IMG/VR virus record: IMGVR_UViG_3300029787_000028
Span: 1 to 64,000 of that record
From: an uncultured virus (IMG/VR IMGVR_UViG_3300029787_000028)
Lineage: Duplodnaviria; Heunggongvirae; Uroviricota; Caudoviricetes; Crassvirales
Length of the DNA: 64,000 nucleotides
Reading direction: 5' to 3' (one strand)
Of this stretch, positions 1-64,000 are shown piece after piece. The first letter of the stretch is position 1. Every line of letters starts with the position of its first letter. The notes under the pieces are model-generated. The model was not told the origin of the DNA. It made no database searches and saw nothing but the letters and a program-made list of their open reading frames with translations. The translations under genes and the position numbers were made by a program.

Positions 1-1
1 A

Positions 2-737
2 AATCCAAATCCATTTTATGCTGCTATAAATACAGCTGATCCAGATGCAATTGATTTAGATGAAGTACAGGATCTGCTTTCACAAGGATATGGCCCACCC
101 GCCGTCGTTGGTCGAGGAGATGCTTTCTTGGGTTCTGGAATGACAACTCTTGACCAGGCTGGAGCTAATATCACCAATATGGGTAAGAGCGCATACAATA
201 TGATTTTTGGTACTCCAGCTCAAGTAATAGAGGAAGATGCGGGAGATCTTGGGAAGAATATAACCGTTGTGCCAGGCACGCAAGTAAACTATGTGGATGT
301 CCCTAAGGGGAGAGTAAGTAAGTTCAGCAACATCTACCCCACCCAGGCTAGGGATACAAGAATCCAGAAGGTCACTTTCAACCCTGTGACAGATCAGTAT
401 GAGCCAGTAGAGGGTAGGTTTTACTTAGACAGGGAGTCTGAAGGCACTGGAGCTGTTCGAAGAGATGACTTGGTAAAGACTCTATTTCATCACGAAATTA
501 ACCCTGCTAGAAAATTAAAATTCTACAATGAAGAGCTTGGTGATGTTGTGTCCATATTTGCATACGACTCACCAGAAATGCTTAAGACCGCTGGTCTTGA
601 AAGAAGCGTTTATGATTACGAAGGAATGTTTGGTGAATCTCTCGCTGCAAAGTATGGAGATACATCAACTTCACAGAAAACCAGGCAAGAGAGAACAGGT
701 CGATTCAATTACTGGGCTCCAGGTTCGTCAGCTTCAG
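2..737 (+). CDS. Hypothetical late protein, 5'-truncated, running into an assembly gap
   Basis: Frame of ORF 128..769 is open from position 2; N gap at 738-747 makes the 3' end uncertain. Confidence 0.6.
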
Positions 738-747
738 NNNNNNNNNN

Positions 748-1116
748 CGCAGAAAACCACAAAATTTAAAATCCTTGAAGGCCAGACCTGCTGGCATGAA
801 TGTCGTCAAGAATAGAGATCTGATGCCCACATCTCCTATTCAGATGCCAATAGGTAGAGTTCCTATTCAAATTGGTGCGCTTGCTCAATCGCAGAGAGGA
901 GCAAGGCAGGGTGGTCAGAAGCTGGATAGAGAATACTATTACGACCCAGTCAAAAGGCAATACAGAGAACGAGAGGTGGATAGTGAGAGACTGGGCGGAC
1001 CCGTATATGGGACAACAAAACTGTTTGATGAAAAACAAACTCCTGGTAACCCAGTGTATGGTGGCAGTTATGAATTTTCTAAAGGCGGCAGGCTAATAAA
1101 AAGAGTTAGATCGTAA
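748..1116 (+). CDS. Hypothetical basic protein, C-terminal FSKGGR motif
   Basis: Frame of ORF 775..1116 is open back to the N gap; first ATG at 796. Confidence 0.55.
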   Translation, partial: RRKPQNLKSLKARPAGMNVVKNRDLMPTSPIQMPIGRVPIQIGALAQSQRGARQGGQKLDREYYYDPVKRQYREREVDSERLGGPVYGTTKLFDEKQTPGNPVYGGSYEFSKGGRLIKRVRS

Positions 1117-1120
1117 TAGG

Positions 1121-1128
1121 TATATTTG
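1121..1128 (+). promoter_or_regulatory. Bacteroidota-type -7 promoter element TATATTTG
   Basis: Matches TAnnTTTG; intergenic, 4 nt before ATG 1133. Confidence 0.7.
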
Positions 1129-1132
1129 CAAT

Positions 1133-1453
1133 ATGGCTACACTTACAGTTACAATACAAGAAGAGATTACCATCAACGGTAAGGATAGGGGTAACACCAA
1201 TACAATTTCTCTTTCTTCTGTCAGTGAGGTGTACAGCAGGGTTCTTACTGTAGACAATACAGAACAGACTATACTACAATTTCAGGCATCAAGGCCAGCA
1301 GGTGGTGCATTTACTGACAACACCATGCAGTACTTNNNNNNNNNNACGGCTGGAACTGGTATAGCATTGACTCAGATTGAGTTGATCTCAGCTGAAGCCA
1401 CAGGAACAGGTGGAGAGACTGCTGACATTGAGATCTTTGCAGTTGCAACCTAA
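1133..1453 (+). CDS. Small beta-rich virion protein (spans N gap)
   Basis: Thr-rich MATLTVTI start similar to 19345 and 19737; gap at 1336-1345. Confidence 0.6.
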   Translation: MATLTVTIQEEITINGKDRGNTNTISLSSVSEVYSRVLTVDNTEQTILQFQASRPAGGAFTDNTMQYXXXXTAGTGIALTQIELISAEATGTGGETADIEIFAVAT

Positions 1454-1851
1454 TGCCTACAGTAAAAAAATATAAGGATGGGGGTAAGGGTCCAGGCGGC
1501 CCTTTCTCTATGACCAAAGAAGAAGAGGACAAGGCAACAGTCGATGTGCTCAAGGGTGACAAGAAGTTTGTCAAGAAGGCCAAGAGGGACGAAAAAAGAA
1601 CTGCACGTCTTATCAAGAGAAAAGGCGGTGGAGCTGAGGGATTGGGTAAACTTCAGGATCAGCTTCAGGCCCGCGCAAAAAGAAAGCGCAAGAAAGAGGG
1701 GAGGCAACAGAAAAGACGAAACAGAAGATCAGCAAGACAGCTAGGTCGTCAGCTCATGGCTAAGCGCGTGGGTAAGGCCCTTGGCCGTGGTAACTCTATA
1801 TCTGCTAAAGAAGCTGGCTGCCAGGGTGCTGGTTGCGGCGCATACGAATAA
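1453..1851 (+). CDS. Highly basic (K/R-rich) protein, possible DNA-condensing head protein
   Basis: TAATG coupling; KKYKDGGK N-terminus. Confidence 0.6.
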   Translation: MPTVKKYKDGGKGPGGPFSMTKEEEDKATVDVLKGDKKFVKKAKRDEKRTARLIKRKGGGAEGLGKLQDQLQARAKRKRKKEGRQQKRRNRRSARQLGRQLMAKRVGKALGRGNSISAKEAGCQGAGCGAYE

Positions 1852-1855
1852 TACT

Positions 1856-2167
1856 ATGGAACTTAAAAAGAAAGATGAAAACGGAGGATTGACCAATCGT
1901 CAGGTTAGAAAAAACTCCAGGTTTCAAAACAAAGCTGCTAGAGATGCCGCTATTGTAACGCGAGGTGCAAAAGATTCAAAGGATCTTATGAAAAACCTCA
2001 GCCAGTACGATGAGAAGAAAGACAAAAGAGCTATTGCAAAGCAGATGATTAAAGCTGGCGCTATTGCGTTAGGTGGTGTCGCTCTTAGCAACCTAAGGTA
2101 TCCCTCTGACGCAGCTGGAATGTCCATGGCGGAATACATTAAAGAGCTCCGCAGAATAAATCGTTGA
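1856..2167 (+). CDS. Hypothetical basic protein with a hydrophobic stretch
   Basis: ATG 1856 just after stop at 1851, in frame with ORF 1781..2167. Confidence 0.6.
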   Translation: MELKKKDENGGLTNRQVRKNSRFQNKAARDAAIVTRGAKDSKDLMKNLSQYDEKKDKRAIAKQMIKAGAIALGGVALSNLRYPSDAAGMSMAEYIKELRRINR

Positions 2168-2171
2168 AAAA

Positions 2172-2651
2172 GTGAAGCTGTCAAAAAATTTATCACTGTC
2201 AGAAGTGACCAAAAGCACTACGGCTAAACGCCTAGGCATAGACAATACACCAGATGAGTGGGTTACAGAGAATCTTAAAAAGGTTGCAGAGCATATTTTT
2301 CAACCTGTGCGCGAGCATTTCAAGTGTCCTATATTCGTTTCGAGCGGCTATCGCTCAGCGGAACTCAACAAGGCGATTGGCGGTTCAAAGCGTAGTCAGC
2401 ATGTGGAGGGTAGAGCATTCGATCTTGACGCAGACGTATTTGGACGTGTGTCGAACAGTAGCATATTCAACCACATACGAGAGAATCTACAGTTTGATCA
2501 GCTCATTTGGGAGTTTGGTGATGAAGACAATCCTGATTGGGTGCACGTGTCTTACGTTTACGATGGCGTTAATCGTGGCAGGTGCCTCAAAGCTCTACGA
2601 GATGATAAGGGGAAGGTCTACTACGAAGTAATGTTTGGTAAATCCCTCTAA
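2172..2651 (+). CDS. Peptidase M15A-type endolysin
   Basis: SGYRS..LNKAIGG..SQH.EGRAFD and WVHVS zinc-ligand motifs. Confidence 0.88.
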   Translation: MKLSKNLSLSEVTKSTTAKRLGIDNTPDEWVTENLKKVAEHIFQPVREHFKCPIFVSSGYRSAELNKAIGGSKRSQHVEGRAFDLDADVFGRVSNSSIFNHIRENLQFDQLIWEFGDEDNPDWVHVSYVYDGVNRGRCLKALRDDKGKVYYEVMFGKSL

Positions 2652-2654
2652 GGC

Positions 2655-4904
2655 ATGGCTCTATACGACGACGCAAAAATCATGTTCTTGGCCTCTGCGG
2701 CTGCTGGAGTAGACAATAAAGACTTTAGCAAGGTGCCTTGTGTTAAGCCTGTTGAGGTAACGGGATCTGAGCTTCTGAGCAGCTCTGATGGAGATTGGAC
2801 CCTTGGCACTGGGGCTTCAATCAACAATGGTGTAATAACTGTAGACGGAAGTCAAAGTGACTCTATAAATCTTTTTCAGAATATCACAGACTTAGACAAT
2901 AAGTCAGCAAAAATTTCTTTTACAATAAGCAATTATTCTGCAGGCACAATACAGGGTCAGTTTTTTGGCGGCAATGAAGTAACGTCCTCTGTTGGACAAA
3001 ATGGTACGTTTGCTTTTACAAAAGATATAGGTGGATCTCACAACGGAAATGCGGGATTTGGTGTTTCTTTAGATTTTGCAGGAACCATCAGCGACATCAG
3101 TATCAAAGAGGTTACAACAAAAGCTGCAGACTTTGACATCAGCAGAGACTCCAACCTCGACGCTACTCGCGTAGGCCCTAGTGGGTTGATCGAGAAGGGG
3201 AGGGAGAACTTGCTCTTACAGTCTAATAGCTTTGATACCACGTGGACGACAAACAGTGCTTCAATAACTGGTGGTCAAGCAGGGTATGACGGAAGCAATA
3301 ATGCGTGGGAGCTAAAAGCGACTGGCAACGGCACAACGCACTTAGCTCGTGTAACTCAAGATAGCCTTTCTGTATCTAACGTATCTACGTTTAGTGTACA
3401 TGTAAAAGCAGGAAATACAAATTTTGTTCGTCTAAATGCCTTGACGTCTGGAACTAACGTAAATAACTATTTTGATCTTTCAAACGGAACTGTAGGGTCT
3501 AGCCCTTCTGCTACAGTTGTTACATCAAGCATTGAGGCTGCGGGGAATGGGTTTTACAGAATCTCTATTACAAGCAAAGGTGATGCTGCTATTTCAGAGG
3601 TAAGAATACAGGTAGCAGATGCAGATGGAGACGATATCCCAGCAACAGGCTCTTTCATCTATATCCAAGATTCTCAGCTAGAAGCTGGTCTTGTCGCTAC
3701 TGACGTCATTACCACTGGGGCTTCTACAGCCACAGCTGGCATCAAAGAAGATGAACCGCGCTTTGACTACCCTCTTGCTGGTGGTGCCCCGTCTTTGTTG
3801 ATAGAGCCGCAGAGAGAGAATAAACAGGCTTTCAGTGAAAATTTCTCAGCATATACTGCAACAAGAGCCTCTGTAACTGCAAACGCTGACACCTCCCCAG
3901 AGGGCCTTGAAAATGCTTCCAAGCTTGTAGAGGACACAACTGCTGGAAACACCCATAAGATGATCCCCCCTGCGTCAGATTCATACACTTCAGGAACTAC
4001 ATACTCTATTTCTGTTTTTGCCAAAGCAGCAGGAAGGACGCAGTTTAAGTTGACGGCTGGAACTACTGCTGTAGCTCCTTACAATGCAATATTCACCCTC
4101 ACTGGGGAATCAAGCCCAACCACCCCCACCAACAATGATGAGGGTACTGCCTCTATGGAGTATTATGGCAATGGCTGGTACAGGTGTAAAATCGAGGGAT
4201 TTGAAGCGGATCAGACCGCCAGTACTACTCCAAATTTTTTCTTGCAATCTTCAGGCAACGCATCCTATGATGGAGACGGAACAAGCGGAATACTGTTTTA
4301 TGGGTTTCAGCTAGAAGAAGGTAAGAATTGCACATCTTACATCCCTACTCACGGGGCTGCTGCTACAAGATCTACAGACAATGTAGCTGCGTTTGACACC
4401 AGCGGCTTCTCTTTTGGAACCACTTGTACTATCTTCTTTGAAGGGGTTATCAATGAAGCACCCAGCTCTTTTCTTAGACCCATAACTATGTTTGCCTCGC
4501 ATGCTTCTCCTAGCACTGCGGAGCGCTTCTTGCTTTTTGCTGGAAGTTTTAGTAGCGGCACTTACACTCTTACCTCTCGACACAATACAGGTGGAGCAAC
4601 TAAAGGTGTTGATAAATCTAGCCTTACAGTTGGAGCCAAAGTAAAGTGCGCTTCTGTGTTTAATGGCACATCTCAAAAGTTTTTTGTAAACGGAGATTTG
4701 GCTGGAACAGATACTATTACTGCTGCAAGTGTTTTTAACACTCTTGATCTATCACAAATAGTTGCAGATCAAAACCACACTGTTGGTTCTATTATGCTTT
4801 TTAATTCTGCTATAAGCGATGCTGATGCTTTCGTTCTTACTGACACAAGCTATGAATCGTACAGCGAAGCTGCAGACTCATTAAATTATATTCAGCATGG
4901 CTAA
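2655..4904 (+). CDS. Tail fibre / receptor-binding protein with carbohydrate-binding-like and LamG-like modules
   Basis: ATRV..GLIEKGRENLL, LLIEPQREN, QLEEG..TSYIPTHG modules; S/T/G-rich. Confidence 0.75.
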   Translation: MALYDDAKIMFLASAAAGVDNKDFSKVPCVKPVEVTGSELLSSSDGDWTLGTGASINNGVITVDGSQSDSINLFQNITDLDNKSAKISFTISNYSAGTIQGQFFGGNEVTSSVGQNGTFAFTKDIGGSHNGNAGFGVSLDFAGTISDISIKEVTTKAADFDISRDSNLDATRVGPSGLIEKGRENLLLQSNSFDTTWTTNSASITGGQAGYDGSNNAWELKATGNGTTHLARVTQDSLSVSNVSTFSVHVKAGNTNFVRLNALTSGTNVNNYFDLSNGTVGSSPSATVVTSSIEAAGNGFYRISITSKGDAAISEVRIQVADADGDDIPATGSFIYIQDSQLEAGLVATDVITTGASTATAGIKEDEPRFDYPLAGGAPSLLIEPQRENKQAFSENFSAYTATRASVTANADTSPEGLENASKLVEDTTAGNTHKMIPPASDSYTSGTTYSISVFAKAAGRTQFKLTAGTTAVAPYNAIFTLTGESSPTTPTNNDEGTASMEYYGNGWYRCKIEGFEADQTASTTPNFFLQSSGNASYDGDGTSGILFYGFQLEEGKNCTSYIPTHGAAATRSTDNVAAFDTSGFSFGTTCTIFFEGVINEAPSSFLRPITMFASHASPSTAERFLLFAGSFSSGTYTLTSRHNTGGATKGVDKSSLTVGAKVKCASVFNGTSQKFFVNGDLAGTDTITAASVFNTLDLSQIVADQNHTVGSIMLFNSAISDADAFVLTDTSYESYSEAADSLNYIQHG

Positions 4905-6717
4905 ACCAGCAATCGTTATTGGGGACGGCAAGTTCGCAACAAAAGACACCAAGTTTCTTGGGTACGCTCAGGGGGACAGCTCTAGCAGGTTTGTAGCTCG
5001 TGAGCTTACTTACGACAGGGGGTCTAACCTTACAGCCACAAGGGTTGCATCTAATGGCCTCATCGAGAAGGGGAGGGAAAACCTTTTTAGGAATACAGTT
5101 TTTGCTGGTGCTGGACTAGACACAGAACCTACGGGTGGATCTAAGTTTATAGATAGCACAGGCGGAACATTCAATGTAACTAGCACAGCTGGTCAACTTA
5201 GGTTTATTACAGCATCTGACGAAAGGGCTTTTATTCAATCTCACTCTGTAACAACCGCATCTCTTTACTCCTTCTCTGTATTTGTAGACAAAGTTGTGAC
5301 TACGCTTGCAGTCAACCATTTAATTTCAGATAGTGGTGAAGCAACAGATATTCGCTATGAAGAGGATGGAGTAGAAATTTCTACATCTACAAATGTTCAG
5401 GCAGGTAAGCGATATACTCTGGTTGTCAATAAGACTAACACCAATAGTACTAGGTTTAGAATTGGTTCTGGAACTTCAAGCAGAGTAGCTGGAGATGTAA
5501 CTCTTTCAAAACCCCAGCTTGAAGTAGGTATTGTAGCAACTGATTACATTGAAAATACATCAACATCTGCTGCAGTCAAAGCTGGTATCCTTGAAGATCA
5601 GGCTAGAGTAGATTACCTCAGCAACTCTAACGGTTATCTCTTGCTTGAGCCTACGAGACAGAACCTTGTTCCACACAGCGAGTATGCTGGCGGCTTTACT
5701 GAGGTGGGTACAGGCACAGTAACAGACAACCACTCAATTTCCCCTGAAGGTGTTAAGAACGCTTTCCAGTTAAGCGAGAGCAGCACTGGATTCTACAGAA
5801 TTGAAAAAGACATTACTGTAGCCTCAGAGAATGTGGGTGACCATACACTTAGCGTCTTTATAAAGAAGACAACAGGCGCCCTGTCTCACTATGCGGGGGT
5901 CCAACTAGACTCTGCAAGAAAATATGTTATTGTTGACACCACGAACGGTACAGCAAATGAACACAATGGAACTGCCAATGACTCGTTTAGTGTCGAAGAC
6001 TTTAGTGACGATTACTGGAGAGTGGCCATAACGAATGACCTTACTTCTGCCGCTGACTACAGGATTGGATTGTGGCCTTCCATCTCTTTAAACGGAATTA
6101 CTATTGGCGCTACAGCTACTGGCTCTAATGTCTTTTATGGTGTTCAGCTTGAAAAAGGCGCTTTTGCCACCTCTTACATACCTACGCATGGGACTGCCGC
6201 AAGCAGATCAGCAGAAGGACTCCCCGCAAGCACTGGGGCAGTTGTTGACATGAGTAGCTTCATGAAGGGTGATGATGTCACTATTGTTATTCATTGGGCT
6301 GACAACCCAACTCAAATAAGAGACAGTTCATCAGGAGGCATTAGGCTTAGCAATGGAGATGCTCAGTCTGGTTCTATAAGATTTTACAGGAATGGTGGTT
6401 CAGCTTTGCAGCTAAGGGCGGTGTTTTTTGGCACAGACGGCAATAACAACTCTGTAACCCTTGCCTCATCTACACCAAAAGTTGCTATAAGCAGAGTTAG
6501 ATCAACAGGAGTGTTCACTGTTTATCTAGATGGCTCTCCTTTAGATGTTGGTCTAACTGATGCAAATGGACAATTTACAAACAGCAACTTTGATGTTACA
6601 TGGGACGATTTGCAAATCTCAGGAAGCAGTCAACAAAAAATACTCCTTGTAAAGCTGTTTGATCGAGCATTGACAAATTCAGGGGATAACAACGAAATGG
6701 CAAGTGAAACATCATGA
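4897..6717 (+). CDS. Tail fibre / receptor-binding protein, paralog of 2655..4904
   Basis: Shares ATRV..GLIEKGRENL, LLLEPTRQN, YGVQLEKG..TSYIPTHG. Confidence 0.75.
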   Translation: MAKPAIVIGDGKFATKDTKFLGYAQGDSSSRFVARELTYDRGSNLTATRVASNGLIEKGRENLFRNTVFAGAGLDTEPTGGSKFIDSTGGTFNVTSTAGQLRFITASDERAFIQSHSVTTASLYSFSVFVDKVVTTLAVNHLISDSGEATDIRYEEDGVEISTSTNVQAGKRYTLVVNKTNTNSTRFRIGSGTSSRVAGDVTLSKPQLEVGIVATDYIENTSTSAAVKAGILEDQARVDYLSNSNGYLLLEPTRQNLVPHSEYAGGFTEVGTGTVTDNHSISPEGVKNAFQLSESSTGFYRIEKDITVASENVGDHTLSVFIKKTTGALSHYAGVQLDSARKYVIVDTTNGTANEHNGTANDSFSVEDFSDDYWRVAITNDLTSAADYRIGLWPSISLNGITIGATATGSNVFYGVQLEKGAFATSYIPTHGTAASRSAEGLPASTGAVVDMSSFMKGDDVTIVIHWADNPTQIRDSSSGGIRLSNGDAQSGSIRFYRNGGSALQLRAVFFGTDGNNNSVTLASSTPKVAISRVRSTGVFTVYLDGSPLDVGLTDANGQFTNSNFDVTWDDLQISGSSQQKILLVKLFDRALTNSGDNNEMASETS

Positions 6718-7079
6718 GAATATTTAGAAAATACGAGTTTGGCAGCCAGTCTGCTGCTACAACAAAGATCAATGCCTTGGGTCTTGACGAGGAAGGCAAT
6801 CCAACCCACGGTCATTCGATTGCAAGGCTGGGTAATATCGTAACAACACAAGGGGAGTATGATGAAGAGGGCAATCAAATTAAGGCCCCTGTATACTCAG
6901 AGAACTACCACGTCGATGTCTTGTGGAAAGACGAAGCATCTTCAGACTGGGATAATCAGATGGTGTGGTGCATGCCTATGGGGGTGCACACCTTTGGATC
7001 GTCCAGTGCCAATGCAGAGTATATTGCGAAATGTCAGGAGCTACACCCAGAGTGGTTCCCAGAACCTGAAGAAGACTAA
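6714..7079 (+). CDS. Fibre-associated small protein
   Basis: ATGA coupling to the fibre gene; 121 aa. Confidence 0.6.
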   Translation: MRIFRKYEFGSQSAATTKINALGLDEEGNPTHGHSIARLGNIVTTQGEYDEEGNQIKAPVYSENYHVDVLWKDEASSDWDNQMVWCMPMGVHTFGSSSANAEYIAKCQELHPEWFPEPEED

Positions 7080-7081
7080 CT

Positions 7082-7237
7082 ATGCTTGGGCTTAGCACAA
7101 CAATAGCATCATCGTCTTATGTTTCTAGACTAAGATCAGACGATCTTGCCATGGCATTTGCGTCTAGGGTTACCGCTGACGGTGGTACAGTAGAGAATAC
7201 AAATGATCTTGAAAAGGATCTAAGGAAGCTTATTTAA
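7082..7237 (+). CDS. 51-aa protein MLGLSTTI...FASRVTADGGTVE, resembling a fibre N-terminal segment
   Basis: Translated by hand (below ORF-track cutoff); ATG 7082, TAA 7235-7237. Confidence 0.6.
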   Translation: MLGLSTTIASSSYVSRLRSDDLAMAFASRVTADGGTVENTNDLEKDLRKLI

Positions 7238-7656
7238 GATTCTAGATCTCTGTAAAGAGTTTGCACTAGCAGCCTCCCCCTTTGTGTAAGGGCGTATCTA
7301 ACCCTGTAGTTGTATTTTGTCTCTTCTCTAAACAAGTGATCTTCTCTGGTGTCTGAGGGAGTCATCCTGTCGAAGTGTTTGTACAATATCCCTTCTTTTA
7401 CAAGGGGGTATACATACTCCACACCAATCTTATTTGAGGAGATACCAAAGTCTTCTGACGCATACTTTAGAGTAAAGAACTCTAGGTCGTAAGCCCACAG
7501 CATAAACATGATTTCTTTTTGAAATATGCTGTGTTTTTCTTTTGCGCTAAGCAGCTCTCTTCTTAGATATTTGAGGTAGTTACGTTTTACGTATCTTTGA
7601 TTAAGCCTCGAAAACTCTCTGAAGAGTTTTTTCTTAGATACTTTGCTTTTGGGCAT
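7234..7656 (-). CDS. Winged-helix (MarR-like) DNA-binding protein
   Basis: PLVKEGILYK...RVRYALTQRGRLLV wing motif; only minus-strand gene in the + arm; own promoter. Confidence 0.6.
   Translation of the reverse strand: MPKSKVSKKKLFREFSRLNQRYVKRNYLKYLRRELLSAKEKHSIFQKEIMFMLWAYDLEFFTLKYASEDFGISSNKIGVEYVYPLVKEGILYKHFDRMTPSDTREDHLFREETKYNYRVRYALTQRGRLLVQTLYRDLES
7592..7599 (+). promoter_or_regulatory. Candidate -7 element TATCTTTG for the 7661-onward operon
   Basis: TAnnTTTG match inside the antisense gene. Confidence 0.4.
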
Positions 7657-7660
7657 TCAA

Positions 7661-7966
7661 ATGGATTTACAGAACTACAAAGATATGGAGAGAGAAGGAT
7701 TTTTGTTTGAGGTTCAGCAGATCGCTTTGGAGATAGAATCTTTGATTGACAAGTATGACGTGAGAGAAGATGTCATGTCTTTGATGATTATAGGTCTAAT
7801 TGATGAGATGGAAGACACTCATCAACTAAAGGCTGTGTATGGATATAATCTTAGAGATAGAAGTGAGCTCGAAGAATTGGTTACATTTGCTCAAGACTCC
7901 TTTAAAGGAAATGATGAGCCAGATATTGATGATCTAATCAAGGGTCTTGGTATAAGTTTAAATTAA
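7661..7966 (+). CDS. Hypothetical acidic protein
   Basis: ATG at 7661 or 7685 in frame with ORF 7643..7966. Confidence 0.65.
   Translation: MDLQNYKDMEREGFLFEVQQIALEIESLIDKYDVREDVMSLMIIGLIDEMEDTHQLKAVYGYNLRDRSELEELVTFAQDSFKGNDEPDIDDLIKGLGISLN
7678..7685 (-). promoter_or_regulatory. -7 element TATCTTTG for the winged-helix gene
   Basis: CAAAGATA on +, 21 nt upstream of ATG 7656. Confidence 0.55.
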
Positions 7967-8206
7967 ATGGAAGGTGTAATTAGAAAAATTATTATAGGTC
8001 GTGATCCTAAAGACGCTATGGCCTACTATGTAGGCATGCGAGCTGGTAGCAGCAAGGTGAGCGCGATTGTTAATGATGAGGCTTTTTTATACAGGCATGG
8101 TAAGAACAGATACCTTGTATATCTTCAAGAAGAAGATGGGAGCAATGTTTTATGGAAGTCTGTAGATGACATGCCATGTATCATTGAATACGATCTAAAC
8201 TTTTGA
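7967..8206 (+). CDS. Conserved-looking phage hypothetical protein
   Basis: IRKIIIGRDPKDAMAYYVG...WK...MP..IEYDLNF; tight gene packing. Confidence 0.7.
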   Translation: MEGVIRKIIIGRDPKDAMAYYVGMRAGSSKVSAIVNDEAFLYRHGKNRYLVYLQEEDGSNVLWKSVDDMPCIIEYDLNF

Positions 8207-8207
8207 T

Positions 8208-8525
8208 ATGGCTACAAGGACTTATCCTGACGGAACTGTTATCCCAGCATCTTTGCCTGCTGCGTATAAACGCGCAAAGAATAAGAATCAATACTGCGGA
8301 AATTGTGTGTATTGGATGGGTAACTACTGCACAAGATGGGAGGCTAGAGTAAAAGCAGGATACGTGTGTGCGTCTTGGGCTCCCAAACAAGCCATGTCTA
8401 TTACTCCTGCCGCTGCGCCTGAAGTAGATGTATCCCCACCAGCTGTTCCATCTCCAACTCCTGCTCCTGCGCAGCCTCGTCAGACTACAGTGCGCAGAAC
8501 TTCAAGGAGATCCTATGGATACTAA
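8208..8525 (+). CDS. HiPIP-like four-cysteine protein with Pro-rich tail
   Basis: CGNCVYW-x4-C-x9-GYVCASW pattern. Confidence 0.55.
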   Translation: MATRTYPDGTVIPASLPAAYKRAKNKNQYCGNCVYWMGNYCTRWEARVKAGYVCASWAPKQAMSITPAAAPEVDVSPPAVPSPTPAPAQPRQTTVRRTSRRSYGY

Positions 8526-8670
8526 AAAATCCAGGGGTGTTGGTGACACTGTAGAAAAATTCACTCAAAGAACAGGGCTAAAGCGCCTGGTCGAAAAGGT
8601 CTCAAAAGACTGCGGATGCAGTGAGAGACGAGATAAATTAAATAAAATGTTTCCCTACAAAAATCAATGA
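8515..8670 (+). CDS. Small protein with GVGD...DCGC..R..KLN motif
   Basis: ATG 8515 in frame with ORF 8428..8670. Confidence 0.65.
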   Translation: MDTKKSRGVGDTVEKFTQRTGLKRLVEKVSKDCGCSERRDKLNKMFPYKNQ

Positions 8671-9251
8671 AATCTTTAAACATGTTTATCGTTGAGCTGG
8701 ACAGGCCAATCAACGATACAATCTCCACCAAAAGTGGAATTGAGTTATACATCGACACTCGATATGAGGGCGGTGAGTTCAAATACAGAGTTACTGACGG
8801 ACCAGTCATAGCTACACCAGCTAAGTACAAAACCCCAGTTAAGAAAGGTGATAGGCTATACTTCCATCATCTTGTTGTAATGCAAGGGGGTCAAAAGCTG
8901 ACAGGCATGGATAATAGCTACTTTGTCAAGTATGATCCAGAGCACGCTATAAATAATCAGGCGATTGCTTACAAAGACAAGAAAGGAAAAATACATCCAC
9001 TTAATGGTTGGAGCTTGCTGTCTGCTGTTGAAGAAGAGGAGAGAGAGGACGGCACTATTGAAGTAGTGTCTTTAAAAGAAGAGCTCCCAACCAAGGGTGT
9101 CGTTGCTTTTGATTCAAAAGAACTGAAGTCAATAGGCGTAAAGAAAGGAGATGTTGTTGGGTTCAAAGAAAACAGAGACTATCGCATCAAGATTGATGGG
9201 GAGGAGTACTACAGAACTCGCACTGAAGACCTTTTATACGTAGAGCAATGA
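8667..9251 (+). CDS. Tandem GroES-like co-chaperonin protein
   Basis: TKSGIEL, VKKGDRLYF and VKKGDVVGF..IKIDGEEYY Cpn10-type motifs, in two copies. Confidence 0.75.
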   Translation: MKSLNMFIVELDRPINDTISTKSGIELYIDTRYEGGEFKYRVTDGPVIATPAKYKTPVKKGDRLYFHHLVVMQGGQKLTGMDNSYFVKYDPEHAINNQAIAYKDKKGKIHPLNGWSLLSAVEEEEREDGTIEVVSLKEELPTKGVVAFDSKELKSIGVKKGDVVGFKENRDYRIKIDGEEYYRTRTEDLLYVEQ

Positions 9252-9517
9252 TTGATAAAGAACACCTGATGACTGTCCTCGAAGAAGAGGAGTGTCTTAC
9301 TGCTGATGGATTTGACTCTGCTTTAGTGGGGTGCACCTGTGGCCCCAACATAGTTGCTGTATATGATATCAATAAGATGATTGAAGTCTTGATTAAAGAA
9401 GGCATGAGCTATGACGACGCTGTAGAGCACTTAGATTACAATGTAGTTGGCTCATACGTTGGAGAAAAAACACCTCAATACATCAACCTTGTCACGCAAG
9501 AAGTTTACAACGATTGA
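9248..9517 (+). CDS. Phage hypothetical protein
   Basis: ADGFDSALVG...AVYD...GSYVGEKTP. Confidence 0.7.
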   Translation: MIDKEHLMTVLEEEECLTADGFDSALVGCTCGPNIVAVYDINKMIEVLIKEGMSYDDAVEHLDYNVVGSYVGEKTPQYINLVTQEVYND

Positions 9518-9779
9518 TGCTGCTCAGCGCTTGATGACAAGCATGGAGGCAGCCATCAACAACATGATTGATGAAATTAAAAAACCTGTTGATCCAGAGA
9601 TCAATGGTAGTGCTCGTAAAGCAGAGTTGCAGTCTATTAAGCAGACAGCAACAGACTGTAAGGAGTTAATTGTAGAAAGACAGCGCTTAGAACAAATGAT
9701 CAAAGACCTTACGAACAATGGATCAATCGAGCAAGCAAAAGACTACAGCGGAGGCTTCGCTGAAAGATATTCTAAATGA
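9489..9779 (+). CDS. Putative terminase small subunit
   Basis: Helical ~100-aa protein ending GGFAERYSK, upstream of TerL; TTG start inferred. Confidence 0.45.
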   Translation: MSRKKFTTIDAAQRLMTSMEAAINNMIDEIKKPVDPEINGSARKAELQSIKQTATDCKELIVERQRLEQMIKDLTNNGSIEQAKDYSGGFAERYSK

Positions 9780-9860
9780 TTGGCAGGCAATAGTCTGGCA
9801 AAAGAACAAAACTGATTTTAAATTCTGGGAAGAATCCTGGAATGATGAGTTTGAGGACTG

Positions 9861-10217
9861 ATGCCTTTTAAGGACCGTGATGTTAGGAGGGCTTACAATA
9901 AAGAGTACCAGAAAAAACATTACGAGAAAAACAAGGATTACTATAAGTCGAAAGCAAAACAGACTAAAGCACAGCAAAGAAGATGGAATAGAGAGTTTGT
10001 AAATAGAGTCAAAAAGATTTTTAGCTGTGTAGACTGTGGAGAGTCTAACACTCTGGTTCTTGATTTTGATCACGTCAAAGGAGACAAGGTTGAAAACATA
10101 GCAGACATGGTCCATCGTCCCAACTCTATATCAACTATAAAAAAAGAAATGAGAAAGTGTGAGATTAGATGTGCCAACTGCCACAGGATCAAAACACATG
10201 AAAGAAGAAATTCATAG
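9861..10217 (+). CDS. HNH endonuclease
   Basis: CVDC...LDFDHV...CANCHRIKT. Confidence 0.85.
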   Translation: MPFKDRDVRRAYNKEYQKKHYEKNKDYYKSKAKQTKAQQRRWNREFVNRVKKIFSCVDCGESNTLVLDFDHVKGDKVENIADMVHRPNSISTIKKEMRKCEIRCANCHRIKTHERRNS

Positions 10218-10294
10218 CCGCGAGTATCCCCTCAAGCTTATACCTTGTAGAAAGGGTAACTGGTTACATGTGGGTTCAAGTCCCACTTCGCGGA
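10218..10294 (+). ncRNA. Atypical tRNA-like RNA with UAU anticodon-like loop and rearranged arms
   Basis: Acceptor CCGCGAG/TTCGCGG; T arm GTGGG-TTCAAGT-CCCAC; CAAG-CTTATAC-CTTG hairpin precedes GTAACTGGTTAC. Confidence 0.7.
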
Positions 10295-10297
10295 CAC

Positions 10298-10371
10298 GCA
10301 CCTGTAGCTCAACTGGATAGAGCAGCACACTTCTAATGTGCAGGTTTAGGGTTCGAGTCCCTACAGGTGTA
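10298..10371 (+). tRNA. tRNA-Arg (anticodon UCU)
   Basis: GCACCTG/CAGGTGT acceptor, GCTC/GAGC D stem, GCACA-CTTCTAA-TGTGC anticodon arm, TAGGG-TTCGAGT-CCCTA T arm; CCA not encoded. Confidence 0.95.
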
Positions 10372-10390
10372 CTAAATTAAATTATATCAA

Positions 10391-10522
10391 ATGGCTAAGA
10401 TTCAAGTTTCAACCTATCAAAAGAAGAAGATCCGTCGCAAGGGCGTACACGCCAAGACGAAAGCTTCAAAAAACAAAAGCTCAAAAAACTATCGCAAGCA
10501 GTATGCTGGTCAAGGACGATAA
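10391..10522 (+). CDS. 43-aa basic peptide ending RKQYAGQGR
   Basis: Translated by hand: MAKIQVSTYQKKKIRRKGVHAKTKASKNKSSKNYRKQYAGQGR. Confidence 0.65.
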   Translation: MAKIQVSTYQKKKIRRKGVHAKTKASKNKSSKNYRKQYAGQGR

Positions 10523-12617
10523 ATATGAGGACTATGCTATCTCAATTTGTCCCAACGGTACGCAAGGTGAAAGTATTGAACTTGGTGGGCTACTCATTAT
10601 TCTTCCCGCTCAGCCTCCCAAGAAACAAATTGCAGGACATGCAAAGTCAAAGCGCCTGCAATTGTGGGAAAGGATTGATATGCCTGAGGAGCTGTCTAGG
10701 ATTAAGTCTATGGATGAGTGGGCAGAAATGCCAAGGGAGTTTAGAGAAAAGTTTCGTCCGTATATCGAAGAGGAGTTTCGCCGTAGGCGTGAGGGTTTTT
10801 GGTTCTATAACAACGGTGTCGCTACGTATATTACGGGCAGGCACTATATGATGCTGCAATGGACCAAGATGGACATAGGCTATCCATCTTACCTTGCCTT
10901 CCAACGTGATATATTTATACACCTCGTTGCGTGCGAGTCTGATCCGCGTTGCATTGGTCAGCTGTATACTAAGTGTCGTCGTTCTGGATATACCAATATC
11001 TGTTCTTCAGTTTTAGTTGATGAAGCAACTCAGATTAAAGAAAAGCTTCTAGGCATTCAATCAAAAACAGGTAAGGACGCGCAAGAAAACATCTTTATGA
11101 AGAAGGTGGTGTATATGTTCAGGAGCTATCCTTTCTTCTTTAAACCCATTCAAGATGGTACTACGAACCCTCGAATGGAGCTTGCTTTTCGAGAGCCATC
11201 TAAAAGAATCACGAAAAAGAATAAGACATCACAGAATGGCGAGGCGTTGAATACAGTGATCAATTGGAAGAACACCACCAACAATGCATATGATGGTGAG
11301 AAGCTACATCTGTTGTATCTTGATGAGGCTGGCAAATGGGAAAAACCTACGGATATAAGGGACGCCTGGAGGATTCAAAGAACCTGTTTGATCGTAGGGC
11401 GGAAAATCGTAGGAAAGGCAATGGTGGGAAGCACCGTAAATCCAATGGACAAAGGGGGGAAGGAATACAAAGATTTGTGGAGCGATTCAAACCCAGTGGA
11501 GAGAAACAAGAATGGGAGGACTAGGTCTGGATTATACAGGCTATTTATTCCAGCTTTTGAATCACTAGAGGGGTTTTTTGATTTGTACGGAGAGCCTGTA
11601 GTTAACGATCCTGACTCTCCTGTTGAGGGAATTGATGGAGAGGAAATATATACTGGATCAAAGTCTTACCTCAAGAATGAAAGGCAGGGACTTATGGAAG
11701 ACCCCTCAGAACTTAACGAGGTTATCAGGCAGTTCCCCTTCACTACAGACGAAGCATTTAGAGACAGCGTCCAAAGTACCTTGTTTAACATCACTAAGAT
11801 TTATGAGCAGGTACAATACAATGATGACTTGTATCCAAATCCAGTGGTCGTAGGAAACTTCTATTGGAAGAATGGAGATCAAGACACAGAGGTTGCGTTC
11901 AAGCCTGACCCCAACGGTAGATTTCATATTGGGTGGATGCCGCCCCCAGAGATGCGGAATCAAAAAAAGTTTGACAGAAACAAACGAGTTGCACCAAATT
12001 CAAACATAGGTGTTGGTGGTGTTGACTCTTATGATCTTGATGCAACAGTAGACGGCAGAGGATCTAAGGGGGCAATGCACATGTTTAACAAGTTCAACAT
12101 GCATCACCCATCAAACATGTTTGTTCTAGAGTATGCTTCTCGCCCACCGTTAGCCAAGATTTTCTACGAGGACTGCTTAATGGCATCTGTGTTTTACGGA
12201 TATCCTTTGTTAATTGAAAACAATAAGTACGGCATCGCAAGGTACTTTGAATCAAGGGGTTATGATGGGTATCTATTGGATAGACCTAAGCATTTGTCGA
12301 ACAGTCCTGGTGCTCAAAAAGTGAAGACAAAAGGAATCCCCTCCAACTCACAGGATGTTATTCACGCTCATGCTCAGTCTATAGAAGCATACATACACGA
12401 TCATGTAGGAATAAATCATGATAGTGGTGAATATGGTAAAATGTATTTCAATAGAACCTTGGAGGATTGGATTGGATTTAAAATCGACAATCGAACCAAG
12501 TACGACCTTAGTATAAGCTCTGGGCTGTGTTTGTTAGCAGCACAAAAAGAAAAAACAAAACCTAAATCTAGCTTCCAAGAGAAGAGGTTTTTTCGCAGAT
12601 ATAACGTAACTCGTTGA
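10503..12617 (+). CDS. terL: Terminase large subunit
   Basis: KCRRSGYT Walker A variant, LYLDEAGKW Walker B, GVDSYD nuclease motif, LIENNK. Confidence 0.92.
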   Translation: MLVKDDKYEDYAISICPNGTQGESIELGGLLIILPAQPPKKQIAGHAKSKRLQLWERIDMPEELSRIKSMDEWAEMPREFREKFRPYIEEEFRRRREGFWFYNNGVATYITGRHYMMLQWTKMDIGYPSYLAFQRDIFIHLVACESDPRCIGQLYTKCRRSGYTNICSSVLVDEATQIKEKLLGIQSKTGKDAQENIFMKKVVYMFRSYPFFFKPIQDGTTNPRMELAFREPSKRITKKNKTSQNGEALNTVINWKNTTNNAYDGEKLHLLYLDEAGKWEKPTDIRDAWRIQRTCLIVGRKIVGKAMVGSTVNPMDKGGKEYKDLWSDSNPVERNKNGRTRSGLYRLFIPAFESLEGFFDLYGEPVVNDPDSPVEGIDGEEIYTGSKSYLKNERQGLMEDPSELNEVIRQFPFTTDEAFRDSVQSTLFNITKIYEQVQYNDDLYPNPVVVGNFYWKNGDQDTEVAFKPDPNGRFHIGWMPPPEMRNQKKFDRNKRVAPNSNIGVGGVDSYDLDATVDGRGSKGAMHMFNKFNMHHPSNMFVLEYASRPPLAKIFYEDCLMASVFYGYPLLIENNKYGIARYFESRGYDGYLLDRPKHLSNSPGAQKVKTKGIPSNSQDVIHAHAQSIEAYIHDHVGINHDSGEYGKMYFNRTLEDWIGFKIDNRTKYDLSISSGLCLLAAQKEKTKPKSSFQEKRFFRRYNVTR

Positions 12618-12622
12618 TTACT

Positions 12623-12630
12623 TATATTTG
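12623..12630 (+). promoter_or_regulatory. -7 element TATATTTG upstream of portal
   Basis: TAnnTTTG match in intergenic gap. Confidence 0.65.
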
Positions 12631-12657
12631 CAAAAGGTAAAATGGAATCCCTATCTA

Positions 12658-15093
12658 ATGCAGGACACAAAAGGTACGAGTAAAGGGTTCCCAAATCCTC
12701 TTGCCTCCCCAGAAGAAAAAGCGTCAAAAGCTTACGGCACTCAATATGCAAAAGCTATTGATTCGCAGTGGGGAAGGATGACGGATGTTGGGAGTCTTGT
12801 AGGGAAAAGAAATAGAATATTTGCCAGAAGCAGAGACTATGCTATTGGCACACAGGACACAAACATCTACAAGCAGCTACTTAACAGCCTTGACCCCAAC
12901 GGTGGAGACGGTAGCTTGATGAATCTTGATTATACCCCAGTACCTATTCTGCCCAAGTTTGTTCGCATTGTAGCTAACAAGATCCTTGCAAAGAAGATGT
13001 ATCCTAATCTAGAGGCCGTTGACCCTCTGTCTACATCTCAAAAAAACCAGAATAAAAGATTTCTGAAGTCTCAGGTTGCTAACAAAGATTTGTTGATGCA
13101 ACTCAAAGAGCAGACTGGCCAGTCTTTGGGACAAGATCCTGAAACCTTGCCTGATTCAGCTGAAGAGGTTGATATTCTGTACGGAGACAACATCAAGACA
13201 GGAGGGGAGATATCTGCTCAGCTTGCGACAAATCTCACTCTTGAGTGGAATCAGTTTGATGATTCTGTTTTTAGAAGATCTGTAAACGACCTGGTTGCAC
13301 TAGGTATGGCAGTTGTTAAAAGGTCAAACGACCCAAACATTGGCATTAAAACAGACTATGTAGACCCTTCTTTGTTTATACATAGCTATACAGAAGACCC
13401 AGGTTTTAATGATCTAACTTACGCGGGTCACATTAAAAAAGTCTCTATTGCTGAATTGCGCAGACTAGCAGGTGATGAGCTTTCTGAAGAAGATCTAAAT
13501 AAGATCGCCAACAAGGTCAAAGGCACCAATGGCAACAACGCCAACAAATACAGCACAAAAAAGTACGATCAAGACTTGAATACCATGACATACGGTTATG
13601 ATGAATATACCGTCAATGTTTTGGACTTTGAGTTTTTGACTGTTGAGACCATGCACTTTGAAGAGAAAGAAAATCGCTACGGCAATTCTAATTTTTTCTA
13701 CAAGGGGTTTTCTTACAAAGCACCTAAGGGATCTGTCTATGAAAGACGTCCTCAGTGTATGGATATACAGGTTGTTTACCAGGGCAGCTATATTGTTGAT
13801 TGTGGCATGCTGTATGGGTATGGCAAAAAGAAAAACATTCCCAAGACCATTCACGACTTATCGAAGGCTACTCTGTCATACTCAGTTTCTGCAGTGAACC
13901 TGAAGGATATGATGCCTAAGTCCATGGTGGATAGCTGCACTGGCTTTGCTGACATGCTTCAGCTCACTCACTTGAAGATTCAGCAGGCAATTGCAAAAGC
14001 AAAGCCAGATGGATTGGTGATTGATATTGAAGGGCTGGAGAATGTACAGCTTGGAAAAGGAGGGGAGCTTCAGCCACTTGATCTTCATGATATCTATGAA
14101 CAGACTGGTGTATTCTACTACAGAAGTAAGAATCCAGAGGGGGGATTCCAGAACCCTCCTGTTCGAGAGATTGGCAACAGCATTAGAAATATCAATGAGT
14201 TGATTGGATTGTACAATCACTACTTGAGGATGATTCGCGATACAACTGGTGTCAATGAGGCTGTTGATGCCTCAACACCTAAGGGCGATGCTCTTGTGGG
14301 CGTGCAACAGCAAGCCATTCAGGCAAGCAACAATGCAACATATGACATTACCAATGCTTCTTTAATACTCTTCAAAAAAGTTTGTCAAGACATTATCAAG
14401 TGCATTCAGATTTTGCCAGAAGAGTCTGTAATCTACGGAGCATACAAGAGGTCTTTAGGTGACGAAAACATGGACGCCTTGTCTTCATTTTCAGAGTTGC
14501 CTATGTACAACTTTGGGGTTCTTGTCACAAAAGACATGGAGGATAAAGACAAAGCTTATTTGGAGCAAAATATCCAGATGGCTTTGCAGCAAAAAGAAAT
14601 TGATCTTGAAGACGCTATTGCTGTACGAGGACTTACGGATGTAAATCAAGCTGAGAGACTTCTCATTGTAAAACGTAAGAAGAGAATGCAAAGAGTTTCA
14701 GCGATGGCTGAGCAAAATTCTCAGCGTCAAAAACAAGAGGCTCTTCAAGCAGCTCAAGCAGCTTCTCAGCTCAAGCTTCAAGAAGCTCAGGTAGAAGCTC
14801 AGCTTGATATGGAAAAGATGAAGCTGAAGAACGAGATGGAGACTTCGCTTGAGACAATGAGGCATCAGTTTAGGCAAGAGATTGAAATGATCAAAGCCAA
14901 AGCTACTCTTGGGTTTAGAGAAGAGGATCAGGCGTTTAGAGAGAAGCTTGAAGTTCTTAAAGAGGATAGAAAAGATGATCGCCTTGAATCTCAAACAGCG
15001 GATCAGAGCAAGCTTATATCTCAAAGACAAGGCAAGAGAGAGGAAGTTGCAAAAGAGACAAAAGGATTGGTAGATAAAATATTTGAGGACTGA
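12658..15093 (+). CDS. Portal protein
   Basis: Follows TerL; LDYTPVPILPKFVRIV, MIRDTTGVNEA, long C-terminal coiled coil; ATG 12658. Confidence 0.85.
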   Translation: MQDTKGTSKGFPNPLASPEEKASKAYGTQYAKAIDSQWGRMTDVGSLVGKRNRIFARSRDYAIGTQDTNIYKQLLNSLDPNGGDGSLMNLDYTPVPILPKFVRIVANKILAKKMYPNLEAVDPLSTSQKNQNKRFLKSQVANKDLLMQLKEQTGQSLGQDPETLPDSAEEVDILYGDNIKTGGEISAQLATNLTLEWNQFDDSVFRRSVNDLVALGMAVVKRSNDPNIGIKTDYVDPSLFIHSYTEDPGFNDLTYAGHIKKVSIAELRRLAGDELSEEDLNKIANKVKGTNGNNANKYSTKKYDQDLNTMTYGYDEYTVNVLDFEFLTVETMHFEEKENRYGNSNFFYKGFSYKAPKGSVYERRPQCMDIQVVYQGSYIVDCGMLYGYGKKKNIPKTIHDLSKATLSYSVSAVNLKDMMPKSMVDSCTGFADMLQLTHLKIQQAIAKAKPDGLVIDIEGLENVQLGKGGELQPLDLHDIYEQTGVFYYRSKNPEGGFQNPPVREIGNSIRNINELIGLYNHYLRMIRDTTGVNEAVDASTPKGDALVGVQQQAIQASNNATYDITNASLILFKKVCQDIIKCIQILPEESVIYGAYKRSLGDENMDALSSFSELPMYNFGVLVTKDMEDKDKAYLEQNIQMALQQKEIDLEDAIAVRGLTDVNQAERLLIVKRKKRMQRVSAMAEQNSQRQKQEALQAAQAASQLKLQEAQVEAQLDMEKMKLKNEMETSLETMRHQFRQEIEMIKAKATLGFREEDQAFREKLEVLKEDRKDDRLESQTADQSKLISQRQGKREEVAKETKGLVDKIFED

Positions 15094-15542
15094 TGGCTGA
15101 AACAGCAAACTTTGACACAACAGAAGAGCTGAACATCGTCTGTAGAGAGGGCGACACCTTTTCTATGACAGTGAATCTCAAGGATTCTAATGGCACAGGT
15201 CTAACGCTAGTGACTGACGAGTATGTTTTTTACATGCAGGTTAAGTCAATCACTCGTGTTGGAGACAAGAGATCTGGTAGACAAAGGGAAAACGTTGTCC
15301 TTCAAACGCCAAGCATTGCTAAGGGGCGAGATACAGATGTTAGAATATTTGAATCACCAACCCTGGACAACAGTGGTAACGTAACCATTGAGGCTTCTGC
15401 AGAAACCATGAGCCTAATTGCACCTGGATCATACGTATATGATCTGAAGTATGTCAAACCAAGCTCTACTGGACTTGACACTCACAAAGGAGTATTGAGA
15501 GGCTCTTTTGTAATTAACTCACAGGTAACTGATGCATTCTAA
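15093..15542 (+). CDS. Fibre-anchoring / BppU-N-like virion protein
   Basis: LNIVCREGDTF...GSYVYDL...LRGSFVI. Confidence 0.55.
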   Translation: MAETANFDTTEELNIVCREGDTFSMTVNLKDSNGTGLTLVTDEYVFYMQVKSITRVGDKRSGRQRENVVLQTPSIAKGRDTDVRIFESPTLDNSGNVTIEASAETMSLIAPGSYVYDLKYVKPSSTGLDTHKGVLRGSFVINSQVTDAF

Positions 15543-17179
15543 TGTCTGTATCTGTAAGCACAACAGCTGCCAACCAAGTTAGTGTTAGCGTAGATGGAGC
15601 TACTCAGCTGTCATTTACGACACAAGAATCTTCTGTATCCGTAACTGAGGCTGCTGGTATATCCGTTACTGTCACTGAAAAAGGTCCAAAGGGAGATACA
15701 GGAGCCACTGGTGCTACAGGTGCTACGGGTGCCACAGGTCCAGCTGGTGCTGATGGAAAGTCTTATACTGTATCATGTGTCGATGGTGACAACAGTGATG
15801 AGGAGAAGATTAGACTCACAGACAATGACGGCACAACAGATGATGTAGTTCTAGAGGCTGGAACTGGTCTTTCTATAGCTAGAGCAGGTGATAAGATTAC
15901 GTTCACCAACACAATCACTGACACGGATACAGTCCTGACTTCTGAGCAAGTCCAGGATATTGTGGGTGCCATGTTTAGCGGCAACACAGAGACAAGGATA
16001 TCAGCCACTTATCAAGACGGTGACGGAAACATTGACTTAGTTGTCGATGATATGACTGCTGACACACAGCTTACTACAGAGCAAGTTCAGGACATTGTAG
16101 GTGCTATGTTTACTAGCAATACGGAGACTCGTATTTCAGCTACCTATCAGGATGGTGACGGAAACATTGACTTAGTTGTTGATGACATGACCGCGAATGA
16201 CAACACTACATACGGTGTGTCTTGCGTGGATGGAGACAACAGTGACGAAGAAAAAATACGCCTTACAGACAGCAGTGGAGGAACAGATGATGTAGTTCTA
16301 GAGGCTGGGACTGGGTTGTCTATTGCTAGAGCTGGAGATAAGATCACCTTTACGAATACAGTCAGCGACACAAACACTCAACTGAGCACTGAAGAAGTTC
16401 AGGATATTGCTGGGCCGCTTGTTGCAACAGGAGGCACGAAGACAAACATTGCTGTCACCTATGATGACGCCAGCGGCAATATGGATTTCGTTGTTGCCTC
16501 AGATTTGAGCACCACAGGTAATGCTGGGACAGCTACGGCTTTGGCTACGGCTAGAGCTATCAACGGAGTAGACTTTGACGGTACTGCTCCCATCACTGTG
16601 ACTGCGGCTGGATCTACTTTGTCTGACACCGTTACTGTGGCCAAGGGTGGTACTGGGGCTACTAGCTTGACTGATAATTCTGTTCTTACGGGTGCAGGGA
16701 CAAGTGCTGTTGTAGCTGAAGCTAACCTTACGTTTGACGGCAGCATACTGACGGTGACTGGTCAAAGAAAGATCCCAACTCCAAGCAGCACTGATCAATA
16801 TTACGGAGATGTAGTGGCTTTTGGTAGCGGACCCGCTGGCACTGATGGAGACATTGAGGCAGGAAAGCTTTACTATTTAGACTCTTCTCAGCAGTGGGAG
16901 GAAACTGACGCAGATGCCGCATCAACAGCTACAGGTATGATTGCTATTGCAGTGGTTGATGATAATGCAAGATTTCTTGTAAAGGGATTGGCAAGACACG
17001 GAAGCTGGGCTGGTTTTACAACTGGAGATGTTTTGTATGTGTCAGGAACAGCAGGAGAGATAACAAACACAGCACCAACTGGAAGTGCTGACATCGTTAG
17101 AATTGTAGGTTACTGTACAAATGGTACTCAGAGGGAGATATACTTTGATCCGTCAAAAGACTGGATTGAGTTGTCATGA
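15542..17179 (+). CDS. Fibre protein with collagen triplets and internal repeats
   Basis: GPKGDTGATGATGATGATGPAGADG; duplicated 40-47 aa units; TARAINGVDFDG. Confidence 0.8.
   Translation: MSVSVSTTAANQVSVSVDGATQLSFTTQESSVSVTEAAGISVTVTEKGPKGDTGATGATGATGATGPAGADGKSYTVSCVDGDNSDEEKIRLTDNDGTTDDVVLEAGTGLSIARAGDKITFTNTITDTDTVLTSEQVQDIVGAMFSGNTETRISATYQDGDGNIDLVVDDMTADTQLTTEQVQDIVGAMFTSNTETRISATYQDGDGNIDLVVDDMTANDNTTYGVSCVDGDNSDEEKIRLTDSSGGTDDVVLEAGTGLSIARAGDKITFTNTVSDTNTQLSTEEVQDIAGPLVATGGTKTNIAVTYDDASGNMDFVVASDLSTTGNAGTATALATARAINGVDFDGTAPITVTAAGSTLSDTVTVAKGGTGATSLTDNSVLTGAGTSAVVAEANLTFDGSILTVTGQRKIPTPSSTDQYYGDVVAFGSGPAGTDGDIEAGKLYYLDSSQQWEETDADAASTATGMIAIAVVDDNARFLVKGLARHGSWAGFTTGDVLYVSGTAGEITNTAPTGSADIVRIVGYCTNGTQREIYFDPSKDWIELS
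15772..16495 (+). repeat. Intragenic direct repeats in order A-B-B-A-B'
   Basis: A = SCVDGDNSDEEKIRLTD..DDVVLEAGTGLSIARAGDKITFTNT (twice); B = EQVQDIVGAMF..NTETRISATYQDGDGNIDLVVDDMTA (twice plus a degenerate copy); boundaries approximate. Confidence 0.9.
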
Positions 17180-18129
17180 GCGTAAACAAACTTTCTGGAG
17201 TTGCTTACAGCTCTATCAATAAGATTTCTGGTGTAGCAAAATCTGGGGTGGCGAAGGTGAAGGGTATAGTGCCCGTTTACTTCCTAGATACACATGCAGG
17301 ATCAACATGTGCATACAGCCTTAGACAACTTTCCTCCTCTGCCACAGTAGCAATTACTGTAGAAAATTCTAGCGGATCTACAGCAGATATTGGATTTACT
17401 GCGGCTGGAGGATTAGATACTTCGTCTCTTGCTACGCACTGTGGCAGTAACTATGGTCGAGTTTCTCGTTGGCATGATCAAAGCGGAAATGGCAATCACA
17501 TGGATCAAAGTTCAGCGACTAGCCGTCCATATATTGTTGATGCCTCAGGCAATCTGATTACTACAACAAACAATTCAGTACCTGCTCTCAACTTCAATTT
17601 TTCATCTACAGGAAGGCATTTGCAAAACAGTGGTTTTCAAACAAATAACGGAGATCAATTTTTGACTTCATATCTTGCAGAGTTTACATCTGTTACCGCT
17701 GGTCAAAACCTTGCGATGCAATGGACGTCTAGCACTTCAACTCAAGTGTTTGCCAATCAACTACTTGGGGCTTCAAGTAAGCTTAGGTGTGGTGCAAGAT
17801 TTAATGATTCAAGCAAAAGCCTGGGAAGGGCAGATACAAGTGCTACGGTATCAACAGGCGTGGAGTATATCGTCACCAACTTCATGTCTGCCAGCCCTTA
17901 CACAGGAGACATTGATGTAAACGGAGATACTTCAGATGCTTTGACTGGCTTCCCATCAAGTGGAGGCATTAACAATGGTAGTCAAGAATTTGCTTTAGGT
18001 CGCAGACCAGACAACGGCGCAGGTCAGTTTACGGGATTGATGGCTGAGTTTGTAATGTGGTCTGATTCTACGTTGCCAGATAGATCAAATGTTTTGTCAG
18101 ATACAAACACTCATTACTCTGTTTTCTAA
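17176..18129 (+). CDS. LamG/ConA-like lectin-fold virion protein
   Basis: AYSLRQL, WHDQSGNGNH, FTGLMAEFVMW. Confidence 0.7.
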   Translation: MSVNKLSGVAYSSINKISGVAKSGVAKVKGIVPVYFLDTHAGSTCAYSLRQLSSSATVAITVENSSGSTADIGFTAAGGLDTSSLATHCGSNYGRVSRWHDQSGNGNHMDQSSATSRPYIVDASGNLITTTNNSVPALNFNFSSTGRHLQNSGFQTNNGDQFLTSYLAEFTSVTAGQNLAMQWTSSTSTQVFANQLLGASSKLRCGARFNDSSKSLGRADTSATVSTGVEYIVTNFMSASPYTGDIDVNGDTSDALTGFPSSGGINNGSQEFALGRRPDNGAGQFTGLMAEFVMWSDSTLPDRSNVLSDTNTHYSVF

Positions 18130-18353
18130 TGGCAAAAGTTGCAACAGATACTGGAAACACCATCACGTCAGGTTACGTTATGCGTATAGATGATATCGAG
18201 GAATATTTTGAAACAGAGGCAGGCGCTCTGTCGTGGGCCAAGGCTGGCAACATTCCTTCTGTAGAGTTCTATACGGACGACAGTATATCAGATGCAGACA
18301 AGCTTGATGATTTGATGTACGGAAACCTCATGGAGCACTCTGTTGATATTTAA
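18129..18353 (+). CDS. Hypothetical protein
   Basis: TAATG-coupled ORF. Confidence 0.55.
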   Translation: MAKVATDTGNTITSGYVMRIDDIEEYFETEAGALSWAKAGNIPSVEFYTDDSISDADKLDDLMYGNLMEHSVDI

Positions 18354-18361
18354 TATATTTG
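18354..18361 (+). promoter_or_regulatory. -7 element TATATTTG
   Basis: TATATTTGCAATATG, identical to the 1121 site; ATG 4 nt downstream. Confidence 0.7.
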
Positions 18362-18365
18362 CAAT

Positions 18366-18671
18366 ATGCCTACGGTAAAAAGGAAAGGAAAGATGCCCAA
18401 GAAGTTCTCCGTTAAGAGCGGGGACAAGTCTGCATCTGGAGGATTGACAGCCAAGGGCGTTAAAAGATACAGAGCTGCAAACCCTGGCAGCAAACTAAAA
18501 ACTGCTGTAACCACCAAGCCATCAAAGCTTAAGGCAGGTAGTAAGTCAGCTAAGCGCCGCAAATCTTTTTGCGCTAGAATGAAGGGGATGAAGAAGAGAC
18601 TTACCAGTGCAAAGACTGCAAGAGATCCAAACTCACGCATCAACAAGGCACTCAGAAAGTGGAATTGCTAA
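18366..18671 (+). CDS. Basic phage protein (DUF6321-like)
   Basis: GGLTAKGVKRYRAANPGSKLK...RRKSFCARM...ALRKWNC. Confidence 0.7.
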   Translation: MPTVKRKGKMPKKFSVKSGDKSASGGLTAKGVKRYRAANPGSKLKTAVTTKPSKLKAGSKSAKRRKSFCARMKGMKKRLTSAKTARDPNSRINKALRKWNC

Positions 18672-18862
18672 TGAATGCTGTAAAGAAAAATAAAGGAGGT
18701 AAGCTGTCAGTTAGCAATAAAAAAGTTTCTGTCTCTCCCCCATCTGGATATCACTGGATGGAAGATAGAGGTCGATACTTTCTCATGAAGGGCGAATACA
18801 AGCCACATCCTGGGGCTGTCGCAAAAGCTGAGTTCAAACTTGTAAATCATCCAAAGTCATGA
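18671..18862 (+). CDS. Small basic protein
   Basis: ATG 18671; PPSGYHWM...LMKGEYKPH. Confidence 0.65.
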   Translation: MNAVKKNKGGKLSVSNKKVSVSPPSGYHWMEDRGRYFLMKGEYKPHPGAVAKAEFKLVNHPKS

Positions 18863-18993
18863 AAACTAAAAAAGACGCTTGTTATCACAGAGTAAAGGCA
18901 GGAGAGAAGGTGTTCCCAACTGCATATGCCAGCGGAAGAATTGCTAAGTGCAGAAAGGTAGGGATTGAGAACTACGGCAAGAGCAAGAAGTAA
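18859..18993 (+). CDS. 44-aa basic protein (KKDACY...AYASG...CRK)
   Basis: Translated by hand; fills the gap exactly, ATGA-coupled. Confidence 0.65.
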   Translation: MKTKKDACYHRVKAGEKVFPTAYASGRIAKCRKVGIENYGKSKK

Positions 18994-19311
18994 ATGCCAC
19001 CAAACGTCAGAAAGACAAAAAAAGGTCTAGCTCTTAAGCGGTGGTTCAAAGAAAAGTGGAGAACACCAAGGGGCAAAAAAGGCTATAGCGGAAAGGACAG
19101 AACCTTTCGCCCTACTGTTCGTGTTTCAAAAGATACCCCATCAACTTGGAGTGAGCTGTCTCCCTCAGAGAGAGCTAGGGCTGCAAAAGAAAAAAGAGAG
19201 AAGGGTAGGGTGTCTCGATACAAAAGAAAAACAGAGAGACAGAATAAACGAAAGACTAGAAAAGCGGAGAGAAGAGCAGAGAGCGGCATGCGCGTAATCA
19301 AAAGTAGATAA
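18994..19311 (+). CDS. Basic protein (DUF5872-like, LKRWFKEKW)
   Basis: LKRWFKEKW...RPTVRVSKDTP. Confidence 0.65.
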   Translation: MPPNVRKTKKGLALKRWFKEKWRTPRGKKGYSGKDRTFRPTVRVSKDTPSTWSELSPSERARAAKEKREKGRVSRYKRKTERQNKRKTRKAERRAESGMRVIKSR

Positions 19312-19315
19312 TACC

Positions 19316-19323
19316 TATATTTG
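19316..19323 (+). promoter_or_regulatory. -7 element TATATTTG of the head operon
   Basis: TAnnTTTG followed by A-rich leader to ATG 19345. Confidence 0.7.
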
Positions 19324-19344
19324 CAAAACAAACAATAACTAAAA

Positions 19345-19737
19345 ATGGCTACTACTACTGCATCAATTACCATTTCCAGCGGTGACCTCACTGGAGATGC
19401 CTTGTCTCTTAGCTCGACAGCGACGCTTACGAAAGCTGGCACAACTACTGGCTTGGATCAAACTACTGGCGTTGGACGCATTCTATATGGGTCTGCTGGT
19501 GTAAACACTTTGATTGCTCATGCTGCTTATACAGCAGATAAGGCTCATAAGCTTTACATCAAGAATCCAAGCGGCACAGCTGCTGAGAACATCGTTATTA
19601 CCCTTGCTTCTCAAGCTATTGGTCGTCTTTACGCTGGAGACTTTGCTCTTATCCCTTGGAATGGAGACACTGACATCAAAGTCACTACTAGTGACGCTAA
19701 CATGGTTGTCGAGTATCTCTTGATCTTCGAAGCATAA
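19345..19737 (+). CDS. Small virion structural protein
   Basis: LYIKNP...RLYAGDFALIPW; paralog of the next gene. Confidence 0.65.
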   Translation: MATTTASITISSGDLTGDALSLSSTATLTKAGTTTGLDQTTGVGRILYGSAGVNTLIAHAAYTADKAHKLYIKNPSGTAAENIVITLASQAIGRLYAGDFALIPWNGDTDIKVTTSDANMVVEYLLIFEA

Positions 19738-20144
19738 TGGCAACGGTAAGAGTCACACTGGGACTCTCAAGTGCTGATGTCATGTCAACAGCTGTTGGTC
19801 TAAATGTGGCCACTACGCTGTCTGCTGACTCTGGCAGTATTACACGCGCCAAAGTCAAGGGAACTGCTGCAGACACAGATGATCTTGTCGTTTACAAAGC
19901 CAACGACAAACTTGAGAACGCTTATCTCTACATCCAGAACCTGGATCAAGAGAAAGAAAATTACATTATTGTAAGAAACGAAACTGAGTCTAACACAGCT
20001 CTTGTCGCTAAGATTGGTGGTGGTGAGTTTGCATTTATTCCTGTTGCAGTAGACAAGACATACGAATGCATTGCCACTAAGGTCAACACTCTAGTTGAAT
20101 ATGGCGTGTTTGGTTTAGACAACTCAGCAGTAACACTCGCATAA
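19737..20144 (+). CDS. Small virion structural protein (paralog of 19345)
   Basis: LYIQNL...KIGGGEFAFIP...VEY. Confidence 0.65.
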   Translation: MATVRVTLGLSSADVMSTAVGLNVATTLSADSGSITRAKVKGTAADTDDLVVYKANDKLENAYLYIQNLDQEKENYIIVRNETESNTALVAKIGGGEFAFIPVAVDKTYECIATKVNTLVEYGVFGLDNSAVTLA

Positions 20145-20154
20145 AAATTAAAAG

Positions 20155-20499
20155 ATGGCGACATTAGCAAATCAAGGAATAGCAAGTCAGGCTTCTTTTG
20201 GTCAACTAGGCAGTGCTTTTGTGGATGACGGAGGTGCATACACCCCACCCACAGGCAAGGTCGTAGTGGCCATTCAGTGCCTGGCTGACACCACATTTAC
20301 CGTTTTAACTCCAGAGGCTACAGGAGATTGTTTTGGTATAGCTGCCAGTTCTGGCGTTGGAACCAATAACGAGCTGGTTGATAGCAGCAACATTTTCCCA
20401 AAAGGCATGACCATCTTTGGACGGTGGACTGCTGTTACTGCTGCGACTGATACTGATGGAGGTGTCATTCTGTACCTGGGGCCAGCAAAACTCAATTGA
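20155..20499 (+). CDS. Small virion structural protein
   Basis: VAIQCLADTTF...FPKGMTIFGRWT. Confidence 0.6.
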   Translation: MATLANQGIASQASFGQLGSAFVDDGGAYTPPTGKVVVAIQCLADTTFTVLTPEATGDCFGIAASSGVGTNNELVDSSNIFPKGMTIFGRWTAVTAATDTDGGVILYLGPAKLN

Positions 20500-20517
20500 A
20501 TATAAATAACTAATTAA

Positions 20518-21639
20518 ATGGAAAATACAATTCACCTTCAAGAAGAGTCGTTTGAAAAAGCTGAGATTTTTGACACGCCAGAGCAGCTCGCTGCCAGCAT
20601 GCAACAAGAGTCTCAGCCTCAAGTAGAAGCTCAACCAGAGCAGCCTGCAGAACCTGCCCCAGTGCAGACTGAAGCTGCGCCCACTGAAGAGTCTACTACC
20701 CTAGAGCAAATTACTGAAGCTGCTGATCCACAGCCTGAACAACAGGTTGCTGAACAGCCTCAAGATGATAATTATAGTGAGGAGGAAATCGAGGCTGCGG
20801 TCTACACATACCTTAGCGAAAGGCTGGGGAGAGAGATCAATAGCTTTGATGAACTTCAAACAACCCCTGCTGTCGATGAACGTGTGCAGGCTATTGCTGA
20901 TTTTGTGTCTGAAACAGGTCGTAAGCCAGAAGATTGGTTTACGTATCAATCGATGAATCCGTCTGAAATGGACGATCTGACGGTTGTACGTGTACAGATG
21001 TCACAGCAATATCCTAATCTCTCTTTTGATGAGATCAACATGCTTGTTGGCAACAAATACAAACTGGACTCCAACGTCTATGATGACAAGGATGTCCAGA
21101 TGTCTACCCTTCAGTTGAAGATTGATGCAACGGACGCTCGTGGCGATATCGAAAAGATTCGTGAGTCGTACAAAGCACCAGAAGTTCAACAAGAAGTAAG
21201 TGGAAACCGTTATGACATTGACGACAATTGGATTCAGCATGCAACTCTCGAAACGGAAGCAATGCAGGCGCTTGAGTTTGATCTAGGCAATGACAGAACA
21301 TTTACGTTTGGGCTGAACGATTCTCATAGACAGAATCTGATGCGTCAAAATTCAAACATCAATTCGTTCTTTGACAATTACGTCAATGGCGATGGCTCAT
21401 GGGATTACGACAAGCTAAACTCACACCTTGCTGTGATTGATAATGTGGACACCATTGTGGCGTCAGCATATCGTCAGGGACTGGGTGATGGGCAGAAGAC
21501 TGTGGTGAGCAACGCTGCGAATATCTCTACAGATACTTCGCCTAGCGCATCCCAAAATCTAAATCAGGAAAACCCTCTTGCTCAGCAGGTTAGAACTTTG
21601 CTGCGTGGAGGTAGATCCAAAACTACTTTTAACATCTAA
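20518..21639 (+). CDS. Putative capsid scaffolding protein
   Basis: Acidic E/Q/P-rich N-terminus; directly upstream of the capsid gene. Confidence 0.6.
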   Translation: MENTIHLQEESFEKAEIFDTPEQLAASMQQESQPQVEAQPEQPAEPAPVQTEAAPTEESTTLEQITEAADPQPEQQVAEQPQDDNYSEEEIEAAVYTYLSERLGREINSFDELQTTPAVDERVQAIADFVSETGRKPEDWFTYQSMNPSEMDDLTVVRVQMSQQYPNLSFDEINMLVGNKYKLDSNVYDDKDVQMSTLQLKIDATDARGDIEKIRESYKAPEVQQEVSGNRYDIDDNWIQHATLETEAMQALEFDLGNDRTFTFGLNDSHRQNLMRQNSNINSFFDNYVNGDGSWDYDKLNSHLAVIDNVDTIVASAYRQGLGDGQKTVVSNAANISTDTSPSASQNLNQENPLAQQVRTLLRGGRSKTTFNI

Positions 21640-21650
21640 GAATAACTATT

Positions 21651-23087
21651 ATGGCTAATATTCTTTCAACTCAGCCAGTAGTCGATGCTTCTAATGCAGC
21701 GGCTAACGCGGCTGGTAACAAGCCTTCGTTTCGCATTACGCCAGAAACGTACACAACTATTGACAGTCTTATTAAGACTACCAAAGACCACGTCCTTCCA
21801 GACTTGGTTGAAACTTACGGTGATCAGGGCATCACTGGATTCTTGAAACTCACTGGCGCCATCAACGCTGGCGGAACCTCTGATCAGTTTGACTGGTGGG
21901 AGTTGGGTCGTCGTCACTCTAAGTTGGCCTACACTTCAGGCCACACTACCATCAACGGTAGCGGTGAGACTGTGACCATCAACTCTGCCTCTGACGTTGC
22001 AAGCAATGTTCAGGCTAACGACGTTGTGATGGACGCCGCAACTGGTGCTCGCTTTATCGTCAAGTCTGGCGGGTCAGGCACTGGCTCAGCAGCTGATGTT
22101 GTTCTCGTCAAGCTCGACGACTCAGCATCTGTTGAAGACACTGATATCGACTCTTCTGGTGGCGGTACTTTGATCAAGCTTGGTAACATGTATGCTCAAG
22201 GCACCAACCAGCCAACAGCATATGATGACATTGGTGTTCGCAAGTACAGCAACTCTTACATGATCGTGAAAGGTCGTTACGAAGTCAACGGATCTCAAGC
22301 CACTAACATTGGCTGGGTGAACATTGGTGGTGGCGAATACCGCTGGTTCATGAAGGGTGAGCAAGAAGCTCGCGCTAAGTTTGAGGATCAGAGAGAGATG
22401 ATGTTGCTCTTTGGACAGAAGAGAGACGACGCCACTGGCACAGGCTCTAACCTCGACGACGAGCTCGCTGGTTCTGAGGGTTACTTCTCAGCTATCGAAG
22501 ACAGAGGTATCGTTGTTCAAAACGCCAATGCTAACCCAATGGATAGCTTTGCTGAGTTTGACGACTTGATCTTGGAACTCGACAAGCAGGGTGCGCCTTC
22601 TGAGTACGCTATGTACTTGAACAGAAAGCAGTCCTTGGCTATTGACGACATGCTCGCAGCTGGTATCGCAACTGGAGTGACTGCTGGTTTGCCAGCACAG
22701 TTTGGTGCATTCCAGAACGATTCTGACATGGCCGTGAAGCTGGGCTTTAAGTCATTCACTCGTGGAGGTTACTCTTTCCACAAGCATGACTGGAAGCTGT
22801 TGAACGATCCAACCTTGTTGGGTGCTGGTAACTTCTTGCAGGGCGCTATGGTGCCTTTGATGAATGTTACTGACGCTCGTTCAGGTGTCAACGTTCCTGC
22901 TCTCTCCATGTTCTACAAGGAGGCAAATGGATACTCTCGTGAGATGGAGCACTGGGTGACTGGTGGCGGCGTGTTGGGTCACACCAACAACGGCGATGCT
23001 GGTACTGACCAGGCTGCGTTCCACTACCGTTCTGAAATTGGCCTCTGCGTTCGCGCTGCTAACCAGCACGTAATGATCAAGGGTTAA
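21651..23087 (+). CDS. Major capsid protein
   Basis: 478 aa; YGDQGITGFL, W.ELGRRH, GSEGYF, LGFKSFTRGGYSFHKHDWKLLND, HYRSE.GL crAss-like capsid motifs; strongly biased codon use. Confidence 0.85.
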   Translation: MANILSTQPVVDASNAAANAAGNKPSFRITPETYTTIDSLIKTTKDHVLPDLVETYGDQGITGFLKLTGAINAGGTSDQFDWWELGRRHSKLAYTSGHTTINGSGETVTINSASDVASNVQANDVVMDAATGARFIVKSGGSGTGSAADVVLVKLDDSASVEDTDIDSSGGGTLIKLGNMYAQGTNQPTAYDDIGVRKYSNSYMIVKGRYEVNGSQATNIGWVNIGGGEYRWFMKGEQEARAKFEDQREMMLLFGQKRDDATGTGSNLDDELAGSEGYFSAIEDRGIVVQNANANPMDSFAEFDDLILELDKQGAPSEYAMYLNRKQSLAIDDMLAAGIATGVTAGLPAQFGAFQNDSDMAVKLGFKSFTRGGYSFHKHDWKLLNDPTLLGAGNFLQGAMVPLMNVTDARSGVNVPALSMFYKEANGYSREMEHWVTGGGVLGHTNNGDAGTDQAAFHYRSEIGLCVRAANQHVMIKG

Positions 23088-23123
23088 TAGTCTTATTGTT
23101 TAACTATTAAAACCTAGATCATT

Positions 23124-23603
23124 ATGCCTATTTACTCTCATAAAAAATCAGGAGTACTTAACACTTCAACGAGAGTTGAGGTTAAGGATGGTTTTGTTCA
23201 AAACGGCGAAGCTGTGATTGAAATTCTTCAACCAGCCAACAGCCTTGTGACAAACGCATACTACAGACAGATTGATGCAGCAGCTTTTGCCACCAATACA
23301 GATGTTGGTGTTGAGCTTGGGATTACAGAAAGCGGCAATGAAATTGCATCTGATGCAACTGACGCTGTTCTGGATGGAGGAACTTCTATTCCTGCAAACT
23401 TTATTCTTCAGCTGAACGGAGGAACTGGTGTCACTTGGAACGGAGGCTACTCCGTTGGTGATGCGTCTGGACCTGCTGTTCCAGCTGGAGATGTTTTTGC
23501 TGCAGATGATAGAACCCTTTACTTTACAGTTACCACGACTGACGACGTAGTCAACACTCAAGGTAAATACGAAGTAATTGTTGACTTTCAACTTTTCTCT
23601 TAA
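23124..23603 (+). CDS. Putative auxiliary capsid / decoration protein
   Basis: Directly after capsid gene, beta-rich, followed by terminator. Confidence 0.5.
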   Translation: MPIYSHKKSGVLNTSTRVEVKDGFVQNGEAVIEILQPANSLVTNAYYRQIDAAAFATNTDVGVELGITESGNEIASDATDAVLDGGTSIPANFILQLNGGTGVTWNGGYSVGDASGPAVPAGDVFAADDRTLYFTVTTTDDVVNTQGKYEVIVDFQLFS

Positions 23604-23610
23604 TGCGAAT

Positions 23611-23650
23611 GGGTTGGGGAAAGTCCCCAGCCCCTTTGCTTTCTCTTTTT
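23611..23650 (+). terminator. Intrinsic terminator
   Basis: GGGTTGGGGA-AAG-TCCCCAGCCC then T-rich tract. Confidence 0.75.
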
Positions 23651-23675
23651 ACAAAAACAAAAAAAACCTATAAAT

Positions 23676-24146
23676 ATGGGACACTTTGATAAGCTGCAAG
23701 CTAAAAATATTGTGGCAGCTGAGGTAAAAGCTAGATATTCACAGATGCCAGTTGTTGCTCTTGGTGACGCTGATGCAACTTTGACTTTTGACGATCACGC
23801 AGGCAGAACAATTTTGCTTGGGGCTATTGGCTCTAACAGAACCTACACCTTGCCTTCAGATCCAGATGATGGTGACTGCTATCACTTTGTGTATGTGAAC
23901 AGTGCTGCTGAAACTGAAAATCATTTGATTTCAGCTGGCACTGGTAACGCTAGATTCTTCTCTGGTGTAATTGCTCACCTCGACACGAACGCAGACAACG
24001 TTGCTGTTTATTCTAACGGAAGCTCTAACGAGCTCTTGACGATTACAGACACTGGATTTGCTGACATCTGGTGTGTTGCTGACGGTGCAGAGTGGAAGAT
24101 CTGGGGTTACGCAATTAGCGCAACAGCTCCAGCATTCGCTGACTAA
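23676..24146 (+). CDS. Putative head fibre / decoration protein
   Basis: RTYTLPSDP..GDCYHFV...CVADGAEW motif. Confidence 0.55.
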   Translation: MGHFDKLQAKNIVAAEVKARYSQMPVVALGDADATLTFDDHAGRTILLGAIGSNRTYTLPSDPDDGDCYHFVYVNSAAETENHLISAGTGNARFFSGVIAHLDTNADNVAVYSNGSSNELLTITDTGFADIWCVADGAEWKIWGYAISATAPAFAD

Positions 24147-24165
24147 TAGCTAAAGATGCTACGAG

Positions 24166-24195
24166 AAAGGCCCCATAAGGGGCCTTTTTCTTTTT
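24166..24195 (+). terminator. Intrinsic terminator
   Basis: AAAGGCCCC-ATAA-GGGGCCTTT then TTCTTTTT. Confidence 0.85.
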
Positions 24196-24198
24196 GCT

Positions 24199-24206
24199 TA
24201 TATTTG
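24199..24206 (+). promoter_or_regulatory. -7 element TATATTTG directly after the terminator
   Basis: TAnnTTTG match. Confidence 0.65.
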
Positions 24207-24222
24207 CGATACCTTTAATGCA

Positions 24223-25476
24223 ATGAAAAAATTCTTCCTGTTTAAGCGTCGTGACGTTAGCGCAACGTCAGCTACAACCTCTGATACAGGAGAGGGACTG
24301 GACATCTTAGCTGTGTCTACAGACCAGTTGGCGTTTATGACAGCATCGCTTGGGAAGGTGAACATTGTGTTCAATGATGCCACTATCTACGAGGACAGCA
24401 ATCTCCTCGATGGGGAATCATTTAAAAAAACAACAGTATCTGTCGCGTGTGAGCAGGGAGGTGAGGCAGCCTTGATAGACTCTATCTTGAACTTCATCTC
24501 CTCTGATCGCGTCAAAACAAACGTCATGCGTTTTGATGCTGTCGAGGGCAAAACCAATGTCAAGGAAGCCAAGATAGAATCCTTTACAGATGTGGTGTCA
24601 GAGGTCAAGCAGCTCCCAGTTGTGACCACCACACAAGAGATTAGCAAGAGAACCTTTATTGGGGGGACAGCAGCCACGGCTTTTGGAACTGGAAATACCC
24701 TTGCAGGTATTGACTTTGGAGATGGCAACAAGCCTTTCATCGACTTTCATGAAGATGGAATTATAGCCAGTGGTAGTAATGTCAATGGCTGGGACAATGC
24801 TGGAACAGGTGGCGCTACATATGATGTAGGCAGTGGTGATATTGTAGGCACAATACCTATTGATTCGTCAACAGGCAGAGCCAACAACGGATTGGCTACA
24901 ACTGCTGCTGATTTTGGGACTAGTGACAATGTCGAACTTGGTGCCACTTACACACAGTCTGGTCCTTTTACGGCATATTGTGTTGTAGGATTGAGCACCG
25001 CTGACATAGCTCTTCAGCCTAGAATTGGTTTTGTTTTTCAGGGAAGCGCCGCCACAGGGACAGGTCAAACATTTATGCTGTTAGACGCCTTTGACAATTT
25101 AAATTTTAAATTTAAGTTTAGTGATGACAAGGGAGACTTTGTAAGTGCGAGAAAGTTGAACCCCATTATTGAAGTCGATCAGCCTGAAGCAACACAGAGG
25201 ACAGCATATATATTTGTTATTAGAAGGGATGAGTTCTCAAACCTAGCTGTACACGACCACACTGGTTCTGTTGTGGCTTTTGCAACCGCGAACACAACAG
25301 GCACACAACAGCGAACAGATGGGGATGTTATTTTTGATCATATTGGCAACGGAGGGTTTGATCAAAAGTTTACAGGCAATGTTGCTAGAATTGGAATCAT
25401 TCCAAAAGACATAGGCACATCAGCTGCCTCTGAGTTGGCTATCAATTTATCAAAACGGTATACACCATCATCTTAA
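24223..25476 (+). CDS. Virion protein with C-terminal LamG-like domain
   Basis: VNGWDNAG...FTGNVARIGI. Confidence 0.55.
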   Translation: MKKFFLFKRRDVSATSATTSDTGEGLDILAVSTDQLAFMTASLGKVNIVFNDATIYEDSNLLDGESFKKTTVSVACEQGGEAALIDSILNFISSDRVKTNVMRFDAVEGKTNVKEAKIESFTDVVSEVKQLPVVTTTQEISKRTFIGGTAATAFGTGNTLAGIDFGDGNKPFIDFHEDGIIASGSNVNGWDNAGTGGATYDVGSGDIVGTIPIDSSTGRANNGLATTAADFGTSDNVELGATYTQSGPFTAYCVVGLSTADIALQPRIGFVFQGSAATGTGQTFMLLDAFDNLNFKFKFSDDKGDFVSARKLNPIIEVDQPEATQRTAYIFVIRRDEFSNLAVHDHTGSVVAFATANTTGTQQRTDGDVIFDHIGNGGFDQKFTGNVARIGIIPKDIGTSAASELAINLSKRYTPSS

Positions 25477-25486
25477 TTAAATCCTA

Positions 25487-26314
25487 ATGGAACAAACCAA
25501 AAAGCGCCCTGGGCGGCCTAAAGCCCAACCAAAAGCTCCTGCTGTAGAAACTGCACCAGTAGCAAAAAAGACTTTGCCTATTAAGCGCAAAGAAGCTGTT
25601 AACCCTAACGCAGAGTTTGAGCTTATGCGTAAATCAGGGGTCGTGTACATGCTCCCTCAAAAGGGTGTCACTGTATTTGACTCAGATAGAGACACAGTGC
25701 GTGAGCTTCGTTTCTGCCCCAATGAGCCATCTATATGGCGAGATGAGCAGTCAGAGAATGCAACACGACAGTCTGTAATCTTTCGTGATGGCAAGATGTT
25801 TGTCCCCAAGGCGCAGCCTAATCTGCGTATGTTCATGGAGAAGCATCCCTTTAACGAAGCTAACGGAGGAAGCATCTTCAGACTTGTAGACAAAAAGCGT
25901 GATGCAGAGATAGAGTTGAAGAAAGAGTTCTTCTTAACTGACGCTGTATCTATGGTGCGTGATAAGGACATCCAAGACCTTTTGCCAGTGGCAATGTACT
26001 TTGGTGTCAACATCAACGCCCCTGTTTCTGATATTAGATATAATCTTCTTCGTATTGCTAAAACAAAAACGCAAGAGTTTATTGAGTCATTTGACTCGCC
26101 ACAGGTTAGAACTCGTTCTATTTTGCAACAAGCTGCTGACTATCAAATCATCAAGATGGCCAGCGACTCAGTCAAGTGGTTTGACAGCAACAGCATGATT
26201 GTGTCTGTGCCTGTTGGCCAAGAGCCCCTGGATGTTTTGGCAAGATTCTGCCTAACAGAAAAAGGGTCGCCAGTCCTAGCGACACTAGAAGAAAGACTCG
26301 AACGTCTAGCATAA
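25487..26314 (+). CDS. Conserved structural-module protein
   Basis: RELRFCPNEPSIW.DEQ...IFRDG...HPFN. Confidence 0.6.
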   Translation: MEQTKKRPGRPKAQPKAPAVETAPVAKKTLPIKRKEAVNPNAEFELMRKSGVVYMLPQKGVTVFDSDRDTVRELRFCPNEPSIWRDEQSENATRQSVIFRDGKMFVPKAQPNLRMFMEKHPFNEANGGSIFRLVDKKRDAEIELKKEFFLTDAVSMVRDKDIQDLLPVAMYFGVNINAPVSDIRYNLLRIAKTKTQEFIESFDSPQVRTRSILQQAADYQIIKMASDSVKWFDSNSMIVSVPVGQEPLDVLARFCLTEKGSPVLATLEERLERLA

Positions 26315-26316
26315 AG

Positions 26317-26344
26317 AGAGGCCCTGCGGGGCCTCTTTTGTTTT
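26317..26344 (+). terminator. Intrinsic terminator
   Basis: AGAGGCCC-TGCG-GGGCCTCT then TTTGTTTT. Confidence 0.85.
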
Positions 26345-26346
26345 CG

Positions 26347-26354
26347 TATATTTG
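26347..26354 (+). promoter_or_regulatory. -7 element TATATTTG
   Basis: 4 nt before ATG 26359. Confidence 0.65.
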
Positions 26355-26358
26355 TGTC

Positions 26359-27120
26359 ATGGCAAGTATTGACAAAGTATATCGAACACTAAAGAACCTA
26401 GCCAACAAAGAGCAAAAAGGTTTCATTACTCCTGCCGTATTTAACCGTTTTGCTGTCATAGCTCAGCAGAACATCTACAACGAATTGTTTGAGGAGCTTG
26501 TAGATGCTAAAAGAATCAGTCGTCAAAACCTTGATCCAGGAAGAGACAAGTCTGTTCGCAAAAGAACGCTTGAGGATCTATCTCCTTTTGTGGCCAGAGA
26601 GTACAATTTGCCAGTCGCCACCACTACCGCCATAAATAATGTGTACTTCAAGCCTGCGAATTTATCTCGTATCATTTCCATAAGCAATGGGAACACAAAC
26701 ACGGGCGGATACAATACCAATAAAATAAACATTGAGATTGTATACGATGTAGAAAAAATGGATAGGATTTTAGGCAGTCGCTTATCTGGTCCTACACAAG
26801 CTTTTCCAGTTGCTTTAATATCAGACGAAATCGAGGTGTATCCTAGAAATGCAGTTTCAAAAATTGACCTGATATATTATAGAACTCCTGGAGGGATTAC
26901 CAGCACAGGCTCTTACACTGACTCTGATCCTCAGTGGATTGCACTAAATACTGGATCAACGCAAGAGCTGGAGATCTACGATCCTACATCCACGATTGAT
27001 TTTATGCTGCCAAATCACTATGTGTCAGAGCTTGTCTACGAGATGGCAAAACTGATTGGCATCAGTTTGAATGACGCAGCATTGACGCAAGTCGCTGCAC
27101 AAGAAGAAGCTAGAAGATGA
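26359..27120 (+). CDS. Tail ring / head-tail adaptor protein
   Basis: VY..L..LANKEQKGFITP..FN.FA..AQ and YYRTP motifs; position. Confidence 0.7.
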   Translation: MASIDKVYRTLKNLANKEQKGFITPAVFNRFAVIAQQNIYNELFEELVDAKRISRQNLDPGRDKSVRKRTLEDLSPFVAREYNLPVATTTAINNVYFKPANLSRIISISNGNTNTGGYNTNKINIEIVYDVEKMDRILGSRLSGPTQAFPVALISDEIEVYPRNAVSKIDLIYYRTPGGITSTGSYTDSDPQWIALNTGSTQELEIYDPTSTIDFMLPNHYVSELVYEMAKLIGISLNDAALTQVAAQEEARR

Positions 27121-28046
27121 GTCAAAATAAAGTACCGCTTAGTCACATAGTCAGGGATTTTATAATCACCTCTGACGGTGATGATTACGCAAACAATGTT
27201 TCTGATAGCGCGATCAGAAACTTTGCCTTAAGAGGTATTAGAGAGATAGGCTTTGATCTTGGTAAGAAGATCAAGTCTCTCAAGCTGAGCATCAACACCA
27301 CCAACAACACTGTGCCTTTGCCAGATGACTTTGTTGACATCACAAAGCTGGGGGTTGTAGGCAGCGATGGCGTGGTGTATGCATTTGGGCACAATAAAAA
27401 TCTGAACATGTCTCGCAGGATGCAAACTGCTGATGATACAGTTAAAGATGATAAAGGAAGATATGGTGGTTCTCCTCCTGCCAGCATCACAGGCGCCTCT
27501 GATTATGATAGCGCGTCTGAAGGCACCCTGGTGGATGTTTTTTACAATGGAGGGCTTGATCTTAGCTTGAATCAGATTGGCGACCGTGTAGATGAGAAGA
27601 CGGCAACAGTAGGCGCTGGAAGTCCATCAGACGTAGGGGACAGAGACTACTACATTTTTGAAAACTACCTGTATGAAGGGGGCTTGGGCAGGCTTTATGG
27701 TATAGGCGGAGGTCGCATGTTTGGTGAGTACAGAATCAACCTTGACCAAGACAGGATTGAGATTGACACAGACAACGACTACACAGAAGTGGTGATGGAG
27801 TATGTGGCTGACGAAGCCAGAGCTGCTGATCCTGAGGTCCACGTCTATGCAGAAGAAGCTTTGCGTTCTTACATGTACTACAAGATTGTAGAGCGCAAGT
27901 CAAGCGTGCCCATGGCAGAAAAGCAAAGAGCAAGGTCTGAGTACTACAACGAGAGAAGAAAAGCCAACGCTCGATTGAGTGAGTTTACCAAGACTGAAGC
28001 TCTGAAGACCATCAGAAAGAACTTCAAGCAAGCACCCAAGTACTAA
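27117..28046 (+). CDS. Second tail ring protein
   Basis: LPDDFVDITK, MEYVAD, AEEALRSYMYY, RRKANARL. Confidence 0.7.
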   Translation: MSQNKVPLSHIVRDFIITSDGDDYANNVSDSAIRNFALRGIREIGFDLGKKIKSLKLSINTTNNTVPLPDDFVDITKLGVVGSDGVVYAFGHNKNLNMSRRMQTADDTVKDDKGRYGGSPPASITGASDYDSASEGTLVDVFYNGGLDLSLNQIGDRVDEKTATVGAGSPSDVGDRDYYIFENYLYEGGLGRLYGIGGGRMFGEYRINLDQDRIEIDTDNDYTEVVMEYVADEARAADPEVHVYAEEALRSYMYYKIVERKSSVPMAEKQRARSEYYNERRKANARLSEFTKTEALKTIRKNFKQAPKY

Positions 28047-31000
28047 TGGCAGTAAATAAGATTACACCCCGCGCTCTTGACAAGAGTACGGACTATAAGC
28101 TGGTGCCCTCAACAGCATTCATTGATGCTGTAAACGTCGTTATGACGGATGAGGAGGCCACTGAAGGGTTTGAGTACGGAGACGTAGGAGTAATTAAAAA
28201 CTTGCGAGGAACGAGTGCCTTAGGGTTTCACACAGAAAAAGATGTGATTGCTGAGGGGGATTTCAAAATCATTGGCAGCACCACAGATCACAAGCTCAAG
28301 CTGATTTACTTCTTTGTGTATCATGAAGATATGAGTCAACAGGGTGTGTGGGTATATGACCCATATGGTCGCCTATCGTTGCCTGTAAAGTATGCTCAGT
28401 ACTACAAAGACACCAATGGTATAGCAGATCTTACCCTGACAGACATTGATCCTTACAGACAGGGTGCAATCAAGTGTGTCGCAAAGGGTGACTTCTTCAA
28501 CTTCAATCAGCACTCTGTTGTCCAGGGTAGTGTTATCTATGGAAACACGCTGAACCTGCCATCTTTGGTTGCTGAGTCTTTGAGGGGTGAGAACAACAGC
28601 TTTACCGTTAAGGTTTCAGACAAGCAAACTTTTGAAAAGGATTTTCATCTTTACTTCACTGACAACAACAATGAGCCTAAGAAGCTGAATGTAGCGCCAA
28701 GTATGTTTGGCAGATATTTGGCCGCATCATCTGACGCAACATACGAAGTTCAATTTGTTTCTGATGAAGGAGGATACTTTTCTGTGCCAGCAAACAGTTC
28801 TTCAGACATAGAGAAGATCAAGTTTTGTCATGCCTGCAAGCCAGCACCGCTGTCAAGACCAACGTTTGATTGGATCGAGGACACATCAAGCAGAGCAAAC
28901 AACTTTGAAAAAAGCGAAGGTTTCAAGTTTGCATACCAGGTTGTGTATAACGATGGAAGCACGTCAGCAATCTCTCCAAAATCACAGATAGCTGTTACTC
29001 CTAGCTTGTTGTTTCAGGGGGCTAACAAGAACCCTGATCATGCGCTTTACAATGTCTGTCAAATATTCATCTCATCAGAGATATTCTCAGGCAACTGGAC
29101 AGGAGTAAAGCAAGTTAACATCCTTGCCCAAGAAGGCATTGGTCCTTACAAAGTTATTCACGAGGCTAAACAGATTAGTGGTGACGTTGTGTTCAATTTT
29201 AAGAACGACGTTGTTGGCATTCCTGTTTCAGAAAAAGAAGAGAACAAATTCTTTGACAGTGTACCTCAAAAGGCTGAGGCTCAGGCTGTAGTGGACAACA
29301 GACTGATGTATGGGAACTATGTGGAAGGGTATCCTAACGAGGTTATTGAGGCTGAACTAACCGTTGAATATGCTGAAAGAGGTAGTGAAAACTTTGGCTC
29401 TCCCATAAAGTTTGAAAAATCAATCATATCTGACACTCACGACACAAGTAACGAAGGTGATGTTGTTCAAAAAATGTCTGGCTTTAGGATTACGATAGAA
29501 GACAATGATTTCCCTGAACTAGAAGTTAATGACACTATAAAGCTTTCGCTGTCATTTTTGCCTACCAATAATTTTCACTTATATAACGCTACAAACTCGT
29601 ATCATCAGTCAAGACATCTTGGCGTTGAAAATGATGACGGTGACATCGCAAATGGTGAGTTGCAGACTGGACCATACAGTACCTATAATCAGTTTCATCA
29701 GACGCCAGAAGAAGCAGGCGCCTTAAATATAACTCCGCTAGGAAGCCTGGACAGTGATTCCTCTTTTTCAGGAGAAGCACCGTCTTTGTATAAGAGTTCT
29801 TTTAATGCATTCAAAAACAATGGAGGCGTCGCTGACGTTACATGGAAGACAGTAGATTCTACAGGCACTTTGCCATCACCTACAACAGTAGCATTGGGTA
29901 CTTCTGCTGCCAATCCGTTTATCATTCCCGCAGCACCCTTAGAGTTTAGCGTTAGATTACGGTGCATTCAAAGCTCAGATAGCAGCACTCTAAGAGCAGC
30001 TTTTTATGTAATTCTTGATAAGGTTTTTGGGGATAGAGGTTCTTTTGGGTTTGCTGATTATGATAGCCCTTATTTCGAGGTAGCGGAAAAGAATCCTTAT
30101 TCTACGATAAATTGGGATCTGCCTTTGCAGAGTTCTCAACGATTTGAAGAGGGGTCAAACATGACAAAGCTGATCAGTATGGTCAGTAACAATACTTCAG
30201 GATTACCTGGAGGTCCATACGGTCCCAAGTGTAGAGGTGCAGTGATTGCTAAAAAGGGAAGCGCTACGTTTGCCTTGAGAAAAGCAGAAGAAGAGGAGAG
30301 TGCAGCTGATCCTGTGTTTTCTGATGATGTTGCAAATCAAAGATCTAGAGAGTATAAAATTATACTTGACCACATCCCTTCTGAAGGTTTAGAACTTTGG
30401 ACAGCAATTAGAAAATGGATGCCAAGATCTCCGTGGTGGTTTTTGAGTCCATCATTCATGGAGCAAGTTGCATCTGGAGAAGCGTCACTAGATAACTTTT
30501 ATGCGTCAAGCATCTATGACGGGGGCACAAACTATGGGCCATATATTGTTGATACGGAGAATCATGTGTTCCAACAGCAATTAAGTGCGTTTGACTTTAA
30601 TGTTCCAGATCTTGAAGTAAGAGTAGAAAGCGCGTTTTCAAATGTTGGTCACCCAATAAATTCTGGAAGTCTTGAGGGCGCACAGCATTACACCAAAACG
30701 TTTGTGGGGTATGCTAGTAGTTTACCCTCTATCCCTGGCCCCTCACCAGAAGGAACCTCATCTGTTTTTAATTACTTTATTACAAGTCAGTCTCCTGAGC
30801 AGGTTTATGAGCAAAACGGAATTATTCCTGACGGAAGAATATTTAGCTTGATGAGTGGTGAGGGAGGTCCAGGTGGTGATCTTCCTGGGGATAATTTTTC
30901 TGGAAATCATGAACACCCAAGCGAAAGCGATGGAACCAACCCCATCTTAAAGGGTTTAAATTTTGCAAGCTCTGCTTATGGATTTGTGAGTTCGTATTAT

Positions 31001-34000
31001 CCATTTACAGGTTTTGCACCAGAAGGAATTTCCATAACTGGCCCATGGTTTACGGGTCTAATTCACTCTAACAGCTGGATTAGAGATGTTGGGGTTATTT
31101 TTGATCCAACAGAGCAAGATGTTGTTTTGTCTGTTGAGGGAGAATTTCAGAATGGTGGCACAGACTATGGGGGTAGAACAACAATGCCTCTTATCCAAGG
31201 ACCTCCAGGTGGAGTTGTCAGAACAGACACGTCTGCGGCTGTAGTTATATGTAGGGCCAGTGAGTTGTACTCTTACAGATACTCCTCCTTTACTTTTGAC
31301 GAGGACCGCTCTTGGGATCAATACCCAGGACTAAACTTCACCTTTGCTCTCCAAAACAGTTTTTTAAATTTCTTGTCTACACCAACATTTCAATACACAA
31401 TATCAAGTGGTGGTTATGTTGGACAAAATCTGTACAGGAGGTCTTTTAAATCTAGCTCAGATCATGATTTTGGAGTGGTGTTTTATGATGTTCACGGAAG
31501 AAGGTCTTTTGTAAATCCCATTGGATCTGTATACGTAGAAGGTTTTTCATTAAATGAAAGAGGGGAAAGTAAAGGAACAGCGGCAGTAAGCATAAGGCTG
31601 TTAAGCTCTCCTCCATCATGGGCTCAAAAATATCAGATTGTTTATGGTGGAAATAAGTCCATAAGTAACTTTATTCAATACACAACAAACAACGCCTATA
31701 TAGAGCCCACTAACAACATAAGTGAGGAAGATCAAGAAGCGAGTCTATCTCTAGAAAACGGCAAGATATATGTGTCTTTAAATTTGCTACAGTCATCCTC
31801 TATTTCATATGCAAAGGAGTTTGGAGCTAGAGGTGAAGATGGAAGTTTGTCTGTTTACAAATTTACAGAGGGCGACAAGCTTAGAATTATTTCTTACGGC
31901 GACTCTGATACGAGGCAATACCCTAATAACGCAGTTTTTGAGGTTGTTGAATTAAGAAATTTTGACCCACTACAGTCAGAGACAAACCCTCTTGTGGCTA
32001 GTGAGGTTGATCCAGGAGCAGAGCTATTTGGGGATTTTGTAGTCATATCAAACAATGAAGATGCAGAAGGATTTGCATTCTCTGACTTATTGGGTGGTGG
32101 TTCTTTTTGGGATCAAAATGTGGTGTTTGAAATCTTCAGCCCTCAAAAATCTGCAGGAGTAGAATTTCAAGTTTACAGTGAAATTGGAGATGTATACGAT
32201 CTTCAAATCAACCCATATGGGGCACCAACTTATTCTCAAAACCCTGTATTGGTTTATGAGGGGGATGTTTTCTTTAGGCCAACAGCTACAAATTTAAATT
32301 TTCATGAAGACACTCAGTGGACAGACCTGTTGTCAGTAGATACAGACGGAGTTGATGGGGCAACTGATTTTAGTAGCAACTTTCAAAACCTTTTGTTAGA
32401 AAGCCCACGATCAACTGACCTCTTTCCATCAAAAATAAAGGCTATAGGAAGGTCGAACGTTGCTTCCACAAATGCAAAAACTGTAAGAAGAGAGGCTGGA
32501 ATTATCTACTCAGAGAAAAGCAACCCAGAGTCAGACGCATTTAACTATTCTTCTTTCAATGCATCGTTGTTTCCTTTCAAAGACCTTGAAGAAAGGTTTG
32601 GAAACATCAACTTCATAGATGAGCTGGGTGGCAATCTGTTTGTCATACAGCAAGATAGATGCACCAAGGTGCCAGTGTCAGCTACCATACTTGCAAATGT
32701 CGTTGGTCAGGAACAGCTTATTGCATCGAACGATATACTTGGTAAGGAGCAGGTGTTCTCTGTAACAGCTGGGTGTGATAACAACCCTGAATCAGTTGTT
32801 AGGATTGACAACACCTACTACTTTGCTCACAAGAGCTCTGGCAAGGTGTTCCGCTTTGTCGATGGCCAGGGGTTGGAAAACATTTCTGATGTTCAGATGT
32901 CCAGCTACCTTAGGTCGAAGTTTAGAAGAGCAATCGCTCAGTCGTCATCAAACAGCAACAATGACGTAAGGATCGTAGGTGGATATGATCCAGTAAAACA
33001 AGAGTATCTGCTCACTGTGTTGGACCCAGCTGATGTCAGCGAAACAACAAGTGATGAATCTACGAATGTGCAGGGCTGCACAGATCCATCTGCTATCAAC
33101 TACAACTCAGAAGCCAACATCAACGACGGCTCTTGTGTATTTGTTGATCTCAGCGCACCATGCCTTCGTTCTGCTGATGTTGACGACAATGGGTTTGGTC
33201 TTTGTGTATTCCCTGATATCCCACAGGGAGAGATTGATACTCGCACATTTGTTATGGCCAATGTTGGCGACCAAGATCTTGTCCTAGACAATCCTGTTGT
33301 CAATGCCACAAATGCCTTAGGCGCCAATGTTTTTTCAGCAACTCTGGAAAATTACTCAATCCCCCCTAACGGCTTTACCACACTAACGATACAGGCTCTG
33401 AGTAATAGTATAGGAGAAGCCACAGCTCAGGTTGTTGTGCCTAGCCTAAACGGAGAGCAAGAAGGTGGGTGTTTGTCAGGAGTCACCTTTGATGTAAACG
33501 CCAACATCGTCACATCTGTTGATACTACTCCAGAGGAGTTTGTTGATGTTGCTATCTATCTAGGGGGAACCTTGATTGATCAACAGTTTGCGTCTCTTGG
33601 TCAGGGTATATGGAGCGTAACAATTGATCAGAACAGCGTAATACAAGCTGCTTCTAACTCTTTCTCTGGTGTTGGTCCAAGAGCTCTGCTGGAAGCAGAG
33701 ATATCCATTCCCTTATCTACAGCCCCAATCTTAGATTCAGACAAGATTGAAATCTCAGGAACGATAGATAATGTAAATCCTGAGTTGAGATTTAGTCAAG
33801 CACCTGGTGCAGAGTTTTCTGAACTCGTAGAGGAGAAGAAGTTTGAATTTTCAATAGGTGCAAATCAAGTAGGGGGACAGGATCAGCAGATAAGAGTACC
33901 CATTTGCAGTGTTAGCTTCCCTCAGCTTACCAGTGGGATTGATGTGTTTGATGTTGATGAGGCAACGGAAGCTCAAGGTGGAAATCAAGGGGTTTACGAT

Positions 34001-35545
34001 ATAGGCCAGATTACGTTCAAGAAGGAGACGATTATGGAACACTATCGTCTTTCAACTGCGGTTGGGACTCAGGATCAAGAGGAGTTGGTGTTAAATAACC
34101 AAGCATCCTTGAGCTTGATTTCTACACCCATTGAGCAAAGCACTTTCAAGATAGCCAATCTAGATAAAGATCAGAATGGCGTCATATCTTTTGATGACAT
34201 AGACTTTTTGTTTGCCAACATCCCATTCTACAACGCTGCCCTTGATATCAATGGCGATGGCATTGTAGATGAGCAAGACTACTTGTTGGCTCGTGAATAC
34301 GTTGGCCAAATAGTTCCAGACGTAGTTACTGGTGATGGCTTGCCAGATGTTCCAGGCCTCGTTCTTAATCTCAGCTGTTATACATATCAAGACGGAGACG
34401 CTGTCTGGAGGGATCAAACTGAAAATGACTATCACTTCTTGGCGGGCACAGGAGAGACTCCGCTGCCAATCAAGAACAGTGACGGAAGCATTACCGTTGG
34501 GCGTGGACCACTAGCTCAAACACTTGTAGAGGAGTTTGACGAATCGCAACTCAATGATCTTAGGTTTTTTATAAGGCCAGGTGTTGAGTTTGACGATGAT
34601 GGAACTATTACTCGTAGAGACAAGTTCATTCCTGATACAGATCAAAACTATAGCTACGAGTTTATCTTCAGATATACGAAGCAGCCTATGGAGACCATTG
34701 TAGACGTTACTGAAGTTGCCGTTGGTGGAGATGATCTTGGGGATTTTGTAAGTGATACAGGGTTTTACTTCGTCAAGGAGGTAGACATTTTTAGAGGTCA
34801 CGGACAAATCAATTACAATGCCGCTTTTGATGCAGCTGGGTTTGGTACATCACTCCTGGGTGCATCTGGATATCGACCAGGTGAGGCATACTCAACCAAC
34901 CCCGTAGACAACTCATATGCTTGCAGTAAGTTTATAGGATATAATAACTATGCAGGTGGCGGTTGGGGCTTTGGAACGAGATACTCTACCCATGCTGTTG
35001 CAAATGCCTCTAATACAATTTTTACTCCGTATGAGGGACTGTATAGTCACTCTTATTTTGGCCAAGGCGATGGGGCCAGTTCGTTGCAGGGTCAGTATGG
35101 TTCTTTTGGAACGCTTGACTTGGTCATTCCAGGTTACGACTATGGCATTCAAAATGGATATGGTCAAAACTTTAACGGGACGGGGGCAATTCCTTCTGCA
35201 TCATACAGTAACTATACCAACGAGCAAGAGGTTATAAACGTTGTTCAAGTTTCAGTTGATTGCGAGAACAGCATAGCAAAAATGTATGTCAATGGAGTAT
35301 TGAGAGATACAACTACGGACAAGGTTGGAATAGGACTTCCCCACATAAACGATTCTGACCTTAATCCTGAAGTCATTAGTGGTTTGGGACCTGGAAACTT
35401 TTTGATAGGAAAGTCAACTCAAGGGGGCTGGAAAAGCCCAAGAGGTATTGATGTATATATGCTCAGGGTTTATGACGTAGCCCTTAACGACGACACCATC
35501 GAAGAAAACTACCAGTCTTACATTCAACACTACATTCCATCATGA
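28046..35545 (+). CDS. Tail nozzle / stabilisation protein (N-part) fused to adhesin-like C-terminal modules
   Basis: LYFTDNNNEPKKLN, VPQKAEAQ..NRLMYGNY, SFKS..FGVVFYD.HGR, PPSWAQKY, GGYDP..EYLLT; then GCTDP repeat, Ig-like, EF-hand pair, LamG-like end. Confidence 0.75.
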   Translation: MAVNKITPRALDKSTDYKLVPSTAFIDAVNVVMTDEEATEGFEYGDVGVIKNLRGTSALGFHTEKDVIAEGDFKIIGSTTDHKLKLIYFFVYHEDMSQQGVWVYDPYGRLSLPVKYAQYYKDTNGIADLTLTDIDPYRQGAIKCVAKGDFFNFNQHSVVQGSVIYGNTLNLPSLVAESLRGENNSFTVKVSDKQTFEKDFHLYFTDNNNEPKKLNVAPSMFGRYLAASSDATYEVQFVSDEGGYFSVPANSSSDIEKIKFCHACKPAPLSRPTFDWIEDTSSRANNFEKSEGFKFAYQVVYNDGSTSAISPKSQIAVTPSLLFQGANKNPDHALYNVCQIFISSEIFSGNWTGVKQVNILAQEGIGPYKVIHEAKQISGDVVFNFKNDVVGIPVSEKEENKFFDSVPQKAEAQAVVDNRLMYGNYVEGYPNEVIEAELTVEYAERGSENFGSPIKFEKSIISDTHDTSNEGDVVQKMSGFRITIEDNDFPELEVNDTIKLSLSFLPTNNFHLYNATNSYHQSRHLGVENDDGDIANGELQTGPYSTYNQFHQTPEEAGALNITPLGSLDSDSSFSGEAPSLYKSSFNAFKNNGGVADVTWKTVDSTGTLPSPTTVALGTSAANPFIIPAAPLEFSVRLRCIQSSDSSTLRAAFYVILDKVFGDRGSFGFADYDSPYFEVAEKNPYSTINWDLPLQSSQRFEEGSNMTKLISMVSNNTSGLPGGPYGPKCRGAVIAKKGSATFALRKAEEEESAADPVFSDDVANQRSREYKIILDHIPSEGLELWTAIRKWMPRSPWWFLSPSFMEQVASGEASLDNFYASSIYDGGTNYGPYIVDTENHVFQQQLSAFDFNVPDLEVRVESAFSNVGHPINSGSLEGAQHYTKTFVGYASSLPSIPGPSPEGTSSVFNYFITSQSPEQVYEQNGIIPDGRIFSLMSGEGGPGGDLPGDNFSGNHEHPSESDGTNPILKGLNFASSAYGFVSSYYPFTGFAPEGISITGPWFTGLIHSNSWIRDVGVIFDPTEQDVVLSVEGEFQNGGTDYGGRTTMPLIQGPPGGVVRTDTSAAVVICRASELYSYRYSSFTFDEDRSWDQYPGLNFTFALQNSFLNFLSTPTFQYTISSGGYVGQNLYRRSFKSSSDHDFGVVFYDVHGRRSFVNPIGSVYVEGFSLNERGESKGTAAVSIRLLSSPPSWAQKYQIVYGGNKSISNFIQYTTNNAYIEPTNNISEEDQEASLSLENGKIYVSLNLLQSSSISYAKEFGARGEDGSLSVYKFTEGDKLRIISYGDSDTRQYPNNAVFEVVELRNFDPLQSETNPLVASEVDPGAELFGDFVVISNNEDAEGFAFSDLLGGGSFWDQNVVFEIFSPQKSAGVEFQVYSEIGDVYDLQINPYGAPTYSQNPVLVYEGDVFFRPTATNLNFHEDTQWTDLLSVDTDGVDGATDFSSNFQNLLLESPRSTDLFPSKIKAIGRSNVASTNAKTVRREAGIIYSEKSNPESDAFNYSSFNASLFPFKDLEERFGNINFIDELGGNLFVIQQDRCTKVPVSATILANVVGQEQLIASNDILGKEQVFSVTAGCDNNPESVVRIDNTYYFAHKSSGKVFRFVDGQGLENISDVQMSSYLRSKFRRAIAQSSSNSNNDVRIVGGYDPVKQEYLLTVLDPADVSETTSDESTNVQGCTDPSAINYNSEANINDGSCVFVDLSAPCLRSADVDDNGFGLCVFPDIPQGEIDTRTFVMANVGDQDLVLDNPVVNATNALGANVFSATLENYSIPPNGFTTLTIQALSNSIGEATAQVVVPSLNGEQEGGCLSGVTFDVNANIVTSVDTTPEEFVDVAIYLGGTLIDQQFASLGQGIWSVTIDQNSVIQAASNSFSGVGPRALLEAEISIPLSTAPILDSDKIEISGTIDNVNPELRFSQAPGAEFSELVEEKKFEFSIGANQVGGQDQQIRVPICSVSFPQLTSGIDVFDVDEATEAQGGNQGVYDIGQITFKKETIMEHYRLSTAVGTQDQEELVLNNQASLSLISTPIEQSTFKIANLDKDQNGVISFDDIDFLFANIPFYNAALDINGDGIVDEQDYLLAREYVGQIVPDVVTGDGLPDVPGLVLNLSCYTYQDGDAVWRDQTENDYHFLAGTGETPLPIKNSDGSITVGRGPLAQTLVEEFDESQLNDLRFFIRPGVEFDDDGTITRRDKFIPDTDQNYSYEFIFRYTKQPMETIVDVTEVAVGGDDLGDFVSDTGFYFVKEVDIFRGHGQINYNAAFDAAGFGTSLLGASGYRPGEAYSTNPVDNSYACSKFIGYNNYAGGGWGFGTRYSTHAVANASNTIFTPYEGLYSHSYFGQGDGASSLQGQYGSFGTLDLVIPGYDYGIQNGYGQNFNGTGAIPSASYSNYTNEQEVINVVQVSVDCENSIAKMYVNGVLRDTTTDKVGIGLPHINDSDLNPEVISGLGPGNFLIGKSTQGGWKSPRGIDVYMLRVYDVALNDDTIEENYQSYIQHYIPS

Positions 35546-36525
35546 GTCACTTTGAAGGTATAACGCTGGCGTTTTCTCATAGAGATAGGGTGTGGAGGAC
35601 CAGGTACAGCTTCAGCCCAACTTCTTATGGGTATGTAGACAACCTGATGCTGTCCACAAATGGAAGGCACCCTTCATCTTCTGCGCTATCACCTCTGACA
35701 TCGAACTCTTTTTGGTTGCACGATTCAAACGAGGATCGCAACAACTTCTATGGGTTTCAGTACAAGATGGAGGTGGCCTTTGTCTCGAACTACAACCCTA
35801 GTTCCACTAAGATATTCAAGTCAATCTCTGCTGAGTCCAACTCCACTAAGTGGAAGGGCTTTGTTACTACAAATAACAACCCCTTTACAGGAGAGAATAA
35901 CGAAGAGTATCAGGTCAGCTCTTTGCCTGATTTTGTGAGAAAGGAGGGTATCTCATACGCAACCATACTGTCGTCTACAGCCAACTCAACGGCCAACCTT
36001 TCCAGTGCCTTTACAGCGGCAGATGGAATTGCATTTAATATTGATGTTTTACAGCCAGTATTTTCAAATACATTCTTAGAGTGGGATGCAGATATACTCC
36101 AACAGCATGGACAGATTACAGCTGGGGAGGCGTGTTGGGTTGTTGTGCCCACTTCAAACGGTTTGTTTTACATCAAGGGTGACACCTTAGTTGGCATAGA
36201 AGGAAACACACCTTCTGTTGCAGAGGGGTACGCTTATATAAAGAGCTTGAATGCGCAGGACCAGACTGTTAGAATTAGGATGTTTGTGACTGAGTCTGCT
36301 GCTAACAACTATCCATTTGAGTGGATGCAAGACGGTAGTGATAACGACATTATATCAGACCTCGTATGCATTGAGACACCAGCCTTAACGAACGGTGATT
36401 TTATGAGAGGGCAGTACATGAATGTGTACCTCACGAACGATTCAAAGAAGCCTGTTGAATGCTTGGCCTTCAACATAAATTACGAACCCACTAGACTCGA
36501 CCACAGTTTAGGTCAAAATTCATAA
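35542..36525 (+). CDS. Tail nozzle / stabilisation protein (C-part, separate ORF)
   Basis: TLAFS..W.TRYSF.P, NNFYGFQY, NPSSTKIFKSI, MRGQYM; ATGA-coupled. Confidence 0.7.
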   Translation: MSHFEGITLAFSHRDRVWRTRYSFSPTSYGYVDNLMLSTNGRHPSSSALSPLTSNSFWLHDSNEDRNNFYGFQYKMEVAFVSNYNPSSTKIFKSISAESNSTKWKGFVTTNNNPFTGENNEEYQVSSLPDFVRKEGISYATILSSTANSTANLSSAFTAADGIAFNIDVLQPVFSNTFLEWDADILQQHGQITAGEACWVVVPTSNGLFYIKGDTLVGIEGNTPSVAEGYAYIKSLNAQDQTVRIRMFVTESAANNYPFEWMQDGSDNDIISDLVCIETPALTNGDFMRGQYMNVYLTNDSKKPVECLAFNINYEPTRLDHSLGQNS

Positions 36526-36530
36526 ATTTG
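36523..36530 (+). promoter_or_regulatory. -7 element TAAATTTG
   Basis: 5 nt before ATG 36536. Confidence 0.55.
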
Positions 36531-36535
36531 TAGCT

Positions 36536-37714
36536 ATGGCGTACCAGAAAGAAAGAAAATATGGTAATGGTGGAACGGCTGCTACTGCGGCTGAATTAAA
36601 TCTGCAGTCCCTTGGTGTGTCCGCTGGCGGCTCAGCGTTTGGTGGTCTTGCTGGTTTGTTTGGAACAGGTCCAAAAGCTCAACAAGAGTTTATTGATGCC
36701 GCTGGTGTAGCCAGAGACGACATACAGGCTTTCTACGACAAGGCAGGCAGTGGTGGCTACGACCTTGACCTGACCCTTGATCCCGCTTACAATCAGCTGT
36801 ATGAGATGTCCAGAACAAGGACGTCTGCAGACCCGCTGTTGAGACAGGGGGCCACAGCAGTTGATGCTCTGCAGCAGGGAGGAGAGAGAAGTTTGTTGGC
36901 TGGGATAAACCCTACAACCAGAGCTATGGCGCAGGGAGAGCTCAACCTTGGGTTAACAGATCAGCAGAGGGAGATAGCTGGACTTCAAGCCCTGGGTGGC
37001 GCAAGACAAAATCTTTCCACTCAAGAAGCATTGAGCAACAATGCTTTTACAAGGCAGCTTGGATTGAATCAATTGCAGCAAGCTCAAGCGTCTGAAGCCA
37101 CTGCTTTGCAGAATGTGCAAGACATGAAGATGGCTCGTCAAAATGCTCTTGGTCAGTTTGCTGGGGGTCTTGGCTCCCTTGCAACATTGGGGCTGATGGC
37201 TGAACACGGAACAAAAATACCTAAATACATGATGGGCGGTAAATACGAAGATGGGGGCGAGATGAACCCTGGGCTCAAGAAGTTGAAAGAAAATCACCCA
37301 GATGTTTTTGAAAAGATCACTGGCAAAGAGGCGGAGCATGGGATGAAATATCCAGGCGGTGGCATGATGCAATACCAGATGGGGGGTGAGGTGCTTGCTC
37401 AGATCATGGGTGCCAAAGGAGGACAGCCTCCAGTTCAGGGACCACTGCCTGGTGAGCCATCCCACTCAACAAATCCTATCGACATGATCGACAAGGAGGG
37501 TAATAAGGTTGGTGAGGCTATGGGTGGTGAGTTTATCATCAGCGACATCCAAGCAGAAGAGATGATGCAACCATACATGGCTGTCAAAAAAGCCATAGAG
37601 GACGAGGAGAGAGAGCCAACAATGGAAGAACTCATGGACATGTACAAGTCAGTTGATCAAGTGTTAGGACAGCCTCAGTTCCAAGATGAGGGGGCTGCAA
37701 TGCAAATGACATGA
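36536..37714 (+). CDS. Internal virion (ejection) protein 1
   Basis: G/A/Q-rich with hydrophobic Gly-rich segments; repeated KYxxGG motifs; after tail genes. Confidence 0.6.
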   Translation: MAYQKERKYGNGGTAATAAELNLQSLGVSAGGSAFGGLAGLFGTGPKAQQEFIDAAGVARDDIQAFYDKAGSGGYDLDLTLDPAYNQLYEMSRTRTSADPLLRQGATAVDALQQGGERSLLAGINPTTRAMAQGELNLGLTDQQREIAGLQALGGARQNLSTQEALSNNAFTRQLGLNQLQQAQASEATALQNVQDMKMARQNALGQFAGGLGSLATLGLMAEHGTKIPKYMMGGKYEDGGEMNPGLKKLKENHPDVFEKITGKEAEHGMKYPGGGMMQYQMGGEVLAQIMGAKGGQPPVQGPLPGEPSHSTNPIDMIDKEGNKVGEAMGGEFIISDIQAEEMMQPYMAVKKAIEDEEREPTMEELMDMYKSVDQVLGQPQFQDEGAAMQMT

Positions 37715-39348
37715 TCAACAACAACTCCAGGTTTGTACCTAAATACACTCCTAACAGTGTTAAGGAGCTTGTAGCTGCACCATTCAAAGAGATGGCTGCT
37801 GGCATGCAGCAGATGGCTGCATCGCAAGCCCAGCGAGACCAAGCGCTCATGAAAGAGCGTCAAGGACAGCTTAACAGGCTGTATAAAGTAGCTGACGGAA
37901 AGAGGGAGGGGTGGTCTATGCAGCACAATAAAGAGTTTGACTCTCAGTTTCAACAGTCTCTAGGAAGGGTTCGTAACGCTCCAACACAGGAAATGTCTGA
38001 TAGACTAATGCGTGAGGAAGTGAACAGGATAAACAGGATATATGGCACCTTTGACTATCACGCAAGAGTTAGGACGGGCAGAAATAGCGGAAGGGATGAG
38101 TATACAGAGTACATGGAGGGAGAAAGAAAGTGGGGTGGTACAGGTTCACCTGTTCTGAGCCTGGAGGACTTGAGGTCTAGGGATCAAAACTGGGAGAACT
38201 CAACTGTAAACATCAGAACAGAGGACGTCAATGGATATCAAACTGCTGTTGGTGATTACGTAGACCCCAAGGGAAGAAGCGTTAGAGAGTTTACTGCAAA
38301 TAGATTTATGCAGGAGGAGGTGCCTTACACAGAGCAGACAGACAGTGATGGGGTGACATACCTAGTCCCTCAAAACAATCCAGACGCCAAGGTTGCTGTC
38401 TCTGGCCCTGAATACTTTCACCCATTTCTTGGTGACAGAAGCTACTATTTGCCAGACTCTGTTCCTAACCGCGTAACCCCTTTGGAGTTTGCAGATCTGA
38501 GTGCCTTTAGAAATCTCGAATCATCTTTAAATAGACAGGTCAACAGCGACGCTTCAAATAAAATCACTCCAGCTCAGGCATCTCAGTCGATGCTTACGAG
38601 TATGACAACGGCATACAACTCTAAGGCAGAGTTTGAGCAGTCTGCTATAGCCTTGTATGAGCAAGAGTACCGTGACGAATATGATCCCAAAGACTTTGAG
38701 CCAGACCAACAGACTGGTCAAAGCTTAGCAGAGGTAGAGGGTCGAAAAAGCCCCAAAGACTTGTTTCTTGAAAAAGCTTTGGAGGCAAGAAGTGGTTTTA
38801 ATCTTAGCATTCCAAAGGCATCTTCAGGCACGAACAACACTCTGTTGTTTGCCAATGTCGAAAAGCGCGGAGCCACAGGGTTGCCAGACAATGTCAACTT
38901 CTCTGCTGAAGAGTCAGCTAGGTATAACGTATATGGAGAGAAGGCAGAAACACTTAGGGGTCTGGCGGGTGAAGAAAGAATAGATATGGTATTCCCTGAA
39001 GAGATCAATCTTCAGTTCAACGGTGAGAAAGTAAACACAGTCAGGATGTTTGCGGACGCTGGTATCATACTTGTTGAAAGAGTCAATGCTGACGATGTGG
39101 GGCAACCATTCCCTGGCCTTACTCTCGAAAACAACCTTGACGAGTTGTACGGAGATCTCTTGCCCACGGGCGGCTGGGAAAAGAAACCAGAAGCAAAGTA
39201 CTTTATCGTCCCCATCTTTGGCAGTGATAGCCAGTACAGCGACGGATTGAGAGCGCTTGAAGAAAACATCGTAAGCGAGTACAAGAGAGCTGGCGACATT
39301 GAGCTTGGAGACAAGCCCTTGAGAAACATTTACAAGACAGGAATTTAA
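37711..39348 (+). CDS. Internal virion (ejection) protein 2
   Basis: Position and helical Q/M-rich N-terminus. Confidence 0.5.
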   Translation: MINNNSRFVPKYTPNSVKELVAAPFKEMAAGMQQMAASQAQRDQALMKERQGQLNRLYKVADGKREGWSMQHNKEFDSQFQQSLGRVRNAPTQEMSDRLMREEVNRINRIYGTFDYHARVRTGRNSGRDEYTEYMEGERKWGGTGSPVLSLEDLRSRDQNWENSTVNIRTEDVNGYQTAVGDYVDPKGRSVREFTANRFMQEEVPYTEQTDSDGVTYLVPQNNPDAKVAVSGPEYFHPFLGDRSYYLPDSVPNRVTPLEFADLSAFRNLESSLNRQVNSDASNKITPAQASQSMLTSMTTAYNSKAEFEQSAIALYEQEYRDEYDPKDFEPDQQTGQSLAEVEGRKSPKDLFLEKALEARSGFNLSIPKASSGTNNTLLFANVEKRGATGLPDNVNFSAEESARYNVYGEKAETLRGLAGEERIDMVFPEEINLQFNGEKVNTVRMFADAGIILVERVNADDVGQPFPGLTLENNLDELYGDLLPTGGWEKKPEAKYFIVPIFGSDSQYSDGLRALEENIVSEYKRAGDIELGDKPLRNIYKTGI

Positions 39349-39349
39349 G

Positions 39350-42300
39350 ATGGAAGAAGAAGAACTGCTTAAACTGTACGAACAGTACTCTCAATCTGGA
39401 TTCTCTCAGAACAAAGCATTTAGGCTGATGACTGGCGCTGGATACGACACTCCAGAAGCTAGAACCTATATGGCCTCTCTGTACACTGACGGTCCTAAAA
39501 AAAAAAGTCAAGACGCATCTCAAGCGGTATCCAGTACGGAGGAGGTTTCTACGGAATCTACCTCAGCTACGCCTCAGGTTCAGCAGCCAGAGAGTGGAGA
39601 TTTGGATTCTCCTGTAACTAGTTTTGACCTTGCAATAGAAGATCTTTTTCCTGGTGGCCTGAACGTAGCCCCTGCACAAGCTGACGGACCTCCCAACAGA
39701 TACAGGGCTACAGCTGGCGGTGCATACAGGATCAATCCTACACCACTTGCCAACGCTGAGCAAGACTACGAGCTTGACAGGATACTTCGATCCATGGGGG
39801 CTGATACATTCCATCAGTTTGCCATGGCTTCAGCTCGTCCTGTACAGGCACTAGGTCAGCAAGGAGCTGACGAGTTGTACAAGGGCTTCTTACCTGAAGG
39901 GTTGTTGGGGGACATCATACGTCCAGGCGAGGCCACGGTGAATAGATACGGTGAGGTGTTGGACAGGTTGGCCATGGCCTACGTCCTTGATGAAAGAACG
40001 CAAAAGGCAGTTGAGGGGGGCATGGATATGGAGCGGGCCCTGCTTGAGAACAAGGACTGGATGAAGAAGTTTGTAAAGTTTTCTGAGGACGACTTTACAG
40101 ACAGGGGGCCAAACCCTTACAACATAGGCATGAAGAGAGATCTCTTTAACAGAGAGATGAAGAAGGTTGAGAAGGAAGTAGATGCCAAGAGGAGAGAGCT
40201 GGAGGTTGACTACGTCAACAACTACTATGGCAAGTCGTTTGTGGATGCTCTGCCTGTAGAGTACAACGAAAAAATCGAAGACCCTGAAGGGAAACAAGTG
40301 CTCACCAACGCATCAAGAAGCAAGCTGGCCTCTTTGGAGAAGCAGTTCAAGAGACGCACAGGATATGCGATTGACTTCTCTGGGGACAACAAGGTTGGCA
40401 ATAGACCACTGTTTCAGGTGAAGCCTGGATTTAGAGGCACGATTAAGTTTGAGGGGGAGGCAGTAGATAAGCTCACAAATAGCTCCGTCAGCGTACTTGA
40501 TGGCATGACGTATTTGCTGTCACGCCTAGGGGGTGGCATGCTAGGGGCTACTGAGACATACACAGATGAAAACGGAAACGTTGTCAATGTGGGCGAGCTG
40601 ATGATGTCAGAGGTAGATCTGCATCTTAAGAGAAGTGAAGAAGAGATGCAGGAGCTGAATGAGAAGATGAATGAGTATCAGCTCAATGTCTCAAGCTCCC
40701 TGGCAAACGGAGACTTTGCCAGTGCTATGGAGCAAAGCTTTTTGATGACAGCAGAGAGCGCACCATACTTGGCCCCTATGCTTCTTACTAAAAAGCTGGG
40801 GATTACAGGCTCTGCAGCTATGTCTACGTTTTTGGGATTGGGGGTCGAGGCAAATTTGATCAAAGAAGACAAGACGTTTGATACGTTCGTCAAAGACGGC
40901 AAGAAATACAACTACTACGAAGCAGCAAAAGAAGCTGGAACCTATGACATGACGGAGCTGGAGAAGCAGTTCGAAATAGAGACTGATTACTTCAAGAGAT
41001 GGGGATTCTTAGGATCTGTTGCTGCAGCTGACTTTGGTGTAAACCTTTCACTGAACAGGGCCTTGATGGGTTCTTACAAGAAAGGTATGAAGCTCGAAGC
41101 AGAGAGCTGGTTCAAGGGGTGGGCGTATGGACAGAGAACTGCCCTTGGGGAGAGCGCCATGGCCACCGCAACGTCTATGTTTATCAGGAACTGTGATGAA
41201 GCACTCAAGGGGGGAAACATTGACTTTGAGCAGGCGGCGAGTGATGCAATAGAGATGACCATTAGCACAGCTCCGCTGACTATGTTGTTGCACACAGCGG
41301 GTAGCGCGGCAAGATCTATCAGGGGCACTGCTGCTACTCCACAAACTGTGCCGCTGAATGCAGAAGAGATGGGTGCCTTGAACAGGCAGGTGCTGGAGTA
41401 TCAGAGAAAGGTGTCCAAGTCAAGAGACCCCAGGTTTATTGCGGAAGCCAATCAGTTTATCCTGAACAACAGAAGAAAGGTAGCAGATCTGCGTCAGGGC
41501 AACGTTGACTATCTAACATACTTGCACGAGAAAGACCCCTCTGCTTTTTTGGAAGTGAGCAACGCCTCTTTGACACTGGAGCGTCTGAAGCTGAACTACA
41601 AGAATACGAACGACCCCAACCTCAAGCTGCAATACAAAGAGAATGCAACCGCATTGCTCTCAAGGCTCGATGAAATATACGGGAGCAACAAGGCTGAGTT
41701 TGAGAAGTTCCAAGGGACAATTCGTGGTGTAAGAGAGAGGGAGGAAGAGAGAGCTGATCCCAATCAAGTGGGTGGACCTAGAACCAGACAGCAGGATCAA
41801 AGAGTCCTTGACGAGCTCACCACGCCACAACAAAGAACAGACACTGACCTTATCCCAATAAAGCCAGAGCCAGATCCTACGCTGTCACCTTACGCAAAAA
41901 TGAATGACAGGATGGCTGGCCTGAGACGCATTGGTCAAAAGGCAAGAGAGAAATTTAATCAGTTTTTCAGAAGCAGTGGCGGTATAGGCAACAAAAACAT
42001 TGAAGAGGTTGTAAGGTCAAAGCAGAGGCTGGACTCAGGATGGATAGACGAGGTTCAGTTTGATGCTAGGCTTTGGAGACAACTGCTGAAGCAAGTAAGA
42101 AGACCAGAGGGTCTTGCTGGCAGGAAGAGAAGCAAGGCAGAGATGCAGGTTACTCAAGAGGCTATGTATGATGTCTTGACTGGCAAAGCCAAGATGGAAG
42201 ACGCTAGACTCATGGACCTGACGCCTCAGCAAAAAGATCAGCTGCAATACTTCAGAAGTCATGTAGACAGCCTGTCTAGTCAACTTATTAAAACACTGCA

Positions 42301-44932
42301 AGATGCACCAGCTGGGTCTCCTGAGAGCATGAAGGCACGCCAAGAGTTGATTGAAAAGATTCAAAGAAACAAAGGGGCGTACTTGACGCAGTCTTACGAG
42401 CTGTTCATGGATGGTGGCAAGAGACTTGACCTGCTCTTGGGGCACAAAAAGGACATGCCAGCCAACATCAGAAAGGCATACGACGATGCTGTTGAGTTTA
42501 TTGCAGATCAGTTTGACAACGACATCACCTCAGATACGCCCCTCACAAGGCAACAAAGGTTGCAGCTTGCTGACCAAAAGCTTGGGCAATACCTGCAAAG
42601 GCTGAAGGGGGGCAAAGAGGGGACATCGTTTGGTATCCTTGGGGCCATTGACGCACCATTCCTGAGAGCTAAGAAGAATGATTTGGCACAGCCAATTCAG
42701 CAGTTGTTGGGCAAGATTCAAGACCCAATGAATGCTTACTTGACCACCACATCTAAGCTCAACTCTTACCTGGCAAACACAAGATGGCAAACAGAGTTGT
42801 CCATGGTTCTAAAAGAGTCTGGGATCAGTCGTCTTGGACAGGAGTTCTCTGGTATGACTTCAGACATGGGGCGCATGGTGCCCTTGGTTCCTGACGGTGA
42901 CCGTTGGCTGCCACTTACTCAAACCTTTGTGCCTGAAGGATTTAAGACAGCCTTTGATAACTTGATGCCCCTGAAGAGCATTGACAACGACATCATGAAG
43001 TTTGCCGTTTCAGTGACCTCAGCTGTCAAGGTTGGTAAGACTGTCTTCTCTCCCACCACCACATCAAGAAACCTGGTGAGTGGTACGTTCCTGGCTATGG
43101 CGAACGGGCACCTCCCTGTCAACCCAGCCAACCTTGGAAAGACCATGGATGCTGTCACGCAAGCGTGGGGTGCCAGTGCAAAGCGAGGAATCAAAGGCAA
43201 AGGTAAGTATGCTGACTCTGTATGGAGGGCAGAAAGAAAGAAACTCATCGAGATGGGTATTCTTAATGACGGTGCCAACTCTGGTGAACTCATGGCCTTT
43301 ATCAACGACAGCATGGGTGGTGATATCAAAAGGATTCTGAAAGGCAAAGGGAGGACAGGTATCAAAGACTTCTCTCAGAAGCTGTACGCATTTGGTGACG
43401 ACTTCTATAAGGTCAATGGATACTATCAAGAGCGAAAAGCTTTTGTTGACTCTGGTATGTCCGTGGCTGAGGCAGAAGCCCAAGCAGCAGCTCGTGTAAG
43501 AGGGGGCTACCCCACATACAGCTACATCTCAAAGGGTGCAAAGCAGTTGAGAAGGTTCCCTGCCGCTGGTTCGTTTGTCTCGTTCCCTTACGAGATGTAC
43601 AGAACTACGGCCAATCAATTCAGATTTATGGCTGAAGACTACCAAGCAGGTAGAACAGGCATGGCTATGAGAAGGGCTATGGGCTTGTTGACGTCTGGTG
43701 TAACAGGCTATGCTCTGTCTGAGTACAGCATGGACAAGCTTGGCATGACGGACCAGGAAGATCAAGCGATCAGAGCCCTTGGTCCTGGATGGCAGAAGCT
43801 GTCTCAGCTGGTGTACTTAGGGACTGAAGACGGTTCACCCATGTTCATGGATGCGTCTTACGCCTTGCCCCACGAGGTGGTCATGAAACCAATAAGAGCT
43901 TTGTTTGGATCTAATCCAGACGATAAAGACCTGATGGACAACATGATGACCGCTGTTGGCGAAGTGGTGAAGCCTTTCATTGATCAAGATGTTACAACAC
44001 GCTTTGTCAGTGGCCTTGTAGGAAACAGAAATGAGAACGGTCGAGAAATCATCAGCCTGTCGCCAACTGAAAAGAAGCAAGGATTTGGAGGGCTCTTTTC
44101 AGCATGCATGGATGACAGCGCGAGAGGCACTAGAAACTGTTACAACGTGCTTGCTCACTTCATCAAAGGTGCAGCACCTGGTGTCGCCATCAACGCTGCT
44201 GAATTTTTGAGAGCTGGAGCGATAGAAGAAACGTATGAACTTTTGAAAGGTGAGGAGTTGCCCAACGGTCACCCACTTGAAGAAGCCCAGGATGCGTTCC
44301 AGGATTACTTCCCTCAGAAAACCAGCTACAAAGAGTACACCATTAGGGATGCGGTGTATGCTTTCTTTGGAGCTCGTGTCAGCTACATGCCCCTTGATGT
44401 AGCAGGGGCAAACTCAATCAGAGAGTGGGACTCACATGCCCAAGACGAGATGAATGAAGTGTGGCATCTGACCATGCCACAGCCTGAGCTGACCATGCCT
44501 GGGGAGATTGATGAGAGGGCAGCAGAGTACATCTACCAAAACAACGAGGCGCAGAACAATATCCAAAGAACAGTGGATCTAGTTACAACACTGGACATGG
44601 AGTTAAAGGATATCGTCAAGATGTTGGATCGAGGGGGTATACCAGAAAAGGAGATGGGCTTCTACCTAACAGACAGATATGTATTCCCTCCCTTGATCTC
44701 TCAAGAACAAGTACAAAACCACATAGAGTCGCAGACCTGGACAAAGGGAATAACCACAGAGGAGAGAATAGAAATAATCAAGGCTGGGTGGAGAAACGCA
44801 GGGCAGTTCAACAGAGCTGTAGCAAACGGATATAAAGAAACACTGAGGGACGCAGGTCTTTCTGAATCAGAGATTGAAAACAAACTAAAAGAAATGAGAG
44901 ATGGCCTTGGAGAAACAAACTACGAAGATTAA
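39350..44932 (+). CDS. Large internal virion (ejection) protein 3
   Basis: 1860 aa, mostly helical; YPTYS...FVSFPYEMYRT; third of an ascending-size trio. Confidence 0.6.
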   Translation: MEEEELLKLYEQYSQSGFSQNKAFRLMTGAGYDTPEARTYMASLYTDGPKKKSQDASQAVSSTEEVSTESTSATPQVQQPESGDLDSPVTSFDLAIEDLFPGGLNVAPAQADGPPNRYRATAGGAYRINPTPLANAEQDYELDRILRSMGADTFHQFAMASARPVQALGQQGADELYKGFLPEGLLGDIIRPGEATVNRYGEVLDRLAMAYVLDERTQKAVEGGMDMERALLENKDWMKKFVKFSEDDFTDRGPNPYNIGMKRDLFNREMKKVEKEVDAKRRELEVDYVNNYYGKSFVDALPVEYNEKIEDPEGKQVLTNASRSKLASLEKQFKRRTGYAIDFSGDNKVGNRPLFQVKPGFRGTIKFEGEAVDKLTNSSVSVLDGMTYLLSRLGGGMLGATETYTDENGNVVNVGELMMSEVDLHLKRSEEEMQELNEKMNEYQLNVSSSLANGDFASAMEQSFLMTAESAPYLAPMLLTKKLGITGSAAMSTFLGLGVEANLIKEDKTFDTFVKDGKKYNYYEAAKEAGTYDMTELEKQFEIETDYFKRWGFLGSVAAADFGVNLSLNRALMGSYKKGMKLEAESWFKGWAYGQRTALGESAMATATSMFIRNCDEALKGGNIDFEQAASDAIEMTISTAPLTMLLHTAGSAARSIRGTAATPQTVPLNAEEMGALNRQVLEYQRKVSKSRDPRFIAEANQFILNNRRKVADLRQGNVDYLTYLHEKDPSAFLEVSNASLTLERLKLNYKNTNDPNLKLQYKENATALLSRLDEIYGSNKAEFEKFQGTIRGVREREEERADPNQVGGPRTRQQDQRVLDELTTPQQRTDTDLIPIKPEPDPTLSPYAKMNDRMAGLRRIGQKAREKFNQFFRSSGGIGNKNIEEVVRSKQRLDSGWIDEVQFDARLWRQLLKQVRRPEGLAGRKRSKAEMQVTQEAMYDVLTGKAKMEDARLMDLTPQQKDQLQYFRSHVDSLSSQLIKTLQDAPAGSPESMKARQELIEKIQRNKGAYLTQSYELFMDGGKRLDLLLGHKKDMPANIRKAYDDAVEFIADQFDNDITSDTPLTRQQRLQLADQKLGQYLQRLKGGKEGTSFGILGAIDAPFLRAKKNDLAQPIQQLLGKIQDPMNAYLTTTSKLNSYLANTRWQTELSMVLKESGISRLGQEFSGMTSDMGRMVPLVPDGDRWLPLTQTFVPEGFKTAFDNLMPLKSIDNDIMKFAVSVTSAVKVGKTVFSPTTTSRNLVSGTFLAMANGHLPVNPANLGKTMDAVTQAWGASAKRGIKGKGKYADSVWRAERKKLIEMGILNDGANSGELMAFINDSMGGDIKRILKGKGRTGIKDFSQKLYAFGDDFYKVNGYYQERKAFVDSGMSVAEAEAQAAARVRGGYPTYSYISKGAKQLRRFPAAGSFVSFPYEMYRTTANQFRFMAEDYQAGRTGMAMRRAMGLLTSGVTGYALSEYSMDKLGMTDQEDQAIRALGPGWQKLSQLVYLGTEDGSPMFMDASYALPHEVVMKPIRALFGSNPDDKDLMDNMMTAVGEVVKPFIDQDVTTRFVSGLVGNRNENGREIISLSPTEKKQGFGGLFSACMDDSARGTRNCYNVLAHFIKGAAPGVAINAAEFLRAGAIEETYELLKGEELPNGHPLEEAQDAFQDYFPQKTSYKEYTIRDAVYAFFGARVSYMPLDVAGANSIREWDSHAQDEMNEVWHLTMPQPELTMPGEIDERAAEYIYQNNEAQNNIQRTVDLVTTLDMELKDIVKMLDRGGIPEKEMGFYLTDRYVFPPLISQEQVQNHIESQTWTKGITTEERIEIIKAGWRNAGQFNRAVANGYKETLRDAGLSESEIENKLKEMRDGLGETNYED

Positions 44933-45347
44933 AGACACAGGCTTGGGCAAGTGGCTCAAGTCAAAAGCACCTAATGTGCTCAATGTTGTTGGGGACTTGC
45001 TGCCAGACAGCGGCGGTCTTGGTATTGTAAAAAATCTTATTGATAAAGATCCTGATGTCAACACTGACGAAGGTGTGGCTGCTGTCGATGCAGAGATTCA
45101 GTTCCAGAACAACGTGACTGAAAGATGGAAGGCTGATATGGGCAGCGATGTCAAGCTGGCTAAGCTTATCAGACCAGTCACTTTGATCGCATTGATGAGC
45201 ATGTTTATGGTGACTATGTTTATAGACAGCATGGACAACGTCGCATTTAACGTCAAGGATTCTTATGTAGATTTGTTGCAGGTTTTAATGCTAACAGCAT
45301 TTGGTGCATACTTTGCTGGTCGCACCATAGAAAAGGCAAAAAAGTAA
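44901..45347 (+). CDS. Holin (GTA-type 3TM holin-like)
   Basis: RWKADM.SD..LAKLIRP, two hydrophobic helices, GAYFAGRTIEK. Confidence 0.75.
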   Translation: MALEKQTTKIKDTGLGKWLKSKAPNVLNVVGDLLPDSGGLGIVKNLIDKDPDVNTDEGVAAVDAEIQFQNNVTERWKADMGSDVKLAKLIRPVTLIALMSMFMVTMFIDSMDNVAFNVKDSYVDLLQVLMLTAFGAYFAGRTIEKAKK

Positions 45348-45350
45348 GTC

Positions 45351-46175
45351 ATGAAAGTCAGGTATGAACATGGTGGTGAGCACGATCCAATCAAGCAGAT
45401 CTTAGCAAATCAGTTGGCGGCTGACAGGGCAGACCTTGGCTTTTCTGCAAGCCCCTCAATGCAGTTGTATGGGTTTGAAGATGGGCCCGTCAACATGAGA
45501 CCAGACTTGCTCTTAGATGTTTTGGGTGGGCCTGCAACGGTTAAGGCAGGTGTCCAGGGCATCAGACAACTCATGAAAAAAAGCCCAGAGCTTTACAAAA
45601 AGTTGATGGGATCTGGAACTAAAGTAGTAGATGATGCTGCAAAGCAGGGTGGATTTGATCCCACAGATATTGCTGCTTTGAGGAAAGATGGGGTTTCTGA
45701 AGAAGAGATCATGAAGCTTGTGAAGGGCCCCCAAACAAAGATGACAAAGAAAACTGCTGACAACACTCAGGCTTACATAGAGCGCATGAAGAAGCAGAAG
45801 GTTCAGAATCAAGCCAACAGAGCTCTAAGAGAAGCGGCACGGGACGAATCTCAGCAATTCATAAATATGCAAAGAAGACTTAGCGAACTTGGGATGGAGG
45901 CTGCGGAAGCAGAAAAGATTGCACAAAAAATCTTCAAAGAAAACGTAGATGACATCTTTACTCAGGCAAGAATAGATGACATGGTGCTTGGTAAGGGTGA
46001 TCAACTGGCGAAACAGCTTGGACCCACTATGCAGGAGCTGTACAAAACAAACAGGGGTGTGTTCGATGCCATTTATAATGAGCTCATCCAGCCTGTTACA
46101 TCTAAAAAAATAAGCGGCGCGGTGAACCCACGCATGAATCAGTTTGGTGGCAAGATAAATGTGAGAAAGGCATGA
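45351..46175 (+). CDS. Hypothetical protein, possibly head-internal
   Basis: RYEHGG at N-terminus and NQFGGKI at C-terminus. Confidence 0.55.
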   Translation: MKVRYEHGGEHDPIKQILANQLAADRADLGFSASPSMQLYGFEDGPVNMRPDLLLDVLGGPATVKAGVQGIRQLMKKSPELYKKLMGSGTKVVDDAAKQGGFDPTDIAALRKDGVSEEEIMKLVKGPQTKMTKKTADNTQAYIERMKKQKVQNQANRALREAARDESQQFINMQRRLSELGMEAAEAEKIAQKIFKENVDDIFTQARIDDMVLGKGDQLAKQLGPTMQELYKTNRGVFDAIYNELIQPVTSKKISGAVNPRMNQFGGKINVRKA

Positions 46176-48313
46176 GGTGTTTGTTGTTTATGCTTCTCCC
46201 TTTGTTTGCTACTGCTCAGACAGGGTGGGTCTCTATCTCTATACAGGGTGATGCATACGGCAACGAAACCACATGGCTACTTCGTGATTCCAGCGACGCA
46301 ATTGTTGCAGGATCTGCACCCCTGCAGGGGGAGTATCCCTATGTTGAGGCTTTTCTTCCTCTGCCTGTAGGTGATTACACCTTTACTATCTACGACTCTT
46401 TTGGTGATGGCATTTGCTGTGACTTTGGTGAGGGTTGGTTCTCAATCAACACTTGCGTCTTAGACACCACGGTGTACGACTTCAACGCCTCAGAGCAAAC
46501 CATTCCGTTTGAGGTGCTGGCATGCCCCCCACCAATCTTTGGATGCATGCAGCAGGGAGCTCTGAACTACCATCCCTGGGCAACCGCCCCTGCACCCTGC
46601 GACTTCCCTCCTGTACAATGCGAAGAAGGATACAACAACATCCTTGTCACAGTTACGCCTGATACTTATGCAGCTGAGATCAGCTGGGATCTAATCACAA
46701 TCCCAGATGGTGAGGTCATTGCAGAGGGGTCAGGCTATTCTATTGTAGGGGCTCCCATTGTAGAGGCTGTATGTCTGCCCATTAGTTCAGAGTTCAAGGT
46801 AAACGTGTACGACACATTTGGTGACGGCATGTGTGGTAGCTGCTATGGCGGAGTGGATGGCAACCTACTTGTTTCCAACCTATGTGGAGAGACACTGTAC
46901 TACGTAGGCGACACCACACAGTACGAAGTAGTGTCAAGTGATACTATCGTGATCGACCCATGCTTCCCGCCCATACCTCAGGGATGCACAGACTCGTGGT
47001 TTACAGAGTATGACCCTGGTGCTGTTATCGACGACGGTAGCTGCCAGACAGAAGTGATATTGGGATGCACTGATCCTCAAGCAATTAACTTCAACGAGGA
47101 TGCCAACACACTAGAGACAGAGAACAACTGTGACTTTACTCTGACACTTACAGACGGCGCAGGCGATGGATGGTTTGGCAGCTGGATTGGCGTGCAGCAA
47201 GGTGACGAGATCTGGGGGCCTCTTACGATGCATCCTAACGATGAGTTTGAGAAAGAGATTCAGATTCCCCTTTACTCTGGAGAGGCAGTCAGGGTCATGT
47301 TCTTTACGCAGGGCAACGCTGAGACAACAGCTTCACAGTGTGGTTTCTACTTCGATGGACCCAACGGTGTATTCATGGAAGGCGGAACCAACCCATGGTC
47401 AGACGCCATCAAAAAGTTTCCGTTCAAGTACGATGGTGTGCCTGTGTGCGGAGACTTCTGCGAGCCTGCTATCATGGGCTGCACGCTTAGCTTCGCCTGC
47501 GACTACAACCCTGAAGCAAACGTTGACGGTGACTGCACGTTTCCTATCGAGTACTATGGATGCGACAACGAGTGCATCAACGATGCTGACGGCGATGGAG
47601 TCTGTGATGAGCTGGAGGTCGAGGGGTGTCAGGACTCAGAGGCATACAACTACAACGAGGATGCCACTGATCCAGCTGATTGTGAGGACGTTGTGTTTGG
47701 GTGTACAGATCCCATCATGTTTAACTACAATGAGGAGGCGAACACTGAGAACAACAGCTGCGTGCCGTTCATCTACGGATGTACGATCCCTGAGGCACTG
47801 AACTACGACCCTACTGCCAACACCAACAACGGTAGCTGCGAGCTACCCATGCCTGGGTGTATGGACCCTGACGCTGCCAACTACAACGTGTACGCCAACG
47901 TACCTGCGAACGAGGACTGCCTGTATGATGCGGGGTGCATCACTGGTCCTGGCGAACCATACTGGGCCAACGACTACTGCTACTCGTGGGTGATTGAGGT
48001 TGATCCCTACTGCTGTGAGGTAGGATGGGATGCCGTTTGCATTGAGATGCACGAGTACTGCAGCCAGGGTGTAACCAATGTCGAGGCTCTGGGCTACAAC
48101 TCAATTCAGATATGGCCCAACCCAACATCTGGTGTGCTCAACTTCCAGGCCCCCGCAGAAGCATTTGCAGACGTTTACAGCCACTCTGGGCAGCTTCTGA
48201 TGTCATGGCAAGGAGATAGAGAGATAGACCTTACATCGCTGCCTAACGGCTTGTATGAGATTGTCATCAACTACAAGGGCAGAATTAGGGTTGAAAGAAT
48301 CGTGAAGCAATGA
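46172..48313 (+). CDS. Secreted Cys-rich repeat protein with T9SS type-A C-terminal sorting domain
   Basis: Signal peptide ending ATA-Q; eight GC..A.NY-type repeats; C-terminus IWPNPTSG...IDLTSLPNGLYEIVI..RIVKQ. Confidence 0.85.
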   Translation: MRCLLFMLLPLFATAQTGWVSISIQGDAYGNETTWLLRDSSDAIVAGSAPLQGEYPYVEAFLPLPVGDYTFTIYDSFGDGICCDFGEGWFSINTCVLDTTVYDFNASEQTIPFEVLACPPPIFGCMQQGALNYHPWATAPAPCDFPPVQCEEGYNNILVTVTPDTYAAEISWDLITIPDGEVIAEGSGYSIVGAPIVEAVCLPISSEFKVNVYDTFGDGMCGSCYGGVDGNLLVSNLCGETLYYVGDTTQYEVVSSDTIVIDPCFPPIPQGCTDSWFTEYDPGAVIDDGSCQTEVILGCTDPQAINFNEDANTLETENNCDFTLTLTDGAGDGWFGSWIGVQQGDEIWGPLTMHPNDEFEKEIQIPLYSGEAVRVMFFTQGNAETTASQCGFYFDGPNGVFMEGGTNPWSDAIKKFPFKYDGVPVCGDFCEPAIMGCTLSFACDYNPEANVDGDCTFPIEYYGCDNECINDADGDGVCDELEVEGCQDSEAYNYNEDATDPADCEDVVFGCTDPIMFNYNEEANTENNSCVPFIYGCTIPEALNYDPTANTNNGSCELPMPGCMDPDAANYNVYANVPANEDCLYDAGCITGPGEPYWANDYCYSWVIEVDPYCCEVGWDAVCIEMHEYCSQGVTNVEALGYNSIQIWPNPTSGVLNFQAPAEAFADVYSHSGQLLMSWQGDREIDLTSLPNGLYEIVINYKGRIRVERIVKQ

Positions 48314-49344
48314 GATACCTCGCAACCACATTGCTGTTGTTGATCACCTTCAACGTGTCAGCACAGGCAGTAAAGAAAGCATTTAAGTTTGCCACCTTCT
48401 ACACCGCCTTCAGTGGTGGTAACTCCCTGTCAGACAGAGAGGTCTTTTCTGTGGCCAACGGCTTGCAAACTGACATTGTAGAAACTCCGTTTGACTTTGC
48501 CCTTACTGCAGGCGTTCGCAAGATCGCACGCTTTGGATACGAGAACAGAGCCAACACATTCTACAACGGAACAGAGAAGTCTTACGGAGACGCCGCCACC
48601 ATTGGTAAGGTGAGTGGCTTTGAGTTCTTGTTCGAGGGAGACTACAGGAGACAGCAAGGGGTCAACTACCTAGACCAAGACTACTTCCTTAGGTATGTGG
48701 CTGACAAGTGGATCACCAAGGTGGAGTTCCTGCAGGATGGATTCGCTGACGTCAGGTACTTCGAGGCATCCCAGAGAGCCAGGGTCAAGCTTGGTAAGCT
48801 GTCCCTCAACGCTGGAATCATGCAGAGATTGTCAGAACCCTATGGTTACGATCCTTTGAACGAGTGGTTGCTAGACAACAATCAACTTCATTTTACTTCA
48901 CTCGCTCTGCAAGAGGGATACGATATTGATGTGAACACAGGTGAGTTCTTCAGCCCTGATGGGACACTCGTTGCTAGTAGCTACGAGGTGTGGGAGGAAG
49001 TTGTTATCCCCCAGGCGCTCGAAGATTACGTGAGCAAGAAGCGTGGAGAACTGGACAATCAATGGGTTCATTCTGTGGTGGTTGGCTTTGACTACTATCA
49101 CTTCACCAAGAACTTTTGGGTGCATAGCTGGGCCAACCTGATCCCCTACCACCTAGACACAGATGGAGAGTACTCGTATCATAGGTTTGTTAACAGCGGG
49201 CAGTGGATAGACTACTCTGGGGGTCTTATATTTGGTAAGAGGTTCAATAAAAGTTTTGGTGTATTCGCAGAGGGTAAGTATCATAAGTACTGGGACAGGT
49301 CATGGCACGACTTCTCTCTGGGAATCAACTATGTAATAATTTGA
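48310..49344 (+). CDS. Putative outer-membrane beta-barrel protein
   Basis: Signal peptide ending VSA-Q; aromatic-rich amphipathic strands; ends FSLGINYVII. Confidence 0.65.
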   Translation: MRYLATTLLLLITFNVSAQAVKKAFKFATFYTAFSGGNSLSDREVFSVANGLQTDIVETPFDFALTAGVRKIARFGYENRANTFYNGTEKSYGDAATIGKVSGFEFLFEGDYRRQQGVNYLDQDYFLRYVADKWITKVEFLQDGFADVRYFEASQRARVKLGKLSLNAGIMQRLSEPYGYDPLNEWLLDNNQLHFTSLALQEGYDIDVNTGEFFSPDGTLVASSYEVWEEVVIPQALEDYVSKKRGELDNQWVHSVVVGFDYYHFTKNFWVHSWANLIPYHLDTDGEYSYHRFVNSGQWIDYSGGLIFGKRFNKSFGVFAEGKYHKYWDRSWHDFSLGINYVII

Positions 49345-49345
49345 T

Positions 49346-49630
49346 ATGGCTCAGCAGATAGGGGAGGATACGAAGATCACACTAGACCTAAAGACCATAG
49401 GTATGGCAGCCGCAGGGATTGGCACAATCGTAGCCATGTGGTTCGCCCTGCAAGCAGACATCGCAGAGGCAAAGGAACTGCCTGTCCCCCCATCTCCAGA
49501 TATCACGCGCATGGAGTTTGACATGAAGGATCAGCTAGTCCGTCAGACAATCATGAGTACACAAGAGGATATCACTGAGATAAAAGAAGACATTAAGCGT
49601 ATCGAAGAAAAAATAGATCAACTCAGATGA
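49346..49630 (+). CDS. Single-TM protein with C-terminal coiled coil
   Basis: IGMAAAGIGTIVAMWFAL; EDITEIKEDIKRIEEKIDQL. Confidence 0.7.
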   Translation: MAQQIGEDTKITLDLKTIGMAAAGIGTIVAMWFALQADIAEAKELPVPPSPDITRMEFDMKDQLVRQTIMSTQEDITEIKEDIKRIEEKIDQLR

Positions 49631-49633
49631 CCT

Positions 49634-49996
49634 ATGAAAGCTTTAGCCACCTGCATACTAATCTTACTTTTTTCCGCCGCAACATACGTTTCTGTACCTG
49701 CAGAGGATGAAGTTTGTGAATCAGGTATTTGCGTAGTAGAGTTTAACGCGAGCTTCAATGCTCAAAACAGTGTAGAATGGATCGAAAGCCTCAGCGACTG
49801 CGTCACAAACCGTGTAGACATTGCCTCTGCACCAAGCCTTCAGCAGGAGCACAAGATTGTGGTAGTACCCACGATCGTTGTATTCAACGAGGGAGAGGAG
49901 GTGAAGAGATTTCAGGCGAACATCATGATGACGATGGAGGCCAGCAAGGATGACGTACAGGGGGCCATCGACGAAATATTGATGAGCGACTTCTAA
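49634..49996 (+). CDS. Exported thioredoxin-fold protein lacking CxxC
   Basis: Signal peptide; VVEFNASFN where WCxxC is expected; VVPTIVVFNEGEEVKRF cis-Pro strand. Confidence 0.7.
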   Translation: MKALATCILILLFSAATYVSVPAEDEVCESGICVVEFNASFNAQNSVEWIESLSDCVTNRVDIASAPSLQQEHKIVVVPTIVVFNEGEEVKRFQANIMMTMEASKDDVQGAIDEILMSDF

Positions 49997-49997
49997 C

Positions 49998-50501
49998 TCA
50001 GTATTTTTTATCGTACTCCCAAACTCTGTATGACACCAGAGTCTTGATGTCGTGAAGCTTGAGAAGAGAGATGACGTCTTTCTTCCCCTCCCTTGTGTAT
50101 CTCTTTAGGTAGGCGTTCTTGTACTTGGTAACTGCCTCGTCAGAGACGTGCTTCTCGCAAAAGAATGCCAGCTCTTGCCTGTCTACTATGACAAACCCCC
50201 CTTCTTCTGGCATGTCGAACGCGATGATGGTGGCACCACCGTATAACCAACCTTTGTTCCCTCTCACGTTTGTAAACTCACACCAGATTTGATCTGGAAG
50301 GTTGTTGCCCTTGACATCGACACCCCACCGCTTGCCTGCTGGCGACATAGCCAACCAGTAGTCGATATGCTCATGCATATCCTCCGTGTGACTGGACTTG
50401 GTGACCAACAGCCCCTTGTGTCTGGCTGCCCTGAGAAACCTTATCTCTGCGACCCTGCCAGTGCTTGACTGATACTCACTGCGACTTGGCTTGATGTTCA
50501 T
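49998..50501 (-). CDS. Putative PD-(D/E)XK nuclease-fold protein
   Basis: GRVAE...HIDYW...VDVKG...WCEFTN..G.KGWLYG. Confidence 0.55.
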   Translation of the reverse strand: MNIKPSRSEYQSSTGRVAEIRFLRAARHKGLLVTKSSHTEDMHEHIDYWLAMSPAGKRWGVDVKGNNLPDQIWCEFTNVRGNKGWLYGGATIIAFDMPEEGGFVIVDRQELAFFCEKHVSDEAVTKYKNAYLKRYTREGKKDVISLLKLHDIKTLVSYRVWEYDKKY

Positions 50502-50694
50502 CGATCAGAGTTTTAATCAGGTCAAGCTCCTGATAAATTTTGCTTTTGCTTTCGAGCACCTCTCGATACACCTTTTCAAAGTCCTCTTGTGGATAACCCT
50601 GGTTGTCGTGTATGGCTTCATACAAGTCATCTACGACCTCATGGATGCGGTCGCAGGCAAAGTGATACATCCAACTAAGCTCAGATCTCTCCAT
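50476..50694 (-). CDS. Hypothetical protein
   Basis: Fills gap in the minus-strand operon. Confidence 0.55.
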   Translation of the reverse strand: MERSELSWMYHFACDRIHEVVDDLYEAIHDNQGYPQEDFEKVYREVLESKSKIYQELDLIKTLIDEHQAKSQ

Positions 50695-51136
50695 TCTTAA
50701 TAGATGCTAGTATTTCCTGGATGGCGTGGTCCACTTGCTCCCTGTTCTTAGCTAAAAATACAACATCTGGGGCCTGTTTCTCCACCAAATGTTTGAGGAA
50801 CAGCTTCCATCTCATGGGGAAGTCATGATGCGATGGCAGATACCCTTTCGTTTCTATGACCCACGCATGATCCTTACCCACAAAATCAGGCTTGTATGTG
50901 ATGGGCAGCACAACAGAACCTGTCTTGTCCGTCATGTGCTTTGCCCTAGCCGTCATCTTGAAGTACTTGTTGGGATATCGAAACTTGTCTTGCAGTTCGT
51001 AGGTGTGCTCTTCATAATCGAAAGCCAACCCATTCTGTTTCAGTTGATCCGCACAATACTTTTCGATTGCAGATGCGTATCTTCCCAAGCTTTTCTTTCG
51101 AGAGGTCTTTCTGCTCCTCTTCGCTTTCTTTCGCAT
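50681..51136 (-). CDS. T7 endonuclease I-like / Holliday junction resolvase
   Basis: YASAIE...FDYE...TYKPDF...IETKG...RWKLF. Confidence 0.75.
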   Translation of the reverse strand: MRKKAKRSRKTSRKKSLGRYASAIEKYCADQLKQNGLAFDYEEHTYELQDKFRYPNKYFKMTARAKHMTDKTGSVVLPITYKPDFVGKDHAWVIETKGYLPSHHDFPMRWKLFLKHLVEKQAPDVVFLAKNREQVDHAIQEILASIKNGEI

Positions 51137-51152
51137 GAGTCAATATACACCA

Positions 51153-52955
51153 TCAATCCTTCAAAAAGCTGGTGTTCAGTGGCATTTGTTTTTCACTCTC
51201 ATTAAATGATAACGTGTCGAACAGTGGCTTCTGTGCTGCCCAGCTAGTAAATCCTGTATGTGATAGGTTCATAGTCATGCGGTAGGGCTCTTCCAGTGGC
51301 GTGGGTCTACCACCTGTCTCCGTCACCCTGACTTTCCTGACGTGGAACTCAGTCATCTTCCTGATGTTGTGGTCTGGAGACTGCACCTTCCTGTGAATCG
51401 TCACAAAGCAATCACACCTGTTCACAAACTTACCCCCTCCCTCTGTGTCCTCTGCGTATGGGGCGATGGGCAATCCGTCTGGGCCTTTGCGACGTTGAGC
51501 CTCTGTAAATGCGTGGGTGTTGACCCATACAGCGATGTCGTTAGCCTTGCTGAATGTCAAAAACTCTGATGCTGCCTCGTAGTGGTAGTCGTGTGGGGTG
51601 ATGCTGCTGTTTCCAAGGTCCAACTTCAAGCTGTTGTATGGGTCCACGAATATGCCATCGAGTCCACGCTCACGCATGATCTTCTCCATAAACAAGATGA
51701 TGTCGCTGTAGCTATACACCTGGTTGTTGTTGATGATCACAAAATGCTTCTGCACCCATTCGTATGCCATCGTTCGCTCGTGGTAATTCATGTCAGTCAC
51801 CTTCTTGTTCATGGCAAACTGCATGAGCTCCATCTTCACAGACGCCGTCTGGTTCTCGCTAGAATATATAGCCCACTTCCATCCGTGCTTGATTGCAGCG
51901 TTCACAATCATGTACAGCACCGTGGTTGTCTTTCCCACATTGCTATGTCCATTGAGGATGACGAACTCCTTTTTGTACCTGAAGTATTCGTCCAACGCTT
52001 CATCCCCTGTGGGCAGTCCAAGCTCAATCAACCCCTGACTGAAGTCATCAATCCACTTCCAGTCCACATCGTCTGATGCAATGAAGGACATGTCCCCATC
52101 ATTCAACTGCATCTCCCTCTCTACTGACTGCTCCTCACGCATCAGATCCCTGATGGGCATCAGCTTCCCGTGCTCAAGGCCATCACGTATCGTGTGCATA
52201 GCCTGAGACTCACTGTCAATGTCTCTCTTGGTTATTTCCCTGATGAGTACACGAACAGCCTCGTCCTCCTCAATGCGCCCAGCTGCAACGTATCCACCAC
52301 AGAGCTTGGACGCTCTCAATAAACTCGCATGCTTGTCACCGTCGTCAGCATGACGGATCATACGGGCCGCCAGGTTTAGGCGCATGTAATCTGTGTGATC
52401 CCCCTTGACCTCTATCTTCTCCTTCTCCTCCCTGTTTTCTACGAGCAGCCCAGCAAACTTTTCGTGATTTTCCTTGATCACAATATCTGGGTCGTATGAC
52501 TCAAAGCAAGCACGAGATTCGTTGATGCCTGACTCATCAACGTCCAACCCATACTGACTGTCAAAGTACTTTACTAGTGCTCTAAAATGATCCCTGTGTC
52601 TTTCAGGGTTGGTGATCTTCACCAGAGCCTTGACGCCATGGCCACTGGGTGATACCCAACAGGACTGCACATAGTTGTCTGTCGCTAAGGATGTCTTGGT
52701 GCTGTCTACATCAACATGATCGAAGTCCAAAACGATAAAGCCAGAGTGCTCAAAGAGAGCTTCGTCAGCGCGTTCTGAAAACTCACCACTCCAACATACA
52801 ACGGGTAGTTGCTTCTTCTTCTCAGTCTCTCCGTCTCTTACATCACTTATGGTCGTAATCGACTTCCCATCCTGAATCCTTGACAGTGCTTGTTGTAGAC
52901 TGACGTGCCAGGGGTTGGTCTTGTCGTAGACGTTCTTGAATATTGTTACTTTCAT
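51153..52955 (-). CDS. Primase-helicase: BT4734/VirE-N primase domain + DnaB-like helicase
   Basis: KKQLP, HSGFIVLDFDH, SPSGHGVK; Walker A GHSNVGKT; FVDPYN. Confidence 0.85.
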   Translation of the reverse strand: MKVTIFKNVYDKTNPWHVSLQQALSRIQDGKSITTISDVRDGETEKKKQLPVVCWSGEFSERADEALFEHSGFIVLDFDHVDVDSTKTSLATDNYVQSCWVSPSGHGVKALVKITNPERHRDHFRALVKYFDSQYGLDVDESGINESRACFESYDPDIVIKENHEKFAGLLVENREEKEKIEVKGDHTDYMRLNLAARMIRHADDGDKHASLLRASKLCGGYVAAGRIEEDEAVRVLIREITKRDIDSESQAMHTIRDGLEHGKLMPIRDLMREEQSVEREMQLNDGDMSFIASDDVDWKWIDDFSQGLIELGLPTGDEALDEYFRYKKEFVILNGHSNVGKTTTVLYMIVNAAIKHGWKWAIYSSENQTASVKMELMQFAMNKKVTDMNYHERTMAYEWVQKHFVIINNNQVYSYSDIILFMEKIMRERGLDGIFVDPYNSLKLDLGNSSITPHDYHYEAASEFLTFSKANDIAVWVNTHAFTEAQRRKGPDGLPIAPYAEDTEGGGKFVNRCDCFVTIHRKVQSPDHNIRKMTEFHVRKVRVTETGGRPTPLEEPYRMTMNLSHTGFTSWAAQKPLFDTLSFNESEKQMPLNTSFLKD

Positions 52956-53208
52956 TTTCCTTTGCAATCATGAGCAGGATCATATATCCTACGATGTCTT
53001 TAAGTGTGTCCTCCGTATCCTCTACGAGCCCACTGTTTTGTATCCGTTTTAGTTTTTCATCAATGCGAATCTTGATGCTGCTGCTCGCACTCGCTTGACT
53101 GAAAATACTCAGGGGGCTGAGGGCCGCGTCACCATAAGCTGCGTTCTTCTTCAGAAGCAAGCTTTTAATCTCCTCACACTTTTTCTTGATGCTGTCTTTT
53201 GTGCTCAT
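52843..53208 (-). CDS. DUF1599 (nucleotide-modification-associated) protein
   Basis: KKNAAYGD...RIDEKLKRI...EDTLKDIVGYMILL. Confidence 0.7.
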   Translation of the reverse strand: MSTKDSIKKKCEEIKSLLLKKNAAYGDAALSPLSIFSQASASSSIKIRIDEKLKRIQNSGLVEDTEDTLKDIVGYMILLMIAKENESNNIQERLRQDQPLARQSTTSTVKDSGWEVDYDHK

Positions 53209-53530
53209 CTGTAGTCAGGTTTGAGTATGAAATACGTTTCTTGTCAATGATGTCCCTCACAATGATGTGCTTATCTGATTTCGCATTCTTTCCATACAGC
53301 TCTTGTCCAAGCCTGTGCATGGTTTTGCTGTCATACTTGCGAATGTCCGCAGGCGTATCAAAGACGGATACTATCCACACGACACGCTCGTGTACAACCT
53401 TCTTTTTTTTGAAGGCGACACGAGCGGTCATGTAATAGATAGGAGCTTTAGAAGGGGAGGTCATCCTCCTTCTGCGCTGCTTTCTTAGCGCGTTTCTCCT
53501 TCGCAGCTTCGCTGTTAGGATCGTACACAC
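53174..53530 (-). CDS. Hypothetical basic protein (true start probably internal)
   Basis: ORF in operon. Confidence 0.5.
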   Translation of the reverse strand: MCTILTAKLRRRNALRKQRRRRMTSPSKAPIYYMTARVAFKKKKVVHERVVWIVSVFDTPADIRKYDSKTMHRLGQELYGKNAKSDKHIIVRDIIDKKRISYSNLTTDEHKRQHQEKV

Positions 53531-53744
53531 GGCAGCATGACTTGCCGTTCTTAGACATGAACATGGTCAGGTAGATGTTGCCACCTTGTCCTTGTTCGTT
53601 ACGCGATGTAGCGTACTTCTCAATCATCTCCTTCATCTCGTGGTCTTTCAGACGCACGGTCCAGGCAATGATGTTTTTGTTGTCGTCCCGCAAGGGCTCT
53701 TCAGCGTATCCACAGAGGACGCTGTCATACTTTTGATCGCTCAT
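53448..53744 (-). CDS. Putative single-stranded DNA-binding protein
   Basis: Acidic tail EDDLPF; next to exonuclease and annealing protein; ATG 53744. Confidence 0.6.
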   Translation of the reverse strand: MSDQKYDSVLCGYAEEPLRDDNKNIIAWTVRLKDHEMKEMIEKYATSRNEQGQGGNIYLTMFMSKNGKSCCRVYDPNSEAAKEKRAKKAAQKEDDLPF

Positions 53745-53839
53745 AGTATAGGGTTTAATTAAATAGTTGGTGTAAAAATAGGAGAATGGATAGGGCACAT
53801 GCCACCCAGAAAACTTGGGTGATTACAATGCCCACACAT

Positions 53840-54598
53840 TCAGACAATAAATTCAGCAAAATGCTCTTCAGAGTTTTGTTTTCCATTCAAATAATTGTTG
53901 ATGTTCTCAAGGGCTTGATGGAATTTCATCTCACCTCTGAACATGGTTTCTTCTGAACACTTGACGTTAGCTGGGTAGTAGGGGTATGTCTTCTCTTGCA
54001 CCACCCAGTAAAAATCTTTGATACCAAAGACCTTGCTGTAGATGTATGCTTGGATGTCATAGCTGAAGCTGTTGACATCATACCTGAACTTGTCTATGCT
54101 GCGCGATGACTTCGAATCAATGATGCGATCATCTTGTAAGCAATCCAAGAACCCCTTGAGTGGCACCCCATCCAGGTCAACATTGAACTCAACCTGGAAC
54201 TTACCACCATCGAATTGTGTGTAATACAAGCCACAGTCTTTGAGTCTTGTGATCATCGTCTTGGCCTGATCCCAGTCTTCCTGTGATACAAGCGTTTGAT
54301 CCGTGTTCTTCGATGCTTGTTCTGCCTTCCACTCTTTGTATCGCTTTGTGCTTCTAGGATTGCGGCCACCAATATCAGCAACCACATCGCTGTCGTCAAG
54401 AGTATAATATAACTCATTGGCTTTGTCTGGTTCGAACAACAGCATGTCGTACAACGTGCCAAAGCGTAACGCATCTGACTCTTTCTTCAGCTCACCCCTC
54501 ATGTACATCTCCCACAAACGCATGTCTCCAAGCGCATGCTTAATAGAGCTGTATGAAAGGTGTGGCTTACCCACTGCCTGTTCGAGCTGCTTTCTCAT
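53840..54598 (-). CDS. RecE / exonuclease VIII-like PD-(D/E)XK nuclease (DUF3799-like)
   Basis: LSYSSIK, ALRFGT, KGFLDCL..IIDSKS, YDIQAYIY, VVQEK. Confidence 0.8.
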   Translation of the reverse strand: MRKQLEQAVGKPHLSYSSIKHALGDMRLWEMYMRGELKKESDALRFGTLYDMLLFEPDKANELYYTLDDSDVVADIGGRNPRSTKRYKEWKAEQASKNTDQTLVSQEDWDQAKTMITRLKDCGLYYTQFDGGKFQVEFNVDLDGVPLKGFLDCLQDDRIIDSKSSRSIDKFRYDVNSFSYDIQAYIYSKVFGIKDFYWVVQEKTYPYYPANVKCSEETMFRGEMKFHQALENINNYLNGKQNSEEHFAEFIV

Positions 54599-54810
54599 TC
54601 TGAGATGCTGTATCGTGCAATCTGAGTGGACTCCCCGTGCCTGTTGGGGACAGACACAAAGTCTCGTTCGATTTCGTAGCTCATCTCTTTGATGTCATGG
54701 ATGCGAGCCGCTAGGCGGTAGCACCCAAGATCACGCATGGCTTCAAGAGCTGTGATAGATCCGTGGTCACGGATGTATTCCACAATACGAATGGCTTGAT
54801 TCTGTCTCAT
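54595..54810 (-). CDS. Helix-turn-helix protein
   Basis: GSITALEAMRDLGCYRLAARIHDIK. Confidence 0.8.
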   Translation of the reverse strand: MRQNQAIRIVEYIRDHGSITALEAMRDLGCYRLAARIHDIKEMSYEIERDFVSVPNRHGESTQIARYSISE

Positions 54811-55361
54811 CGTACAAACTTCTGGAGTCCTGCCACCTGCTTGTCCGTAAGCTGTTCACCATACTTCTTGGTGATGGCCTGGAAAGCTTTCTTCTTGTCT
54901 GATTGAGACTTGATGTACCCTACAGCTTTGTCCATGATGTTTTCGACGGGGGCATCAAGGGCTTTCGCAAGTTTCTGTACAACAGGATTGTCCACGAGTT
55001 CTTGCTGCTTCGCAATGGCTTCTTCCACTTCATTGGCCGAGGCGATAGAGGTATCAATGCCGATTCCGAGCATGGCCAATGAACGCCCAACGGCTGATGT
55101 TTCACAGTTTTCGACATAGCTAGTCTTGTTGATGTTAGATGATCCGCGCTCCTCGTGGGCATGACCCACAGCCACCACACGCCCCTGCTCATTGGCAATT
55201 GTGCATTTGCAAACGCACGTCTTGTCGTCTAGCATGGGGAAGTCTGTTGCTATCGTCCAGTTTTTGTACTGCTGCTCTTGTCGAAAGAACTTGATGCGTT
55301 CGTTGACTTCAACGTACTGCTTGCCACGGATGTTCGTGGTCTTGAATTTGTAGTTTGACAT
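54807..55361 (-). CDS. Single-strand annealing recombinase (Rad52/Sak-like)
   Basis: IRGKQYVEVNERI...ENCETSAVGRSLAMLGIG. Confidence 0.7.
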   Translation of the reverse strand: MSNYKFKTTNIRGKQYVEVNERIKFFRQEQQYKNWTIATDFPMLDDKTCVCKCTIANEQGRVVAVGHAHEERGSSNINKTSYVENCETSAVGRSLAMLGIGIDTSIASANEVEEAIAKQQELVDNPVVQKLAKALDAPVENIMDKAVGYIKSQSDKKKAFQAITKKYGEQLTDKQVAGLQKFVR

Positions 55362-55383
55362 TGAGTTGAATTGAATTGTTGTG

Positions 55384-55391
55384 CAAATCTA
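55384..55391 (-). promoter_or_regulatory. -7 element TAGATTTG for the recombination/replication operon
   Basis: TAnnTTTG on minus strand; TTG 20 nt upstream (55412-55414). Confidence 0.65.
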
Positions 55392-55400
55392 TGTTGAAAG

Positions 55401-55862
55401 TTATTTCTGTGCAAGTCCCTTGTTCTGTTTGGCTAGAATCCTGCACTTCATGTCCATCAGGCCAATGATGACTCTGTCTATGTCCTCAAGGGCTCTGCGT
55501 GGACTGATGTCTACGTTGTATGACTCATGAAAGATGGGTGCAATGTCCAATCCTCTTGTCACATTATTCACCACCTCAACTGCTGTTGCATACTTGTTGC
55601 GATACGCGGGTGAGAACCTGATCATGGGTTCGTGCTCTTTGTTGTAGTGTACGATCGAGCTGTGGTCCTTGTCGAACAAAGCACCAATACTGGCGTATGA
55701 CAGGTATGGTCGAAGGGCGTTCGATACAGCTGCACGGTGTTCAACCATGGGTCTGTATCGTTTGACATCGTCAATCTTTTCCCCAATCTGTCTTTCATAT
55801 TCCGCTCTGACCTGAACGGCTAACTCACTCATTATTCCTCTCATTGTGTTGGTGCTTTGCAA
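55401..55862 (-). CDS. DnaA C-terminal-like HTH protein
   Basis: SYASIGALFDKDHSSIVH resembles DnaA domain IV (IG..F.RDHTTV.H). Confidence 0.6.
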   Translation of the reverse strand: MQSTNTMRGIMSELAVQVRAEYERQIGEKIDDVKRYRPMVEHRAAVSNALRPYLSYASIGALFDKDHSSIVHYNKEHEPMIRFSPAYRNKYATAVEVVNNVTRGLDIAPIFHESYNVDISPRRALEDIDRVIIGLMDMKCRILAKQNKGLAQK

Positions 55863-56208
55863 TCTCTAGGATTCGCAAATATGTGGCCAACACCTTGAAC
55901 GTGTCAAGTACAGACGTGTGGAATTTTTCGATTTCCTCAAAGCTTAGGCGGTCTGACTGCGACAAACCCATGTCATCAATCAGTTCTTCTCCTGCCAAAC
56001 GGGACTTGAGTTCGTCCACCACCACGCCAATGGTGATGCCAGCAACATCTACAAATCCATCTGCTACCTCTGAACCGCTTTGATTGAGCCAGTCCTTTGC
56101 CCCCATCTTGAAAACATCAAGACGTACAAGCTTTCCTGCGATGATAGTGGAGTGCTCTCCATCCTGTTCCTGCTTGTCTACGATTTTGTGAATATTTTTT
56201 TGTGTCAT
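55825..56208 (-). CDS. Hypothetical protein
   Basis: ORF track. Confidence 0.55.
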   Translation of the reverse strand: MTQKNIHKIVDKQEQDGEHSTIIAGKLVRLDVFKMGAKDWLNQSGSEVADGFVDVAGITIGVVVDELKSRLAGEELIDDMGLSQSDRLSFEEIEKFHTSVLDTFKVLATYLRILEIAKHQHNERNNE

Positions 56209-56468
56209 GCTTTGTAGCTGTTTATATGTTAGTTTGTATATAGATATATAAGCTTATATACTGTTAAGAAGCAGGTGGTTCATCCTTTGATTCATTCGAA
56301 TCATCATATCCCTCTGGTCTCCAACCACTTAACAGCTTCCTCTTAGTGTACTCCTCCAAGACCTGTGGGTTATCTTTCAAGAATCTCTGCATTTTACGTC
56401 GCCTGGCTCGCGGCGTGTGATCGTTCCTGCCCACGTCAAACTGCGGGACAGATGGGGGTGTGTCTTTC

Positions 56469-56855
56469 TTAGGCATAGATTCCTCTTTTGTGTGTGAACA
56501 TGGCATTCAACTGCAAGCCATCTCTGTTGTCGTGCGTGTCTGTAAACCAGTGCGGGTTCTTCCGTGGGTTGTACTTATAGTGCGTCATCTCATCAATGCT
56601 GTATGATTTCATGCTGTAGTCCGCGTCCCAGACGGCGATGTTCTCGCACTCCACCCACGCACAGACCGTCTTGTTTTCTCCATTAAAGATTCTCTTGGCC
56701 GTCGCGGGTTGATTGCCAAGCTTGCAGTCTAGCATCTGAATGCTGTACGAATCAGGCTCGTAGTATTTTTTGGTGCCTCGCTTCTTGTCGAACACCTGCC
56801 ACTTCATGTAGTTCTCACCTTTGGCCAGGTGGAATCGCACCCTGTATCTTTTCAT
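56469..56855 (-). CDS. Hypothetical phage protein
   Basis: YRVRFHLAKGENYMKWQ...KTVCAW...YNPRKNPHW. Confidence 0.65.
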   Translation of the reverse strand: MKRYRVRFHLAKGENYMKWQVFDKKRGTKKYYEPDSYSIQMLDCKLGNQPATAKRIFNGENKTVCAWVECENIAVWDADYSMKSYSIDEMTHYKYNPRKNPHWFTDTHDNRDGLQLNAMFTHKRGIYA

Positions 56856-56867
56856 GTTGCATGAATT

Positions 56868-57506
56868 TTAAGCATTTAGTTTTTCCATTTGGTAATTTGC
56901 AAGCTTCTCGAAATTCCTGACCCCTGTGTACATGTCATACCACGTCCTGTCTTCCATCTCATCCCACAGGAAGTCAATGGTCCTGGCTGATGCCTCTTTG
57001 TGTGTTACGTTTAGTGCCATCGTGCTCACCAGATAGCACAGTGCATTCTCAGGCAGGTTATGGTTGTTAAGCTCTAAAAAATTGTAGTCGTATTCGCTTG
57101 TTAGGTGGGGGACCATCATAGAAGCAAGACTCTTTCGAGTCCTGCCCTTCTTAATGCCTGAATCCTTAATGAATTTCATACGTCGCTCCCAGATGCCTGG
57201 CGCATGCCTTTGAACCATTTTGTCCCTGTTTTCAGACTCCACATGTGATCTCATGACGGCATATATCTTGCTGTAGAAAGCAAGCACATCGTCGTACTCG
57301 TCTTCTTCGATGCTATGAGCCTCCATAAAATGATGTAAATCTTTCTTTAATGTGTCAGTGTCAACCTCTCTGATTGTCTCTGTAGGGATGCCCATGGACA
57401 CCATGATTTCTGGGTTCCATAAAGCTCTTGCCATATCTTGCTTCGACTCCGTAGATGTGATTGCCGCGCTCAGAATCTGAAGCTCATGTCCTTGCAGTTC
57501 TTTCAT
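56868..57506 (-). CDS. Hypothetical protein
   Basis: 212-aa ORF, ATGA-coupled. Confidence 0.6.
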   Translation of the reverse strand: MKELQGHELQILSAAITSTESKQDMARALWNPEIMVSMGIPTETIREVDTDTLKKDLHHFMEAHSIEEDEYDDVLAFYSKIYAVMRSHVESENRDKMVQRHAPGIWERRMKFIKDSGIKKGRTRKSLASMMVPHLTSEYDYNFLELNNHNLPENALCYLVSTMALNVTHKEASARTIDFLWDEMEDRTWYDMYTGVRNFEKLANYQMEKLNA

Positions 57507-57754
57507 GTCAATCGTTTAGGGGTTTCTTGAGGAAGGCTGTCGAAGTTCTTGCTTTCAAGCCTGCGATGTTCTGCTTTTATTTCAGGGTTGCTCATGAGTG
57601 CAGCCCTCTTGAGCTCATAGTTCAACAGCTTGCCGCACTCCCCTACAAGCTTCGCTGTCGCTGTCGCCTTAAAGACATCAATCTCATCGTTGTCTAACTT
57701 CTCTAGGGTTGATGTGAGCTTGTGAAACAGGCTCTTTGTATTTACTGGTTGCAT
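57503..57754 (-). CDS. Hypothetical protein
   Basis: ORF track. Confidence 0.6.
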   Translation of the reverse strand: MQPVNTKSLFHKLTSTLEKLDNDEIDVFKATATAKLVGECGKLLNYELKRAALMSNPEIKAEHRRLESKNFDSLPQETPKRLT

Positions 57755-57768
57755 AATTATGGGTTTAA

Positions 57769-58149
57769 TTAGTTTTTGTCTTCTTCACGCTTGATGAGCT
57801 TGCGTTCAAGCATGGCAATCTGGTCGTCACGCAAGGCTACGAGTTCACGCTGCTCACGCCACGCTTTCTTGTACACTTGTGTCTCATGATGCTCATCTTT
57901 GTGTGCTTTCTCAAGCTCTGCAATCTCGTCTGTCATCAGGGCCATGTTGGTCTTGAGTTCCTCGTTGCGCTCGCCCACCTCTACGTTCTCGTCGAGAAGC
58001 CTGTCAGCGTATTGCTTCATGTTGTTGTATGCGTGTTCAAGCTCATCGACTTCACTCTTGAGTTTCTCAACTTCATTGGTTGCAATCATGAGGCGGTCAT
58101 TGAGGGCGGCCTCAAGCCCTGTGTTTTTTGCGTATGTGTTCATCACCAA
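57769..58149 (-). CDS. Coiled-coil protein
   Basis: Heptad-rich sequence. Confidence 0.6.
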   Translation of the reverse strand: MVMNTYAKNTGLEAALNDRLMIATNEVEKLKSEVDELEHAYNNMKQYADRLLDENVEVGERNEELKTNMALMTDEIAELEKAHKDEHHETQVYKKAWREQRELVALRDDQIAMLERKLIKREEDKN

Positions 58150-58424
58150 TCAATTACTGCGTTGTGGTTTATTGTTGTGAGGTGTACTTCGTTGGAGAAC
58201 GGCAGGCTCTGCACAAAGAAGTCGTAGGTGTCGTCTGTCACGATCACGCCACGCACATCTAATGTGACGAGCGCGTCGTCTGGGTATTCGTACAGGGCGT
58301 CGATGAGTTCAGCTTTCGTCATGGTATTCGTTTTCGAGTTTGTAAAGGGTGTCCAGAACCTGTTGCAGTTCGTACTTGATGTCCGCCACTTTGTGGCAGA
58401 GGTCTGCGATGATTTCGTGTTTAG

Positions 58425-58520
58425 TCATTTGTCTTGGATGTGTCTGATTATGCATAGGATTCCCAGTGCTGTCAGGTACATGGATAGTCCTGACAGGCAG
58501 TAGATGTCGAACGTGGTCAT
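58425..58520 (-). CDS. 31-aa hydrophobic peptide
   Basis: MTTFDIYCLSGLSMYLTALGILCIIRHIQDK, translated by hand; ATGA-coupled to next ORF. Confidence 0.5.
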   Translation of the reverse strand: MTTFDIYCLSGLSMYLTALGILCIIRHIQDK

Positions 58521-58538
58521 GAATTAAAGTTTGAAAGT

Positions 58539-58573
58539 GGTGAGGTCGCCCCTCATAATCTTGACTTGATTGT
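58539..58573 (-). repeat. Dispersed intergenic repeat, copy A (copy B at 62074-62109)
   Basis: 32 of 36 aligned positions identical. Confidence 0.85.
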
Positions 58574-58581
58574 CGTGCGTG

Positions 58582-58647
58582 TGGAAGGGAGGTTGGGATT
58601 CGAACACAACTGCCATCGTATGATGTACGCACCATCTGCGCTCCCTT
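58582..58647 (-). ncRNA. CCA-ending tRNA-like RNA without an anticodon loop
   Basis: AAGGGAG/CTCCCTT-CCA, CGCA-GATGG-TGCG, CATC-ATAC-GATG, GTTCGAATC T loop. Confidence 0.6.
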
Positions 58648-58648
58648 G

Positions 58649-58687
58649 AAAAAGGTGGGGGTGGCATGACGTTTCATACACACCCCC
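58649..58687 (-). terminator. Hairpin / possible terminator
   Basis: GGGGGTG...CACCCCC then ACCTTTTT on minus strand. Confidence 0.5.
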
Positions 58688-58698
58688 TTGGTCAAACT

Positions 58699-58911
58699 TC
58701 ACTCAACCAAATACTTTTTGTACTGAACTACCATGTCAATCGCTTGAATCATGGCGTATGTCTTCTGTTGCTCGATGGTTCCTGCCACTTGTGGCTTGGG
58801 CAAAGTAAACTTAAAACAGCCTTCCTTGCAAATGTGCCCCATCGTGACACTACCCATCATGATCGCCTGTGCGATGTCATTTGTCAGCTTTATCTTCTCC
58901 TGATGTGTCAT
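58699..58911 (-). CDS. Hypothetical early protein
   Basis: ORF track. Confidence 0.55.
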   Translation of the reverse strand: MTHQEKIKLTNDIAQAIMMGSVTMGHICKEGCFKFTLPKPQVAGTIEQQKTYAMIQAIDMVVQYKKYLVE

Positions 58912-59341
58912 TCTTTTTTTTCTTCAATGGTGGGATGGTCACGAAGTGAATGTTGTGCTTCTTGAGTGCCTTCTCTTGCATCTGTGCAAGCTCCTTCACG
59001 AGGTTGAATTGTGTGTTGTCGTTGCTCATGTCAAATCAAATGCTGTGCCTTTGAAGGCGTTTTCGAGGATGCGTTTGTTGTTGCCGTCTGCATGATACCA
59101 TGTGTCGATGAGTCGATACATGAATCCACCGCAGGTCTTTTGGCGTTGCTCTAATTTTTCGCTCTGTGTCATGATTGTGGTGTGATGTTGAATGAACGGA
59201 CTTCGTAGAATTTTTGGTACCCATCCTTGTAGTTGTCCAACTGCCTCTGTGCTTGCTCTTTCTTCTCGAAGAAGGTGTGAGAGCCAAAGATTGCGTCAGA
59301 TGCAGGGTTGCCTGTGGTGACGTGTGATACTGCGTATAATG

Positions 59342-59533
59342 TCATGATTCTTGTTCTTGTTTTAAGAGTTCGAGGTGTTGGTCTGCTCTCCAGATGATTT
59401 CCTGCTTGGAGATTTGAACGTACACGTCTGGGTTGGAGGTCATGACGAGGATGGTGCCGTCGTCTTCGAGTTCAGCGGGGATTTCAAATCGCTCTAAGCA
59501 TTCGAGGCAATCTTGTAGTGTGATTTTATGCAT
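59342..59533 (-). CDS. Hypothetical early protein (MHKITLQD...)
   Basis: 3' part of ORF 59342..59770. Confidence 0.5.
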   Translation of the reverse strand: MHKITLQDCLECLERFEIPAELEDDGTILVMTSNPDVYVQISKQEIIWRADQHLELLKQEQES

Positions 59534-59834
59534 TGTCTTGAGTTTCAGTATTAAGTTTTGAGCATTCCTCGTAGTGCGAAGCCGTTGCGTCATCGACGTA
59601 GCCGCACTCATCGCATGGCTCAACTTCTTCGTATTGATAGTCGTCCTCGTCCTCCCACTCCGTGTAGTAGTAGTATTCGTCGTCGTATGCCTCCTGTGCG
59701 GTCTTGTATGATGTGTGCTCCTTGAGCCACCATTCGATGCCCACCTCTTCAGAGACATAGTATGCACCATCGCAGATGCAGAATCCTTTGTTCATGCCCT
59801 CTCCTGTGACGGAGCATTGTCTTGCGTACTTCAT
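59526..59834 (-). CDS. Acidic Cys-containing early protein (MKYARQC...)
   Basis: ATG 59834; YYYTEWED motif. Confidence 0.6.
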   Translation of the reverse strand: MKYARQCSVTGEGMNKGFCICDGAYYVSEEVGIEWWLKEHTSYKTAQEAYDDEYYYYTEWEDEDDYQYEEVEPCDECGYVDDATASHYEECSKLNTETQDNA

Positions 59835-59835
59835 G

Positions 59836-60171
59836 TCAGTGTGTTTTGCGTTTGATGTCGTTGCCTGTTTTGACGGACACGCTTCCGTCTGCATGGAGGT
59901 GATACTCGTACTCCTCCCACACCTCTGCGTCGATGGGGATGATGCCCCACCCTGTGTCCCGTGACGAGTCAAGTTTGTACTTCTGTGCGTCGAATGCGCT
60001 TGACCGCAGGAGTTGTGCGAGTTTGTAGTCAGGGTCGTCGCCCCGTGCCTCTGTGAAGGTTCTGTTGAACTCCTCAAGCCAAGGGAGGGTAGCTGTTTCG
60101 TACCCGTCCCAATGCTTGTATGCTTTCACGGAAGTCTGTCCCTCCACAATGATGGTTGCTCGTGTTGCCAT
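59836..60171 (-). CDS. Early protein with MATRA...YKHWDGY motif
   Basis: Recognisable phage Y.H.DGY pattern. Confidence 0.65.
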   Translation of the reverse strand: MATRATIIVEGQTSVKAYKHWDGYETATLPWLEEFNRTFTEARGDDPDYKLAQLLRSSAFDAQKYKLDSSRDTGWGIIPIDAEVWEEYEYHLHADGSVSVKTGNDIKRKTH

Positions 60172-60173
60172 GA

Positions 60174-60446
60174 TTAGCTGTATTTTTCTTCAATTCGTTG
60201 TTGAGTTGCTTCACAGCATTCCACCCATGCTTCCATATTGATGAGTGATACTGCGCCTCCTTTTTTACGTCGCTTTCGTTCGTCTTCAAGGATTTGCTCC
60301 TTGGCTTCGACGTAGTGGTCGAGGCCACGCTGAAGGCAGTCGAGGACTACCATTTGCACGAGTGCTCCGTGCTTGTTGTACCCTGTCATGAGATGTGACA
60401 TGAACTCGTCGTTGGTCATGTCCTTGATGTCGATGGGACTTTTCAT
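60174..60446 (-). CDS. Hypothetical early protein
   Basis: ORF track; AAACTTCACA motif upstream. Confidence 0.6.
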   Translation of the reverse strand: MKSPIDIKDMTNDEFMSHLMTGYNKHGALVQMVVLDCLQRGLDHYVEAKEQILEDERKRRKKGGAVSLINMEAWVECCEATQQRIEEKYS

Positions 60447-60467
60447 GGTTGTGAAGTTTGAGTTGTT

Positions 60468-60524
60468 TAGTGTGTTCGTGTGTTAGACTCTTCACTATGT
60501 TCAGAGTCTAACACACTCACACTA
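60468..60524. repeat. Long intergenic inverted repeat
   Basis: Perfect 14-bp stem GTGTGTTAGACTCT/AGAGTCTAACACAC plus outer TAGTGTG/CACACTA. Confidence 0.9.
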
Positions 60525-60678
60525 CATTAGTGGTTGGTGGGGTTGACTTCCCACACTTCGTCGAGATGATACCTGTGCTTGCGTTTCATATATTGTATGA
60601 AGTTATCATAGTGGTTCTTGTCACGGAATGTTTTACTAATAGTAAACTTCCTGCCATAGGGGATGATGAACTGAATTT

Positions 60679-61281
60679 TCAAGTCCATAGCTCACGAATC
60701 ATAAGCCATACGACGGCCTGCAAATGTGCAGGTGCATACCCCATGTCATGTGACATACGTTGGAACCTGCGTTCCATGATGTCATACTGCTTGGGTGTGA
60801 CGGTGGTTTCAAGGGGCTTGCGCTTGTTTGATACACTTTGGAATGCCAATAACATCCATGAATCAATTGTAACAGCATTCATGTCTTTTGCACCCACATT
60901 TAGAGCGAAGCGATGGGTCTTTCGACTCGTTTCTTGGATTGACTTGGTGCCTTTGGCAATGTTGAAAGCCTTGATTTTGTTCGTGTCAAATGTCGAACAC
61001 TTCACCATGTCATGTGATACGTTGTCACGAACTGCTTGACATACGTTCCATGCGTCAATCTTGTTGCGTTCCCACTTGTTTCTTGGGGAGAGGGCTGAGA
61101 TGACACCCCCTGCCATAACAGGGGAGATGTCAAACTTGTTAGCCATACTCAAAGCGAACTGCTGGGCTTCGTCATACCATACGAGGCCGTCTTGCTTCAT
61201 GTCATGTGATGCCATGTCATGCCAATGTGATACGTTACGCCGCATCTTGGACAGCGTCTTGTCAAATGTTTGTGGATTCAT
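60679..61281 (-). CDS. DUF7178-like (DNA glycosylase-like fold) early protein
   Basis: WYDEA, ALSPRNKWERN, KTHRF..N, VTIDSW, LQAVVW; ATG 61281. Confidence 0.6.
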   Translation of the reverse strand: MNPQTFDKTLSKMRRNVSHWHDMASHDMKQDGLVWYDEAQQFALSMANKFDISPVMAGGVISALSPRNKWERNKIDAWNVCQAVRDNVSHDMVKCSTFDTNKIKAFNIAKGTKSIQETSRKTHRFALNVGAKDMNAVTIDSWMLLAFQSVSNKRKPLETTVTPKQYDIMERRFQRMSHDMGYAPAHLQAVVWLMIRELWT

Positions 61282-61426
61282 TGCTGTTGATTGTTCAAGT
61301 ATGCCAAAGCATTCTTGATGGTGGTACATTGTGGCACATTTTCTGTTGTGCCGTCAGTGAAGTGCAACTTGTTGAGTTCTGGGGCATATGCATGGCGCTC
61401 AAGCCCAAGGATAGGATGGATTCTTT

Positions 61427-61717
61427 TCATGCTGTTTGCTTTGTGAGTTCGACGAAGTTGTCACCCCAATTGTCACACATGATCGTGTGCCTGCTCCCAT
61501 CATACCCTGTACATACGGGGTTGAAGCCTGTGATTTCGAGGTGTTGAAGGGCTTGCTTCAATGGGTCACCAATGGCGTAATCATATGACATGACTATGGT
61601 GTCTGTGTGGCTGAACTCCTTTGCGGCAGGTTCAATGATTGCAACTCTGGCACCAAGGGTGTTGGTGGGGCCAAGGAAGGCTACCTCAAGAAGGCGGTAG
61701 TTAGGTGTATCTGACAT
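61427..61717 (-). CDS. Hypothetical early protein
   Basis: FLGPTNTLGARV motif. Confidence 0.6.
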   Translation of the reverse strand: MSDTPNYRLLEVAFLGPTNTLGARVAIIEPAAKEFSHTDTIVMSYDYAIGDPLKQALQHLEITGFNPVCTGYDGSRHTIMCDNWGDNFVELTKQTA

Positions 61718-61950
61718 GATATGTGAAGTTTACTTGGTACGAAATTCTTTGAAGGCGATTCTGGCTTCGCCAAGGGCGTCGAGTTGTCTTTCGAGACGTT
61801 CGATTGTCCATTTTGCCTGCTCCATGATGTCCTTTTGGGCATGGAGGGCACGCTTGGTGGATTGCCAAACTTCTTCCTGTTTGTCCAGAGAGTCCATAAA
61901 GTCCAGCTCTGCTGGGTCAAAGGTCATGTGTGTATCTGACATGATATGTG
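61705..61950. repeat. 21-bp perfect direct repeat (61705-61725 and 61930-61950)
   Basis: GTGTATCTGACATGATATGTG spans both MSDT start codons. Confidence 0.9.
61730..61942 (-). CDS. Small coiled-coil early protein
   Basis: ORF track. Confidence 0.6.
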   Translation of the reverse strand: MSDTHMTFDPAELDFMDSLDKQEEVWQSTKRALHAQKDIMEQAKWTIERLERQLDALGEARIAFKEFRTK

Positions 61951-61952
61951 TA

Positions 61953-62057
61953 TTAGAGGCCTGAGCCGTTGTTCATGTTGAGCCAATCGTTCAACAGATT
62001 CCACAGAATCAACGTGGATATGATGATGACGCAAACGGAGATGATGGATGAAAGCAT
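61953..62057 (-). CDS. 34-aa hydrophobic peptide
   Basis: MLSSIISVCVIIISTLILWNLLNDWLNMNNGSGL, translated by hand. Confidence 0.5.
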   Translation of the reverse strand: MLSSIISVCVIIISTLILWNLLNDWLNMNNGSGL

Positions 62058-62151
62058 GGGGCATAAAAATTTTGGTGAGGACGGCCCTCATTATCTTAGA
62101 CTTGATTGTTGGGGGCACACATCACATCATATGATATGCACCCCCTTCACA

Positions 62152-62781
62152 TCACATCAACTCTGAAAGCTGACGGAGGGACAGGTCGCTGAAGCTGACT
62201 TCGTTGGCCGTTCCATCCAATGGGAACTCCAAATCAAGCTTCGCTTGGAAAGCCTTCAGCACCTCTTCCTTTTGAGCCTTCGCCCTTTGTGTGATACGTT
62301 CCGTGCTTCCGTTGGCCTTGCTGACCTCAGCGACAGCTTTCTGTGCTTCCTTGACGGAAGCCTTGGGCTTGTGCTTGGATGGTGTGATAGGTGTATCAGG
62401 GCGGCCATGGAAGGCTTTCTCTTGGCGGTCAGCTACCCTTTGGGTAGGGGTGGCTTTCTTGGTCGTCGTCTTACGACGCTTTGGCTTGGCCTTGGCTTTG
62501 GGCTTGGTCACCTTTGGTGGCTCTTGTGTCATACCCTGTGATACGAGGAACTGCTTGAACAACTCCATCATCTCATCAGCCCCTTGGGGCTGATCTGTGT
62601 GTGATACCTTAGGCTTGGGTGCCTTGGGTTTGGGGAGTTCGACTGCTTCAACGAACTCAAGGAGTTCATTGATGGCCTTTCGAGCAGCCCCTTTCTTCAC
62701 CTTGGAAGGTGAGAAGTAGAACTCATTGACTGAGACAGACACTGCCTTCAGCAGTGAAACACGATTGGTTGACTTTTTCAT
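62152..62781 (-). CDS. K/P/A-rich, histone-H1-like early protein
   Basis: KPKAPKPK, KPKAKAKPKRRK. Confidence 0.6.
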   Translation of the reverse strand: MKKSTNRVSLLKAVSVSVNEFYFSPSKVKKGAARKAINELLEFVEAVELPKPKAPKPKVSHTDQPQGADEMMELFKQFLVSQGMTQEPPKVTKPKAKAKPKRRKTTTKKATPTQRVADRQEKAFHGRPDTPITPSKHKPKASVKEAQKAVAEVSKANGSTERITQRAKAQKEEVLKAFQAKLDLEFPLDGTANEVSFSDLSLRQLSELM

Positions 62782-62887
62782 TGAAAATGAATTTGAAAAT
62801 GTGAAGTTTGAAGTTGAAAGGGAGGGGTCGTTACTGACACTGTTCGTAAGAACTCACAGTGTCTGTAACTCCCCCTCTGTTGGTTGG

Positions 62888-63028
62888 TCAGTCCATCAAC
62901 TCGTTGATGATGGCTTGCTGAAGGTCTGTCGAGAGTTCAAGGAACTCCGCATCATACCACAGGGTGGCAGGTGAAGGAGTCCAGAAGATTTCAAGCAAGG
63001 CTTGAACTTTGAGGGTTGAATTATCCAT
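62888..63028 (-). CDS. Small early protein (MDNSTLK...)
   Basis: ATG 63028 preceded by AAACTTCACA. Confidence 0.5.
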   Translation of the reverse strand: MDNSTLKVQALLEIFWTPSPATLWYDAEFLELSTDLQQAIINELMD

Positions 63029-63094
63029 CGAAGATGATTGTGAAGTTTGACAAGGGATAAACAGACCCCCCAAAGGGGGTCTGAGATACTGCTT

Positions 63095-63523
63095 TCAGCA
63101 GTGGTTGAAGAACTTGATTTTCTCTTCCAAAGGAAGAGAGCGAGCCCACTTACATTCCTCTTCGAGGACATCTTGGAATTTCATTCCAAAGGGTTGTAGC
63201 AGAGCTACAATGTTTCTGAACTCAACAACTGTGTTGTTGACTCTGTCAGAAGCAGCGAAGTAAACTTCGCCATCTTCGACATCGACTTCAAACAAGGTTC
63301 CCTTGTCAGTTTGGTACTGAGCAAATTGAACAAGTTCAAATTGCTGCTCTTCCAACTCTTCGAGTTGTGACTCGACTTCGTCGAATACTGCCTTCGGCAG
63401 CTTGATGTCCTTCGGACATTCGAAGACTCTGATGATTTCGTCAACGACGTAGTCGTTGTTGAACAGGGCTACAACTTCGTTGTAAGAGTACTGCTTCGCA
63501 GTAGGTTGAATTGATGTGTTCAT
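63095..63523 (-). CDS. Acidic first early protein (MNTSIQ...)
   Basis: ATG 63523 downstream of promoter and AAACTTCACA; E/D-rich. Confidence 0.6.
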   Translation of the reverse strand: MNTSIQPTAKQYSYNEVVALFNNDYVVDEIIRVFECPKDIKLPKAVFDEVESQLEELEEQQFELVQFAQYQTDKGTLFEVDVEDGEVYFAASDRVNNTVVEFRNIVALLQPFGMKFQDVLEEECKWARSLPLEEKIKFFNHC

Positions 63524-63564
63524 CGTAGATGAATTGTGAAGTTTGACTGGCAACATTGCCGCCA

Positions 63565-63596
63565 CAAAGGTATGGGCAACTTCTGGCAAAATCCAA
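63565..63596 (-). promoter_or_regulatory. Early promoter: -7 TACCTTTG and -33 TTG
   Basis: CAAAGGTA at 63565-63572 on +; TTG at 63594-63596, 21-nt spacer. Confidence 0.65.
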
Positions 63597-64000
63597 CCCT
63601 CTTCTTACTGCGCGATTTTTCCCGCGTGAAGGTTACGAAGTAACCCGTGCGAAAACAGGCGAAGAAGTGGCCTCGCGCCCAAGCATCATGCGGCGTATGT
63701 GCGAGGTTCGACGTTGTTAGTGTTAGTTGGTTGGGATAGTCAATAGCAAACCCTGTACGTTACTGTATGTGGTCCTTTGGACTGCGCGTGGTAAGGCGTA
63801 GGGGTTTTGTCCCCCTGATGGAATTGTCAATACTTTCCAGGGATTTGGCAGGGCCTTGGCCTTTCTCTTCCGTTGTTAGAACCCCTTGGGGTTCCAACAA
63901 AGCTGAAAAGATGTGGCAAAGTTGACCAAAGGTCAAGGGGAGGGGGGTCTCGCAGCGCATTTGTGTATGCAGGTGTAGACGTACACAGGTGTATATAATC

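Follow-up and report, generated by a model that had tools for sequence, protein, structure and literature searches.

A three-gene cassette of marine Bacteroidota phages as a candidate envelope-spanning lysis device, with a T9SS cargo added in one lineage

Closest described systems

Lysis requires disruption of the outer membrane, and spanins could not be identified in 91 of 677 phage genomes, according to the available part of 10.1101/515445; how spanin-less phages get through the outer membrane is a question still to be answered. Phage-encoded cargos of the host T9SS are already published, those of Cryophage being type A cargos with endoglucanase, GH39 and PA14 identities (Bellas et al. 2020, PMC7468147, available in part), while SprB-SprF and PorE-PorP-PG1035 combine a type B CTD cargo with a cognate PorP/SprF barrel and a periplasmic partner in arrangements for which non-covalent surface anchoring is possible (PMC12618676, PMC9143113, in the parts available).

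The window analysed here is the 64,000-nucleotide stretch of IMG/VR record IMGVR_UViG_3300029787_000028, in which four genes, termed A to D, encode a T9SS cargo (A), a predicted outer-membrane barrel (B), a predicted inner-membrane coiled-coil protein (C) and an exported thioredoxin-fold protein (D). A is another phage cargo of the Cryophage kind, with a signal peptide, a type A C-terminal sorting domain (CTD), variability between related phages and presumed use of the host T9SS; it differs in having no named enzyme domain, in being Cys-rich and repeat-built, and in being tied to a phage barrel, and the available part of PMC7468147 mentions no barrel, coiled-coil or thioredoxin partner. As in SprB-SprF and PorE-PorP-PG1035, the cargo gene A is directly followed by the barrel gene B, there is a periplasmic partner, and anchoring at the surface might be non-covalent; unlike them, going by the available parts of PMC12618676 and PMC9143113, the CTD of A is of type A, a kind that uses PorV, B gives no PorP/SprF match, and the B family is found in phages only, mostly without a cargo.

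The architecture of B, C and D, hereafter the trio, matches no system found in the searches made; literature searches, with most subscription papers outside their coverage, returned no paper on the A-B-C-D module, and PMC8776804 and PMC10136315, in the parts available, do not concern it. The reading that we favour, with a probability of roughly 45%, is that the trio forms a three-part envelope-spanning lysis device replacing spanins, with A as an add-on held by a remodelled barrel. The trio, abundant in ocean viral data, without a family name and without a known cultured carrier (the collection searched gave no match to B or C), may represent a hitherto undescribed means of breaking the outer membrane and a three-gene candidate for phages of bloom-degrading flavobacteria.

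Locus and carrier genome

All four ORFs lie on the plus strand, where they were first placed, and are tightly packed: A and B overlap by 4 nt, 1 nt separates B from C and 3 nt C from D, and a convergent ORF ends at 49998, just past the end of D at 49996. A single 274-aa ORF separates A from a plus-strand holin gene of the same late arm (44901..45347; phrog_3427, E 1.2e-21), and an M15 peptidase endolysin gene is located 44 kb from the cassette in this contig (2172..2651, plus strand; PF08291, 70.6 bits).

The carrier is an uncultured marine phage of flavobacteria-type hosts, a 65-kb Bacteroidota podophage to which the four genes are native. A first-pass annotation of this DNA had named recurrence of the genes across phages, and a chimeric join with host DNA, as points to check. 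Co-occurrence was borne out in many phages, and both a chimeric assembly and a host-island origin were rejected: relatives repeat the same gene order between phage genes, and none of the host chromosomes searched contained B. In runs of four studies, contigs cover 30 of 30 bins of the stretch, and among the matches listed contig pieces bridge the holin-to-A, A-B, C-D and D-to-primase joints, none spanning the whole stretch or the B-C joint. A promoter search gave no excess over shuffles (six found, 7.2 expected), and no RNA holder is listed for the window sequence.

The conserved trio

Of 134 representative loci, 128 have C and D close to B; among the 81 that are well flanked (at least 4 kb on both sides) the count is 80, the lone exception having its D elsewhere in its record. 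The three are kept together across barrel identities of 29–100%, the most tightly linked pair being C and D (C directly 5' of D in 114/119).

B (48310..49344) is a 344-aa member of a phage-only family with 3318 related clusters (90% identity) in ocean viral data. Its AlphaFold2 model (pLDDT 72) is a 12-stranded beta-barrel by manual count and fold searches return barrels, in agreement with the fold first proposed for it; every barrel strand is amphipathic in the alignment, and the charged lumen is highly conserved across very different phages. The Gln-rule signal peptide, read from the sequence by inspection like those of A and D, also finds support, Gln19 being conserved in at least 90% of 120 sequences. 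No family was found for B in Pfam (E 0.1), NCBIfam or PHROG, no sequence match in PDB, and no PorP/SprF family member among 26 relatives at E 1; its ESM Atlas neighbours are unnamed viral clusters, and its sole strong BFVD match is one unnamed viral protein. The best fold matches are generic barrels, with PorV not among the matches listed: NanC/KdgM, the EstA autotransporter barrel, Tsx and FapF share the general fold (Z about 9–11, rmsd 4–6) and a charged lumen, but at 5–12% identity none stands out, and B differs by a large helical surface insertion in loop 4 and a long conserved turn. A shared function with these barrels is not claimable. The turn, residues 72–102 (48523..48615, plus strand), is 29–34 aa long both in the near clade, which comprises the window's barrel type, and in the far clade of divergent barrels, with R74, Y77, G87 and E89 invariant; assigned to the periplasmic side from strand parity and modelled at low pLDDT, it is a candidate plug or docking site.

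C (49346..49630, plus strand) is a 94-aa protein predicted to cross the inner membrane once, with a TM helix near residues 17–35, a cytoplasmic tail of ~16 residues in most members and a periplasmic part of ~58 residues that comprises a Pro-rich linker and a C-terminal coiled coil. It matches no spanin family, and its Atlas leads are only of DUF type. The N-terminus is probably cytoplasmic, because in six relatives, though not in the window, it carries a tandem MshE-type MshEN c-di-GMP motif (NF053729 in 6/6 extensions, best 52 bits against a cut-off of 38; 5HTL, E 2.4e-4), for which c-di-GMP is the predicted ligand; the fusion, limited to a group of closely related large phages and one other, hints at regulation.

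D (49634..49996, plus strand), 120 aa long and present in at least 420 viral stretches, had been described as exported and thioredoxin-like with its catalytic motif replaced, a description that holds: the family profile matches thioredoxins (E 7.5e-11), the N-terminus is hydrophobic (in the window without Gln at +1), and at the site of the thioredoxin WCGPC motif (residues 41–45, 49754..49768, plus strand) both Cys are Asn, giving F-N-A-Q-N. CxxC occurs in one of 119 relatives, cis-Pro79 is invariant in 120 sequences, and a C-terminal Phe is conserved. Lipobox-like matches are found in 5/119 B, 0/119 C and 1/119 D sequences. A mutual-information analysis of covariation between B, C and D (120 paired rows, Neff 83) was discarded, having yielded clade signal only and no stand-out inter-chain pair.

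Lysis-gene neighbourhood and proposed mechanism

Holin or endolysin genes lie within 1 kb of the trio module in 59 of 94 loci. Counted by distance from the module edge, lysis genes, of families defined from the same trio neighbourhoods, number 104 in the first kb (42.4 per 100 kb) and 21 in the second (9.2 per 100 kb), with at most 1.8 per 100 kb farther than 2 kb away. Gene orders include C-D-B-endolysin-holin and amidase-A-B-C-D-holin, and in several loci the cassette apparently sits between portal and capsid genes. The strong association of the trio with lysis genes had not been registered by the first-pass annotation.

Three cultured relatives by terminase, elemoF, phi38:1 and phi46:3, members of the collection in which neither B nor C has a match, are trio-less, and manual reading of their sequences identifies in each a spanin-like gene near the endolysin, spanin-like meaning that a membrane anchor or a lipobox is combined with membrane strands or a membrane helix at the C-terminus. 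A crude filter, which took ATG starts only, failed to recover C (two genomes) and D (one genome), and covered three genomes only to base 59,000, detected no spanin-like gene in the window genome and six other trio genomes. Outer-membrane lipoproteins are absent from B, C and D, and none was flagged in the window genome; lipoprotein-like genes, possible o-spanins, neighbour the trio in several loci (clusters 38, 52, 54 and 79). To our knowledge, no spanin has a beta-barrel or a soluble adaptor.

Compared with the two-component spanin lambda Rz/Rz1, the unimolecular spanin T1 gp11 and the phiKT gp28 disruptin, as far as the available part of 10.1101/515445 describes them, the trio is likewise late and beside holin and endolysin; C has an i-spanin-like topology (a single TM helix, with a coiled coil on the periplasmic side), and an outer-membrane partner is present, so the envelope could be spanned. 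The differences are that the outer partner would be a 12-stranded barrel in place of an outer-membrane lipoprotein, that there is a third, soluble, thioredoxin-fold subunit, and that C is far shorter than Rz (~58 periplasmic residues against 153 aa for the whole of Rz); the trio also has no spanin family match, and any membrane fusion by it is putative.

In the lysis-device reading, B, C and D would be expressed late and join both membranes of the infected Bacteroidota cell, carrying out the outer-membrane step that is the spanin's role. C would sit in the inner membrane and extend its coiled coil into the periplasm, B would be inserted in the outer membrane, and D, redox-dead with its peptide-binding groove kept, would bridge the conserved Pro-rich/RMEFDMKD segment of C and the conserved periplasmic turn of B; after holin and endolysin have acted, the linked complex might pull the membranes together or open the outer membrane. 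The constant company of B, C and D, the presence of one protein per envelope layer, the lysis-gene neighbourhood, and the spanin-like genes of trio-less relatives beside none detected in trio genomes argue for such a device. Against it stand the distance of the endolysin in the window, the 35 of 94 loci without a recognised lysis gene within 1 kb and the several with the cassette apparently between portal and capsid genes; the barrel and the soluble adaptor, neither of them known from a spanin; the conserved charged lumen and large variable surface loops of B, needless for a mere anchor; and the lack of a lipoprotein in the trio, the shortness of C, and the neighbouring lipoprotein-like genes that could themselves serve as o-spanins.

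The same co-occurrence and neighbourhood would also suit an envelope-spanning relay that times lysis, in which an external cue (a superinfecting phage, ions or a small ligand) is sensed by the surface loops of B or by A docked there, D passes the signal to C, and C holds or releases the holin. Lysis inhibition in T4, by the antiholin RI and the holin T, is the familiar counterpart. The lumen and turn of B would find a use here, as would the variable secreted proteins that recur at the locus (A, LDLa-like proteins, lipoproteins), and since MshEN is fused to C in six relatives, C can take regulatory input. We consider a relay unlikely: the cytoplasmic tail of C is short in most members, the MshEN fusion is phylogenetically narrow, and trio genomes would be left without any spanin candidate.

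The T9SS cargo and its link to the barrel clade

A (46172..48313, plus strand) is a 713-aa, acidic (112 Asp+Glu against 14 Lys+Arg), Cys-rich (40 Cys) protein, whose predicted Sec signal peptide (46172..46216, plus strand) comprises a hydrophobic N-terminus ending before Gln16; as first annotated, cleavage would precede Gln, a residue invariant across 66 aligned relatives. Of the modules reported at the outset, the three with D..GDG motifs (residues 75, 214 and 328) are present, as predicted beta-sandwiches, and are joined by a fourth, DxDxDG-type motif at 471; the eight Cys repeats stand as eight GC[TMQ] starts, with the full A.N[YF] pattern in five of the eight; and the DPYCC module lies at 611. 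The type A sorting domain, also recognised from the start, occupies residues 644–713 (48101..48310, plus strand): TIGR04183 matches residues 647–713 at 29.2 bits (cut-off 23), PF18962 reaches 24.8 bits, under its cut-off of 27, and there is no type B CTD (TIGR04131). The modelled domain is a seven-stranded Ig-like sandwich like solved CTDs, matching 8glk_D with Z 9.6 and rmsd 2.0 over 70 residues, and those of FspA, mirolase, RemZ, RemA and RgpB with Z 8.6–9.1. On profile and modelled fold, A is a type A T9SS cargo. No search named an enzyme domain, the fold-search lists being filled by CTD matches that left the N-terminal modules barely probed.

A is present in 47 of 47 well-flanked near-clade loci and in none of 34 far-clade loci, all 34 of which retain B, C and D without an A-type cargo; among whole records, TIGR04183 exceeds its cut-off in 17/18 near and 0/32 far. 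Its presence requires one change on the B tree; on the C+D tree it takes three, of which at least two are forced, since window-like C and D are paired with an old-type B and no A in L118, L129 and L135. A thus tracks the barrel clade, not C and D, and the trio is the older core, to which A would have been added later in one lineage. Near-clade barrels have shorter extracellular loops (medians 24/28/15/19 against 34/34/26/30 in the far clade). Since A lies immediately 5' of B in 57 of 65 loci and the link goes back to one origin on the B tree, part of the association can be put down to physical linkage; if the link holds, a type A cargo would be paired with its own phage barrel, against the PorV-alone rule. 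A proposal that A replaced a DxDxDG calcium loop of far barrels was dropped (6/55 far, 1/65 near).

As part of a trans-envelope lysis device, A would be exported by Sec and then by the host T9SS (SprA/PorV; SprA occurs in 54 of 61 genomes from the family of the MAG holding a related viral contig, and the dependence of A on SprA/PorV is a prediction). The remodelled outer face of the near-clade barrels would probably then hold or recognise it at the cell surface, A serving as a host-like coat or sensor that varies between phages. A broader reading, which we regard as doubtful, is that marine Bacteroidota phages of very different types have in common a regulated lysis machine of three parts that spans the envelope and stands in for spanins. 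It would receive inputs on both faces: from the cytoplasm, c-di-GMP via MshEN in one lineage; from outside, in another lineage, a host-like surface protein that is secreted by the T9SS and docks on a remodelled barrel.

The first-pass annotation saw in these genes a dedicated display cassette with its own anchoring barrel and folding helper; in full, B would be the cognate shuttle or anchor of A, as PorP/SprF is for type B cargo, D would help A to fold and C would anchor the whole. Its T9SS cargo, barrel and co-occurrence in phages stood, and A proved tied to one barrel clade: A and near-clade B are never apart in well-flanked loci, are swapped together and are mostly adjacent, some far loci have other secreted proteins beside B, and PorE-PorP-PG1035 offers a precedent for a complex that unites a cargo, a barrel and a protein of the periplasm (PMC9143113, available in part). 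Display as the function of the whole is nevertheless distinctly unlikely, given that 29 of 34 well-flanked far loci keep the trio with no detectable cargo even when short-tail proteins are counted, that type A CTDs use PorV and not a cognate barrel, that D has no redox cysteines, and that the clustering with lysis genes would go unexplained.

The build of A, 411 to 1222 aa long across relatives and made of repeats that chromosomal proteins of marine Flavobacteriales often carry (in 48 of 61 genomes), together with the late-arm position, would suit receptor masking, whereby late B, with A as a host-like coat, hides phage receptors against superinfection and against adsorption of progeny to debris at lysis. 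T5 Llp blocks a phage receptor in this way. Superinfection exclusion was also proposed for phage T9SS cargo by Bellas et al. (PMC7468147, available in part). Masking is improbable: it has no need of an inner-membrane protein or of an adaptor in the periplasm, yet no pair of the genes is linked more tightly than C and D, and receptor blockers should diverge with hosts, but the lumen of B is conserved across very different phages.

It is very improbable that A is a virion accessory, a fibre or decoration exported for its disulfides and staged by the trio to join particles at lysis. Its repeats match a protein of Synechococcus phage S-CAM3 that carries a virion structural annotation, and annotated virion proteins of Cellulophaga phage phi46:3 have signal-peptide-like N-termini; the S-CAM3 match, however, is weak (E 4e-4) and covers just 8% of the query, a type A CTD sends proteins to the cell surface or medium, and the trio persists without A.

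Some far-clade findings weigh against a strict A-B link. In 12 of 66 far loci, small secreted proteins bear a short CTD-like tail; that of the LDLa-like proteins, which presumably resembles short Bacteroidales CTDs, gives no TIGR04183 match in 10 of 10 (hhalign probability 18.5%). At one far locus, L184, a TIGR04183 protein is encoded 4.2 kb away.

A trio of envelope genes with an add-on secretion cargo

The cassette at 46172-49996 is real and phage-specific, and its unit is a trio of genes plus an add-on: B (48310-49344, 344 aa), a predicted outer-membrane barrel; C (49346-49630, 94 aa), a single-pass coiled coil; and D (49634-49996, 120 aa), a thioredoxin fold without CxxC, accompanied in the window by A (46172-48313, 713 aa), a type A cargo for type IX secretion (T9SS). 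The four tightly packed ORFs, which close the plus-strand arm, lie where the first-pass annotation had placed them, and read contigs from four runs together cover the region, bridging most gene joints; marine metagenome runs from several studies contain the window stretch. One read contig joins 45313 to 46265, and so represents a strain without the 274-aa gene upstream of A.

The parent virus record is single and of 65,137 bases, the window being its bases 1-64000, in which a terminase (phrog_6681), a portal (phrog_6547), GroES, virion proteins, a primase/helicase and a crAss-type muzzle domain are encoded. The phage is assigned to the Bacteroidota podophages because, among cultured phages, its terminase is nearest to those of Flavobacterium Elemovirus (41%), Maribacter phage Panino (40%) and Cellulophaga phages (35-37%).

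The type A sorting domain proposed for A scores above the NCBIfam cut-off and below that of Pfam, and the final 70 residues of its predicted model can be superposed on T9SS C-terminal sorting domains (CTDs) of solved structure. Its eight GC[TMQ] repeats were counted correctly, with five fitting the strict pattern, and its three D..GDG modules are joined by one DxDxDG; the DPYCC module is also borne out, within a total of 40 Cys, and A ranges from 411 to 1222 aa across relatives. The barrel suspected for B is modelled with 12 strands (pLDDT 72, pTM 0.66), hydropathy alternating along all of them, with generic outer-membrane barrels as the closest folds (EstA, Z 10.9; CymA, 10.7; NanC, 10.3; Tsx, 10.3) and conserved residues R70, E105, R128, K137, R156, R158, R173, D261, H272, D301 and E321 on the polar face. 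C comprises a single transmembrane helix and a coiled-coil end; D is of thioredoxin descent, with cis-Pro79 kept and both catalytic Cys replaced by Asn.

Relation to described systems

Type A cargo encoded by phage has already been published, as the available portion of PMC7468147 records, and A adds a further example to this established class. Adjacent cognate barrels go with type B cargo, type A cargo being served by PorV, according to the available portions of PMC12618676 and PMC9143113; B is not a member of PorP/SprF by family search. No description of the trio module was found in the literature searched, and its architecture matches no described system found in these searches, its function being proposed here from sequence.

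B has 3318 related clusters, and a pattern scan for B across 185,579 prokaryote genomes yielded a single match. It lies on a contig of 43,296 bases, equal in length to an IMG/VR virus record, within a Flavobacteriales MAG; a deep B profile run over 401 genomes of the phylum hit that contig alone. B and C had no match in 50,697 deposited phage records, where D drew a weak thioredoxin match only. The repeats of A are common in host-type genomes (48/61), as is SprA (54 of the same 61).

A tracks one barrel clade

Viral loci were gathered with searches for B, for D, for three distantly related B proteins and for a B motif picked to favour divergent members. Full-length B occurs in at least 236 loci, of which 134, window included, were left at <90% identity; those listed comprise a near clade (B sharing 50% identity or more with that of the window; 68 loci) and a far clade (29-37%; 66 loci), sizes that are not population frequencies. 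Near-clade loci carry A, C and D together in 64 of the 68 listed and, where well-flanked (4 kb or more on each side), A in 47/47 and C and D in 46/47. In the far clade, C and D are present in 64 of the 66 listed, the other two stopping at contig edges, and the test for A detected it in none; for well-flanked loci the counts are 34/34 and 0/34. The exception is L184:3634-5562, 4.2 kb upstream of a far-clade trio: this 642-aa phage protein, a TIGR04183 member that fell below the threshold of the A test, combines a type A CTD with a cohesin-like domain. Across whole records hand-picked for length, L184 not included, TIGR04183 exceeded its cut-off in 17/18 from the near clade versus 0/32 from the far clade (19 of the 32 at least 90% complete). 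Small secreted proteins with short tails occur in 12/66 far-clade loci (5/34 well-flanked), and the tail may be another T9SS signal.

When 53 B proteins are placed on a FastTree tree, those that come with A fall into a single clade (support 100, stem 0.76, with long branches). On the similarly long-branched C+D tree the A label takes three changes, because in three loci (L118, L129, L135) C and D like the window's accompany an old-type B, with A absent. Near-clade barrels have shorter surface loops and an inferred periplasmic turn of unchanged length. Locus counts, trees and loops together tie A to a single remodelled type of barrel and leave C-D compatible with either; this coupling at clade level, with its three swap cases, is new. 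A precedes B in 57/65 loci, the gene orders being ABCD (52), BCDA (6), AABCD (3), CDAB (3), BCD (3) and AB (1). A dedicated display system for A, as the first-pass annotation had it, has on its side the presence of A in every well-flanked near-clade locus and against it the many far-clade trios complete with no A detected, and is quite unlikely.

Further cargo-like genes were observed near the trio. Two tandem A-type cargos, each with a CTD, stand ahead of B in L097, L107, L109 and L094. A secreted, Cys-rich protein resembling LDL-receptor class A directly follows far-clade B at L175:9859-10608, with similar cases in nine loci (L216, L249, L234, L219, L231, L211, L223, L178, L213); its short C-terminal tail, which resembles the tails of proteins downstream of D in L228 and L243, could serve as a T9SS signal. 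Phage genes with T9SS type B sorting domains (TIGR04131, cut-off 35) lie right after D on the opposite strand, at L156:10363-11910 (-) and L093:10330-11130 (-), with 35.5 and 36.3 bits.

A possible outer-membrane lysis device

Among the recurrent neighbours of the trio are two holin families and endolysins of the M15, amidase and phrog_33083 types. Counted from the module edge, these lysis genes number 104 in the first kb (42.4 per 100 kb) and 21 in the second (9.2), never exceeding 1.8 per 100 kb farther out, and one lies within 1 kb in 59/94 loci (near clade 29/51, far clade 30/43). The link is strong, not universal; of these genes the window has just the holin, at 44901-45347, close to the cassette, the M15 endolysin lying at 2172-2651.

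The trio is best read as an outer-membrane lysis device, at a probability of about 0.45, given one protein for each layer of the envelope, a partnership that stays constant, the lysis-gene neighbourhood and an apparent absence of spanins. C would sit in the inner membrane and B in the outer, with D a non-redox adaptor working through its thioredoxin groove; covariation was uninformative on contacts among the three. A relay in lysis timing would draw on the same neighbourhood, and is unlikely; receptor masking is distinctly improbable, and the staging of virion accessories highly improbable. T4 RI/T is the comparison system for such a relay, T5 Llp that for masking, and the short Bacteroidales CTD that for the short tails.

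The trio may work like a spanin, differing from those in the available portion of 10.1101/515445 in that no lipoprotein subunit was found within the trio; lipoprotein-like genes adjoin it in some other loci. Spanins of flavobacterial and crAss-like phages are mentioned in the available portions of PMC8776804 and PMC10136315, which do not mention the module. The comparison of trio phages with cultured trio-less relatives is new: each of three such relatives has a putative, unannotated spanin-like gene near its endolysin, namely elemoF gp32 (L306:20392-20937; no Pfam family matched), phi38:1 gp084 (L308:19185-19784) and phi46:3 gp090/gp091 (L309:17247-17799), with an N-terminal anchor and C-terminal membrane-type strands or helix. 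The crude filter used in this comparison, which missed some known members and covered three genomes only to base 59,000, flagged no such gene in six further trio genomes or in that of the window. In phi46:3, gp079-gp083 (L309:6344-14946; annotated as structural proteins of the virion, tail fibre or pectate lyase) have signal-peptide-like starts ending before Gln.

Variants of C and minor observations

Six C variants of large phages (L169:11099-11776, L170, L171, L173, L174:12948-13634, L252:6852-7478) bear an N-terminal extension matching the MshE-type c-di-GMP motif (MshEN), with a poly-Pro linker, from which the N-terminus of C would be cytoplasmic and the coiled coil periplasmic. This fusion, new and absent from the window's C, suggests a module open to regulation. 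A second, divergent C-like gene with the motif KWPRGEMGALP lies near the trio in L176, L239, L240, L250 and L243.

A short run of N at about 1330-1345 of the window falls inside an ORF (1133-1453), translated XXXX. A short, basic N-terminal motif ending in Gly-Gly (for example YEHGG, KDGG or GNGG), possibly a capsid-loading tag, is common to unrelated ORFs at 45351-46175, 1453-1851, 36536-37714 and 18671-18862 of the window and 64318-65136 of the genome.
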